A DNA stretch of 39,745 bases from the IMG/VR virus record IMGVR_UViG_2579778884_000013. One strand, written 5' to 3'. Each line of letters opens with the position of its first letter. The stretch's first letter is position 1. Below the pieces are notes generated by a model. That model made no database searches. It worked only from the letters and a program-made list of their open reading frames with translations, and was not told where the DNA came from. Shown here in pieces: positions 1 through 39,745 of the stretch. A program made the translations under genes and the position numbers. The DNA is from a virus (Duplodnaviria; Heunggongvirae; Uroviricota; Caudoviricetes).

Positions 1-516
1 ATGAAATTTAAAAAATGTCTTCTGCCTGTGGCAATGTTAGCGTCATTCACTCTGGCAGGATGCCAGTCAAATGCTGATGATCATGCCGCCGATGTTTATC
101 AAACCGATCAACTGAATACCAAACAAGAAACTAAAACCGTTAATATTATTTCCATTCTTCCCGCAAAAGTTGCCGTAGACAACGCCCAAAATAAACGGAA
201 CGCACAAGCCTTCGGCGCGCTTATTGGCGCTGTCGCTGGCGGTGTTATCGGCCACAACGTCGGGTCTGGCAGCAATTCCGGAACGACGGCAGGTGCAGTT
301 GGCGGCGGAGCTGTAGGCGCGGCAGCGGGTTCTATGGTGAATGATAAAACCTTAGTGGAAGGTGTTTCTTTAACATATAAGGAAGGCACCAAAGTGTATA
401 CCTCCACCCAAGTGGGTAAAGAGTGCCAGTTTACGACAGGTTTAGCCGTTGTTATTACCACGACGTATAACGAAACGCGTATTCAGCCAAATACCAAATG
501 TCCTGAAAAGAGCTAA
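1..516 (+). CDS. Glycine-zipper outer-membrane lipoprotein (17-kDa surface antigen / YcfJ-like family); probable chromosomal flank
   Basis: ATG at 1; N-terminal signal peptide with lipobox LAGC; Gly/Ala-rich zipper GALIGAVAGGVIGHNVG; next gene has AGGAGG RBS 5 nt downstream of stop. Confidence 0.7.
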   Translation: MKFKKCLLPVAMLASFTLAGCQSNADDHAADVYQTDQLNTKQETKTVNIISILPAKVAVDNAQNKRNAQAFGALIGAVAGGVIGHNVGSGSNSGTTAGAVGGGAVGAAAGSMVNDKTLVEGVSLTYKEGTKVYTSTQVGKECQFTTGLAVVITTTYNETRIQPNTKCPEKS

Positions 517-531
517 TAATCAGGAGGAGTC

Positions 532-1071
532 ATGAAGAAAGTTTTTCTTTGCGCCATCTTAGCCTCCTTAAGCTATCCGGCTATCGCCTCATCATTGCAG
601 GATCAACTCTCGGCTGTCGCAGAAGCGGAACAGCAAGGTAAAAATGAAGAGCAAAGGCAGCATGACGAATGGGTCGCGGAGCGCAACAGGGAAATCCAGC
701 AAGAGAAGCAACGTCGCGCAAACGCCCAGGCCGCGGCTAATAAAAGAGCGGCAACGGCAGCAGCGAATAAGAAAGCTCGTCAGGATAAACTGGACGCCGA
801 AGCCACTGCGGACAAAAAACGCGATCAAAGTTATGAAGATGAGCTACGTAGCTTAGAGATTCAGAAACAAAAACTGGCGCTGGCGAAAGAAGAAGCCCGC
901 GTTAAGCGCGAAAACGAATTTATCGATCAGGAACTGAAGCACAAAGCTGCGCAAACCGATGTGGTGCAATCTGAAGCTGACGCAAACAGAAATATGACTG
1001 AAGGCGGTCGCGATCTGATGAAAAGCGTGGGTAAAGCAGAAGAGAATAAATCAGATAGCTGGTTTAACTAA
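532..1071 (+). CDS. Secreted Lys/Glu/Ala-rich coiled-coil protein, function unknown; probable chromosomal flank
   Basis: AGGAGG RBS at 522-527; signal peptide MKKVFLCAILASLSYPAIA; low-complexity charged helical repeats. Confidence 0.6.
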   Translation: MKKVFLCAILASLSYPAIASSLQDQLSAVAEAEQQGKNEEQRQHDEWVAERNREIQQEKQRRANAQAAANKRAATAAANKKARQDKLDAEATADKKRDQSYEDELRSLEIQKQKLALAKEEARVKRENEFIDQELKHKAAQTDVVQSEADANRNMTEGGRDLMKSVGKAEENKSDSWFN

Positions 1072-1110
1072 ACGATGTTAGTAACTTCAAACCTATAATT
1101 CTTTAGGATA

Positions 1111-1140
1111 AAAAACCCTCTGTAGTAACAGAGGGTTTTG
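1111..1140. terminator. Bidirectional rho-independent terminator separating flank genes from prophage lysis genes
   Basis: Perfect 12-bp inverted repeat AAAACCCTCTGT / ACAGAGGGTTTT (1112-1123 / 1128-1139), 4-nt loop, A-run before and T-run after. Confidence 0.7.
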
Positions 1141-1265
1141 TTCATTCATAGTGCAGGGTCAAATCATTCCCACTCAATTATTTACGATACACATAAACAA
1201 TTGACTGATAACAACTTTCTTCCAAATGATTTTCACCGTACCGTTTTATATACCGTCACCGGAAA

Positions 1266-1763
1266 TCAGTGCCACGATTTTTGCTTCTTCAGTGAATCGT
1301 ATTGCTGTTCGCAGGATTCTCCTGCAATCCGATACTTTTCAGCCTCAGCTGCTGTTGCGTTGTAAACTCGGTTGCTTTCTTCAAGCATGTCGGCGAGCAC
1401 ACCGATGACCTTGCTGGCTGGCGTGCCAGTGGGGAAAGATCCGGTATAGTGTTCGGCGAGTCGCTTGGTTTTGTCAAGCTCGGCGCGCAGGCTGTCAGCA
1501 GCGGCATTAGCATGCTCAGCATCAACACGCGCCACATCGATACGGGACTGTGCTTCACGTTCAATTTGTGTTTTCTCCTGATCACGTTGTGACCTGGCCT
1601 TATCATCAGCCTGTTTCTGATCTTCCTGTGCCTGCGCATACCCGGCGTCGTACTGACGACTGCCGTGTGCATTCCAGGCTACAACTCCTGATATGACCAG
1701 AACAGCAAGCATCGCCATGATAACCAACTGTTTCCAGTATGCTTTTGCGAATGCCCAGATCAT
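1266..1763 (-). CDS. Rz-like i-spanin (inner-membrane spanin)
   Basis: N-terminal transmembrane helix then charged coiled-coil; start ATG overlaps endolysin stop (ATGA at 1760-1763); last gene of lysis cassette. Confidence 0.75.
   Translation of the reverse strand: MIWAFAKAYWKQLVIMAMLAVLVISGVVAWNAHGSRQYDAGYAQAQEDQKQADDKARSQRDQEKTQIEREAQSRIDVARVDAEHANAAADSLRAELDKTKRLAEHYTGSFPTGTPASKVIGVLADMLEESNRVYNATAAEAEKYRIAGESCEQQYDSLKKQKSWH
1289..1537 (-). CDS. Rz1-like o-spanin lipoprotein embedded in +1 frame inside Rz
   Basis: Alternate frame fully inside Rz; signal peptide MWRVLMLSMLMPLLTAC with lipobox LTAC; proline-rich mature peptide; start uncertain (ATG at 1537, 1522, 1513 or 1507). Confidence 0.5.
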   Translation of the reverse strand: MWRVLMLSMLMPLLTACAPSLTKPSDSPNTIPDLSPLARQPARSSVCSPTCLKKATEFTTQQQLRLKSIGLQENPANSNTIH

Positions 1764-2389
1764 ACCGCCAGCACCTTACTGGCAGTGATGTACCGCGCGC
1801 GCCGGTCGTCGATGCCGTTCCGGCCACCATTGATAATCAGAGTTACACGTGCAATATCGCCGGTATACTTCATGCATCCTTTGCTGGCAAAGAACCACGC
1901 CGCGCTACGAGCCGCGTATTCGTCCTGCGCCAGCAGTTCAGGACTCTCCAGCAGGTCAACCTTAAGACCGTTTCCACAGTCACGATAGTTATTCAAACCG
2001 GTAATCTGGATAAGTCCGCGACCACGGTAATTCCAGCCATCACCAGAGGCATTGTTACCCATGCGTTTGCTGTACACCAGATTTGCGATCGCGCGCTGGC
2101 GCTCAAGTGGCAATGGTGGCTCACCAGCACGGCGGCCCAGTGCGTTAGCCTGTCCCTGGGTGAGACGCCCAGCCCGAACGAAGTTAGCCAGTCCGGTGAC
2201 GCTGTAGTTGAAATTTTCCTGCAACCGGTTGAAGCCACCAGACTCATGCCCGACCTGAGCAATAAACATTGCCTGATCTTCGGGTTTGCTGATACCAAAC
2301 TCTTTCATCGCAGAAGTTATATGCGAGAACCAGCGAGCGGCCAGCGCCTCGCTAATACCAGCAGCTCGCTGGAATTGTTTAATCTCCAT
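1760..2389 (-). CDS. Endolysin, glycoside hydrolase family 19 (chitinase-like lysozyme)
   Basis: Motifs QVGHESGGF, NYRGRGLIQITGLNNY, SAAWFF typical of GH19 phage endolysins; ATG at 2389 with GAGG RBS; ORF-track upstream extension rejected. Confidence 0.85.
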   Translation of the reverse strand: MEIKQFQRAAGISEALAARWFSHITSAMKEFGISKPEDQAMFIAQVGHESGGFNRLQENFNYSVTGLANFVRAGRLTQGQANALGRRAGEPPLPLERQRAIANLVYSKRMGNNASGDGWNYRGRGLIQITGLNNYRDCGNGLKVDLLESPELLAQDEYAARSAAWFFASKGCMKYTGDIARVTLIINGGRNGIDDRRARYITASKVLAV

Positions 2390-2687
2390 GTTTAGACCTC
2401 GATATTTTGAAAATATGAACAACGTTACCGCGTGTTTTAATAACCGCGGCAAGCATGACAGCGTTGATAATGACCTCAGATAAATCCACAGCCATTGGCG
2501 TGCGTAACCAGATTGCATAGACGACACGAACAGGAATACTTGCCGCAGCAACAATAAGGAAATAAGCAAGCCACCCTCCCCATCTTCGATGTTGAGAGCC
2601 GTTACGCCGGAATGTGACAACGCGAATTGCTATGCCAGTACAAATAACTGCATTGGTGATAAGCAAAAAAAACTCATGCGTTACCAT
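2379..2687 (-). CDS. Small membrane protein of lysis cassette (second holin or antiholin candidate)
   Basis: Three hydrophobic segments; GGGGAG RBS; start overlaps upstream holin stop; stop overlaps endolysin start. Confidence 0.5.
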   Translation of the reverse strand: MVTHEFFLLITNAVICTGIAIRVVTFRRNGSQHRRWGGWLAYFLIVAAASIPVRVVYAIWLRTPMAVDLSEVIINAVMLAAVIKTRGNVVHIFKISRSKHGD

Positions 2688-3078
2688 CGTCTTTTCTCCC
2701 CGGAATTAACTCGCGTGGATTATCGGAACGGTGATAGAGCCAGATGCCAATACGCACGGCGACAATTGCTGACACGAATGCGCCTGCAGAGAAAACAATC
2801 CCTTTTTCAAAAGAGTCCTGCGTGATGGTAGGGATCAGGCTGGCTATGCCGATAAGAATTGATGCTGCTGGTTTGTAAAAGAGAAGGCCGCAAAGAAAGC
2901 TGAGCATCGACAGGAGCACCCGGCGACGGATGGGGTACTCTACTGCAGAGGTAACAAAAATTACCGCCCCAGCCAAAGCCCCTAAAGCAACCTCCGGAGG
3001 GACACCTGCAATAACCGCAGCAAGAGAACTAACACTAAGCCACTGATTTGAAGTTTCATTGGTTAGTTGGAATGACAT
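2674..3078 (-). CDS. Putative holin (three predicted transmembrane helices)
   Basis: Hydrophobic segments separated by short charged loops, charged C-terminus; first gene of lysis cassette directly after tailspike. Confidence 0.55.
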   Translation of the reverse strand: MSFQLTNETSNQWLSVSSLAAVIAGVPPEVALGALAGAVIFVTSAVEYPIRRRVLLSMLSFLCGLLFYKPAASILIGIASLIPTITQDSFEKGIVFSAGAFVSAIVAVRIGIWLYHRSDNPRELIPGRKDDGNA

Positions 3079-3150
3079 AACGAAACCCGTTTATTTGCAA
3101 ACACCCTGCTTCAGGAAAAGTATACCGCGCAACAACACACCATTTACGGT

Positions 3151-5613
3151 TCAATTCCCTGTTAATTGCAAAACTTGCTCTTCCAGCTTTTTAACCCTGC
3201 GTCTCATCATCGCAGATTCCAGAATCAGAGCCTCTTCATAACGGATACCGTAACATTCACCAGCCTCGACGGCTTCGCGTACCAGAACCTTTGTCTGTAT
3301 AAGTGGGTAAACTCCTGCAGAATGCTCTTCTTCCGTCACATCCCTGTATTCTGCCGGGGTCTCATTCCACTTGTCATAACAGATAAATGCCAGTCGTGAC
3401 ACATCTATGCCTTCATTCTGAAATACACTGATAACATGCTGCGCAACTGCACCAAAGTGCCATCTTGCTCCGTCTTTACCTTTCACTTCGATCCTGTCAA
3501 GGTACTGGTATGAAACCCATTCCACTCTTTCCCATGCGTCCAGTATTTTCTCATCAATAACCTCTGGAGCAGTCTTGAAACGCGCATCGGACAGCACCGT
3601 AAACGCTGACTGGGTAAATCCCCCCGACCATGCACGACCAGCCAACCCAAGAGAATAAGTATTCGTTGTCGATGGTGTCATGGCTGAATCAGAAAACTGT
3701 ATATATTCTGAATTTCCAGTAGATATTCGAATATTTCCATTTATTAGCGACATAGTGCCTTTAGTATTATCACTATTGAATAATTTCAATTGCGAACTTA
3801 TACCGCCTCCCACAGCCAGAGATACATCGCCTTCAGCAAGCATTCTGAATTTATCTGCAGAAACAAGCGTCTGGTTAGCAAGGTTAAAATATTTAACCCA
3901 CCATTCAAAACGCCCTGACATAGTCCCAACGTACTGACCAAGCGCAGGGACGTGAACAACATTGCTATTTGTAGTGCCGTCTATACTGGAAATACCAGTC
4001 ACCGCTGATGCAGAACTCAGAATATTATTTCTGTCACCCGGATGTTTAATTTCAACAAAGTTCCTGATACACCCTTCCTCGAAGGTAACCACGCCGGAAG
4101 AACTATACATGGGGAATATTGACGCATAATTACTGCGTGCAGCATCTAAGAAACGAATGGTTGTAGATGTCTGCAGATCTCCTGATTCATTTTTCCCATC
4201 ACACCCAGTCATTAGAATATTACTGGCAATATTATTATTTCCCTGAACGGTGACTCCGTGCGCCTGCTTTGCGTCCGATTCAGAGTAATCAACCAGCACA
4301 TTCGAAATCAGGTTACCAGTCCCCTTGCCAACAACTACTGCGGCGTATTTTGGGTTGTTAGCCATTACACTGCTAATGATATTATTCGTTGGGGCAGTTT
4401 CCGTCTCAGTTCCATTGTAAACAACGTGCTTACACTCTTCACCAATAACATTGCTGACAATGTTATATTTTGCTGCTGTTTTAAGTTCCACTGCACCAAA
4501 CTGAGGATAATTTCTGGCTATCACACCATCAATTAGCGTATTTTGCGATGAATCAAAAAGCACACAACCTGCTTTTTTATTATTTGCGAACCCTAAATAC
4601 TCTCCTCTTATATCTCTAACAATGTAACCTGACGGAATACCATTATTCGGATAAGCGATCAAGCTAAATCCTGTTCCTCGCGTATTTGTAAATCTGATAT
4701 TTTTAACCGATACATCATGGCCACCTGAAAATGACACCTGGTGTCCCTGCACACTATCATCTGATTTATTTCCCATAATTGTTAGCGTACTAAGCATGCC
4801 ACCATCGGGCATGTTAAAAACCAGATGATTACCATCTCTGTCATACTGTTTTATCGTTCCCCCACCTGTTCCGTACAAGCCACAACGTGAAAGAGAAACT
4901 AAAGATGTATTGAATACCCCTTCCGGAACAAAAACACTGCTAAACGAATGTAATGATTTTGTAAAAGCATCCTTGTTATCATTTAAGATTCCATTTTGAG
5001 CTCCAAAATCCTTAATGCTGACACCATCACGCATCTTATCCTGGAACGTTCTGTATACCGCTCCAGAACCATACTGAATAAACCAACCAAAACCACCAAT
5101 AACTCCGGCGATTGCAGCATCGACATAATTACGCATTGAGCGATTATTTACAGCGTCCTGCTCAAGTGATGGATCGGCAAGGTTAGATATTCTGTTTTGC
5201 TTTGCATCGTAATATTTTGCAAGCAAAGATGGTTTCATCAATGCACGTCTGAACCACCCAAAACATCGCTGGATCAGCATCGTCAGGTAGTCAAATGCAT
5301 CCTCATGAACTTCGGGGAAAAATTTTCCCTGATTGCGAAGATCAGTCTCCTGCACCACATCAAGCACACGCTCTATCGTGATTCGCCAGCCAGCAGCAAG
5401 CGGCGACGGAAGAACCACTGCACCGCCACTATAAGTTCCCGCCCCTGTTACCGTATAACCAGCATCCAGCACTAGTTTTGTAACGTTACCGTTAAGGTCA
5501 GACACCTGAACAACCAGGTCGGATTTTTTGAAAATACGGAAGGTATACGGAAATGATGTCGTAACGCCGTTACCTGTGTATTCGTTGTGGTCAACTTCGG
5601 TTGAGACCGTCAT
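3151..5613 (-). CDS. Tailspike: T7 gp17-like N-terminal anchor, parallel beta-helix depolymerase-like centre, C-terminal intramolecular chaperone (peptidase S74-like)
   Basis: N-terminus YTGNGVTTSFPYTF...LVVQV resembles T7 tail-fibre N-domain; central repeats with N-x-I/V motifs; C-terminal LSDARFK (Ser about aa 675, nt about 3589-3591) then chaperone-like region; GGAG RBS. Confidence 0.85.
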   Translation of the reverse strand: MTVSTEVDHNEYTGNGVTTSFPYTFRIFKKSDLVVQVSDLNGNVTKLVLDAGYTVTGAGTYSGGAVVLPSPLAAGWRITIERVLDVVQETDLRNQGKFFPEVHEDAFDYLTMLIQRCFGWFRRALMKPSLLAKYYDAKQNRISNLADPSLEQDAVNNRSMRNYVDAAIAGVIGGFGWFIQYGSGAVYRTFQDKMRDGVSIKDFGAQNGILNDNKDAFTKSLHSFSSVFVPEGVFNTSLVSLSRCGLYGTGGGTIKQYDRDGNHLVFNMPDGGMLSTLTIMGNKSDDSVQGHQVSFSGGHDVSVKNIRFTNTRGTGFSLIAYPNNGIPSGYIVRDIRGEYLGFANNKKAGCVLFDSSQNTLIDGVIARNYPQFGAVELKTAAKYNIVSNVIGEECKHVVYNGTETETAPTNNIISSVMANNPKYAAVVVGKGTGNLISNVLVDYSESDAKQAHGVTVQGNNNIASNILMTGCDGKNESGDLQTSTTIRFLDAARSNYASIFPMYSSSGVVTFEEGCIRNFVEIKHPGDRNNILSSASAVTGISSIDGTTNSNVVHVPALGQYVGTMSGRFEWWVKYFNLANQTLVSADKFRMLAEGDVSLAVGGGISSQLKLFNSDNTKGTMSLINGNIRISTGNSEYIQFSDSAMTPSTTNTYSLGLAGRAWSGGFTQSAFTVLSDARFKTAPEVIDEKILDAWERVEWVSYQYLDRIEVKGKDGARWHFGAVAQHVISVFQNEGIDVSRLAFICYDKWNETPAEYRDVTEEEHSAGVYPLIQTKVLVREAVEAGECYGIRYEEALILESAMMRRRVKKLEEQVLQLTGN

Positions 5614-5717
5614 GTTAAATCTCCAGATAGTCGCAGCACCCGTTGCGCCGCATATCTGGTTATTCTATTACCAAAAAAACCATATATGGATAGAAAGACT
5701 GTGAATATGAATAGATA

Positions 5718-5732
5718 TTACCTTTCAGGTAA
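5718..5732. promoter_or_regulatory. Operator-like palindrome TTACC-N5-GGTAA (TTACCTTTCAGGTAA)
   Basis: Perfect 5-bp inverted half-sites with 5-bp spacer, in divergent intergenic region between tailspike and SOS-controlled small gene; same motif recurs at least 11 more times. Confidence 0.5.
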
Positions 5733-5771
5733 TTTGCAAAACGTGCTGGATAGCAAACAAATTATTTGCTA

Positions 5772-5787
5772 CTGTATAAATATACAG
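5772..5787. promoter_or_regulatory. LexA (SOS) box CTGT-N8-ACAG
   Basis: TACTGTATAAATATACAGTTA matches consensus TACTGT(AT)4ACAGTA; 8 nt upstream of ATG 5795 and 23 nt upstream of ATG 5810. Confidence 0.75.
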
Positions 5788-5809
5788 TTATTGCATGGAG
5801 AAGATTAAG

Positions 5810-6067
5810 ATGCAGCAGTATCACTATCCACTGGAAGAGGGATTTACCGAAAGGATTCACACGCCGGGAGGCGTCAGGTCACTGGTGGAGGGATCGCACT
5901 TGATGAAATTACTCCGGGATCTCGATAAGGATGGATTTAATGTCGATGGCCCACTTGCCGAACTGACTGCACTGATTAACTACGTCACCAGCTCACAGAT
6001 GTCTATGCAGGATCTGCAAACACATCTCGACTATTGTGCCGAACAATTACGAAAACAAACCAGATAA
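5810..6067 (+). CDS. Small SOS-controlled protein, paralog of C-terminal domain of adjacent AntA-like protein; candidate small antirepressor
   Basis: GGAG RBS 9 nt upstream of ATG 5810 (alternative ATG 5795 lacks RBS); aligns with C-terminus of 6385..7041 product (LMKLLRDLDKDGFNVDGPLAELT vs [24 protein letters not shown]; DLQTHLDY vs DIQTHAEY). Confidence 0.6.
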   Translation: MQQYHYPLEEGFTERIHTPGGVRSLVEGSHLMKLLRDLDKDGFNVDGPLAELTALINYVTSSQMSMQDLQTHLDYCAEQLRKQTR

Positions 6068-6098
6068 GGTTTGAAATTACCAAATGGAGTGCTTATAT

Positions 6099-6113
6099 TT
6101 ACCTTTGCGGTAA
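6099..6113. promoter_or_regulatory. Operator-like palindrome TTACC-N5-GGTAA (TTACCTTTGCGGTAA)
   Basis: Perfect half-sites; lies between small SOS gene and AntA-like gene. Confidence 0.45.
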
Positions 6114-6203
6114 ATTTACATCGCACTCCTCTTGTGCCATAGTAATCGGGCACTGGCAAAATCCAGTGCCGGGATTGGTCTCCCGGATTACTAAGTGGCG
6201 CAT

Positions 6204-6227
6204 ACCACGCCAGACGTGGTTTTTTTA
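6204..6227 (+). terminator. Rho-independent terminator after small SOS gene
   Basis: Stem ACCACG/CGTGGT with 5-nt loop followed by T7 run. Confidence 0.5.
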
Positions 6228-6384
6228 TGCGTATAGCACAGTCATGCCAGAATTATGGTGGGCTGAATGGGGGTCCGAAAGGACGCCGGTACCACTTAGG
6301 CCGGTAAGACCAACTCCGTTCAGTTCACCACCATCTGATTGGTCTCAGCGGTGGTGATGTAATTCGCTAAGTGGAGACGCCATC

Positions 6385-7041
6385 ATGAACGCTCAACTCA
6401 TCCCCGTATTCAACGGCACTATATCTAACGAAACAGCCCTACTTTGTAATGCCCGCGATCTGCACGCTTTTTTAGGTGTTAAAAAGGTGTTTGCAGCATG
6501 GATTACAAATCGCATATCAGAATACGAATTCATTGAAAATCAAGACTATATTTTGCTTTCCAATTTGGGAAAGCAAACATCTGGTAGAGGCGGCCACAAC
6601 CGCAAAGAGTACCACCTCACCCTTGATACAGCCAAAGAGCTGGCGATGGTCGAGCGTAACGAAAAAGGTCGCCAGGTGCGACGCTACTTCATTGAATGCG
6701 AGAAACGTTTAAGACAACAAGAAACAAAAGTGGAGAAGGTCTTGTCAGGCTTCATGCCCGCCATTATGGAGGCGATCAAGCTGGAAGACAAAAAAGAATA
6801 CAGTGCCCCACTGAAGCCCGGCTACCGCAGCCTGATTCACTCGCCGTCTGGTGTTCTCGGCCTGACGGAGAACTCACTGCTGATGAATCTGCTGAACCAG
6901 TTACAGGACGACGGGCACGACGTATCGGGCGCGGCGGCGGAGCTGACCACCATGTTCTGCTACATCGTTGGTGTGAGCAAATGCCTGCGTGATATCCAGA
7001 CGCACGCGGAGTACATCAACGACAAGGCAGGGTTCTTCTGA
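6385..7041 (+). CDS. AntA-family antirepressor-like protein with C-terminal domain shared with small SOS protein
   Basis: N-terminal region [32 protein letters not shown] resembles AntA/AntB antirepressor domain; GGAG RBS 8 nt upstream. Confidence 0.7.
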
Positions 7042-7085
7042 CGGGCGGCGGCACAGGGATGTGCCTTTAAATAATTCTGTACAGA

Positions 7086-7128
7086 TTGCAGACTGGGGGT
7101 GAATAGCGTACTATTACCTCAAGGGTAA
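7086..7128 (+). promoter_or_regulatory. Candidate sigma70 promoter (TTGCAG-17-TACTAT) with operator-like palindrome TTACCTCAAGGGTAA (7114-7128) at -10/+1
   Basis: -35/-10 hexamers with 17-bp spacer; palindrome starts at last base of -10; 60 nt upstream of 210-aa gene. Confidence 0.45.
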
Positions 7129-7187
7129 GAAAGCATTTTTAATCTTCCCTTCAAAACGCGTCCTGTAGCCAAACATGGGAGGACGAA

Positions 7188-7820
7188 ATGAGAACAAATA
7201 CAACAAGAAAAGCGATGCCATACATTATCCCAGAAGCAGATTTCGATAGAAAACTGAACATGTCTGAGAAGAACACTAGTCACACCGAAAGCTACTTAGC
7301 GAAAGGTGTGGTTGATTTCGTTCTTCCGGGATTCACAACACCTTATGGTTATCGCCTTGTAAAATCTTGTAATGGCGATCATTACAGAATGATTACTACC
7401 AGCGATACTCCAGAAACGGTGTATGCGGTTAAGTTAATCTTTCGGGAAGATATCGTCGAAGCCAAAAGAACATGTACGCAGATCATGGTATGGCGTACGC
7501 CTAATGTTATTCATGACCGTGCTGTTCATGGTTTGCCTCAGATTTTTTTTCAGTTCTTCCTAGAGCAATATGCGATCGTTGTATCTGATGAGCAACAAAC
7601 AATCGATGGGAGAAGATTCTGGGAAAGAATGATTTCTTGGGCTATAAACACCCCAGGATATAATGTATACGTTTCAGATGGCTCTGAAGAAGATAGACCT
7701 CTTAGCTTCATGACATCATGGGATGATTTCTATAGCCAGTGGGCTGATTTCTGTTGGGGCAGTGATAAAGATGTGCATACCCACAGACTACTGGTTATAA
7801 GCAAAGATAAACTGCATTAA
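7188..7820 (+). CDS. Hypothetical 210-aa cytoplasmic protein, no family recognised (orphan accessory gene)
   Basis: Strong GGGAGG RBS 5 nt upstream; own promoter/operator and terminator; appears AT-rich by eye relative to neighbours; no TM or signal peptide. Confidence 0.6.
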   Translation: MRTNTTRKAMPYIIPEADFDRKLNMSEKNTSHTESYLAKGVVDFVLPGFTTPYGYRLVKSCNGDHYRMITTSDTPETVYAVKLIFREDIVEAKRTCTQIMVWRTPNVIHDRAVHGLPQIFFQFFLEQYAIVVSDEQQTIDGRRFWERMISWAINTPGYNVYVSDGSEEDRPLSFMTSWDDFYSQWADFCWGSDKDVHTHRLLVISKDKLH

Positions 7821-7824
7821 TAGA

Positions 7825-7846
7825 AGCCCGCAGCGCGGGCTTTTTT
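7825..7846 (+). terminator. Rho-independent terminator after 210-aa gene
   Basis: GCCCGC-CAGC-GCGGGC stem-loop followed by TTTTTT. Confidence 0.65.
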
Positions 7847-7918
7847 GTGGACGAAACAAAAGTCAGTGCTACACTCATTGACGCCACATTGAGGTGGCTT
7901 ATAGATGGAAATTTCACA

Positions 7919-8080
7919 ATGAAAAAAGCATTTGCTGCACTGTTCGTTTTGTTGTCTCTGGTAGCTTCAACTCAGGCCTTTGCCGGTCGTTGTCAGCACG
8001 ACAGCGACACTGCTGCTGACGGCTCCCGCTGCGGTGGGCGTTCTGCGGATTCCCGCCCGGGTGGCGGTGGCATTCGTTAA
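7919..8080 (+). CDS. Possible small secreted peptide (53 aa) in GC-rich segment; alternatively a structured RNA
   Basis: Signal peptide MKKAFAALFVLLSLVASTQAFA then Gly/Arg/Cys-rich 31 aa; weak RBS; 9-bp hairpin at 7986-8008 inside ORF. Confidence 0.3.
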   Translation: MKKAFAALFVLLSLVASTQAFAGRCQHDSDTAADGSRCGGRSADSRPGGGGIR

Positions 8081-8102
8081 AAACAAGGCCGCGAAAGCGG
8101 CC
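8076..8102 (-). terminator. Rho-independent terminator of lipoprotein gene
   Basis: GGCCGC-GAAA-GCGGCC hairpin (8087-8102) followed on - strand by TTGTTTTTA; perfect palindrome GTGACATGTCAC (8104-8115) overlaps lipoprotein stop. Confidence 0.5.
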
Positions 8103-8111
8103 TGTGACATG

Positions 8112-8492
8112 TCACGCAACGCAATTATTACCGCGCCATGTAACATTTTTAATAATCTTATCAGCACCAAACTCAACGTAAACAGAGCAACTGAAATGGA
8201 GTGTATAACCGCCATCAGTTGTTGCGTATGTGTTTGAATATATAGTATTACCAATTAGATTAGACGTAGTATTATACGTTGTGGTTTGTGGTACGTTATA
8301 ACTACCAGAGCTTGAGTAAACATACACTCTGTTTCCATCTGGAGATGTAAGCTCTCCCTGAGGATACCCCCACTGCTGAACCATTGCGTCTATACTCTGC
8401 CCGCGCCACGTAAGCATATTTCTTTCAAACTGTGCAGCTGACTGGCATCCAACGAGAAGCATAAATCCAAAAATCAAAAATACTTTTCTCAT
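8112..8492 (-). CDS. Lipoprotein of unknown function (Ser/Thr/Asn/Tyr-rich mature domain); candidate lysogenic-conversion or superinfection-exclusion gene
   Basis: Signal peptide MRKVFLIFGFMLLVGC with lipobox LVGC; AGGGG RBS 5 nt upstream of ATG 8492; own terminator; encoded within accessory island between late genes. Confidence 0.6.
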   Translation of the reverse strand: MRKVFLIFGFMLLVGCQSAAQFERNMLTWRGQSIDAMVQQWGYPQGELTSPDGNRVYVYSSSGSYNVPQTTTYNTTSNLIGNTIYSNTYATTDGGYTLHFSCSVYVEFGADKIIKNVTWRGNNCVA

Positions 8493-8539
8493 AATTACCC
8501 CTATCATGGAAAAACAGCACCAATCCACAAATTAACTAG

Positions 8540-8728
8540 TTATTTTATTATTCTTCCGAACAATACAATTCCTAATACTACAAAGCCGAACCATGCCGCT
8601 GCACGCAACAGAGATTCCAATTGAAACCCATTTTTATCAAAATGTATGAATAGCATAAAAACGCTGCACATATTAGTACAATAAAAGTTATTTGAACCAT
8701 CATATCTCCTTTTATTGCGGAGTGACAT
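8540..8728 (-). CDS. Possible small membrane protein (62 aa)
   Basis: Start overlaps stop of upstream ejection-protein gene; C-terminal hydrophobic segment AAAWFGFVVLGIVLFG; AT-rich; weak support. Confidence 0.3.
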   Translation of the reverse strand: MSLRNKRRYDGSNNFYCTNMCSVFMLFIHFDKNGFQLESLLRAAAWFGFVVLGIVLFGRIIK

Positions 8729-11186
8729 CCTGTGGTCGCCACCAGTATGTCTGGTTAAACTCTTTCTTCGAACGTTGCTCCATTTTACGCAAATAGCCTG
8801 GTGAAAAATACTCCTGCATCTGGTTAAAGATCATGTGATCGAGAGCCGCCTTCAAGTACCAGAGATTCGCACCAGGCATCAAACCTTTCCCCAGCTTCAC
8901 CAGATCACCACCAGTCTGCTCACTCTTCCCTTCCACAGCATTTAACGGTATGCCCTGAGCAATCTTCACTACGTCATCAACCAGACCAGCTACCGGGCCA
9001 AGCATCGACGCCAGCGCGCCGCTTCCGTACCTAGTGTGATCTGACAATAAAAAGTCACCGTAAAGGCCAAGACCACCACCTTTCAGTAGAGCACCAAGCC
9101 AAAATTTAGCAGCATCTTCTCCTGTCATCTCGCGAGGATTACGACCAGACGCAAGGTCGTTAAGTTGCTGCGACAAAGCGCCAAGAATGGTCGTACTGGC
9201 AATAAACGTCGCAATATATGCCGCACGCCCACCAGCAGACGGCATACCCATAGCGCGTGACCAGTGACGCATAACCACCGAGATAGGGAACGATTTAAAC
9301 AGGAAAACACTTCTCGTTAATTCACCTTTCCATGTTCCACGCTGAATACCAGAACCGGTTATCAGTTGCTCACGTGCTCCCGGTGTAATAACAGCCATAT
9401 CAACTTCTTCAGTTACGGCACCGAGCAGTTTACGCATTGCCTCAAATTTCACGCGTTCAGGCTCACCAAGATGTTTAACTGCTGAATCAGGGATACGCAT
9501 AATGCTTTCCGGTGTCAGCATCGTATTATTGCCGTTCCCCCAGTCCTCCTGTTGCGCCAGCTTCCATACGCTCCAGTCTGTGTCAGTAATCCCTTTGCTT
9601 TTCAGGATACGAAAATCAGAATCATCGAGGCTACGAAGGTCTGGTGTCCGTGACACTACTTCTCCCAAGCTTCCCATCATGGTTACGCCATAGGCGCGCT
9701 TGTGCGCATCTGACCATGCTGTAAGCCCACTGGCACGCATTACCGCCGTTGCAGCCCAACGAGACACAGACGGCCCCATATTATCCATCGCCCAGCGGTT
9801 AACGCTGCCAAGTAGAGATTCCATCGCCAGACCAGCGCGGCGCGCCCGCGCAAGTTCTGTACGGTTCGTTGGGTCCATAGCTTCAAGCTGGTTGCGGAAT
9901 AACTGGTTCATTGGAAGGTTGGTAACCTTCGCAGACAGATACATGGTTCCAAGATCAGAGAACGATGACAGCAACGCGGATCCGAGTCTGCTGGCAACCA
10001 GCCAGTTGCGGATATTGTCAGACCATCGCGCGATGTGCGGATTCGCTACAGGCTGTGTCTTTCCGGAAATAAAGTTGTACAGATTCTCTGTGTTGTTCGC
10101 CAGCCGCTCGACTTTACCGGTTTTACTCGGGTTAGCTGTTGCCGTTTCTGCCTTCACCTGATCAAGAAGAGAGCGGAAAACATGATCGGGGTTTGGGCCA
10201 TATGTTTCCACCAGTGCAATATCTTTACTGATACCTTCCAGGTGACCGACCATGATTTCCCATAGAGAGCGATCGCCATAAAGTTGCTGATATTGAAGAT
10301 AGGAATCTGCATCTTTGAAATGTATCTGTCGTGATGCATTACCACGGTTAGCACGTGCGCCGGAAATTCGCATTCCGGTATCAGTAAGCTTATTCAACCC
10401 ACCAGTAGCGATCGTGTTATAAGCCTCTCCAAGAAATGCAGACAACTCGGCATCGTTCATCAGTTGTCCATCGGCTCGGGTATAATATTTGCGATCCAGC
10501 TTACCTATAACATCGCTAACCCATTTATCTTTTGATACCGCCCCAACCTTTTCCATAGAATGATGTTGAGGGATCCCCCAGTTTTCGAGATAGCCAATGT
10601 CCCCACCAGCATCATTAAACCGGCGGCGCAGCAGCTCTGTAACTTCTCTCCACGCCTTAGCACCTTTTCTTGCTTTAGCATTGCCAGTATTTTGCCCCCG
10701 CATTTCATATACCAGGTCACGTACGCCAGCTTCATCTTCAAACAGACCAAAAAAGCGAGGATCAACTGCTTCGAATGCCTCCTGCAATTGACTCAATGCA
10801 TAATCACGGGTGGCTTTTGTTCTGGATTCAACAGAGAGGAAATTCGATTTACCGTCTGCATTAAAAGCAATAGTACGGTTAAGAGCGCCAAGTTTCCCAT
10901 CAGCCCCTTGATAGCTATTGATAAATTTATCCAATCTCTGACGTGCGGCTATAGTGAGGGCCACACGACGTTTCTTTAATGCCGCTTCTCGCTGTAATTC
11001 TTCAGATGCCAATTGTGCTGCACGATATAGCCGCTCTGATTCGGAAAGTTGTCTCCACGACATCGGGTCATCACGAGCAATAGAGCGCATATTTCGATAA
11101 ATGCGGTCTTCAATGTTCTGTATTTCTCGCGCCGTTAACGTGCGCTGCGCCGCCTGCTGGACCGCTTGTATACATTCCTGTCTCAT
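8712..11186 (-). CDS. Large internal virion (ejection/core) protein, T7 gp16-position
   Basis: 824 aa; AGAGG RBS; C-terminal hydrophobic/Gly-rich segments; position between tail-tube genes and tailspike. Confidence 0.6.
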   Translation of the reverse strand: MRQECIQAVQQAAQRTLTAREIQNIEDRIYRNMRSIARDDPMSWRQLSESERLYRAAQLASEELQREAALKKRRVALTIAARQRLDKFINSYQGADGKLGALNRTIAFNADGKSNFLSVESRTKATRDYALSQLQEAFEAVDPRFFGLFEDEAGVRDLVYEMRGQNTGNAKARKGAKAWREVTELLRRRFNDAGGDIGYLENWGIPQHHSMEKVGAVSKDKWVSDVIGKLDRKYYTRADGQLMNDAELSAFLGEAYNTIATGGLNKLTDTGMRISGARANRGNASRQIHFKDADSYLQYQQLYGDRSLWEIMVGHLEGISKDIALVETYGPNPDHVFRSLLDQVKAETATANPSKTGKVERLANNTENLYNFISGKTQPVANPHIARWSDNIRNWLVASRLGSALLSSFSDLGTMYLSAKVTNLPMNQLFRNQLEAMDPTNRTELARARRAGLAMESLLGSVNRWAMDNMGPSVSRWAATAVMRASGLTAWSDAHKRAYGVTMMGSLGEVVSRTPDLRSLDDSDFRILKSKGITDTDWSVWKLAQQEDWGNGNNTMLTPESIMRIPDSAVKHLGEPERVKFEAMRKLLGAVTEEVDMAVITPGAREQLITGSGIQRGTWKGELTRSVFLFKSFPISVVMRHWSRAMGMPSAGGRAAYIATFIASTTILGALSQQLNDLASGRNPREMTGEDAAKFWLGALLKGGGLGLYGDFLLSDHTRYGSGALASMLGPVAGLVDDVVKIAQGIPLNAVEGKSEQTGGDLVKLGKGLMPGANLWYLKAALDHMIFNQMQEYFSPGYLRKMEQRSKKEFNQTYWWRPQDVTPQ

Positions 11187-11191
11187 TTAAT

Positions 11192-12994
11192 TTAACCTCT
11201 CAAGAAACACGCCACAGCGACATCAAACAGGCTGGAATCCTGTATTGCCTGCTCACTTTCCCTGTTCGCTTCATCCAGTACTTCACGCGCGCTGCGCGAT
11301 TGTGGATTACCATCATCATCCAGCACGGTGATTATCATGTCAGGTGATTCAAGCAGCGAGTCTTCAGCTATGCGCAGATCAATATCTCCTGCCTTATCTG
11401 ACATCATTTTTTGTTCTGCCTGTTGCAATATTTTATCAGGCTCAAAAGGAGCTACTTCGTCTGGCGTCCTGACCTCTGCTGTTTTATAGAATGAAACAGC
11501 CTGAGCATTAAGTTCACTTTCTGCCTGCTGTCTCCGAGCCAGTTCTGCTCGAGCTTCAAAAAGCTGACCGCCAGGCTCGTGCGGTGCCAACGCGTTACGG
11601 GAAAATTCCAGGCGTTCTTGTGCCTGCCGGATTCGTTGATCAATATCGCGAAGTCTGGCCTGTTTATCTGATCGAGCACGAGACAAAGCTTTACCGCTAC
11701 CGGTTGGCTCTTCTGCAAGAATTTGTGCACGCTGTTCAGTGAGATTTTCAATAATTCGTTGGCTATTAGCGATTTCAGACTGGTAAACCTGTCTATCTCC
11801 ACGCGGCAAAAGCTGCGCGGCCTGTTCTTCAAGCAACCGATTTTCTATAGCGCGCGCCGTTACTCCATCATCTACAGATGACAGAGCCTCATTAACTGCC
11901 TGAGACAGCAGACTCTTGCGCCCAGGAATTTCACTGAAAGATGCAGACTCAACAATGCTGGCAACGTCTACAGGTCTCCCCTGGCTAACATCAGACATAG
12001 CTTTTCGCAGAGCCTGAATGTGAGAATTGCGCGAAAGCACGTTGATCGGCACGCCGGGCGCAATATCAATTTCAGCATGATGAGCGGCATTCGCCGCCAG
12101 TGCAGCATCGATATCAACTGGTGAAAAATTTGGTGCGTTTGTAGACTCGCCGCGAGAGTTAATAAATCTGCCGACACCACCAAACGCCACCCCAAGAACA
12201 GCATCAATAGCAATTGCCTGTCGATCCAACACATCATACTGGTTAGCCATTTCGCTATAGCCACCATCACGAAGCGTTTTTGCAGTAAGCCCACGCTGTG
12301 CCATACCGAACGCAATATTTGTACCTGCGGCATAGGCAATATCTGGCGTTGCACGTACTGCTGTTGCTGCGGCGCGTCGTACTGAACTTTCACCCGTCCG
12401 CGCGAGCTGAGCCGCCACACCTTCCGCCAGCGCACCACCAGCACGTAACCCGAGGCTCATAGGGATCAATGTCCCGGCCCCAGCAGTAATGCCCTGCACT
12501 AATCCCGCTTCCTGCGCTGTCCTGAAATCAACACCCTGTGCTGTCAGCCGTTCAAACTCAGAAAAACCCTGTAGCGAAGTTACCGCCGCTGCACCTCCGA
12601 CAGGACCACCGAGCGTTGTACCGACAACAGCCTGCCCGCCCATATCGAACAACCCATAAAGAACCTGCCCGGCGGTTCCGGTTGTCGCGGCATCAGGCGT
12701 CAGCCGCTTAACCTGCTGCTCTGCTAGTTTTCTCTGCTCGGCAATGTATGAAACTGAAGTGTCATTGAGCGAGGTGTTTTCGTTAACAAACTGAGCAATC
12801 GGGGATACGATTTTATCCATCCCTGCCCATAGCAACTGATCTGGCTTTGCCACCAGCCCGGAGTACAAACCAGACAATGCCGCTCCTACAGCATTGTCGA
12901 AAAAACCAACATCGCTGTTAAAGCCAGCTGGATTTGATACTGCTTCGTCAAGCTGCTGATTCTGGTTTACTGGATTAAGGCCAAAGTAACTCAT
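11192..12994 (-). CDS. Internal virion (ejection) protein
   Basis: 600 aa, Ala/Gly-rich; start overlaps upstream stop (ATGA); position in ejection-protein block. Confidence 0.55.
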   Translation of the reverse strand: MSYFGLNPVNQNQQLDEAVSNPAGFNSDVGFFDNAVGAALSGLYSGLVAKPDQLLWAGMDKIVSPIAQFVNENTSLNDTSVSYIAEQRKLAEQQVKRLTPDAATTGTAGQVLYGLFDMGGQAVVGTTLGGPVGGAAAVTSLQGFSEFERLTAQGVDFRTAQEAGLVQGITAGAGTLIPMSLGLRAGGALAEGVAAQLARTGESSVRRAAATAVRATPDIAYAAGTNIAFGMAQRGLTAKTLRDGGYSEMANQYDVLDRQAIAIDAVLGVAFGGVGRFINSRGESTNAPNFSPVDIDAALAANAAHHAEIDIAPGVPINVLSRNSHIQALRKAMSDVSQGRPVDVASIVESASFSEIPGRKSLLSQAVNEALSSVDDGVTARAIENRLLEEQAAQLLPRGDRQVYQSEIANSQRIIENLTEQRAQILAEEPTGSGKALSRARSDKQARLRDIDQRIRQAQERLEFSRNALAPHEPGGQLFEARAELARRQQAESELNAQAVSFYKTAEVRTPDEVAPFEPDKILQQAEQKMMSDKAGDIDLRIAEDSLLESPDMIITVLDDDGNPQSRSAREVLDEANRESEQAIQDSSLFDVAVACFLRG

Positions 12995-15504
12995 TGCGGA
13001 ATATCTCCGGAGAATCTCTGACGCTTCTGTGTCAGATCAAGAACAACAGGAGAACCATCATCCTTCAGCAGATATCCAGTCCCAAGTTTTACCAGGTACT
13101 GACTATCGCCGTAACTTTGCAAACCATACTGACCAGGCGGTGTTTTTATCCCTGTGCCGACAACTTGTTCATTCCAAGCCTGATTAACCTGCTTATCGAA
13201 TTGCTCTGCAGACATTCCCCACGGCAAAAGGACATTCCCCATTCCGTTATAGTCATGCACGCCACCTGTAGCTACGTTAACAGCCTGTTTCCAGATATCA
13301 TTGTCAATTTCGCCTGATACCACGCCTTTTTTCGCCATCACACCAGCGTAATAGTCCTTTGCGATCTCGTATGCCATTGATGCCCCCTGAGCATCACCAG
13401 CAAATGCATCCTTCACCATGTGAGAAAACTCAAGGCGAAGATCAGCATCTTTAGGCATCGGAATACCTTTCGCATCATCAGTACCTTTACGAGCCGCCGC
13501 GCCAGCAAGAATTGTCTGCGCAGCGGTTTCAGGTGACACGGAAACATCCGGATTAAACCAGTTTTTTTCTGCCAAAATACCACCAGGTTTATCCATCAGT
13601 ATCCCGGCAACGGCAGCAGATGGAGCGTTGGCACTGATCTGCTGTAGTGCTGACATATACACCTGCCCACCACCAGTGCTTTGCCTGATGGTATCGAGAT
13701 ATGCTGCCTGTTGGGAAACGGGCGCATCACGAAAGAAAACACCGATCTGATTGGCCTCGTCTTTGGAAAAGAACGTCAGTGGAGTGCCATATGACTTGGC
13801 AAGGTCACTGACCTGAGCGGCACGCAAGGCAACGCTCTGTCCAAAGTTATCCTTATTGCTCATGTCGATAGGCTTTGCCTGTCCGGCGGCAAGAGAGAAC
13901 TGCACAGGATCCGACTGCCGCTGCTTTATCACCTGATTTGCAGCCGAAACAACGTTGTCATAAAGAGCTGCGCGTGCCGCATACCCCTCCCCTGTCTCAC
14001 CAGTATCCGGGCGTAATTGCTCAACATATGCTGTAATGCTGCTTGTCGGCATGTTGCGGAAAGAGCCTATATACTGTCCGGCGATCTGCGTATTTCTGAA
14101 CTCGGTATATCGCAGGTTTCCTTCTCTGACACCATAAGCTGCAATAAAATCAGCCTCACCAGGTGGATTAGGAAATTCAACGCCACGCATATACGCAGCC
14201 GTCGCATCGCGAACCTGGCTGTCAATCATCGTTTTATATTCAGCCTGCTGCTGCCGACGCAGTTGATCCGCCTGTCGCATATAACTTGCCTGCGCCTCAG
14301 GAGATGCCGCATCGAATGCTGCATTACCGGTATAGCGTTTGGTGTTGGTTGGAATTGTTGATAAACCAAGTGCTGCACTGACACCAGCAGTTAACTGCTG
14401 ATCACTGTATGGCTGGCTACCGTTCTCATGATGGATAATGGCTGCACAAAGCGCCTTCAGGGTATCAGGATTTGATGCATCGAGAGGCTCATCAGCAGAA
14501 ACGCCAAGTTGTTCGCACACTGCTTTGATATACGACATAGTGTCATTTTTATCAGTAGGCGGTGCCCAGCGATTAATTATCTCGCTGACTGTATCAATAC
14601 CCTGCCGCTGATACGACATCAGGTTCCGCCCTAATGCACGAATCCCGTGTTCAGGTGTTTCGAATTTAGCAAATCGACCATCATCACCGGTCTGGCCTAC
14701 CCACGGATTAGTTTTGCTGTATTCGAGATTTCCTGGGTTATTGTTGCGTATGCCACGGGCACGCTCGGAAGAGTCACTATCTGCTACAGCACGGCGAGCT
14801 CCAGCAGCAGTATCACTTAACTCGCCATTACTTTGGATGAATGCGGTCGCATTGTTTGCCGACCACTGGGACAATGCAGCATCAGCAACCTTCTCTTTAA
14901 ACTCGATTTTCTTGGCCTGGATTTGCTCGTCACTCCAGCCATGTGCAATGCCGTAATCCTCAATTTGCTGGAAAGTTTGCTTATTAGCCAATACGTATGC
15001 GGCGTTGTCGCCATACAATGCTGCGGCATTTTTACCATTGTTCAGCAGCGCAGCCTGAAACTGGCCTTCTTCGTAGGCATTTATTTGCCCTATCTCGTGC
15101 CGCCCTGCCTGCGTAGTGAACTGAATGCGCTGCTGCTGCGCCTGCTGCATGAAAGCATTACGAGCCTGTTCATCCGGCAGCGACATAGCCAGTTGTTCGA
15201 CCTGAGCATCAAACTGCTGCGTATACTCCTGACCTTTTCCAATAGCATTTTTCCCTTTCAGGTTAAGCAATCCTGTTTCAGGATTATTCAGCAGATCGCT
15301 GCTTATCTGGCTTAAGCTAAGAGAAGCATCCTGAGCCATAGCAACATTCGCACGCTGTTTTGCCTGCGCAATAATACCTGCATATTGCTCTGCAACATCG
15401 CCAAGTACATCACCGACATTTAGTGTCTGAAACGATGAGAATCCCTGCGTCGAAATCCCTCTGCTCTGAACCTGACGGCCCGATGTTGTTGGTACAACTG
15501 GCAT
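12991..15504 (-). CDS. Large internal virion protein with conserved RNNNPGNL region (possible cell-wall-targeting domain, unverified)
   Basis: 837 aa; AAGGGG RBS; motif ARGIRNNNPGNLEY...GIRALGRNL; gene order matches T7 gp15/gp16 region. Confidence 0.55.
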   Translation of the reverse strand: MPVVPTTSGRQVQSRGISTQGFSSFQTLNVGDVLGDVAEQYAGIIAQAKQRANVAMAQDASLSLSQISSDLLNNPETGLLNLKGKNAIGKGQEYTQQFDAQVEQLAMSLPDEQARNAFMQQAQQQRIQFTTQAGRHEIGQINAYEEGQFQAALLNNGKNAAALYGDNAAYVLANKQTFQQIEDYGIAHGWSDEQIQAKKIEFKEKVADAALSQWSANNATAFIQSNGELSDTAAGARRAVADSDSSERARGIRNNNPGNLEYSKTNPWVGQTGDDGRFAKFETPEHGIRALGRNLMSYQRQGIDTVSEIINRWAPPTDKNDTMSYIKAVCEQLGVSADEPLDASNPDTLKALCAAIIHHENGSQPYSDQQLTAGVSAALGLSTIPTNTKRYTGNAAFDAASPEAQASYMRQADQLRRQQQAEYKTMIDSQVRDATAAYMRGVEFPNPPGEADFIAAYGVREGNLRYTEFRNTQIAGQYIGSFRNMPTSSITAYVEQLRPDTGETGEGYAARAALYDNVVSAANQVIKQRQSDPVQFSLAAGQAKPIDMSNKDNFGQSVALRAAQVSDLAKSYGTPLTFFSKDEANQIGVFFRDAPVSQQAAYLDTIRQSTGGGQVYMSALQQISANAPSAAVAGILMDKPGGILAEKNWFNPDVSVSPETAAQTILAGAAARKGTDDAKGIPMPKDADLRLEFSHMVKDAFAGDAQGASMAYEIAKDYYAGVMAKKGVVSGEIDNDIWKQAVNVATGGVHDYNGMGNVLLPWGMSAEQFDKQVNQAWNEQVVGTGIKTPPGQYGLQSYGDSQYLVKLGTGYLLKDDGSPVVLDLTQKRQRFSGDIPQ

Positions 15505-15516
15505 CTTATTATCCCC

Positions 15517-16056
15517 TTATCGACCGGTTGGAGTGCCAACAGCAGCAGAAATCGGCGCAGCCTTCTGAGAGAACGGGCTCCACGTTCCTCCGCCCATCTG
15601 GTATGCACCGTATGCTTTTAGTGGTGCCGTTAACAAAGTGCTGGTCATCGATGATTTAGCAGCCGACTGAGCAGCAGCCCCCTGTGCCCGAGCATTCATT
15701 CCCTGAACCTGATACCCATATGCCTCACGCTGAGCGTTATTCACTGTCGTTAACGCATCAAGAGTGCCGAACTGAGCATTATCCGCAAAAACGTCAAGAG
15801 CTGTTCCGCTACTTAATTCCGCACCGGTAGCCCCCATAGTGGCCGCCGCAGTGCCTGAGCGTTGACGCATTTCACGACGACGCTGATCCGCTTCAATATT
15901 CCCACGATTGATTGAATCCTGTGCCTGAGCTTCAGCAATTTCAGCATTCCGATCAGCTATGGCTGACTGGTATTTTGCCTGCTTGCTCTGGCTGTACATT
16001 GACGCGGCTGTGGATGCCACTGTGACGGCAACCAAAGCGATGGCTGGGTTACACAT
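15517..16056 (-). CDS. Internal virion protein with N-terminal transmembrane helix (T7 gp14-position)
   Basis: N-terminal hydrophobic helix IALVAVTVASTAASM; Ala/Gln-rich; GGAGAG RBS; 1-nt overlap with upstream gene. Confidence 0.5.
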   Translation of the reverse strand: MCNPAIALVAVTVASTAASMYSQSKQAKYQSAIADRNAEIAEAQAQDSINRGNIEADQRRREMRQRSGTAAATMGATGAELSSGTALDVFADNAQFGTLDALTTVNNAQREAYGYQVQGMNARAQGAAAQSAAKSSMTSTLLTAPLKAYGAYQMGGGTWSPFSQKAAPISAAVGTPTGR

Positions 16057-16520
16057 TATTTTCTCTCCATGTGAAATCTGTGGAAATTAAGACCAAGAGC
16101 ACCATAAGGCGCGGCTTCTTCAAGCCTGAATCCAAGCCAGTGCAGCCATGCTTTGGCAACATGGTTTCGCTCGTCGACGTAGTTTTCCAGGCGCGGATAA
16201 ACTGCCAGCATCTGCTGCAATACAGGGCGGCAGTGGCGAAGAAATGTCTTCTGATATTTTTCGATACGGCTGGTTCCGACCAGCCAGGGCGTACCATTGC
16301 CACCGATCATTGACGCCGGAGATACGCCAAACATGGTTACCAGTTCTCCGTTCGCAAATCCTGACCAGGCCATAGTCGCAGTACGCAGACCAACACGCAG
16401 CGCATCTTCGGTAGTCATCAGCGATACCGCATACAGTTCGTCAATATCAGCCTGACGAACATCCGGCAAAATCATCTGAAGATGCTCTTCGGTTGCGGGA
16501 ATAATTTGAACATCGATCAT
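16056..16520 (-). CDS. Small virion protein (internal virion protein A-like, possibly GNAT-like fold)
   Basis: 154 aa; translationally coupled to tail tubular B-like gene; C-terminal WLHWLGFRLEE resembles acetyltransferase-fold proteins. Confidence 0.45.
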   Translation of the reverse strand: MIDVQIIPATEEHLQMILPDVRQADIDELYAVSLMTTEDALRVGLRTATMAWSGFANGELVTMFGVSPASMIGGNGTPWLVGTSRIEKYQKTFLRHCRPVLQQMLAVYPRLENYVDERNHVAKAWLHWLGFRLEEAAPYGALGLNFHRFHMERK

Positions 16521-18991
16521 CAGAACCCCCCAACAGTAAGGCGAGGAATAACGGCAAGAACAGACAGCGGCAACGGGTCAAGCTGACGGATTTTTACACG
16601 TCCGTTTTTGCCCCAGTTACTGTCCAGTTTCACTTCTACTTTTCCGGTAGCATCATCAACAGGATCATCGTAGAACTCGAATTCACGCTGTGGATATTCG
16701 TACCATTTACCGCCAGGCGTAGTCGCCCAGATGCCGCGGCTGGCATTCACAACCAGAGTAACGGAGGGGATCACCTGTTTTTTGTCCAGCAGCGTTTCCT
16801 GTCCGTTAATGTTGATATCCAGTGTTTCGAATTCAGCAGTTATTGGCAGGCCGATGTGCACTACAGCCCCCGGAGATTCCAGTGTGACGGCACCTCCGGA
16901 AACAACTTTCTGTGGCTCAACATTCGCATCAGAAAGAATGTTTACGGTCTGGCCTTCAAGATGAGACAGGCCTCCAAATGTCCGGCGCGCCATCTGCCAG
17001 TTCGTGGTGGCCACATTCCTGAGGGATGGCGGGACGTTCCTGTTAGCACGAACCACTACAGCGGTATTGCTGGTTACAGAAATAATGTCGCAACGTAATT
17101 CTTTTGACACTTCATCGCCAGTATCAGGATCAGTTCCGGTATAAGGGAACTGTAGTTGCGCGCCGACATCACTACTGGTGAAGTACGCACCACCAGAAAC
17201 ACTGATTGTATATTCCGCATGGTAATCCCATTCACCAGAACCACCAGTGATGGTCATCGTTCTGTCAGACGTATTTCTTCCATCATAGCTAAGGCCAGAA
17301 TCAACAAAGAAAGCATCTTCATCGCTGGTAAATAAACGGCTGGACAGTCGCTCGATGTATCTCACTGTTTGCCCGTTAACGGTTCGGTTAACGACGAAAT
17401 ACACCGCATCTTCATTGCCTTCGCTGATACTGCATGTGCTTTCATATTTTCCGGTACTGGATTGTGGTGCCCATGCAAAAACCTGCTGATCACGCAAATA
17501 GGTCATCACCAGTAATTTACCGTCATCACGAATGCAGAAGGCACTGGAGTAAGGGACAATCGAGAAGCACCAGTCAACAATGCTGTGCTTCTGAAAAAGA
17601 TGATTGGCAAGGATGGTCAGGTCGTTCCCCTGATAGCCGTCAACATCGAATGAGTAGGCCAGATCACGGACAACGCTGCCTTTCTCCTGGACGAACAGAG
17701 CAATATTCGCCACGGCAATTGGCGGGACGTTGCTTGAGCCATTTGATCCCTGAGAGCTGAATGCAAATGATGATGGGGTTAACACTTTGTTCTGGTCGCC
17801 GGTGATGACGTACTCACCTCCGGAAGTCAGCGCCACCAGAGAACCAACATCAATCAGGTGGCGGATCTCATTAACCTGACGTCCGGCATAGGTGTAGATA
17901 ATTCTGTCGTCATCCTGCGTAGGATTGCTTTTGCCAAAATCCTTATAATCCCCGGTACGGCTGGCCCAGATAGTCTGAGGAAACGCAGTCGATGCGGCGA
18001 AGTAAAGACGTTGTTGATAATAAACAACAGTGCCAGGATAACCATTAACACTGTTCCAGGCATATTTAGCCCATTTATAGCTGGCATTATCCTCGCCAAC
18101 GACCTGCGAAGGGATATAGGAAATCACCTCAGCAGTTGCAGTAGTGCCATTTGCAGCAGTGATACGGGCAATGCCAAAACCACTGTGCAGATACTCCCAC
18201 TCAATGCCAGTATCATCATCACCGGATCCGCCCCAGCCATCCCATGATGTGCCTTCTGTATGCGAAGGGCGCAAAGTACCTGTTTTGCCTGCTGTAACGG
18301 CGCGATAGTAGTTACTGTCTGCACGGCGAATATCGCCAATCGACGTACTCTTACTGGTTTCCCATACCGGCACAGAATCCACTGCAGGCTGTTCCAGATA
18401 GAACAATTTGCCTACCTGCTCCGCGCCAAAAATAGAGGCGCTTGCCGTTAACGTAATTGTCCCGGTGCTGGCGCTGGCATAAACCGTCACTGACTCGTCA
18501 ATATTGATATCTTCAAATGGCCCGTTCTTCGTTACCACATCAACCAGTTGCCAGTTGTCATGCGCATAGCGGCGCAACTCTTTCGGCGGGTATGCCGGAT
18601 GAACCAGCGTAAGCACGTCTGCGCTTTGCGTGAATTTAATTCGGAACAGATCGGCTTCAGTATATGGCGTGGAAATTTCATAAATAACATTGCTGCTGTT
18701 CAGCACCAACGCACCATCTTTGATAACGCGCATGTACTGGTGTCCGAACTCCAGAGCATAGGTCTGAACCGTCGAGAACTGGAACGGGATCAGGCGGCAT
18801 TTCCGATTTGGGTATTTGGCGGCACCGACAAAACGCGTACCAGGTCGATTCTCAACGCCGCCATACTGCCGCACGATAAAGTTATCGCACTTGCGCAATG
18901 CCACCTGGTACTTCGCCATGTCGATACGACCGTACAACGACGGTCCAATCTCACCACCGGCAAAGCTGGGCTGTATCCAACTGATAGCCAT
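16520..18991 (-). CDS. Tail tubular protein B-like (nozzle; T7 gp12-like)
   Basis: 823 aa, size and position as T7 gp12; follows gp11-like gene with 1-nt overlap. Confidence 0.55.
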   Translation of the reverse strand: MAISWIQPSFAGGEIGPSLYGRIDMAKYQVALRKCDNFIVRQYGGVENRPGTRFVGAAKYPNRKCRLIPFQFSTVQTYALEFGHQYMRVIKDGALVLNSSNVIYEISTPYTEADLFRIKFTQSADVLTLVHPAYPPKELRRYAHDNWQLVDVVTKNGPFEDINIDESVTVYASASTGTITLTASASIFGAEQVGKLFYLEQPAVDSVPVWETSKSTSIGDIRRADSNYYRAVTAGKTGTLRPSHTEGTSWDGWGGSGDDDTGIEWEYLHSGFGIARITAANGTTATAEVISYIPSQVVGEDNASYKWAKYAWNSVNGYPGTVVYYQQRLYFAASTAFPQTIWASRTGDYKDFGKSNPTQDDDRIIYTYAGRQVNEIRHLIDVGSLVALTSGGEYVITGDQNKVLTPSSFAFSSQGSNGSSNVPPIAVANIALFVQEKGSVVRDLAYSFDVDGYQGNDLTILANHLFQKHSIVDWCFSIVPYSSAFCIRDDGKLLVMTYLRDQQVFAWAPQSSTGKYESTCSISEGNEDAVYFVVNRTVNGQTVRYIERLSSRLFTSDEDAFFVDSGLSYDGRNTSDRTMTITGGSGEWDYHAEYTISVSGGAYFTSSDVGAQLQFPYTGTDPDTGDEVSKELRCDIISVTSNTAVVVRANRNVPPSLRNVATTNWQMARRTFGGLSHLEGQTVNILSDANVEPQKVVSGGAVTLESPGAVVHIGLPITAEFETLDININGQETLLDKKQVIPSVTLVVNASRGIWATTPGGKWYEYPQREFEFYDDPVDDATGKVEVKLDSNWGKNGRVKIRQLDPLPLSVLAVIPRLTVGGF

Positions 18992-19596
18992 CAGGACAAC
19001 CTCGCAATGGTAAACTCGTCAACCGGTGGCTGTGGTTCCTGTGATTCATTCTGGCTATGCGAGCCAGCACTAAGAATCACGCGATTGTACATATTGAGGG
19101 CAAACGTACCGAGGTCTGCATTCCCAGTCAGCGCCATGTTAATAGCTGCCGCAAGACGCCAGGCCAACGCCTCCATAAAAATGGCATCAAACATGTTCAC
19201 ATCTGTAACGCGAGAGACATACTTGAGCCATGCCTGAGGCTGGTCTGTGTAGATCAACTTTCCTGTTCCGTTGGTGTCTACACCTACTTCGTACTGAACG
19301 CGCATTGCTGCTGTTGGATTGCGTACACCAGGAAGCATAATTTCAGTAATGCGCAGACAATCGGACGGGTACTGATACGCATATTCCCAGTCAGGCGGTG
19401 GATTGCTCGTATCTGCCAGCGCCACGCGTTTGGTAGCAAAGTTCCAGTCAAAATCAGAAAGCACAGCATCACGGCAGGCCTCAAAGTGCAGCGAACATTC
19501 CCCCGCTTCCTTGCTGGCTTCCGTCAGGCTGTTAATGCTGCGGCTATTGCCAATATTGGACAGCGCACGATTGCAGATCTCTACTACAGAGGCCAT
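18991..19596 (-). CDS. Tail tubular protein A-like (adaptor; T7 gp11-like)
   Basis: 201 aa; N-terminus VVEICNRALSNIGNSRSINSLTE resembles T7 gp11 N-terminus; precedes gp12-like gene. Confidence 0.5.
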   Translation of the reverse strand: MASVVEICNRALSNIGNSRSINSLTEASKEAGECSLHFEACRDAVLSDFDWNFATKRVALADTSNPPPDWEYAYQYPSDCLRITEIMLPGVRNPTAAMRVQYEVGVDTNGTGKLIYTDQPQAWLKYVSRVTDVNMFDAIFMEALAWRLAAAINMALTGNADLGTFALNMYNRVILSAGSHSQNESQEPQPPVDEFTIARLS

Positions 19597-19919
19597 TACT
19601 CACCCCCATTGCCGTACAGGGTTTCAGCCGCTGATTTTTCTACATCCCCGGAAACAGGAGCGATCGCCATATCAGTGATCTGCAGATCGGCGCTGCGATT
19701 AACACCATCGTCAGTTTCTCTGGCAGACAGGCCTCGAATAACAGCCTTTGCAGTTATCATCACTTCTGTTCCGACGCCCTGAGGTTGCGCCTTCAGCTTA
19801 TTCAATGTGTCGTTATTAAGAGTGATGCACAGCCCCCACGGGTATTCATCGCGAGTTCTGGTTTCTCCGCTCTCATCCTGGTAGCTGTCAGTGCCGGTTT
19901 TGAGGTTTACGAGTTCCAT
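19596..19919 (-). CDS. Hypothetical virion/head-tail protein
   Basis: ATG at 19919 with AGGAG RBS (track start 19925 is GTG); hairpin with UUCG-type loop just upstream (19936-19953). Confidence 0.5.
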   Translation of the reverse strand: MELVNLKTGTDSYQDESGETRTRDEYPWGLCITLNNDTLNKLKAQPQGVGTEVMITAKAVIRGLSARETDDGVNRSADLQITDMAIAPVSGDVEKSAAETLYGNGGE

Positions 19920-19969
19920 ATACACTCCTGCAATAAAGGGGCCGAAGCCCCTTGTCTGATCCGCGAGGC

Positions 19970-20305
19970 TTACACGCCCAGTTCTTTACGCTTATCTGCG
20001 ATCTTCTCGCGGAGCGTTTCGGCTTTGGCGTTATGGTGTGGCTTCTCGTTAAAGAGCAATTCGTACTCTTCACGGAGCTTATCCAGTTCACCATCATCTG
20101 ACACATCGTTGATGATTTTGGTGCTGGTTGCTGCCATTGACTCTTTTCCTGCAACTTTTGCTTTTGCCTGTCTGGCTGCATCGTTAACAGGTTCCAGTGC
20201 GCTACCAGGCTCACCTTCGTATTCGATTTCTGCCCCCTCCGGCCACAGAGTGTTATGGATATGAGAGAGGCGCAGAACGCGGTATCTTGGTTTCTCACCT
20301 GACAT
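19970..20305 (-). CDS. Hypothetical virion protein
   Basis: ATG at 20305 with AAGGTGA RBS (track start 20314 is GTG). Confidence 0.5.
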   Translation of the reverse strand: MSGEKPRYRVLRLSHIHNTLWPEGAEIEYEGEPGSALEPVNDAARQAKAKVAGKESMAATSTKIINDVSDDGELDKLREEYELLFNEKPHHNAKAETLREKIADKRKELGV

Positions 20306-20315
20306 AAATATCACC

Positions 20316-20753
20316 TTAACCAGTTACTTTTGAGCGGATCGGATACGGCGTATTGGCATCAACATCAAGATTGATACCCGCAGTGAATTTGCCAGCCGTT
20401 AGTGGGCCAGTTGCGACGGAGTAGTTAACACGCAGATATCGCTGAACACCGGCTGGCACCTTTGCAGAAACAACTCGCTTACCTGCTGTCAGGGTGGCCT
20501 TTGCCAGTGCGCCACTATCATAAATAGTGGACCATGAGCTGTTATCCTCACTCGTCTGCAACTGGATGTTTACAGTTGCATCACCGCTTGCTGCGGCGGC
20601 TGTGTTAACCAGCGCCCAAAACTCAAGCGGGTAACCCACGCCGATATCACGACGTTTTCCGTCAATTGGACCGAGATCGATTACGTCAGTAGAAGCCGCG
20701 GTATCAGTTACCGCCTGTGCTTCGGAGAACATCAACAGTTTGTCGGTGATCAT
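20316..20753 (-). CDS. Putative capsid decoration/accessory protein
   Basis: 145 aa immediately downstream of major capsid gene; GGAG RBS; preceded by 7-bp hairpin (20769-20788). Confidence 0.45.
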   Translation of the reverse strand: MITDKLLMFSEAQAVTDTAASTDVIDLGPIDGKRRDIGVGYPLEFWALVNTAAAASGDATVNIQLQTSEDNSSWSTIYDSGALAKATLTAGKRVVSAKVPAGVQRYLRVNYSVATGPLTAGKFTAGINLDVDANTPYPIRSKVTG

Positions 20754-20804
20754 CTTCTTTCTCCATTAGTGGGTCTGTTACGACCCACAGGTTAATAACA
20801 GGCG

Positions 20805-21797
20805 TTACACCACGCAGGCTTCTGTTTCCAGAAGCGCATCAGTTTCACGGATTGGTACACCACGGAATGAAGTCCACCACTCGCCTTCTGTCTCTTTTAC
20901 GCTGATCGCCAGAGATGTTTTCTCCAGAGATTGCAGATCAAGAGCCTGGCCTACAGTGCGGTTCATGTAGAACACCGGGCGACCCATGCCACGATTTGGA
21001 ATGCGATGCAGTGCTTTAACCATCAACTTCGCAATATTTGCGGCAGAGGAAGGTTCTGAAAGATTGCTGACATCGATGTTTGCAATGCGAACAACATAAC
21101 GCCAGTCACGCAGAGCAAGTCCGTTATCCCATTTGTAATGGGTGCGATAGCCTTCGTACTTGCCGCCATTAGCATCTTCCAGTGTCACCTGGCCTTTATC
21201 TTCCATCTGGATGCCAGCCTTCTGCCCTTTCGGGAAGATGCCATGCACGGTGTTTTCGCCCCACACCACTAACCAGATTGAGGTGTTATCTGTACCCGTG
21301 CCACCAGCATCAATGATGTTCTGAGCATTACCCGCAGACAGGCTGGAATAGCGGGAGGACAGTCCCATAAACTGCTGAGGGTTAACGCTGGAATCACCAT
21401 AAAACAGCGTCTGCGCCATCTGCTGATTCATCGCTTCAATAAATGCGCGGTCTTCAGACAGGCGGAATTCGGCGGTATTGCCGTTCAGATCAGCCAGTGA
21501 CTTATCGACTTCCGCATAGGTTTCCAGCATGCCAACGGAATCGGTTACCTGTACTGTGGTTGATTTGCTTGGCTGTACGCCATAGTTCAGCAAACGCCAG
21601 GTAGCTGAAGGTAAACCAGAACGAATGGTGGTTCGGTGTCCGGTAGGAAGATTCCCTTCGACAAAAGGCATATCCTGAAGGATCGGGTTAGTTTGACCGA
21701 GAAGCTCGATAATCTTATCGACTTTCCCGTTTGGATCGACGCGCTTACCCCAGTCAGCCAGCGTTAGCGCAGTTAAGCCTTTAACAGCCATTGTCAT
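20805..21797 (-). CDS. Major capsid protein
   Basis: 330 aa; strong GAGAGG RBS; position after scaffolding-like gene and before decoration/tail genes. Confidence 0.7.
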   Translation of the reverse strand: MTMAVKGLTALTLADWGKRVDPNGKVDKIIELLGQTNPILQDMPFVEGNLPTGHRTTIRSGLPSATWRLLNYGVQPSKSTTVQVTDSVGMLETYAEVDKSLADLNGNTAEFRLSEDRAFIEAMNQQMAQTLFYGDSSVNPQQFMGLSSRYSSLSAGNAQNIIDAGGTGTDNTSIWLVVWGENTVHGIFPKGQKAGIQMEDKGQVTLEDANGGKYEGYRTHYKWDNGLALRDWRYVVRIANIDVSNLSEPSSAANIAKLMVKALHRIPNRGMGRPVFYMNRTVGQALDLQSLEKTSLAISVKETEGEWWTSFRGVPIRETDALLETEACVV

Positions 21798-21805
21798 TTC
21801 CTCTC

Positions 21806-22501
21806 TTATTTGCCATAGAGCACTTCGGCCGCACTACGCTGGCCTTCATTACCACCGGTGACCATGCCATCTTCAGACATCGCCTTTCCGATTTTCACGA
21901 ACGTTTTGACCAGATCAGGGTGATTACCCAGTCCGGTGGTGTTCAGATATTCTTTGAGTTCAGGTGTCCCGAACTGGTCAAGCGCACGCTGTGCGGCGCT
22001 AAGGTTAGAAATCAACTTGTCGCCACCGATTTCTTTGTCAGCTTTTACATCCGCAGCCCACTGCTCGGTTGTTTTCTGCCAGGCTTCTGCCTGGCGCTGC
22101 TGAACACCTGCCAGAATCTTCGGATAAGCATCAACCAGCTTTTGCGCTTGCTCGTTGGTCAGGTTTAGTTCTCGCGCCACCGGCTCGAATTCCTTCAACG
22201 CTTCTGTATCCAGCTCTACGCCTTCGGCAGCCTGAAACTCGTACTTCTCCGGCGCACCCTCCGGTTTATCGCCGCCCTTTTTTTCATCCTGCTTATCGTT
22301 TTCAGGCTTTTTGTCATCAGCAGGTTTATCGCCATCAGCAACAGGTTGTGGCTTATCACCTTCCTGTTGTGATGGTTCACCAACTGGAGCAGGGGTATCA
22401 CCTGCAGGCGCTGACGGTTCTGACGCAGCCGGAGCTGCTCCACCATCGACTGGTTGCTCATTGCAAAGACGGCGATACAGCAAACGCTCAAATAAATTCA
22501 T
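21806..22501 (-). CDS. Scaffolding protein
   Basis: Acidic/Pro/Lys-rich low-complexity N-half, helical C-half; between portal and capsid; ATG 22501 with AGGAG RBS (track start 22507 is GTG). Confidence 0.6.
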   Translation of the reverse strand: MNLFERLLYRRLCNEQPVDGGAAPAASEPSAPAGDTPAPVGEPSQQEGDKPQPVADGDKPADDKKPENDKQDEKKGGDKPEGAPEKYEFQAAEGVELDTEALKEFEPVARELNLTNEQAQKLVDAYPKILAGVQQRQAEAWQKTTEQWAADVKADKEIGGDKLISNLSAAQRALDQFGTPELKEYLNTTGLGNHPDLVKTFVKIGKAMSEDGMVTGGNEGQRSAAEVLYGK

Positions 22502-22503
22502 GA

Positions 22504-22800
22504 TCACTCCTGTTCACTGGCCTCTTTGGCCATCTTCAAATACTGTTCAGGGCAATGCGCCATAACGCGCTGAAACAGTTCCAGCGCCAGATTGCGTTGC
22601 CCCTCATTAAATGCCATTGCCATAGCGTCCATCGGTGAGATAGCGGAAAACACACGGCCTTTCTCCAGCACCGACCAGACAACGCGACGCCCCTGTTCAC
22701 TGCTCATGACAAAGCGAATGTCATCAATTTCACGCTGCGCCATGTCACGTTGCTTACGGGCGTTTTCTTCTTTCAGTTGATCGTCTTCGTAATCAGTCAT
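22504..22800 (-). CDS. Hypothetical protein between portal and scaffold
   Basis: 98 aa; start overlaps portal stop (ATGA). Confidence 0.5.
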   Translation of the reverse strand: MTDYEDDQLKEENARKQRDMAQREIDDIRFVMSSEQGRRVVWSVLEKGRVFSAISPMDAMAMAFNEGQRNLALELFQRVMAHCPEQYLKMAKEASEQE

Positions 22801-24476
22801 TGTGATTGCCCACCCTGACCACTAACTGCATTCGCCATAGCTGACAAAACACTCGGATCCGAAGTTTTAGCTTCGCTTAGCGTCTTGGCGCCCTGTGCCG
22901 CCGCCATCCCCATCGCCATCATTTGTTGCTGCTGTTGCTGCTGTGCCCGTTGCTGGCGAGCCTGCTCAACCTGTTCCTGCGGAACAATGACGGTTGGAGA
23001 CACTCCGGACATATCAGCGAATGCATCGATCGCCTGATCAACGTTGAGTTTGTCGAGAGCTTCTGGTTTCGCTTGCGCAAGTTGACCAATGAAGTTGACC
23101 GTAGACGCCAGACTGGACAGGCCGATAGACTTCTGCGCCTGAGCCATGACGGAAATGTATTCGACCTTCAGGGGCATACCTTCCATCACGTCTGGCGGTG
23201 GCGGCAGCATGTTTTTACGCACCATCATTGAGAAAGCGCGGTCAATGAGAGGATTAAGACATTCGTCGTTCAGACGCTCCAGAACCGGCCCCAACATCAG
23301 AAGTTTTTCTTCTTTCATTTCGATCACTGCTTCAACAGGCATCGAGCGGGTATTGATGTTCTGCAACATCATGAACAGATCGACAAAGTAGGCGCTGTTA
23401 ATGATTTGACGAGTGTCCTGAATGTCTGCTACCAGATCTGCTGTACTGGGGTTAACCAGATAAGCAGGCCTGAAGCCATCCTGACCAGTAATCTGATCGA
23501 TATACGTGATGTCGCCAGGAAGAAGGGAGGCGCGCTGATTCTTGAGGGAAGTCGGAGCAACCATCGGCGGATTGGTGGCTTTATCAATCAACTGCGACTT
23601 GCGCTTCTGGAGAAGTTGCAATGCCTTAACAGGTCCAAGCGCCAGCATACCCGGGCATGATGATCCATAAACATCTTCGCCATTAACTTCCCAGCGCGGA
23701 GCCATAATTGGAAACTCATCAAATCCGGACTCACGCAACAACTTGTCGTTATCGCCACCAACCTCGTAATAAACCGATTTGAATGGCTTGTTCTTGCTAT
23801 CCAGCTTCGATGTATCGCGGTCAATGTTCGGGTAAACCGAATGCATCACGTCAATCCACTTCTCGTAGGTGCCGCTTTCCCACATGCTTTTTACGGATTC
23901 GCTGACGTTATTTAGCCCGAACTCCTGAACAAGCTGACGAACAGTCATAGAGAACTTGCGAAAACAGGTGTCCACACTGCCACGAGGTGAGTTAGCCAGG
24001 TAGTAACTGCCTATCGGGAATGGCATTGTGCGAATGATGTCCTCGTCATCCTCCAGCACCGCCATTGCACCAGTGCTGTATGTGCCGAGGCTTCCGTATA
24101 ACTGCGGAAGAGACTGGTAGAGATTCGACTTATTGAACATATCGTTCATGCGGTTCTGCACCGCCTCGAGCCACAACTTAACAGGACCATAATCCATCAT
24201 TTCAGGATCTGGCGTAGCCAGGCGAAACCACGGACGCGCGGGGCTTGTGATGCCTGACATCATGCCGCTGGCGAGAGTGCGCGCCGCCATAGTCCCGGTC
24301 GAATCAATAATGCGTGTATTGCGTCGATCGTTACGGTTGACCTCAGAAGTCAGAAAGCGGGAACCACGCGGGTTGATGTAATCACTCAACTCGCGCCAGT
24401 GCGGCTCAAACGACTGACGCTCGCTTTCAAGTTGTGCGAACTGTTTGTTCAATCGCTCTTTAGTTGTTTCCGCCAT
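22797..24476 (-). CDS. Portal protein
   Basis: 559 aa; GGAG RBS; C-terminal Gln/Ala-rich tail; first large gene of structural block after terminase. Confidence 0.75.
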   Translation of the reverse strand: MAETTKERLNKQFAQLESERQSFEPHWRELSDYINPRGSRFLTSEVNRNDRRNTRIIDSTGTMAARTLASGMMSGITSPARPWFRLATPDPEMMDYGPVKLWLEAVQNRMNDMFNKSNLYQSLPQLYGSLGTYSTGAMAVLEDDEDIIRTMPFPIGSYYLANSPRGSVDTCFRKFSMTVRQLVQEFGLNNVSESVKSMWESGTYEKWIDVMHSVYPNIDRDTSKLDSKNKPFKSVYYEVGGDNDKLLRESGFDEFPIMAPRWEVNGEDVYGSSCPGMLALGPVKALQLLQKRKSQLIDKATNPPMVAPTSLKNQRASLLPGDITYIDQITGQDGFRPAYLVNPSTADLVADIQDTRQIINSAYFVDLFMMLQNINTRSMPVEAVIEMKEEKLLMLGPVLERLNDECLNPLIDRAFSMMVRKNMLPPPPDVMEGMPLKVEYISVMAQAQKSIGLSSLASTVNFIGQLAQAKPEALDKLNVDQAIDAFADMSGVSPTVIVPQEQVEQARQQRAQQQQQQQMMAMGMAAAQGAKTLSEAKTSDPSVLSAMANAVSGQGGQSQ

Positions 24477-24490
24477 TTCAATGACTCCGG

Positions 24491-24697
24491 TTACTGACCA
24501 AGCAGCGTTTTACCGCTGGTATTAGCGGTTGATGTGTCGCCCTGAGAACCGGTAAGCAGCGTAGAACTACGACCAGCAGCAGCGCGACGGCGACGTGTTT
24601 CTTCGTCGCGGGCATCAACAACGGCGACATCCTGCTCCTGTGGTGCTGCCTGAACTTCTGGTGTTGCAGGCACTGATGGTGAGCTACCCATGCACAT
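24491..24697 (-). CDS. Possible small protein preceding portal (68 aa)
   Basis: GGAG RBS about 9 nt upstream of ATG 24697; overlapping alternate frame exists; weak support. Confidence 0.3.
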   Translation of the reverse strand: MCMGSSPSVPATPEVQAAPQEQDVAVVDARDEETRRRRAAAGRSSTLLTGSQGDTSTANTSGKTLLGQ

Positions 24698-24787
24698 ATC
24701 AATGACTCCGTACGCAATTAAATTATTACCAATTTAACCACATATGTTTTATTTATCGTAGAAGGTTGACATTTAACGCGCTAATTA

Positions 24788-24802
24788 TTACCTTTCAGGT
24801 AA
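24788..24802. promoter_or_regulatory. Operator-like palindrome TTACC-N5-GGTAA (TTACCTTTCAGGTAA, identical to 5718 site)
   Basis: Lies between - strand late operon start and + strand tRNA unit; TTGACA hexamer at 24766-24771. Confidence 0.45.
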
Positions 24803-25124
24803 CTAAAGAGTTCATTCCGGTTACTAACCTGACTGGCTTGTCGTTAAATTGAACAGGTGGAGTGAGCTTTTATTTTGAGCAGTACGGCGTATGGCACATG
24901 CGCCGATAGCGGTCTGGATACGTTTAAGGGGCACCCTCCCTTGCTCGGGCAAACGAACCAGGTAGCCGGAATGTGCAAGTCGAGCGGTTTTATTCCGCGC
25001 ACGGGGATTCACCATCCCGGCGATTCGGTGTGACGCCTCGGAAGAGACGAGGGTACAACGATGAGAGCATTTATGGAGCCGCGACAAAGTGTGGCGCCTT
25101 AACAGGCTAAGTGCTCTCAGCGTT

Positions 25125-25201
25125 GTGGCATTAGCTCAGTTGGACAGAGCAACCGCCTTCTAAGCGGTTGGTCGCAGGTTCGAATCCTGCATGCCACGCC
25201 A
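25125..25201 (+). tRNA. tRNA-Arg (anticodon UCU, reads AGA)
   Basis: Cloverleaf read directly: acceptor GTGGCAT/ATGCCAC, D-arm GCTC-AGTTGGACA-GAGC, anticodon arm ACCGC-CTTCTAA-GCGGT, T-arm GCAGG-TTCGAAT-CCTGC, discriminator G, encoded CCA. Confidence 0.85.
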
Positions 25202-25244
25202 GAATCACGCCTAAGGACCGTGATGCCAGAAGTTCCAGGGGGTT

Positions 25245-25287
25245 GGCGGTGATGGTTTCCCTTGAAGGACTATCACCGCCCTTTTTA
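25245..25287 (+). terminator. Rho-independent terminator after tRNA
   Basis: 9-bp stem GGCGGTGAT/ATCACCGCC around 18-nt loop, followed by CTTTTT. Confidence 0.55.
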
Positions 25288-25364
25288 CAGCAGGACGCCA
25301 TTGCGATGACTTCATGCTGTAAACCAGTACAGCCACGGAAGGCATAACTCATTGCTTCCAGTTC

Positions 25365-25388
25365 GCCCGGTTCGCCGGGCATTTTTTT
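25365..25388 (+). terminator. Strong hairpin with U-tract abutting RBS of Gp49-like gene (terminator or attenuator)
   Basis: GCCCGG-TTCG-CCGGGC (UUCG tetraloop) followed by ATTTTTTT, then AAGGTGAG RBS and ATG 25400. Confidence 0.55.
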
Positions 25389-25399
25389 AAGGTGAGATT

Positions 25400-25756
25400 A
25401 TGAACGACCAGCAAATCGAAAAAGAAATCGTTGAGAAAGGCAAAACCGCTCCGCGAGTTACGCCTCAATATATCGAAAGCATCATTCTTGAAGAGCATTT
25501 CTTTACTGCTTATGACGGCATTCGTGCTGCCAATATGGGCGTTGGCGATTCATGGACAGCGCATAAATCTACAGACCTCCTGACTTTCTGCGTATTGGTA
25601 CTGAAGAATGGCTTCACCGTCACCGGAGAGAGTGCCTGTGCAAGTCCGGAAAATTTTGATGCAGAAATTGGTCGGAAGATTGCCCGGCAGAATGCTGTAA
25701 ACAAAATCTGGATGCTCGAAGGTTACTTGCTGAAGCAGAAGTTAAGCGAGCAATAA
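25400..25756 (+). CDS. Gp49-like phage protein (N4 Gp49 / Sf6 gene 66 family), function unknown
   Basis: Motifs TAPRVTP, LKNGFTVTGES, WMLEGYLL recalled from this family; encoded antisense to flanking late genes. Confidence 0.55.
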   Translation: MNDQQIEKEIVEKGKTAPRVTPQYIESIILEEHFFTAYDGIRAANMGVGDSWTAHKSTDLLTFCVLVLKNGFTVTGESACASPENFDAEIGRKIARQNAVNKIWMLEGYLLKQKLSEQ

Positions 25757-25846
25757 CACCGTGGCATGTCACAAACAGCAAGCCTATGAACTGGCTTTGT
25801 TTTATCCTCACCAGAAGATATCAACGACATTATCCCCACCAGCGAA

Positions 25847-27322
25847 TTAAGCATAAGGGTCATAATCCGTTATGGCCCTTCCCTGCTGGCTTTGCTGTCC
25901 TGGTATATTTATGCGTTTCGAGACCGGGAAAGCAAACGTCAGCAGTAGCGCATCGCCTTTACCAGGAGAACGCCCAAGACGCTCTTTGATATCTTCCTTC
26001 GGTTCGATAACGATTTTACCGTCCACACGAACTTTGTACTCTGCCGCAGACAGGTCGTCCGCTGTTTCCTGGTCATCCAGCATGCCGCCCAGCCTCAGCC
26101 ATGTCTTGCATGAGTTGAACATCTCCCCACGCTTGTTGAGCATCTGCGGGTCAGTAGACGCGCCACCGAACGGAACAAGTTGCCATGTGCGCCCCCAACC
26201 ATCACCGATTGACTTCAGACCGGTACCGTAACCGAAGTCGATGAACACCGCGTCAGCCTGATACTGGTCTTCAAAGTCAGCGATACGCTTCGCCATAATC
26301 AGATCGTCGGTAGTCTTGTTGCCAGTCCACAGCACCTTACTGTGTAGCCCCTGCCGCAGGTATATCACCGCGTCATCAACGCCTGAATATGCCGGGTCAA
26401 CACCGATTATCACCGGAGCATGCGCCACCTGCGCAGCGGTTACCACCCGTTTCATTGCCTCATCAGTAAGACCGGTAGGGATAAACTGCAATTCAGATGC
26501 ATCAGGGAATATGCCGCGCACACGGATTTTAACGAAGTCGCTGTCTTCCCCGTAGTCATCGACCCATTTCTGCAACTGCTGTTTGTTAGTGCCTTCCACC
26601 GTCCGGCTGTCAATCTGCGCAGTTTTCCAGCGGTGTTTATATTTGCGGAAACATTCGCGGAAACGCCCGGTGTTACGTGTAGGGTTTCCGAACGCCACCC
26701 AGATAATCTCAGTGTCTTCGTCCGTAAGCGCACCCTCAGCAACTTCCCACACCAGATCCGCAATGTTCGACGCTTCATCGAATACCACGATGATGCGTTT
26801 GCGCTCGTTGTGTAGTCCGGCGAATGCCTCAGTGTTGTGCTCAGACCAGGGGATTGCGTCAGCTCGCCACCGCTTGTCGTGCCCAGGATCATTGCTGTAC
26901 ATCGCGGTAGCGGTACAGGTAAACCAGTCTTTCGTGATAGCAAGGTTCGACCACTTGATAATTTCCGGCCAGGTCTTCGTTTGTAGCTGGTTTTCGGTGT
27001 TGGCGGTCACCACGACCTTACAATCCTCGCAAGTGGACATGCCCCAGTTGATCAGCATTGAGATGAATGCGGATTTACCAATACCGTGACCAGAAGCACG
27101 TGCCAGCATAAGCGGCTGATAGCGCGTCTCTGGATTCTGCAGGTGATCACGTATCTCTCGGAACGCATCAGCCTGCCACTGACGTGGACCGGTGGCATGT
27201 GCCAGTTCAGTCCCCTCTTCCCCCCACGGGAACGCATAGATGGCATAGCCAAGCGGATCGTGAGTGAACCCTGCAATATCCTCGATCAACTGCTCTTCAG
27301 GAGATAACGCTGTATCTGTCAC
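25847..27322 (-). CDS. Terminase large subunit
   Basis: 491 aa; ATPase-like N-half and nuclease-like C-half with acidic motifs; GTG start overlapping small-subunit stop. Confidence 0.85.
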   Translation of the reverse strand: MTDTALSPEEQLIEDIAGFTHDPLGYAIYAFPWGEEGTELAHATGPRQWQADAFREIRDHLQNPETRYQPLMLARASGHGIGKSAFISMLINWGMSTCEDCKVVVTANTENQLQTKTWPEIIKWSNLAITKDWFTCTATAMYSNDPGHDKRWRADAIPWSEHNTEAFAGLHNERKRIIVVFDEASNIADLVWEVAEGALTDEDTEIIWVAFGNPTRNTGRFRECFRKYKHRWKTAQIDSRTVEGTNKQQLQKWVDDYGEDSDFVKIRVRGIFPDASELQFIPTGLTDEAMKRVVTAAQVAHAPVIIGVDPAYSGVDDAVIYLRQGLHSKVLWTGNKTTDDLIMAKRIADFEDQYQADAVFIDFGYGTGLKSIGDGWGRTWQLVPFGGASTDPQMLNKRGEMFNSCKTWLRLGGMLDDQETADDLSAAEYKVRVDGKIVIEPKEDIKERLGRSPGKGDALLLTFAFPVSKRINIPGQQSQQGRAITDYDPYA

Positions 27323-27915
27323 TGATTACCATCCTGACGTTCTTTGAGTCGCTTCCTGGCTGCTGCTATGCGATCAGCAATTGTCACATTCACATTAACA
27401 TCCAGGCGTTCTTTGAATGCGTTGACGTCGACGTGCTTACCAATCAGTTCGAGGTTCTTCACCTTGTCAGGCCATTTAATTTTTTTGAGGATTGTCTCTA
27501 TCGAATCCTCGTTCATGTTCATGATGGTCGATGACAGATCAAAGCCACTAAGCGTAGTGCGCCAGATTTTCGGCCACTCACGGATTGGTTTAAGGCTCCC
27601 ATCGTCGTTGAGGATGTCGATCACGTCCATCTGGTCGATCTCCACCAGGCGCATGAGAACGTAATCAGCACTGACGCGCATTCGTTTGTTGCGCTCCTCC
27701 ATCAACTCGGCAATCCGTTTTTGAATGCGTTCATCGCGCATCATGACACTGGCTTTAACTGCCGCTGTATTTGGAGAGAATCCTGCGTTAATCGCTGCCT
27801 GAGTCTGGTTTTCAGGCGTTTTGATGTATGACTGGCAATAAGCCTCCTGCATTGCTGTTAGTGGCTTAAATTGCGTTGATTTGCGTTTATAGGTTTTAGG
27901 TTCAGCAGGCATCAT
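27319..27915 (-). CDS. Terminase small subunit
   Basis: Terminase_2-like N-terminus (LTAMQEAYCQSYIKTPENQTQAAINAGFS); start set to ATG 27915/27912 rather than TTG 27993. Confidence 0.75.
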   Translation of the reverse strand: MMPAEPKTYKRKSTQFKPLTAMQEAYCQSYIKTPENQTQAAINAGFSPNTAAVKASVMMRDERIQKRIAELMEERNKRMRVSADYVLMRLVEIDQMDVIDILNDDGSLKPIREWPKIWRTTLSGFDLSSTIMNMNEDSIETILKKIKWPDKVKNLELIGKHVDVNAFKERLDVNVNVTIADRIAAARKRLKERQDGNQ

Positions 27916-28033
27916 AACCACCGTGGTAATAGTTACCGTTGTGGTAATAGTACCATGCAAAATAAAGCCGCCATAGTTGGCGGCAGTATTCAAAACCCAT
28001 CAAATTCATCATGCATAATCTACTCGTGACATG

Positions 28034-28372
28034 TCACACTATTAATTTCGTTTCATGCCAGCCTTTAGTCACCCAGCATTGCGAGTCACCATTACACGGG
28101 CATGAATTAACTGGAACTCTCTCGCCGCACTTACCGCAACATTTTCTGCTGATCGATTTTATACGCCCGCGCACGCGTGCATCATCCTGGCGGATCAGTA
28201 ACGCTATATACTCACCAAATTCGTAAGGCGCACGCCCGGGGCGACGCGTGGCACAGTTACGCTCCAGCATTTCAATTTCCTGAGCATCAAGCACAATTTC
28301 CAGCTTACGCACACCAGATGCAGCTTGTCTGGCTCTCTGAGCGGCTTTGCGCTCTGCTGCTGATTTAGCCAT
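28034..28372 (-). CDS. Hypothetical protein with C-terminal Cys cluster (possible zinc ribbon)
   Basis: C-terminus CCGKCGERVPVNSCPCNGDSQC; basic helical N-terminus; ATG 28372 (track start is TTG). Confidence 0.45.
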   Translation of the reverse strand: MAKSAAERKAAQRARQAASGVRKLEIVLDAQEIEMLERNCATRRPGRAPYEFGEYIALLIRQDDARVRGRIKSISRKCCGKCGERVPVNSCPCNGDSQCWVTKGWHETKLIV

Positions 28373-28646
28373 CAATATTTACCTTTATCGCGAACACATT
28401 TACCGGTTTATCGCCGATGTGCGGATGTGTGATTGTCTTGATTTCATATCCGTCATACGGAACATCAATTCTACGGCTGGAATCGTCGCGCTTCGGATAT
28501 CCCTTTGTGATAATCAGGCGGTCATATTCCCGGAACATAATTCGCTTATTCCAGTAGTCATTACACAGGCGATACTCTTCCGTTTTATCTCCGCGAATCA
28601 TGGCATCGAAGTATTCACCTTTGACGGCAAGTTGCAGGTTAGCCAT
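28365..28646 (-). CDS. Hypothetical protein (possibly ASCH/PUA-like fold)
   Basis: ATG 28646 with GGAGGTG RBS; 1-nt overlap with upstream gene; fold assignment unverified. Confidence 0.45.
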   Translation of the reverse strand: MANLQLAVKGEYFDAMIRGDKTEEYRLCNDYWNKRIMFREYDRLIITKGYPKRDDSSRRIDVPYDGYEIKTITHPHIGDKPVNVFAIKVNIDG

Positions 28647-28906
28647 TACCGCACCTCCAGTCTCCATACCGCCTGACCAATCCGGCTGGCATGGTTATCT
28701 TTAGATACTGTTCCGTCTTTAGCAATCTCCATAAGAATTTTGCGCAAATCTTCCGAACGCCATTCTTCATCAGGAAATTCCTTCTCCATTGCCAACCGCA
28801 AATTCCAGGTTGCCATCCTGAATGGATATTCCCCGCCGAGAGCTTTATCTTGCAGGGCAGCCCGGGAACGCATCACCTGCAAAACCTTCTCTTTTACATC
28901 CATCAT
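28646..28906 (-). CDS. Hypothetical early protein
   Basis: AGGAGG RBS; translationally coupled to neighbours. Confidence 0.45.
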   Translation of the reverse strand: MMDVKEKVLQVMRSRAALQDKALGGEYPFRMATWNLRLAMEKEFPDEEWRSEDLRKILMEIAKDGTVSKDNHASRIGQAVWRLEVR

Positions 28907-29862
28907 TTCGCCTCCTGCGGCGGTTCCGGTAGCGGAATCCAGTGAGTTGCTTGCTCAATACCATTACCCGGCTTAATCGTTGCATCTCCGCGCCGAAAGG
29001 TGCTTCCGGTATAGCGTGCGGAGCATATTAGCGGCTCAACCAGATCACTATCGAAATTCACCGAAATAAGTACGTTCTGATTCTTTTTCGGCATTCGCTC
29101 ACTACAGCTTATCCAACCATCCGGAGTTACCGGAGTTGGTCCATCGAATTCGGGCATGTCAGGACCTTTTCTGATAGCTTTAGCCAGCTCCAGCGGGTCA
29201 TCGTAAAGCCAGTCGCCAGTTTGTGGGTGATTTGCTTCTGCAAGCTGCGCAGCCCATTCAAGACCATCTTTTTGACCTTGGAGATAATCAAGCGGCAACT
29301 CTTCATGATTACTTACAGGTTCGGCACCATGAAGCATGGCGCCGCTCCGCTCTATGCCATCCAGCGCGATTCGCAGTGCCTGAATTGTGGTAGAGCTATC
29401 GTTTGGGGCTATTCCATATCGCTCGAATACAGCTAAATGGTTGCGCATAATCTCAGGCGTAAGCTCTTTGTAAGCATAAGCAAGAGGCTCTGATGCATTA
29501 TCCAGCACAACCGACGCAGGCGCGGCAGCATAAACAGGAATAACGTCCGCTTGCTCTTTATTGCTTTCATCCGTTAAAGCCCAGAATAATTTCCCGGCCG
29601 GATGTTTGAAAATATAAGCAACTGGATCTGCTTCCAGCGATGCCAGCGCAATCCGTGCCAGTTCCATTTGTTCACCACGGGTAAGCCCGTTTTCAAGCGG
29701 GTTTTTAATGAACAATTCAATACGTTCTTTGGTAATAGTGGTCATGACCCACTGCTTCCCCTGAAAGTCTGTAACGCCTTTTTTCACGTAGCGATATCGC
29801 CATGCCACTGGTTTTGCCTGCCCTGCCTTTTCATGCCCTTCCTGATAATTAATCTCGCTCAT
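28903..29862 (-). CDS. Phage protein with C-terminal DUF551-like domain
   Basis: C-terminal motif ATHWIPLPEPP typical of DUF551; start overlaps upstream stop (ATGA). Confidence 0.6.
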   Translation of the reverse strand: MSEINYQEGHEKAGQAKPVAWRYRYVKKGVTDFQGKQWVMTTITKERIELFIKNPLENGLTRGEQMELARIALASLEADPVAYIFKHPAGKLFWALTDESNKEQADVIPVYAAAPASVVLDNASEPLAYAYKELTPEIMRNHLAVFERYGIAPNDSSTTIQALRIALDGIERSGAMLHGAEPVSNHEELPLDYLQGQKDGLEWAAQLAEANHPQTGDWLYDDPLELAKAIRKGPDMPEFDGPTPVTPDGWISCSERMPKKNQNVLISVNFDSDLVEPLICSARYTGSTFRRGDATIKPGNGIEQATHWIPLPEPPQEAK

Positions 29863-30035
29863 TCATCGCCCCACTCATCACAATATGCTTCGACCGGTGT
29901 TTTCCCTGCTTCATAATCATCACGCCATGCTTCAGCATCAGCGGCACTTCCACCGCGTAACTCTGCATAATCCATTAACAGTTCATGCCATTCTTCAAAA
30001 CTGGCGTTATATTTAGTTGAACCAAAATCAGCCAT
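29859..30035 (-). CDS. Small acidic protein (58 aa), not in ORF track
   Basis: GAGGAAG RBS 6 nt upstream of ATG 30035; stop overlaps next start (ATGA); translation read manually. Confidence 0.4.
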   Translation of the reverse strand: MADFGSTKYNASFEEWHELLMDYAELRGGSAADAEAWRDDYEAGKTPVEAYCDEWGDE

Positions 30036-30210
30036 TTTGTTCTTCCTCTTCGTCTTTTATTTCGTGGTATGAGTAATTGCAGTAGTTAAAGAAAATATCT
30101 TTAGCTTCATCCTGTATTTCATCTGGTGTTGCATCATCATCCACTTCGAATTCATCCTCGAAATCTCCACCGGCTATTCCCGTTTCAATAATTATTTTGA
30201 ATTTTCGCAT
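30028..30210 (-). CDS. Small acidic hypothetical protein
   Basis: 60 aa; overlaps downstream gene start by 8 nt. Confidence 0.4.
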   Translation of the reverse strand: MRKFKIIIETGIAGGDFEDEFEVDDDATPDEIQDEAKDIFFNYCNYSYHEIKDEEEEQNG

Positions 30211-30338
30211 TTCACTACCGCCCTTTCGGACGGCCTCCTGATGTTCTGAGGGTGCAGGAATCCCTCCGGTTAAGGATTTAATAAAAATCGTTTCTGATTT
30301 AAATCTTCAGTATTTAGTTGTTAGTCGGTTTATAGCCT

Positions 30339-30650
30339 TTATGCTTCGGCCTTATTTCTCAGCCATACACAAACCGGGCCATCTTCGGTGTCATGTATTG
30401 AACCAATAAACCATCCATTGCCCTCTGGTCGTTCCGGTTCCCATGCAGAAATATCAGCATCACACGCATCAAGGTCAGCACATCCTTCATCTCTGAAGCA
30501 GAGGACGTATTGAAGATTATTTTCCTCCATCCAGGCGTTAAACTCTTCCGTTGAAATATATTCCCGACCGTCACAGAATTTTTCATATTCAGGATGCGTC
30601 CAGTAGCCATATTCATCACGTACTACTGGTATTTCTTTAATTTCATTCAT
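30339..30650 (-). CDS. Hypothetical early protein
   Basis: GGGAG RBS; overlaps upstream gene by 8 nt. Confidence 0.45.
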   Translation of the reverse strand: MNEIKEIPVVRDEYGYWTHPEYEKFCDGREYISTEEFNAWMEENNLQYVLCFRDEGCADLDACDADISAWEPERPEGNGWFIGSIHDTEDGPVCVWLRNKAEA

Positions 30651-30933
30651 TTCTGTTCTCCCACGTTTTCAGACTTTCACCACAGAACGGACAAAATGAA
30701 ACCCGAACTGGTAATTTAGAAAATTCACCGGAACGCAACATCACAAAATCAGGACCGCGAGTTAAACTCTCATTCCAGATTTTGTATATCAGCAGACCTT
30801 TTCGCATCGTGTATTCAGCATCACGCTCAAGGGACTTTGCCACACTGCGCATATCAACGGCACCACATTCTGCTTTCAGTTCCGAAGCCATCTCATGCCC
30901 GGCGGCAACTAACCCTTTGATATTACTTTCCAT
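30643..30933 (-). CDS. Hypothetical protein with CxxC motif
   Basis: GAGGG RBS; FCPFCGE motif. Confidence 0.45.
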   Translation of the reverse strand: MESNIKGLVAAGHEMASELKAECGAVDMRSVAKSLERDAEYTMRKGLLIYKIWNESLTRGPDFVMLRSGEFSKLPVRVSFCPFCGESLKTWENRNE

Positions 30934-30994
30934 CTTTACCCTCGCTTATCCACATAACTTATTGATTACATTGATAACTAAAAAGATCGTCGAT

Positions 30995-31339
30995 TCAGAA
31001 CTCTTCGATTTTCCATCCGCCACCTGCTTTCTTTGGCTTAACAGTTACCCCGATGATTCGGAACGGATACTGATCTGCGGCGACTTTTGTTTTCACTCTG
31101 GCGTCGTCGGTCCAGAAACCTTTCACTTCGTGCAGTTCCATCTCGCCGGTAGCGAGCATCACAGCGAAATCTGGCGTATAGAACGTGTTATCAGCTAACC
31201 GCAGCTTGATACCCTCGAATCGATACCAGGCGATTTCCCCTGCACGTTTACGCAGCTCAAGGTGCTGGCAATACGCAGATTCTGTTTTGTTCATCTGGCC
31301 TGTTTTGAGTCGACCAAGAGCCTGTATCTGTTTTCTCAT
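30995..31339 (-). CDS. DUF1064-like protein (PD-(D/E)xK nuclease fold)
   Basis: Motifs YTPDFAV and ELHEVKGF consistent with DUF1064; AAGGG RBS overlapped by operator-like site. Confidence 0.6.
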   Translation of the reverse strand: MRKQIQALGRLKTGQMNKTESAYCQHLELRKRAGEIAWYRFEGIKLRLADNTFYTPDFAVMLATGEMELHEVKGFWTDDARVKTKVAADQYPFRIIGVTVKPKKAGGGWKIEEF

Positions 31340-31342
31340 GAT

Positions 31343-31419
31343 TTACCCTTGAGGTAATTAAAAACCACATAAGACACGAAATCAATAGATTTTAGAATAT
31401 TTTATTACCCAACAGGTAA
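31343..31419. promoter_or_regulatory. Two operator-like palindromes TTACC-N5-GGTAA (31343-31357 and 31405-31419)
   Basis: TTACCCTTGAGGTAA overlaps RBS of DUF1064-like gene; TTACCCAACAGGTAA 48 nt upstream; both in intergenic gap after P-like gene. Confidence 0.45.
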
Positions 31420-31456
31420 TTATCAAGACGTAAAAAAATGCGCTATCGCGCTGGTA

Positions 31457-32257
31457 TTACTTGATAAATCCTGCCGCCTTTCCCCGCCTGTATTCCTCCA
31501 TCAGCCACTGCGCCGGTGTTATTCCCCCAAGGGTGGCGGCGTTAGGCATGCACCCGAAACTTCGCCCTGGTGGATGGTAAACGTCTCTCCCTGTGTCCGG
31601 AGGTGTACTCATGGGCTCTCGCTTTGCCTGTATGCTGATCACCGGATCGGGTATCTGCTGTCCGGAAGCTACCTTTTTCGCCCAATCATCGAGCAGCCTG
31701 CGCGCGTGTTTCTCAACCTCAATCTCGCTAAGCTGGCGCTGATACATTGCACGGCGGGTATCACATACGACCCAGTACATAACCGGATGTCGCCACGGGA
31801 ATCTTTCGGGACCACCAGGATATAAACTTTTTTCCTTGCTGTACCGGTGAAACTCCGCCATCACATCGTCAATGGTGACGCCAAGAACCATCTTGCTGTC
31901 TTTGCACCACTTGATAAATTGCCCTGGAGACGGCCAGAACGGAGATTCACTGGCGCGGGCGTGGCGCATACCAGCAGAAACCTGTTCACGGGTTCGGATC
32001 CCCCCTTCGGCAAACGCAGCAATCCACTGCTGTTTTGCAGCAACTTCCTGCTCTGGCGTCTTCAGGTTGGTTACCACTGCCGCCGGAAACAGTTGTTTCA
32101 GCTGTTTAAAAAGGGCATCAACAAGCCTCTCTGCTGACATGTTCACCACATTGTCATTGTTGACGTACTGATGCTCATAACCTGACATGCGAGAAAGGGC
32201 TTCTCCGTCACGGTTTTGTATCTCGGTAAAAACGTTGTTCACAAGAAATCCTCCCAT
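31457..32257 (-). CDS. Replication protein P-like (DnaB helicase loader)
   Basis: PSPGQFIKWCKD matches lambda P PSPGQFVAWCRE; start overlaps O-like gene stop. Confidence 0.75.
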   Translation of the reverse strand: MGGFLVNNVFTEIQNRDGEALSRMSGYEHQYVNNDNVVNMSAERLVDALFKQLKQLFPAAVVTNLKTPEQEVAAKQQWIAAFAEGGIRTREQVSAGMRHARASESPFWPSPGQFIKWCKDSKMVLGVTIDDVMAEFHRYSKEKSLYPGGPERFPWRHPVMYWVVCDTRRAMYQRQLSEIEVEKHARRLLDDWAKKVASGQQIPDPVISIQAKREPMSTPPDTGRDVYHPPGRSFGCMPNAATLGGITPAQWLMEEYRRGKAAGFIK

Positions 32258-33078
32258 GCTTCAGGGCTGTTCCAGTGCGGAACGTTGTTATCAGGTAATG
32301 TTGATTGCTTCTGTCTGCTAATCTGCAGCCGCCTTGCCAGCTTCTGCTCCCACTGTGCCTGATGGTATGCCTTACCCTCAGCCATCCAGTAAATTCTGAA
32401 CTCTGCAAGTTCCTGTGCCGTTGGCAGACTGTCCAGGTAGATCCCCTGCAATGAGCTTTTCCGAAGAAAGTCATCTGATGGCTGCCATTGTTCATGCATG
32501 ACAAATTTGCCTAATTGCCCTGGCCCACCAGGAGGAACAAAGTTATTCATCACGGCGTTGTTTGCTCCGGGGTCATGAGGCACAGAATCCCCGCTTTTTG
32601 TCCTGCTCTCCCTCTCTTGGTTAAATGACTGGTTATATGACTGGTTCTGGATCCCGTTTTTGGGATCATTCAACATCCCGTTTTTGGGATCATTCAACAT
32701 CCCGTTTTTGGGATCATTCAACATCCCGTTTTTGGGTATATTCCCGTTTTCGGGTATATTCCCGTTTTCGGGTTCATTGCCCCCCTCCCGGTTGCCTTTA
32801 ATGTTCCCGTTTTTGGTTATATTAAGAGAGAAAACCCGCACTCTTTTTGTCGCTCCCTTTCTCTCTCCGGTATCTGAAATAATCCCCATTTTCATGAGCG
32901 ATATAAGCCCGGCCTGCACGGTTTTTTTATTCAGGCAAGTGTCTTTAACGAGGCGTTCTATGCTGGGGTAGCAGAGGTTATATTCATCGGCTCTGTCAGC
33001 CATCGAGAGCAGTATGAGCTTTAATGATGAGCTACCTGGATCTGTCTCCCAAGCCCAATCTGTTGCATGTCTGCTCAT
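32239..33078 (-). CDS. Replication initiator (lambda O-like), ori iterons inside coding sequence
   Basis: Winged-helix-like N-terminus; internal peptide repeats PKNGMLND x3 encoded by DNA iterons; GGAG RBS; followed by P-like gene. Confidence 0.7.
   Translation of the reverse strand: MSRHATDWAWETDPGSSSLKLILLSMADRADEYNLCYPSIERLVKDTCLNKKTVQAGLISLMKMGIISDTGERKGATKRVRVFSLNITKNGNIKGNREGGNEPENGNIPENGNIPKNGMLNDPKNGMLNDPKNGMLNDPKNGIQNQSYNQSFNQERESRTKSGDSVPHDPGANNAVMNNFVPPGGPGQLGKFVMHEQWQPSDDFLRKSSLQGIYLDSLPTAQELAEFRIYWMAEGKAYHQAQWEQKLARRLQISRQKQSTLPDNNVPHWNSPEAWEDFL
32651..32820. repeat. Phage origin of replication: array of about 7 palindromic iterons (core ATCCCGTTTTTGGGAT) followed by AT-rich segment
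   Basis: Three identical 24-bp units at 32651, 32675, 32699, then degenerate 18-bp units to 32776 and one at about 32805; each contains inverted repeat ATCCC/GGGAT. Confidence 0.75.
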
Positions 33079-33093
33079 GATTAATCTCCGCTA

Positions 33094-33294
33094 TCAGCTT
33101 GAATGTTGTGGGGAGGAATTAATCATGATCTGCTTAATCTCTGCCCTGATGCGACGGTTTGACTCCATGGTGCACTCAACACAGTGTCCGTTGTAAACCC
33201 AGCGTTCACTGTCATGTCCGTGCTTACATGGTTTTCCGGTGTAGTAGCGTTTAAGTCCGCGCTTTGCGGCATCAATACGTGTAATGATTTCCAT
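33094..33294 (-). CDS. Small Cys/His-rich protein at cII-equivalent position, function unknown
   Basis: ATG 33294 with AGGG RBS; pattern CKHGH...HCVEC. Confidence 0.4.
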   Translation of the reverse strand: MEIITRIDAAKRGLKRYYTGKPCKHGHDSERWVYNGHCVECTMESNRRIRAEIKQIMINSSPQHSS

Positions 33295-33396
33295 GGTAAG
33301 CCCTGTTATTAGTATTGGGATTACGGTTATTTTGTGCTGACACAAAAAAAAGATCAACCAGATTTGGTTTTTTATTACCTTTGAGGTACGAATAGA

Positions 33397-33423
33397 TATG
33401 AAAAGACCGCCGGATGGCGGTCT
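33397..33423 (-). terminator. tR1-like terminator downstream of cro-like gene
   Basis: Stem AGACCGCC/GGCGGTCT with 4-nt loop; on - strand followed by TTTTCAT; adjacent degenerate operator-like site 33375-33389. Confidence 0.45.
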
Positions 33424-33444
33424 ACAGAGGGTTGTTGCCAGATA

Positions 33445-33675
33445 TCATGAGTAGAAGAAGTATGCCAGTTCCGCTTTTGAGCGCAGCCATTGTCTTGTTT
33501 TACAGGCTTTAAAAAGCCCATTCATCAATACCTTACCTGGCATTTTGCGCTTACCTGTTAAGTGAGTCTGGATATAGTGACTCGTCGTTCCGGCTTCCTG
33601 TGCGAAGGCTTCACGCTCATCCGGAGTAAGTGCAAGCCAGTGCTTTTTGAAATCGAAATGTCCGTTATCGCTCAT
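33445..33675 (-). CDS. Cro-like HTH regulator
   Basis: Divergent from repressor gene; HTH segment REAFAQEAGTTSHYIQTHLTGKRKMPGK; first gene of - strand early operon. Confidence 0.6.
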   Translation of the reverse strand: MSDNGHFDFKKHWLALTPDEREAFAQEAGTTSHYIQTHLTGKRKMPGKVLMNGLFKACKTRQWLRSKAELAYFFYS

Positions 33676-33711
33676 AGCTATTGCCTGATATTTATTTCAG
33701 ATAATAAATAT

Positions 33712-33774
33712 TCACCCATAAGGTAACAAAAATCAAGGATAGTTACCTATGAGGTGCATTTACCTGTTGGGTAA
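33712..33774. promoter_or_regulatory. Tripartite operator cluster between cro-like and repressor genes
   Basis: Three 15-bp sites: TCACCCATAAGGTAA (33712-33726), TTACCTATGAGGTGC (33743-33757), TTACCTGTTGGGTAA (33760-33774). Confidence 0.6.
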
Positions 33775-33829
33775 TATTGCTTTAAATTGAATCATCTACT
33801 GATTCATATATGAGGCGATTTTCCAGAAA

Positions 33830-34414
33830 ATGAAAAGTATCCAGGACGTCCGCAGGCAAAATCTCAACGACTTGATCGACCGTGAATTCAATGGTGTTCA
33901 GACGCGGATGGCAGAAAAACTTGGAACTCAGGCAAATCTGGTAAACCGCTGGGCTCTTGGAAAGAAGGTTATCGGCGACCAGGTTGCGCGAAAAATTGAA
34001 GCTGCCGCCAATAAACCCCGTAACTGGCTTGATATCGATCGCTCGCTTTCTCAGGAAGGTTTTCAGCCTGTCGGCCCAAGCGACATTGGTCAGCTGGCGG
34101 CTCACAACCTGGAACGCTGGATGAGCGAAAGCCGCGACCTTTCAACGCAGGGAAAACTACACCGCGCATCCGGCGTCGCCCAGGTGACAATCAGCCGCCT
34201 GTTAAACAATGAAGTCAGCGTTTCCATTTCCACCCTGGAGAATGTTGCATCCGCATTCGGGCGTCACGGCTATGAATTACTGATTCACCCGCACGACCCT
34301 GCGACTATCAACTATGATCGCTCGCGCTACGCATTGTTACCTGAAACAGAGAAGGCAAAGATCGAAAGTTACATTGAATTTGTCATCAACCAGAACGAAA
34401 AAAGAAAACAATAA
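33830..34414 (+). CDS. Prophage repressor with two XRE-type HTH domains and no S24 peptidase domain
   Basis: Two HTH-like segments (TRMAEKLGTQANLVNRWALGKK and HRASGVAQVTISRLLNNEVSVS); no Ala-Gly ... Ser ... Lys autocleavage module; divergent from cro-like gene across operators. Confidence 0.7.
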   Translation: MKSIQDVRRQNLNDLIDREFNGVQTRMAEKLGTQANLVNRWALGKKVIGDQVARKIEAAANKPRNWLDIDRSLSQEGFQPVGPSDIGQLAAHNLERWMSESRDLSTQGKLHRASGVAQVTISRLLNNEVSVSISTLENVASAFGRHGYELLIHPHDPATINYDRSRYALLPETEKAKIESYIEFVINQNEKRKQ

Positions 34415-34435
34415 AATCATATTTTTCAGTAAGTA

Positions 34436-34458
34436 AGCCGCCTCATGGCGGCTTTTTT
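34436..34458 (+). terminator. Rho-independent terminator after repressor gene
   Basis: GCCGCC-TCAT-GGCGGC stem-loop followed by TTTTTT. Confidence 0.6.
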
Positions 34459-34471
34459 ATTGCCTATACGA

Positions 34472-34548
34472 TTACCTTATGGGTAATTTTTTTAACTCAT
34501 ATCTATTGACATCAAACCAGATACGCATAATTATTACCTCAACGGTAA
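34472..34548 (+). promoter_or_regulatory. Early-left promoter region with two operator-like palindromes flanking a TTGACA -35 hexamer
   Basis: TTACCTTATGGGTAA (34472-34486), TTGACA at 34506-34511, -10-like CATAAT/AATTAT around 34526-34534, TTACCTCAACGGTAA (34534-34548) at -10/+1. Confidence 0.5.
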
Positions 34549-34567
34549 CAGACCGAGGTAACAAGTT

Positions 34568-34720
34568 ATGCAGTGGAAAATCATCAACGGTTGGTACTGC
34601 GTTACTGCATGCGGATTCATGAGCTGGAAGTTCCGCACCTTACAGGAAGGCATTAAGTGGGCTTTCGTCAGCAAAGAAGCTCGCGATGTAGCCAACGATA
34701 ACGAGATATGGGAGGGCTGA
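34568..34720 (+). CDS. Small hypothetical protein (50 aa), not in ORF track
   Basis: GAGGT RBS 8 nt upstream; first ORF after early promoter; translation read manually. Confidence 0.35.
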   Translation: MQWKIINGWYCVTACGFMSWKFRTLQEGIKWAFVSKEARDVANDNEIWEG

Positions 34721-34722
34721 TA

Positions 34723-35022
34723 ATGAACGTTAATCAGCAGAAAAATCTTCAAAAAATCATGCTGGCATTCGACAAGGACTACCCCCTGTCAGAACAGCTA
34801 TATGACCGACAAGTTGAACTGATTGAGAGCATCCGACTTCATCAACTGTCCTCAACTTTCGACGTTGTAACAGGCAAAGGCGTTCGTCAGGAAGTGCTGG
34901 AGGCTGCTAAAGACAGCCCTGAGTTCGAAGAACTGATGGATGCCTACCGGCGCGAGGCAATGGCAATTATAGCGCGCTGGGATCTGGCGGATCAGCTTGA
35001 TGGGCAGAGGGACGCGGCATGA
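34723..35022 (+). CDS. Hypothetical early protein
   Basis: GGAGGG RBS 6 nt upstream of ATG 34723; stop overlaps exonuclease start. Confidence 0.5.
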   Translation: MNVNQQKNLQKIMLAFDKDYPLSEQLYDRQVELIESIRLHQLSSTFDVVTGKGVRQEVLEAAKDSPEFEELMDAYRREAMAIIARWDLADQLDGQRDAA

Positions 35023-35918
35023 TGCGGAACGCTGGAATCATGGATAGAACAAAATACATCGGAGGAAGCGATGTTGCAGGGATTCTTGGAATTAGCCCAT
35101 GGCGCACCCCGCTTGAGGTTTATCTGGATAAGGTACAGCCACGTGTCAAACCAGTAGACCCAAGCAAGCAGAAAGTTTTCACGCGTGGCCAGCGTATGGA
35201 GCCATACGTAATAGACCTGCTTTCTGAGGAAACAGGGATGGAAATCGTTCATCGCGGAAACCGCTATATCCACCGTGATTACGATTTTATTGCAGCTGAG
35301 ATCGATGCAGAAGCAGCGTCAGGCGAGAACATTGAGATCAAAACAGTTAGTCCGTTCAAAGCCAAAGAATGGGGAGAAATCCAGACAGATGCAATTCCTG
35401 TGCATTACACGGCCCAGGCCATGCACGGGTTGATGGTTACAAACAAACAGGTATGCGTTTTCGGTGTGCTTATCGGTGGCGACGACTTCCGAATCTATCG
35501 GGTTGAGCGTGATGAAGAAACTATCCAGGCGATCTTAGAAAAAGAAATCGCTTTCTGGGACCGAGTGAAAAATCTTAACCCGCCGGAAGCTACCAGCGTA
35601 AGCGATGTATCGCTGATGTTTGAGAAAGATGCCGGGACAAGTATCGAGGCTGACGGAAAGGCACTCGCACTATTCAACGATCTACGAGACATGAAATCAC
35701 GCAGAAAATCACTGGAAGAAGAAATAGCTATATCAGAAGAGAAGCTGAAGATGTACATGCAAGAGCACTCAGTCCTGACCCTGGACGGAAAGCCGCTCTG
35801 CACATGGAAATCTCAGATCAGCAACAGATTCGACCAGAAGCTATTCCAGTCAGTACACCCTGAGTTATTCGAAAAATTCAAAACAACAACGACACAACGC
35901 GTCTTCAGAATGAAGTAA
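35019..35918 (+). CDS. YqaJ-like viral recombinase exonuclease (lambda Exo-fold)
   Basis: N-terminal motif YIGGSDVAGILGISPWRTPLEVY typical of YqaJ domain; immediately upstream of recT. Confidence 0.8.
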   Translation: MMRNAGIMDRTKYIGGSDVAGILGISPWRTPLEVYLDKVQPRVKPVDPSKQKVFTRGQRMEPYVIDLLSEETGMEIVHRGNRYIHRDYDFIAAEIDAEAASGENIEIKTVSPFKAKEWGEIQTDAIPVHYTAQAMHGLMVTNKQVCVFGVLIGGDDFRIYRVERDEETIQAILEKEIAFWDRVKNLNPPEATSVSDVSLMFEKDAGTSIEADGKALALFNDLRDMKSRRKSLEEEIAISEEKLKMYMQEHSVLTLDGKPLCTWKSQISNRFDQKLFQSVHPELFEKFKTTTTQRVFRMK

Positions 35919-35927
35919 GGAGAAAAA

Positions 35928-36950
35928 ATGTCTATCAATGCACTTAAGGCAGCGGCTACCGGTAACCAAGTTGCACATCATAATGAGAAACCAACAACTC
36001 TGGCCGGACTTCTGGCAGACCCAAAAATTAAAGCTCAGATGGCTTTGGCACTTCCAAAGCACATGACAGCAGACCGTCTGGCGCGCATAGCAACCACAGA
36101 GATCAGAAAGGTTCCAAAACTTGCATCATGCGACCAAGCCAGCTTCCTGGGGGCAATTATGCAATGTGCCCAATTGGGTCTTGAACCAGGCGGAGCTCTT
36201 GGACACGCTTACCTGATACCGTTCGACAAACGCCAGAAAGTAAATGGAAGATGGGAAACCGTATCTACAGAAGCACAGCTGATTATCGGCTATCGCGGAA
36301 TGATTGACCTTGCCCGCCGCTCTGGGCAGATCCTGAGTATCTCGGCTCGTACCGTACATACAAACGACAAATTCAGCTACTCATACGGCCTGGAAGAAAC
36401 GCTCGAGCATTTACCTTGCGAAACAGGTGACCGCGGAGAATTAACGCACGTTTACGCCGTTGCACGACTGAAAGATGGCGGAGTCCAATTTGAAGTTATG
36501 AGCCGGGCAGACGTTGAGAAAGTTCGTGCACTGAGCAAAGCCGGTAGCAGTGGCCCATGGGTTGATCACTTCGATGAGATGGCTAAAAAAACAGTAATTC
36601 GCCGACTGTTCAAATATCTTCCTGTTTCTATTGAAATGCAGAAGGCTGTTGTTATGGATGAGCGCGCTGAAGCTGGACTTAGCCAAGATAACGCAGCTGT
36701 TATCACTGGTGAATATTCCGTAGTTGACGATGAGCGTCAACACCTGTCGCCAATTTCAGATTCAGAACGAGAAGAAGCTCGAGAATATATCATCGCGATA
36801 CTTAATAGCCTGGATCCATCTGCTGAAGATGCAAAAACGATGTTCAAGCGCGCTGAAAATGAAATTAACACCATGGCTGAAAAGCTCGGTGATGAATATC
36901 ACCAAAAATTCATGATGACGCTTAACGATATGCGTCCAGAATTCGAGTAA
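35928..36950 (+). CDS. recT: RecT-family single-strand annealing recombinase
   Basis: Extended similarity to E. coli RecT (HMTADRLARIATTEIRKVP, LGLEPGGALGHAYLIPF, IIGYRGMIDLARRSGQI, HVYAVARLKDGG). Confidence 0.9.
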   Translation: MSINALKAAATGNQVAHHNEKPTTLAGLLADPKIKAQMALALPKHMTADRLARIATTEIRKVPKLASCDQASFLGAIMQCAQLGLEPGGALGHAYLIPFDKRQKVNGRWETVSTEAQLIIGYRGMIDLARRSGQILSISARTVHTNDKFSYSYGLEETLEHLPCETGDRGELTHVYAVARLKDGGVQFEVMSRADVEKVRALSKAGSSGPWVDHFDEMAKKTVIRRLFKYLPVSIEMQKAVVMDERAEAGLSQDNAAVITGEYSVVDDERQHLSPISDSEREEAREYIIAILNSLDPSAEDAKTMFKRAENEINTMAEKLGDEYHQKFMMTLNDMRPEFE

Positions 36951-36999
36951 CCACCACCGCGGCGCCACGTGCGCCGCACTGCAACCAAGAGAGGTATTC

Positions 37000-37248
37000 A
37001 TGAAAGGTGCATTAGGTAAGAAAGAACTCCTGGCGGTGGTGCCACTGTCATGGAGCACTATCGACCGTATGGAGCGCGCAGGGGAATTTCCTAAACGCTG
37101 GTATATCACCGATAAACGCTGCGCATGGAACCGTGATGAAGTTGAGCGTTGGCTTGATGAACGTCAGGCAGCAAGCCCGGCAGAGTTCCAGGGTAAAAAG
37201 CCTCCTGTTCAGCAACGTGTATATCGTCCTGTGAGCAACGCGGCATGA
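37000..37248 (+). CDS. AlpA-family DNA-binding protein (excisionase/regulator candidate)
   Basis: Pattern LLAVVPLSWSTIDRMERAGEFPKRWYI...AWNRDEVERWL matches AlpA-type HTH; preceded by 7-bp GC hairpin (36959-36977). Confidence 0.65.
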   Translation: MKGALGKKELLAVVPLSWSTIDRMERAGEFPKRWYITDKRCAWNRDEVERWLDERQAASPAEFQGKKPPVQQRVYRPVSNAA

Positions 37249-37357
37249 GTGTGCTGCTAAGGCACTGGAGCAAATGGTCAGGATGGTACTTATTCCTGGC
37301 CTCTGTTTCAGCATGGCTTTATCTGCTGGCATTAATTTTCAGAGAGGGTTGGATTAA

Positions 37358-37657
37358 GTGAGAAAGTTAAGCCGACTTGAAAAATATCACATGAACAAGG
37401 TTTCAATGCGCAGCCCTTCAAAGGTTGTTGCCGTTACTCCTGCGGCGATAGAGATCGAAAAACGCGCGATTGAAAGAGAGAAAAAATGGCAGTTCCGCAT
37501 TGCCGCCCACCTTTGGCTTCAGTGTATGGATGTTGCTTCTGGTGATGTTGAGCGTGCAAGGATCGCGGTTCGCAGGGACCAATGTATCACAAAAGGTAAC
37601 GGCCTTCGCCGTGGAGACTATAGCGGTATAGGATGTTGCGGGGTGGTTTATGACTAA
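37358..37657 (+). CDS. Hypothetical protein
   Basis: GTG start with GAGGG RBS; stop overlaps methyltransferase start. Confidence 0.4.
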   Translation: MRKLSRLEKYHMNKVSMRSPSKVVAVTPAAIEIEKRAIEREKKWQFRIAAHLWLQCMDVASGDVERARIAVRRDQCITKGNGLRRGDYSGIGCCGVVYD

Positions 37658-38300
37658 GAAATACACGCTAATCTATGCAGATCCACCATGGGTATACCGG
37701 GACAAAGCCGCAGATGGTAATCGCGGTGCCGGTTTTAAATATCCAGTTATGAGTGTGCTGGATATCTGCCGCCTTCCTGTGTTGGATTTGGCCGCTGAAA
37801 ACTGTCTGTTGGCCATGTGGTGGGTGCCAACACAACCACTCGAAGCACTAAAAGTTGTTGAAGCCTGGGGATTTCGTCTTATGACCATGAAGGGCTTCAC
37901 GTGGATAAAATGTGGTAGTCGACAACCAGATAAACTGGTTATGGGTATGGGACACATGACTCGCGCCAATAGTGAAGATTGCCTGTTTGCGGTAAAGGGA
38001 AAACTACCTCCGCGCATTAATGCAGGGATCGTTCAGTCATTTACCGCACCGCGGCTTGAGCATTCAAGAAAGCCAGATATCGTTCGTGAAAAACTTGTGC
38101 AATTATTAGGCGATGTTTCTCGCATTGAACTGTTCGCCCGCCAGACGTCTCATGGCTTCGATGTTTGGGGTAATCAGTGCGAAGACTCGGCAGTGCAACT
38201 ACACCCTGGATACGCGTTGGATATTGGCGGATTAACAAATGCATTCAGCAATTCTCCGCTGTCACCAACAGACAACCAGGGGCGGGAGCGTGCTGCATGA
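37650..38300 (+). CDS. MT-A70-family DNA N6-adenine methyltransferase (orphan)
   Basis: Catalytic motif IYADPPW near N-terminus; no adjacent restriction endonuclease gene. Confidence 0.8.
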   Translation: MTKKYTLIYADPPWVYRDKAADGNRGAGFKYPVMSVLDICRLPVLDLAAENCLLAMWWVPTQPLEALKVVEAWGFRLMTMKGFTWIKCGSRQPDKLVMGMGHMTRANSEDCLFAVKGKLPPRINAGIVQSFTAPRLEHSRKPDIVREKLVQLLGDVSRIELFARQTSHGFDVWGNQCEDSAVQLHPGYALDIGGLTNAFSNSPLSPTDNQGRERAA

Positions 38301-38491
38301 ACATGGCATCACCAGCAGATTTAAGAAAATGCCTTGAAACTGCAAACATGCTTGCACACAGCGGGATCAGGTTTGTTCCAATTCCCGCTGTCACTGATGC
38401 TGAATTTGCAACACTGTCAGCAATATTCGAAAACAAAATTGAATCACTGGCAGCAGAAGCAGAGATGGAAGAAAATCAGCAGAACTATTAA
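38297..38491 (+). CDS. Small hypothetical protein (64 aa)
   Basis: ATG overlaps methyltransferase stop (ATGA); convergent with integrase. Confidence 0.4.
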   Translation: MNMASPADLRKCLETANMLAHSGIRFVPIPAVTDAEFATLSAIFENKIESLAAEAEMEENQQNY

Positions 38492-38494
38492 ACG

Positions 38495-39745
38495 TTATTC
38501 CCCCGCCATCCACTTCTCAAACTTCGACGGGGAGAACGGAATCAGATCCGTATGCTCCCCGTTAATCCAGGAATCAATCATATCGGCCCACTGCTGCAAC
38601 ATGTAGGCGCGCTGTCTGGCGTATTCCGCTTTGTTATATACGGCGCGCACACCTTTCTGCTCATGTGCCAGAGCCTTTTCAATCCAGTCTGAAGGATAAC
38701 CAGCCTCATGCAACAACGTACTGGCTGTACGGCGCATATCGTGTACGGTGAAGCCCTGAATATGCTCACCATCTTCATTTATTATTTTCACCGTTCTGTC
38801 GATCAGAGAGTTCAGCGCGGCATTAGATAATGGCTTCCGGAAATTGTAACGACCAGGAACCAGATATTCACTTCCACCAGCGCACATCTGCAACCCAACC
38901 AATATATCCTGTGCCTGTTTAGGCAGGTAAATAACGTGCGCCCGGCTTCCCTTCATGCGGTCTGAAGGAATTGTCCATGTCCATTTTTTAAAATCTATTT
39001 CATCCCACGTTGCATTGGTGAATTCGCCTTTACGAACCATAGTGATAAGCACCAGCTTTAAAGCCATTTTCATAGTGCCCATAGCACCAATGGCATCCAG
39101 CGTGCGGAAGAACAGACCAATTTCTTCTGGTGTCAGTGTTCGCTCTCGTGGTTTAAATATGGCGATAGACGAAGGTTTAATGTCAGCCGCAGGATTAAAC
39201 AAACCATGACCACGGTCATTGGCATGACGGTATACGCTGCTGATGATCTCCCTGGCCTGCACTGCTGTTGCCCGGCCGCCGCGTTCGACAATCCGGTCAC
39301 ACAAATCACGAACCATCGATGTGGTAATTTCAGTCATCATTTTGTTGCCAAGAACCGGAAGTATGTCACGGTCGATCACCACCTGCTTCATTGCGCGGGT
39401 ACTGTCAGCTAGGATGACATGTTTCATATAACTGTCGGTATGTACCGCAAACGTCTCGGCACCACGAATCTTTTTGATACCGTCACGTTTAGCCGCAGCC
39501 GGTGACTGGCCTGCTTTAAGCAGCTTCTTTGCAGCAATCAGTTCTTCTCGCGCTTCTGCCAGGCTGATACCGTCACGCCCATACTGCCCGATTACCAGTG
39601 TTTCGCGGCGACCGTTGATACGGTAGTCATAGCGAAACGAGACCGTGCCTGACGTAAGCACAGCTACATACAGCCCGTCACGATCGGAGACCTTGTACAG
39701 TTTGTCCTGCGGCTTGAGGTTTTTTAATTTTGTATCGGTAAGCAC
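38495..39745 (-). CDS. int: Tyrosine integrase (P4-type); 5' end abuts window edge
   Basis: N-terminus LTDTKLKNLKP typical of P4-like integrases; C-terminal catalytic residues (HDMRRT ... AHE ... VYNKAEY); first codon at window edge is GTG. Confidence 0.9.
   Translation of the reverse strand: MLTDTKLKNLKPQDKLYKVSDRDGLYVAVLTSGTVSFRYDYRINGRRETLVIGQYGRDGISLAEAREELIAAKKLLKAGQSPAAAKRDGIKKIRGAETFAVHTDSYMKHVILADSTRAMKQVVIDRDILPVLGNKMMTEITTSMVRDLCDRIVERGGRATAVQAREIISSVYRHANDRGHGLFNPAADIKPSSIAIFKPRERTLTPEEIGLFFRTLDAIGAMGTMKMALKLVLITMVRKGEFTNATWDEIDFKKWTWTIPSDRMKGSRAHVIYLPKQAQDILVGLQMCAGGSEYLVPGRYNFRKPLSNAALNSLIDRTVKIINEDGEHIQGFTVHDMRRTASTLLHEAGYPSDWIEKALAHEQKGVRAVYNKAEYARQRAYMLQQWADMIDSWINGEHTDLIPFSPSKFEKWMAGE

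Follow-up and report, generated by a model that had tools for sequence, protein, structure and literature searches.

The window that we analyzed (39,745 nucleotides of DNA from a tailed virus; IMG/VR record IMGVR_UViG_2579778884_000013) carries the lysis/lysogeny switch of a phiV10/epsilon15-type Escherichia coli prophage. On the evidence of its genes and sites, it is very probably the immunity switch of a temperate podophage of the epsilon15/phiV10 type (genus Uetakevirus), built on an SPC32H-type repressor (Rep). An antirepressor-controlled, non-self-cleaving repressor system of this kind is already known and has been structurally solved in the Salmonella relative SPC32H, and the epsilon15 reference genome already carries an annotation of the operator palindrome; little is therefore added, i.e., the E. 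coli (phiV10-type) version of the SPC32H Rep-Ant pair. The window and phiV10 share ~98% DNA identity, and the prophage element was found in 562 of 5,426 complete E. coli genomes (~10%), with O157 and ST131-type strains among the carriers. Induction through LexA and the antirepressor Ant, not through repressor cleavage, would help to predict which drugs induce these prophages.

The Rep-Ant system of SPC32H was reportedly described by Kim and Ryu in 2013 (J Virol) and by Kim et al. in 2016 (PNAS). Our statements on SPC32H draw on PDB entries and secondary descriptions (PMC9638917 and PMC9986798). The relatives retrieved via the Rep alignment (80 loci) were all 99 to 100% identical and offered no diversity; diverse relatives were instead taken from a homologous-protein search and from two encoding contigs.

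The center of the switch comprises two divergent genes and the sites between and beside them:

33830-34414, plus strand: repressor gene (Rep; ORF, 194 aa), 99.5% identical to phiV10 gp40
33445-33675, minus strand: cro-like gene (ORF, 76 aa), heading the leftward early (replication) operon
33712-33726: operator O_R1 (TCACCCATAAGGTAA), one mismatch to TTACC-N5-GGTAA, within the spacer/-10 of the leftward cro promoter
33743-33757: operator O_R2 (TTACCTATGAGGTGC), two mismatches, 31 bp from O_R1
33760-33774: operator O_R3 (TTACCTGTTGGGTAA), perfect, the closest of the three to the repressor gene and 17 bp from O_R2
33701-33736, minus strand: P_R-like promoter for cro (promoter scan and conservation), -10 TATTAT (33706-33701)
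33404-33423, minus strand: intrinsic terminator after cro (terminator scan), annotated in phiV10 too
33375-33389: imperfect operator (TTACCTTTGAGGTAC) shortly past the cro terminator; all four lineages have an imperfect site here

The original prediction had placed three operators at 33712-33774, between the cro-like gene (minus strand) and the repressor gene (plus strand), and they were found there, all within the 154-bp gap between the two ORFs. Epsilon15, Tyrion, and BUCT711 likewise have three sites in this layout, spaced 30-31 and 17 bp apart. The cro-like protein matched phrog_35 ("transcriptional repressor"; 5.6e-13) and had no match in Pfam or PDB; within its HTH segment (AGTTSHYIQ.HLT), four lineages agree at 12 of 13 positions. 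The -35 candidates of the P_R-like promoter are TTGTTA (33729-33724) and TTGATT (33736-33731), the latter being invariant in four lineages. The expected terminator after the cro-like gene is intrinsic (33423-33404, minus strand); past it, around the weak operator at 33375, no convincing promoter was detected.

The repressor ATG had been said to have no obvious Shine-Dalgarno sequence, and this holds: the only GAGG is 15 nt upstream, and none stands at normal spacing in four lineages. A leaderless repressor transcript is not supported, because no -10 lies at the right distance from the ATG. When consensus and conservation were used to search for a PRM-like maintenance promoter, no convincing -35/-10 pair was obtained, and only two features stood out, a TTTAAATT block and, within the right arm of O_R3, a conserved TAATAT.

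Behind the repressor gene lies a second control region:

34435-34454, plus strand: intrinsic terminator after the repressor gene (terminator scan), annotated in phiV10
34472-34486: operator O_L2, perfect, 20 bp upstream of the P_L-like -35
34506-34534, plus strand: P_L-like promoter TTGACA-17-AATTAT, 10 of 12 consensus positions
34534-34548: operator O_L1, perfect, adjoining the -10 and covering the expected transcription start, 62 bp from O_L2

This order agrees with the earlier claim of a repressor gene followed by a terminator (34435-34454) and then by an operator-flanked promoter of the recombination operon (34506-34534, with two perfect palindromes). Small ORFs, a YqaJ exonuclease, and RecT lie downstream of the promoter, whose CTATTGAC is conserved in four lineages. 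The proposed resemblance to lambda OR and OL was likewise borne out by the tripartite operator, the divergent genes, and the OL-like promoter with two operators. Shared with lambda CI/Cro are the divergent genes around three operators, the second operator set at a red-like operon, and the terminator after cro; the three sites and the cro promoter were seen, and a PRM equivalent was not located. The differences from lambda are that Rep has no S24 autocleavage domain, that operators also precede late and accessory operons, and that Rep is reportedly a tetramer with a trans DNA-binding mode (literature).

Along the Rep chain, three parts were assigned:

aa 1-72: DNA-binding HTH domain
aa ~89-154: HTH_3-like middle dimerization domain
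aa ~155-191: C-terminal tetramerization/Ant-binding segment

Judged by full-length homology, fold, architecture, and predicted tetramer interface, Rep is a member of the SPC32H-type repressors. It aligned with SPC32H Rep (PDB 5D50_A) over aa 1-191 (phmmer; E, 3.5e-42) and with the C-terminal-domain structure 5D4Z over aa 89-191 (3.6e-20), and ranks 1 to 12 of the Foldseek search were all 5D50 or 5D4Z. In the AlphaFold model, aa 4-59 and aa 85-151 form helical bundles, and aa 172-193 form a further helix. Residues F187 and F190, which belong to the tetramer interface of SPC32H Rep, have Y181 and F184 as their aligned counterparts here, and F184 is invariant in 27 homologues. The recognition helix residues N36, L37, V38, R40, and W41 are conserved across epsilon15, Tyrion, BUCT711, and two further prophages. 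Compared with epsilon15 Rep, the nearest SPC32H-type sequence aligned, the middle domain is 35% identical and the C-terminal segment 49% identical. Rep is only ~42% identical to the characterized SPC32H Rep, and Ant binding by it is therefore put forward as a prediction.

A second HTH-like domain in place of an S24 peptidase domain had also been claimed. The observation itself stands, i.e., Pfam scored HTH_3 at aa 106-147 (1.2e-9) and a weak YdaS/Cro-type HTH at aa 21-61, with no S24 peptidase domain among the Pfam matches; its reading is refined, as the counterpart in SPC32H is a dimerization module (MDD) and not a second DNA reader (PMC9986798). It would still be conceivable that each Rep chain reads DNA with both of its HTH-type domains, a monomer or dimer spanning a composite site, given that the middle domain is a genuine HTH_3 by its Pfam score, which is stronger than that of the N-terminal domain. 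We consider this highly improbable: besides the SPC32H counterpart, the operator is symmetric with identical half-sites, yet the two domains differ in sequence, and the C-terminal half is neutral against a net charge of +5 (pI 10.3) in the N-terminal domain. The preferred reading is thus a single DNA-binding domain per chain followed by assembly modules; in SPC32H Rep, a third, C-terminal module after the MDD serves for tetramerization and Ant binding (PMC9986798), and the protein binds palindromic DNA sites as a tetramer that is disassembled by Ant (PMC9638917 and PMC9986798).

The inducing signal of such a repressor would come from elsewhere in the genome, and ~28 kb from the switch we found the following:

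5810-6067, plus strand: ant, encoding a small antirepressor of 85 aa that is homologous to SPC32H Ant
5770-5789: LexA box (TACTGTATAAATATACAGTT), agreeing with the consensus at 18 of 20 positions and lying 20 bp before ant

Ant matched PDB 5D50_E (E, 1.6e-47) and shares 89% identity with the product annotated as "ant" in SPC32H (KC911856); in PDB, Pfam, and PHROG searches, it matched only the chain 5D50_E (SPC32H Ant) and phrog_450, a PHROG family without a name. Ant and Rep occur in essentially the same phage records (37 with Rep and 35 with Ant). The LexA box is the only match in the window within three mismatches of the 20-bp LexA consensus, and it is conserved in epsilon15, Tyrion, and phiV10, the relatives differing by one to three bases (degenerate search and direct reading). 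From these features, ant is predicted to be under LexA control. The small Ant gene is labeled "hypothetical" in phiV10-type records; in the available excerpt of the 2022 ZX5 paper, the antirepressor name is given only to the larger Bro-N protein, and the small Ant is not among the lysogeny proteins named there.

The repressor had been predicted to be non-cleavable, and this agrees with SPC32H Rep, which is inactivated by the antirepressor Ant and not by cleavage (PDB 5D50; PMC9638917 and PMC9986798). In the rival account, Rep is a lambda-type CI with a degenerate S24 domain that is inactivated by RecA-stimulated self-cleavage. The layout is indeed lambda-like (divergent repressor and cro genes, tripartite OR, and OL before recombination genes), and mitomycin C induces a lysogen of phage ZX5, whose repressor is reported to be identical to phiV10 gp40, ~100-fold (2022 ZX5 paper). 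A self-cleaving CI is nevertheless scarcely credible: Pfam gave no S24 domain, neither an Ala-Gly nor a Cys-Gly dipeptide occurs anywhere in the Rep protein, the C-terminal half matched the helical Rep structure 5D4Z, and an ant gene behind a LexA box accounts for SOS induction. We infer that Rep is not cleaved, in keeping with the antirepressor-controlled switch.

Operators are not confined to OR and OL and stand before nearly every transcription unit. Perfect copies of TTACC-N5-GGTAA number 10 in the window, against 0.01 expected from shuffles, and matches with up to two mismatches number 36 against 10.8 expected. Three of the five best sigma-70-like promoter matches in the window adjoin an operator. 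The further sites are as follows:

5718-5732: perfect operator in the divergent ant/tail-fiber control region, with orthologous sites in epsilon15, Tyrion, and BUCT711
7114-7128: perfect operator upstream of ORF 7188-7820 (phrog_1349, function unknown)
24788-24802: perfect operator upstream of the portal/head operon (minus strand), with orthologues at epsilon15 2932, Tyrion 3969, and BUCT711 34570
27915-27947: operator pair (one mismatch plus perfect) with 18-bp spacing, flanked by a terminator and by the start codon of the small-terminase gene
31343-31426, minus strand: promoter-like TTGATA-16-TAAAAT (31426-31399) plus two perfect operators, between the P-like replication gene and the DUF1064 gene

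The small-terminase pair is likewise present in epsilon15 (12/30) and Tyrion (67/85). At 31343-31426, one operator lies in the promoter spacer (31405-31419) and the other 62 bp away (31343-31357), and the position of this 62-bp pair is common to epsilon15, Tyrion, and BUCT711. Epsilon15, Tyrion, BUCT711, and two further prophages, with Reps 42 to 79% identical, all preserve the motif, its positions, and its spacings (17, 30-31, and 62 bp). Co-variation of operator and repressor between immunity groups was considered and rejected, the operator core being invariable. The conserved spacings provide a testable handle on the mode of repression by the Rep tetramer, which, as a 2023 structural paper remarked, had yet to be elucidated. 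The promoter scan found no sigma-70-like promoter at the operators before late operons; these sites may act by occlusion, as a roadblock, or not at all.

The assignment of the palindromes to Rep has one competitor, in which they are mainly sites of the Cro-like protein or of another regulator (e.g., phrog_536, 28034-28375) and Rep binds elsewhere or at a subset. Conservation of the Cro-like HTH at 12 of 13 positions matches the invariance of the motif, and both proteins might share the sites; the late-operon sites lack sigma-70 promoters, and the epsilon15 record, which labels 7 of 11 perfect sites as repressor protein_bind sites, may hold only a prediction. However, conservation of the recognition helix of Rep is just as strong, the palindromes stand on either side of the repressor gene at the two adjacent early promoters, as would be expected of an immunity repressor, and tetrameric binding of SPC32H Rep to palindromic sites has been reported (PMC9638917). 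Furthermore, overexpressed ZX5 repressor abolished free phage and lowered lysis-gene transcription by 99.97 to 99.99%, according to the ZX5 paper. We therefore regard the competing assignment as improbable and retain Rep as the likely ligand.

Directly after ant follows a second antirepressor module (6071-7041):

6071-6113, plus strand: promoter-like TTGAAA-17-TATATT (6071-6099) adjoining a perfect operator (6099-6113), at the head of the module
6150-6226, plus strand: small RNA of the isrK family, terminator included (Rfam RF01394; 67.7 bits, gathering cutoff 50)
6251-6335, plus strand: member of the C4 antisense RNA family (Rfam RF01695; 61.2 bits, gathering cutoff 45)
6385-7041, plus strand: large antirepressor (218 aa) with an AntA N-terminal domain and a C-terminal Ant-like domain (aa 137-213)

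The large antirepressor matched Pfam AntA (4e-26), phrog_450 (5.7e-36), and PDB 5D50_E (8e-14) and is 42% identical to the small Ant. As in immI of P1, a C4 RNA precedes the antirepressor gene and the promoter bears an operator of the main repressor; no icd-like leader ORF was present in the 49-nt gap between the end of C4 (6335) and the ATG at 6385. The original prediction, centered on the immunity region, did not include the Ant homologue with its LexA box, the genome-wide operators, or this module.

From homology and sequence, the following course of events may be proposed. The basic N-terminal HTH domains of Rep, acting in pairs, would bind the 15-bp palindrome TTACC-N5-GGTAA. Rep would dimerize through the HTH_3-like middle domain and tetramerize through the C-terminal segment, and each tetramer would therefore present two DNA-reading pairs. 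Rep at O_R1 would occlude the cro/replication promoter and, at O_L1 plus O_L2, clamp the promoter of the recombination operon, while the sites before ant, the second module, the nin-like region, the small-terminase gene, and the portal and tail-fiber operons would silence almost all other units. Upon DNA damage, LexA would leave the box at 5770-5789 and the 85-aa Ant would be made; Ant would bind the C-terminal domains of Rep, releasing it from DNA, and Cro would then take over. The larger Ant-domain protein is preceded by a Rep operator and by the isrK and C4 RNAs, and its probable role is to reinforce or gate the decision.

A broader reading joins a genome-wide Rep clamp or loop, a frozen operator, and a two-tier induction; we put it forward tentatively and consider it, as a whole, rather more doubtful than probable. 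Its first part supposes that the tetramer, with two DNA-reading pairs ~100 Å apart, clamps or loops each promoter through one invariant palindrome at fixed spacings of 17-18, 30-31, and 62 bp. The second part is that the operator, present at >10 sites in each genome, may be frozen in evolution. Phages of E. coli, Salmonella, Enterobacter, Klebsiella, and Serratia carry the identical operator, with Reps only 42 to 79% identical; a frozen operator, if real, predicts cross-immunity across host genera. In the third part, the LexA-controlled Ant may be the trigger, and the Rep-repressed, C4/isrK-gated AntA-Ant fusion may act as a self-reinforcing amplifier.

The nearest system, that of SPC32H, shares the genus-level phage type, gene order, full-length Rep homology, an 89% identical Ant, the LexA box before ant, the absence of an S24 domain, and a tetramer-interface Phe; it differs in the Rep sequence (only ~42% identical) and in the host, which is E. 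coli here. In epsilon15 (repressor gp38; NC_004775), the operator core (A)TTACC-N5-GGTAA(T) stands at orthologous positions, namely, OR, OL, the small terminase, the portal operon, ant/tail fiber, and the nin-like region. The central spacers are A/T-rich there and mixed in the window, OL has three sites there and two in the window, and the second module (isrK, C4, and the AntA-Ant fusion) is absent from the epsilon15 record.

In the Gifsy prophages, coliphage 186 (Tum), and N15, a stable repressor is likewise removed by an SOS-induced, LexA-controlled antirepressor (PMC3121763), whereas Ant is reported to act on the tetramer C-terminal domains and not on the DNA-binding surface. The second module resembles immI of P1/P7 (c4-icd-ant) and isrK-anrP of Gifsy-1 in having a main-repressor operator at the promoter, then C4 (and isrK), and then an antirepressor gene; it differs from them in having no icd-like leader ORF and in the SPC32H-Ant-like C-terminal domain of its antirepressor. 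Finally, Rco/Rap of pLS20 and the p53-like TetDloop combine, as Rep does, an N-terminal HTH with a C-terminal strand-helix tetramerization domain and proposed looping (PMC9986798), Rep differing from pLS20 Rco/Rap in its extra middle dimerization domain. The phased operator pairs (31 and 62 bp) would fit a DNA-looping idea of the TetDloop type.

Judged by sequence, the switch of the window belongs to the Rep-Ant (repressor-antirepressor) family of Salmonella phages SPC32H and epsilon15; every sequence-level defining feature of this family that we tested was found. The window corresponds approximately to one prophage, with an integrase at the right end and lysis genes plus two accessory ORFs at the left end. 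The 1.3-kb switch region is 98.3 to 98.6% identical to Escherichia phage phiV10 and relatives and 100% identical to prophages of several human E. coli isolates, one ST131 strain among them; matches were present in 562 of 5,426 complete E. coli genomes. Both phiV10 and epsilon15 belong to the genus Uetakevirus and are temperate podophages. The switch was known before this analysis: the phiV10 annotation lists gp40 as a putative repressor with two helix-turn-helix (HTH) motifs, and a protein identical to gp40 has been tested in phage ZX5. The structure and mechanism of the SPC32H homologue were published in 2016. The accessory ORFs, which lack a counterpart at the same position in phiV10, are possibly moron or cargo genes:

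1-516, + strand: glycine-zipper/TraT-like lipoprotein, left end, beyond the lysis genes
532-1071, + strand: DUF5384 protein, left end, beyond the lysis genes

The switch region contains the following features (genes from ORFs, intergenic operators from a motif search):

33423-33404: terminator 3' of the cro-like gene
33445-33675, - strand: cro-like gene, 76 aa
33712 (start), cro/repressor intergenic: operator TTACC-N5-GGTAA, 1 mismatch
33743 (start), cro/repressor intergenic: same motif, 2 mismatches
33760 (start), cro/repressor intergenic: same motif, perfect
33830-34414, + strand: repressor gene, 194 aa
34435-34454: terminator 3' of the repressor gene
34472-34486: perfect palindrome, 20 bp upstream of the -35 of the next promoter
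34506-34534: near-consensus promoter TTGACA-17-AATTAT, beyond the terminator
34534-34548: perfect palindrome adjoining the -10 of that promoter

The original prediction had described three operators between the two genes, a terminator and then an operator-flanked promoter between the repressor gene and the recombination genes, a terminator after the cro-like gene, and a repressor ATG without a Shine-Dalgarno sequence. Given that all of these elements were found, and that none of four lineages has a Shine-Dalgarno sequence at normal spacing, this description is confirmed. The leftward cro promoter, with the 33712 operator placed in its spacer and -10, may be TTGTTA-17-TATTAT or use a fully conserved TTGATT one turn upstream. 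To the right of the repressor gene lie two small ORFs, a YqaJ exonuclease (299 aa), and RecT (340 aa); the latter two are separate ORFs (35019-36950, + strand), as in epsilon15, whereas the phiV10 record annotates one 586-aa RecE-RecT fusion. To the left of the cro-like gene are a small ORF, a DnaT/HTH_36 replication initiator, and a lambda-P-like gene. Tandem repeats within the initiator gene (32618-32773; 24 bp × 3.6 at 100% identity, 18 bp × 2.8, and 12 bp × 2.4) code for GMLNDPKN repeats of the protein and are presumably origin iterons.

The bistable layout is like that of lambda, but the repressor and the induction route differ. A cleavable CI repressor has little support: Pfam detected no lambda-type S24 peptidase domain in Rep, the window's repressor, and the whole Rep sequence contains no Ala-Gly or Cys-Gly cleavage dipeptide. 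Pfam placed HTH_3 in the second half (aa 106 to 147; 1.2e-9) and, weakly, a Cro/YdaS-type HTH in the first. Full-length Rep matches the SPC32H repressor crystal structure (5D50_A; E, 3.5e-42), and its C-terminal half matches the Rep(92-198) structure (5D4Z; E, 3.6e-20). The AlphaFold model (pLDDT, 76) comprises two helical bundles and a long C-terminal helix, with 5D50 and 5D4Z as best PDB matches, followed by generic XRE-family HTH proteins (e.g., SinR). SPC32H Rep consists of an N-terminal DNA-binding domain, a middle dimerization domain, and a C-terminal tetramerization/Ant-binding domain with a p53-like strand-helix fold (PMC9986798, summarizing Kim et al. 2016). Its tetramer interface involves F187 and F190, which align with Y181 and F184 of the window's Rep (F184 is invariant in 27 homologues), and its two middle-domain pairs are ~100 Å apart. 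The N-terminal domain of the window's Rep is basic (pI 10.3; +5) and the remainder neutral. The second HTH-like domain of the prediction therefore does exist; homology, however, would make it a dimerization module rather than a second DNA reader. Two DNA-reading domains per chain, as the HTH_3 match might be read, have little support.

The perfect motif TTACC-N5-GGTAA occurs 10 times in the window (0.01 expected) and precedes almost every transcription unit. Beyond the switch, the sites are as follows:

5718: perfect, ant/tail-fibre control region
6099: perfect, head of the second antirepressor module
7114: perfect, upstream of an ORF of unknown function
24788: perfect, upstream of the portal/head operon
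27933 and 27915: perfect and 1-mismatch partner, flanked by a terminator and the small-terminase start codon
31343 and 31405: both perfect, between the P-like gene and the DUF1064 gene
33375: 1 mismatch, directly after the cro terminator

Of the five best sigma-70-like promoter hits in the whole window, three adjoin an operator (6071-6099, 31426-31399, and 34506-34534). When all 5-N(2-9)-5 palindromes of each genome were counted de novo, this motif ranked first in every genome examined:

Perfect copies of the operator and Rep identity to the window
Window: 10 copies; reference
Epsilon15: 11 copies; 42%
Tyrion: 9 copies; 79%
Klebsiella phage BUCT711: 9 copies; 45%
Serratia prophage (partial locus): 7 copies; 54%
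Metagenomic relative (partial locus): 6 copies; 55%

Sites in relatives occupy orthologous positions with spacings kept: 30 to 31 bp plus 17 bp between the cro-like and repressor genes, 18 bp before the small-terminase gene, and 62 to 63 bp at the recombination-operon promoter and in the nin-like intergenic region (8/8 pairs in four complete genomes). Motif, positions, and spacings (17 to 18, 30 to 31, and 62 bp) are identical in five relatives' loci despite 42 to 79% Rep identity; therefore, the operator does not covary with the repressor, because the recognition helix (N36, L37, V38, R40, and W41) is conserved across the compared Reps. In the epsilon15 RefSeq record, seven of these palindromes are annotated as repressor binding sites, so the operator set had been recorded before, as a prediction if nothing more. 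The reading that the palindromes belong mainly to Cro has little support. A 31-bp spacing (~105 Å) matches the ~100-Å gap between tetramer halves, and 62 bp corresponds to roughly six turns of the helix. These lengths fit one Rep tetramer that would hold two operators, whether the DNA runs straight or forms a small loop with the promoter in it. The residual novelty lies in this frozen, phased, genome-wide candidate operator set, in the cross-genus immunity that it would imply if frozen across relatives, and in a predicted dual antirepressor wiring.

A block, CATAT(A/G)TGGTT-N5-6-TGGTAATA(G/A)A, lies on the - strand upstream of the tail-fibre gene (~5663-5691; conserved in four lineages) and the portal operon (~24727-24750) and may be an activator-dependent late promoter with an operator half-site. 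A candidate activator of the late genes is the 113-aa phrog_536 "transcriptional regulator" (28034-28375, - strand), located directly upstream of the terminator, the operator pair, and the small-terminase gene. By annotation, its phiV10 counterpart (gp55) resembles epsilon15 gp49, and epsilon15 gp49 resembles N15 gp46. A tRNA-Arg (anticodon TCT; 25125-25201, + strand), followed by two strong terminator hairpins (25245-25280 and 25365-25380), lies between the portal operon and the large-terminase gene.

Tetrameric SPC32H Rep binds palindromic sites and is split when the antirepressor Ant, itself a tetramer, engages two Rep dimers (PMC9638917). An 85-aa ORF in the window (5810-6067, + strand) matches the Ant chain of 5D50 (E, 1.6e-47) and is 89% identical to annotated SPC32H ant. 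Twenty bases 5' of it is a LexA box, TACTGTATAAATATACAGTT (5770-5789); no other site in the window comes as close as 3 mismatches to the LexA consensus. The box is conserved in epsilon15 and Tyrion, and phiV10 has it with a single change. Kim and Ryu are said to have reported in 2013 that ant is under LexA repression. Conservation is much higher in Ant than in the Rep that it targets (85 to 89% identity to epsilon15/SPC32H Ant versus ~42% for Rep); against epsilon15 Rep, the middle domain is 35% and the C-terminal segment 49% identical. The ZX5 repressor is 99.5% identical to the window's Rep. The authors of the 2022 ZX5 paper describe it as identical to phiV10 gp40, with free phage rising ~100-fold under mitomycin C; repressor overexpression abolished free phage and lowered lysis-gene transcripts by 99.97 to 99.99%. 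The Ant homologue, the LexA box, and this induction make an SPC32H-type mechanism most likely, in which stable Rep would be displaced by SOS-induced Ant.

Downstream of ant lies a second antirepressor module (6071-7041, + strand):

6071-6099, + strand: promoter adjoining a perfect operator (6099-6113), module head
6150-6226, + strand: isrK-family sRNA (67.7 bits)
6251-6335, + strand: C4 antisense RNA (61.2 bits)
6385-7041, + strand: antirepressor gene, 218 aa, AntA N terminus

The module is like P1 immI (c4-icd-ant) and Gifsy-1 isrK-anrP, but ORF inspection of it found no icd-like leader ORF. The C terminus of the 218-aa protein (aa 137 to 213; ~80 aa) is homologous to small Ant (42% identity; phrog_450, 5.7e-36; 5D50_E, 8e-14). 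An Ant-like C-terminal domain is also present in the Tyrion Bro-N protein at the equivalent position and is truncated in that of phiV10. Small Ant is "hypothetical" in the ZX5 record and goes unnamed in the available portions of the paper, which state that overexpressing ORF4, the larger "anti-repressor," lowered lysogeny, as explained by the Ant-like C-terminal domain of the larger AntA protein.
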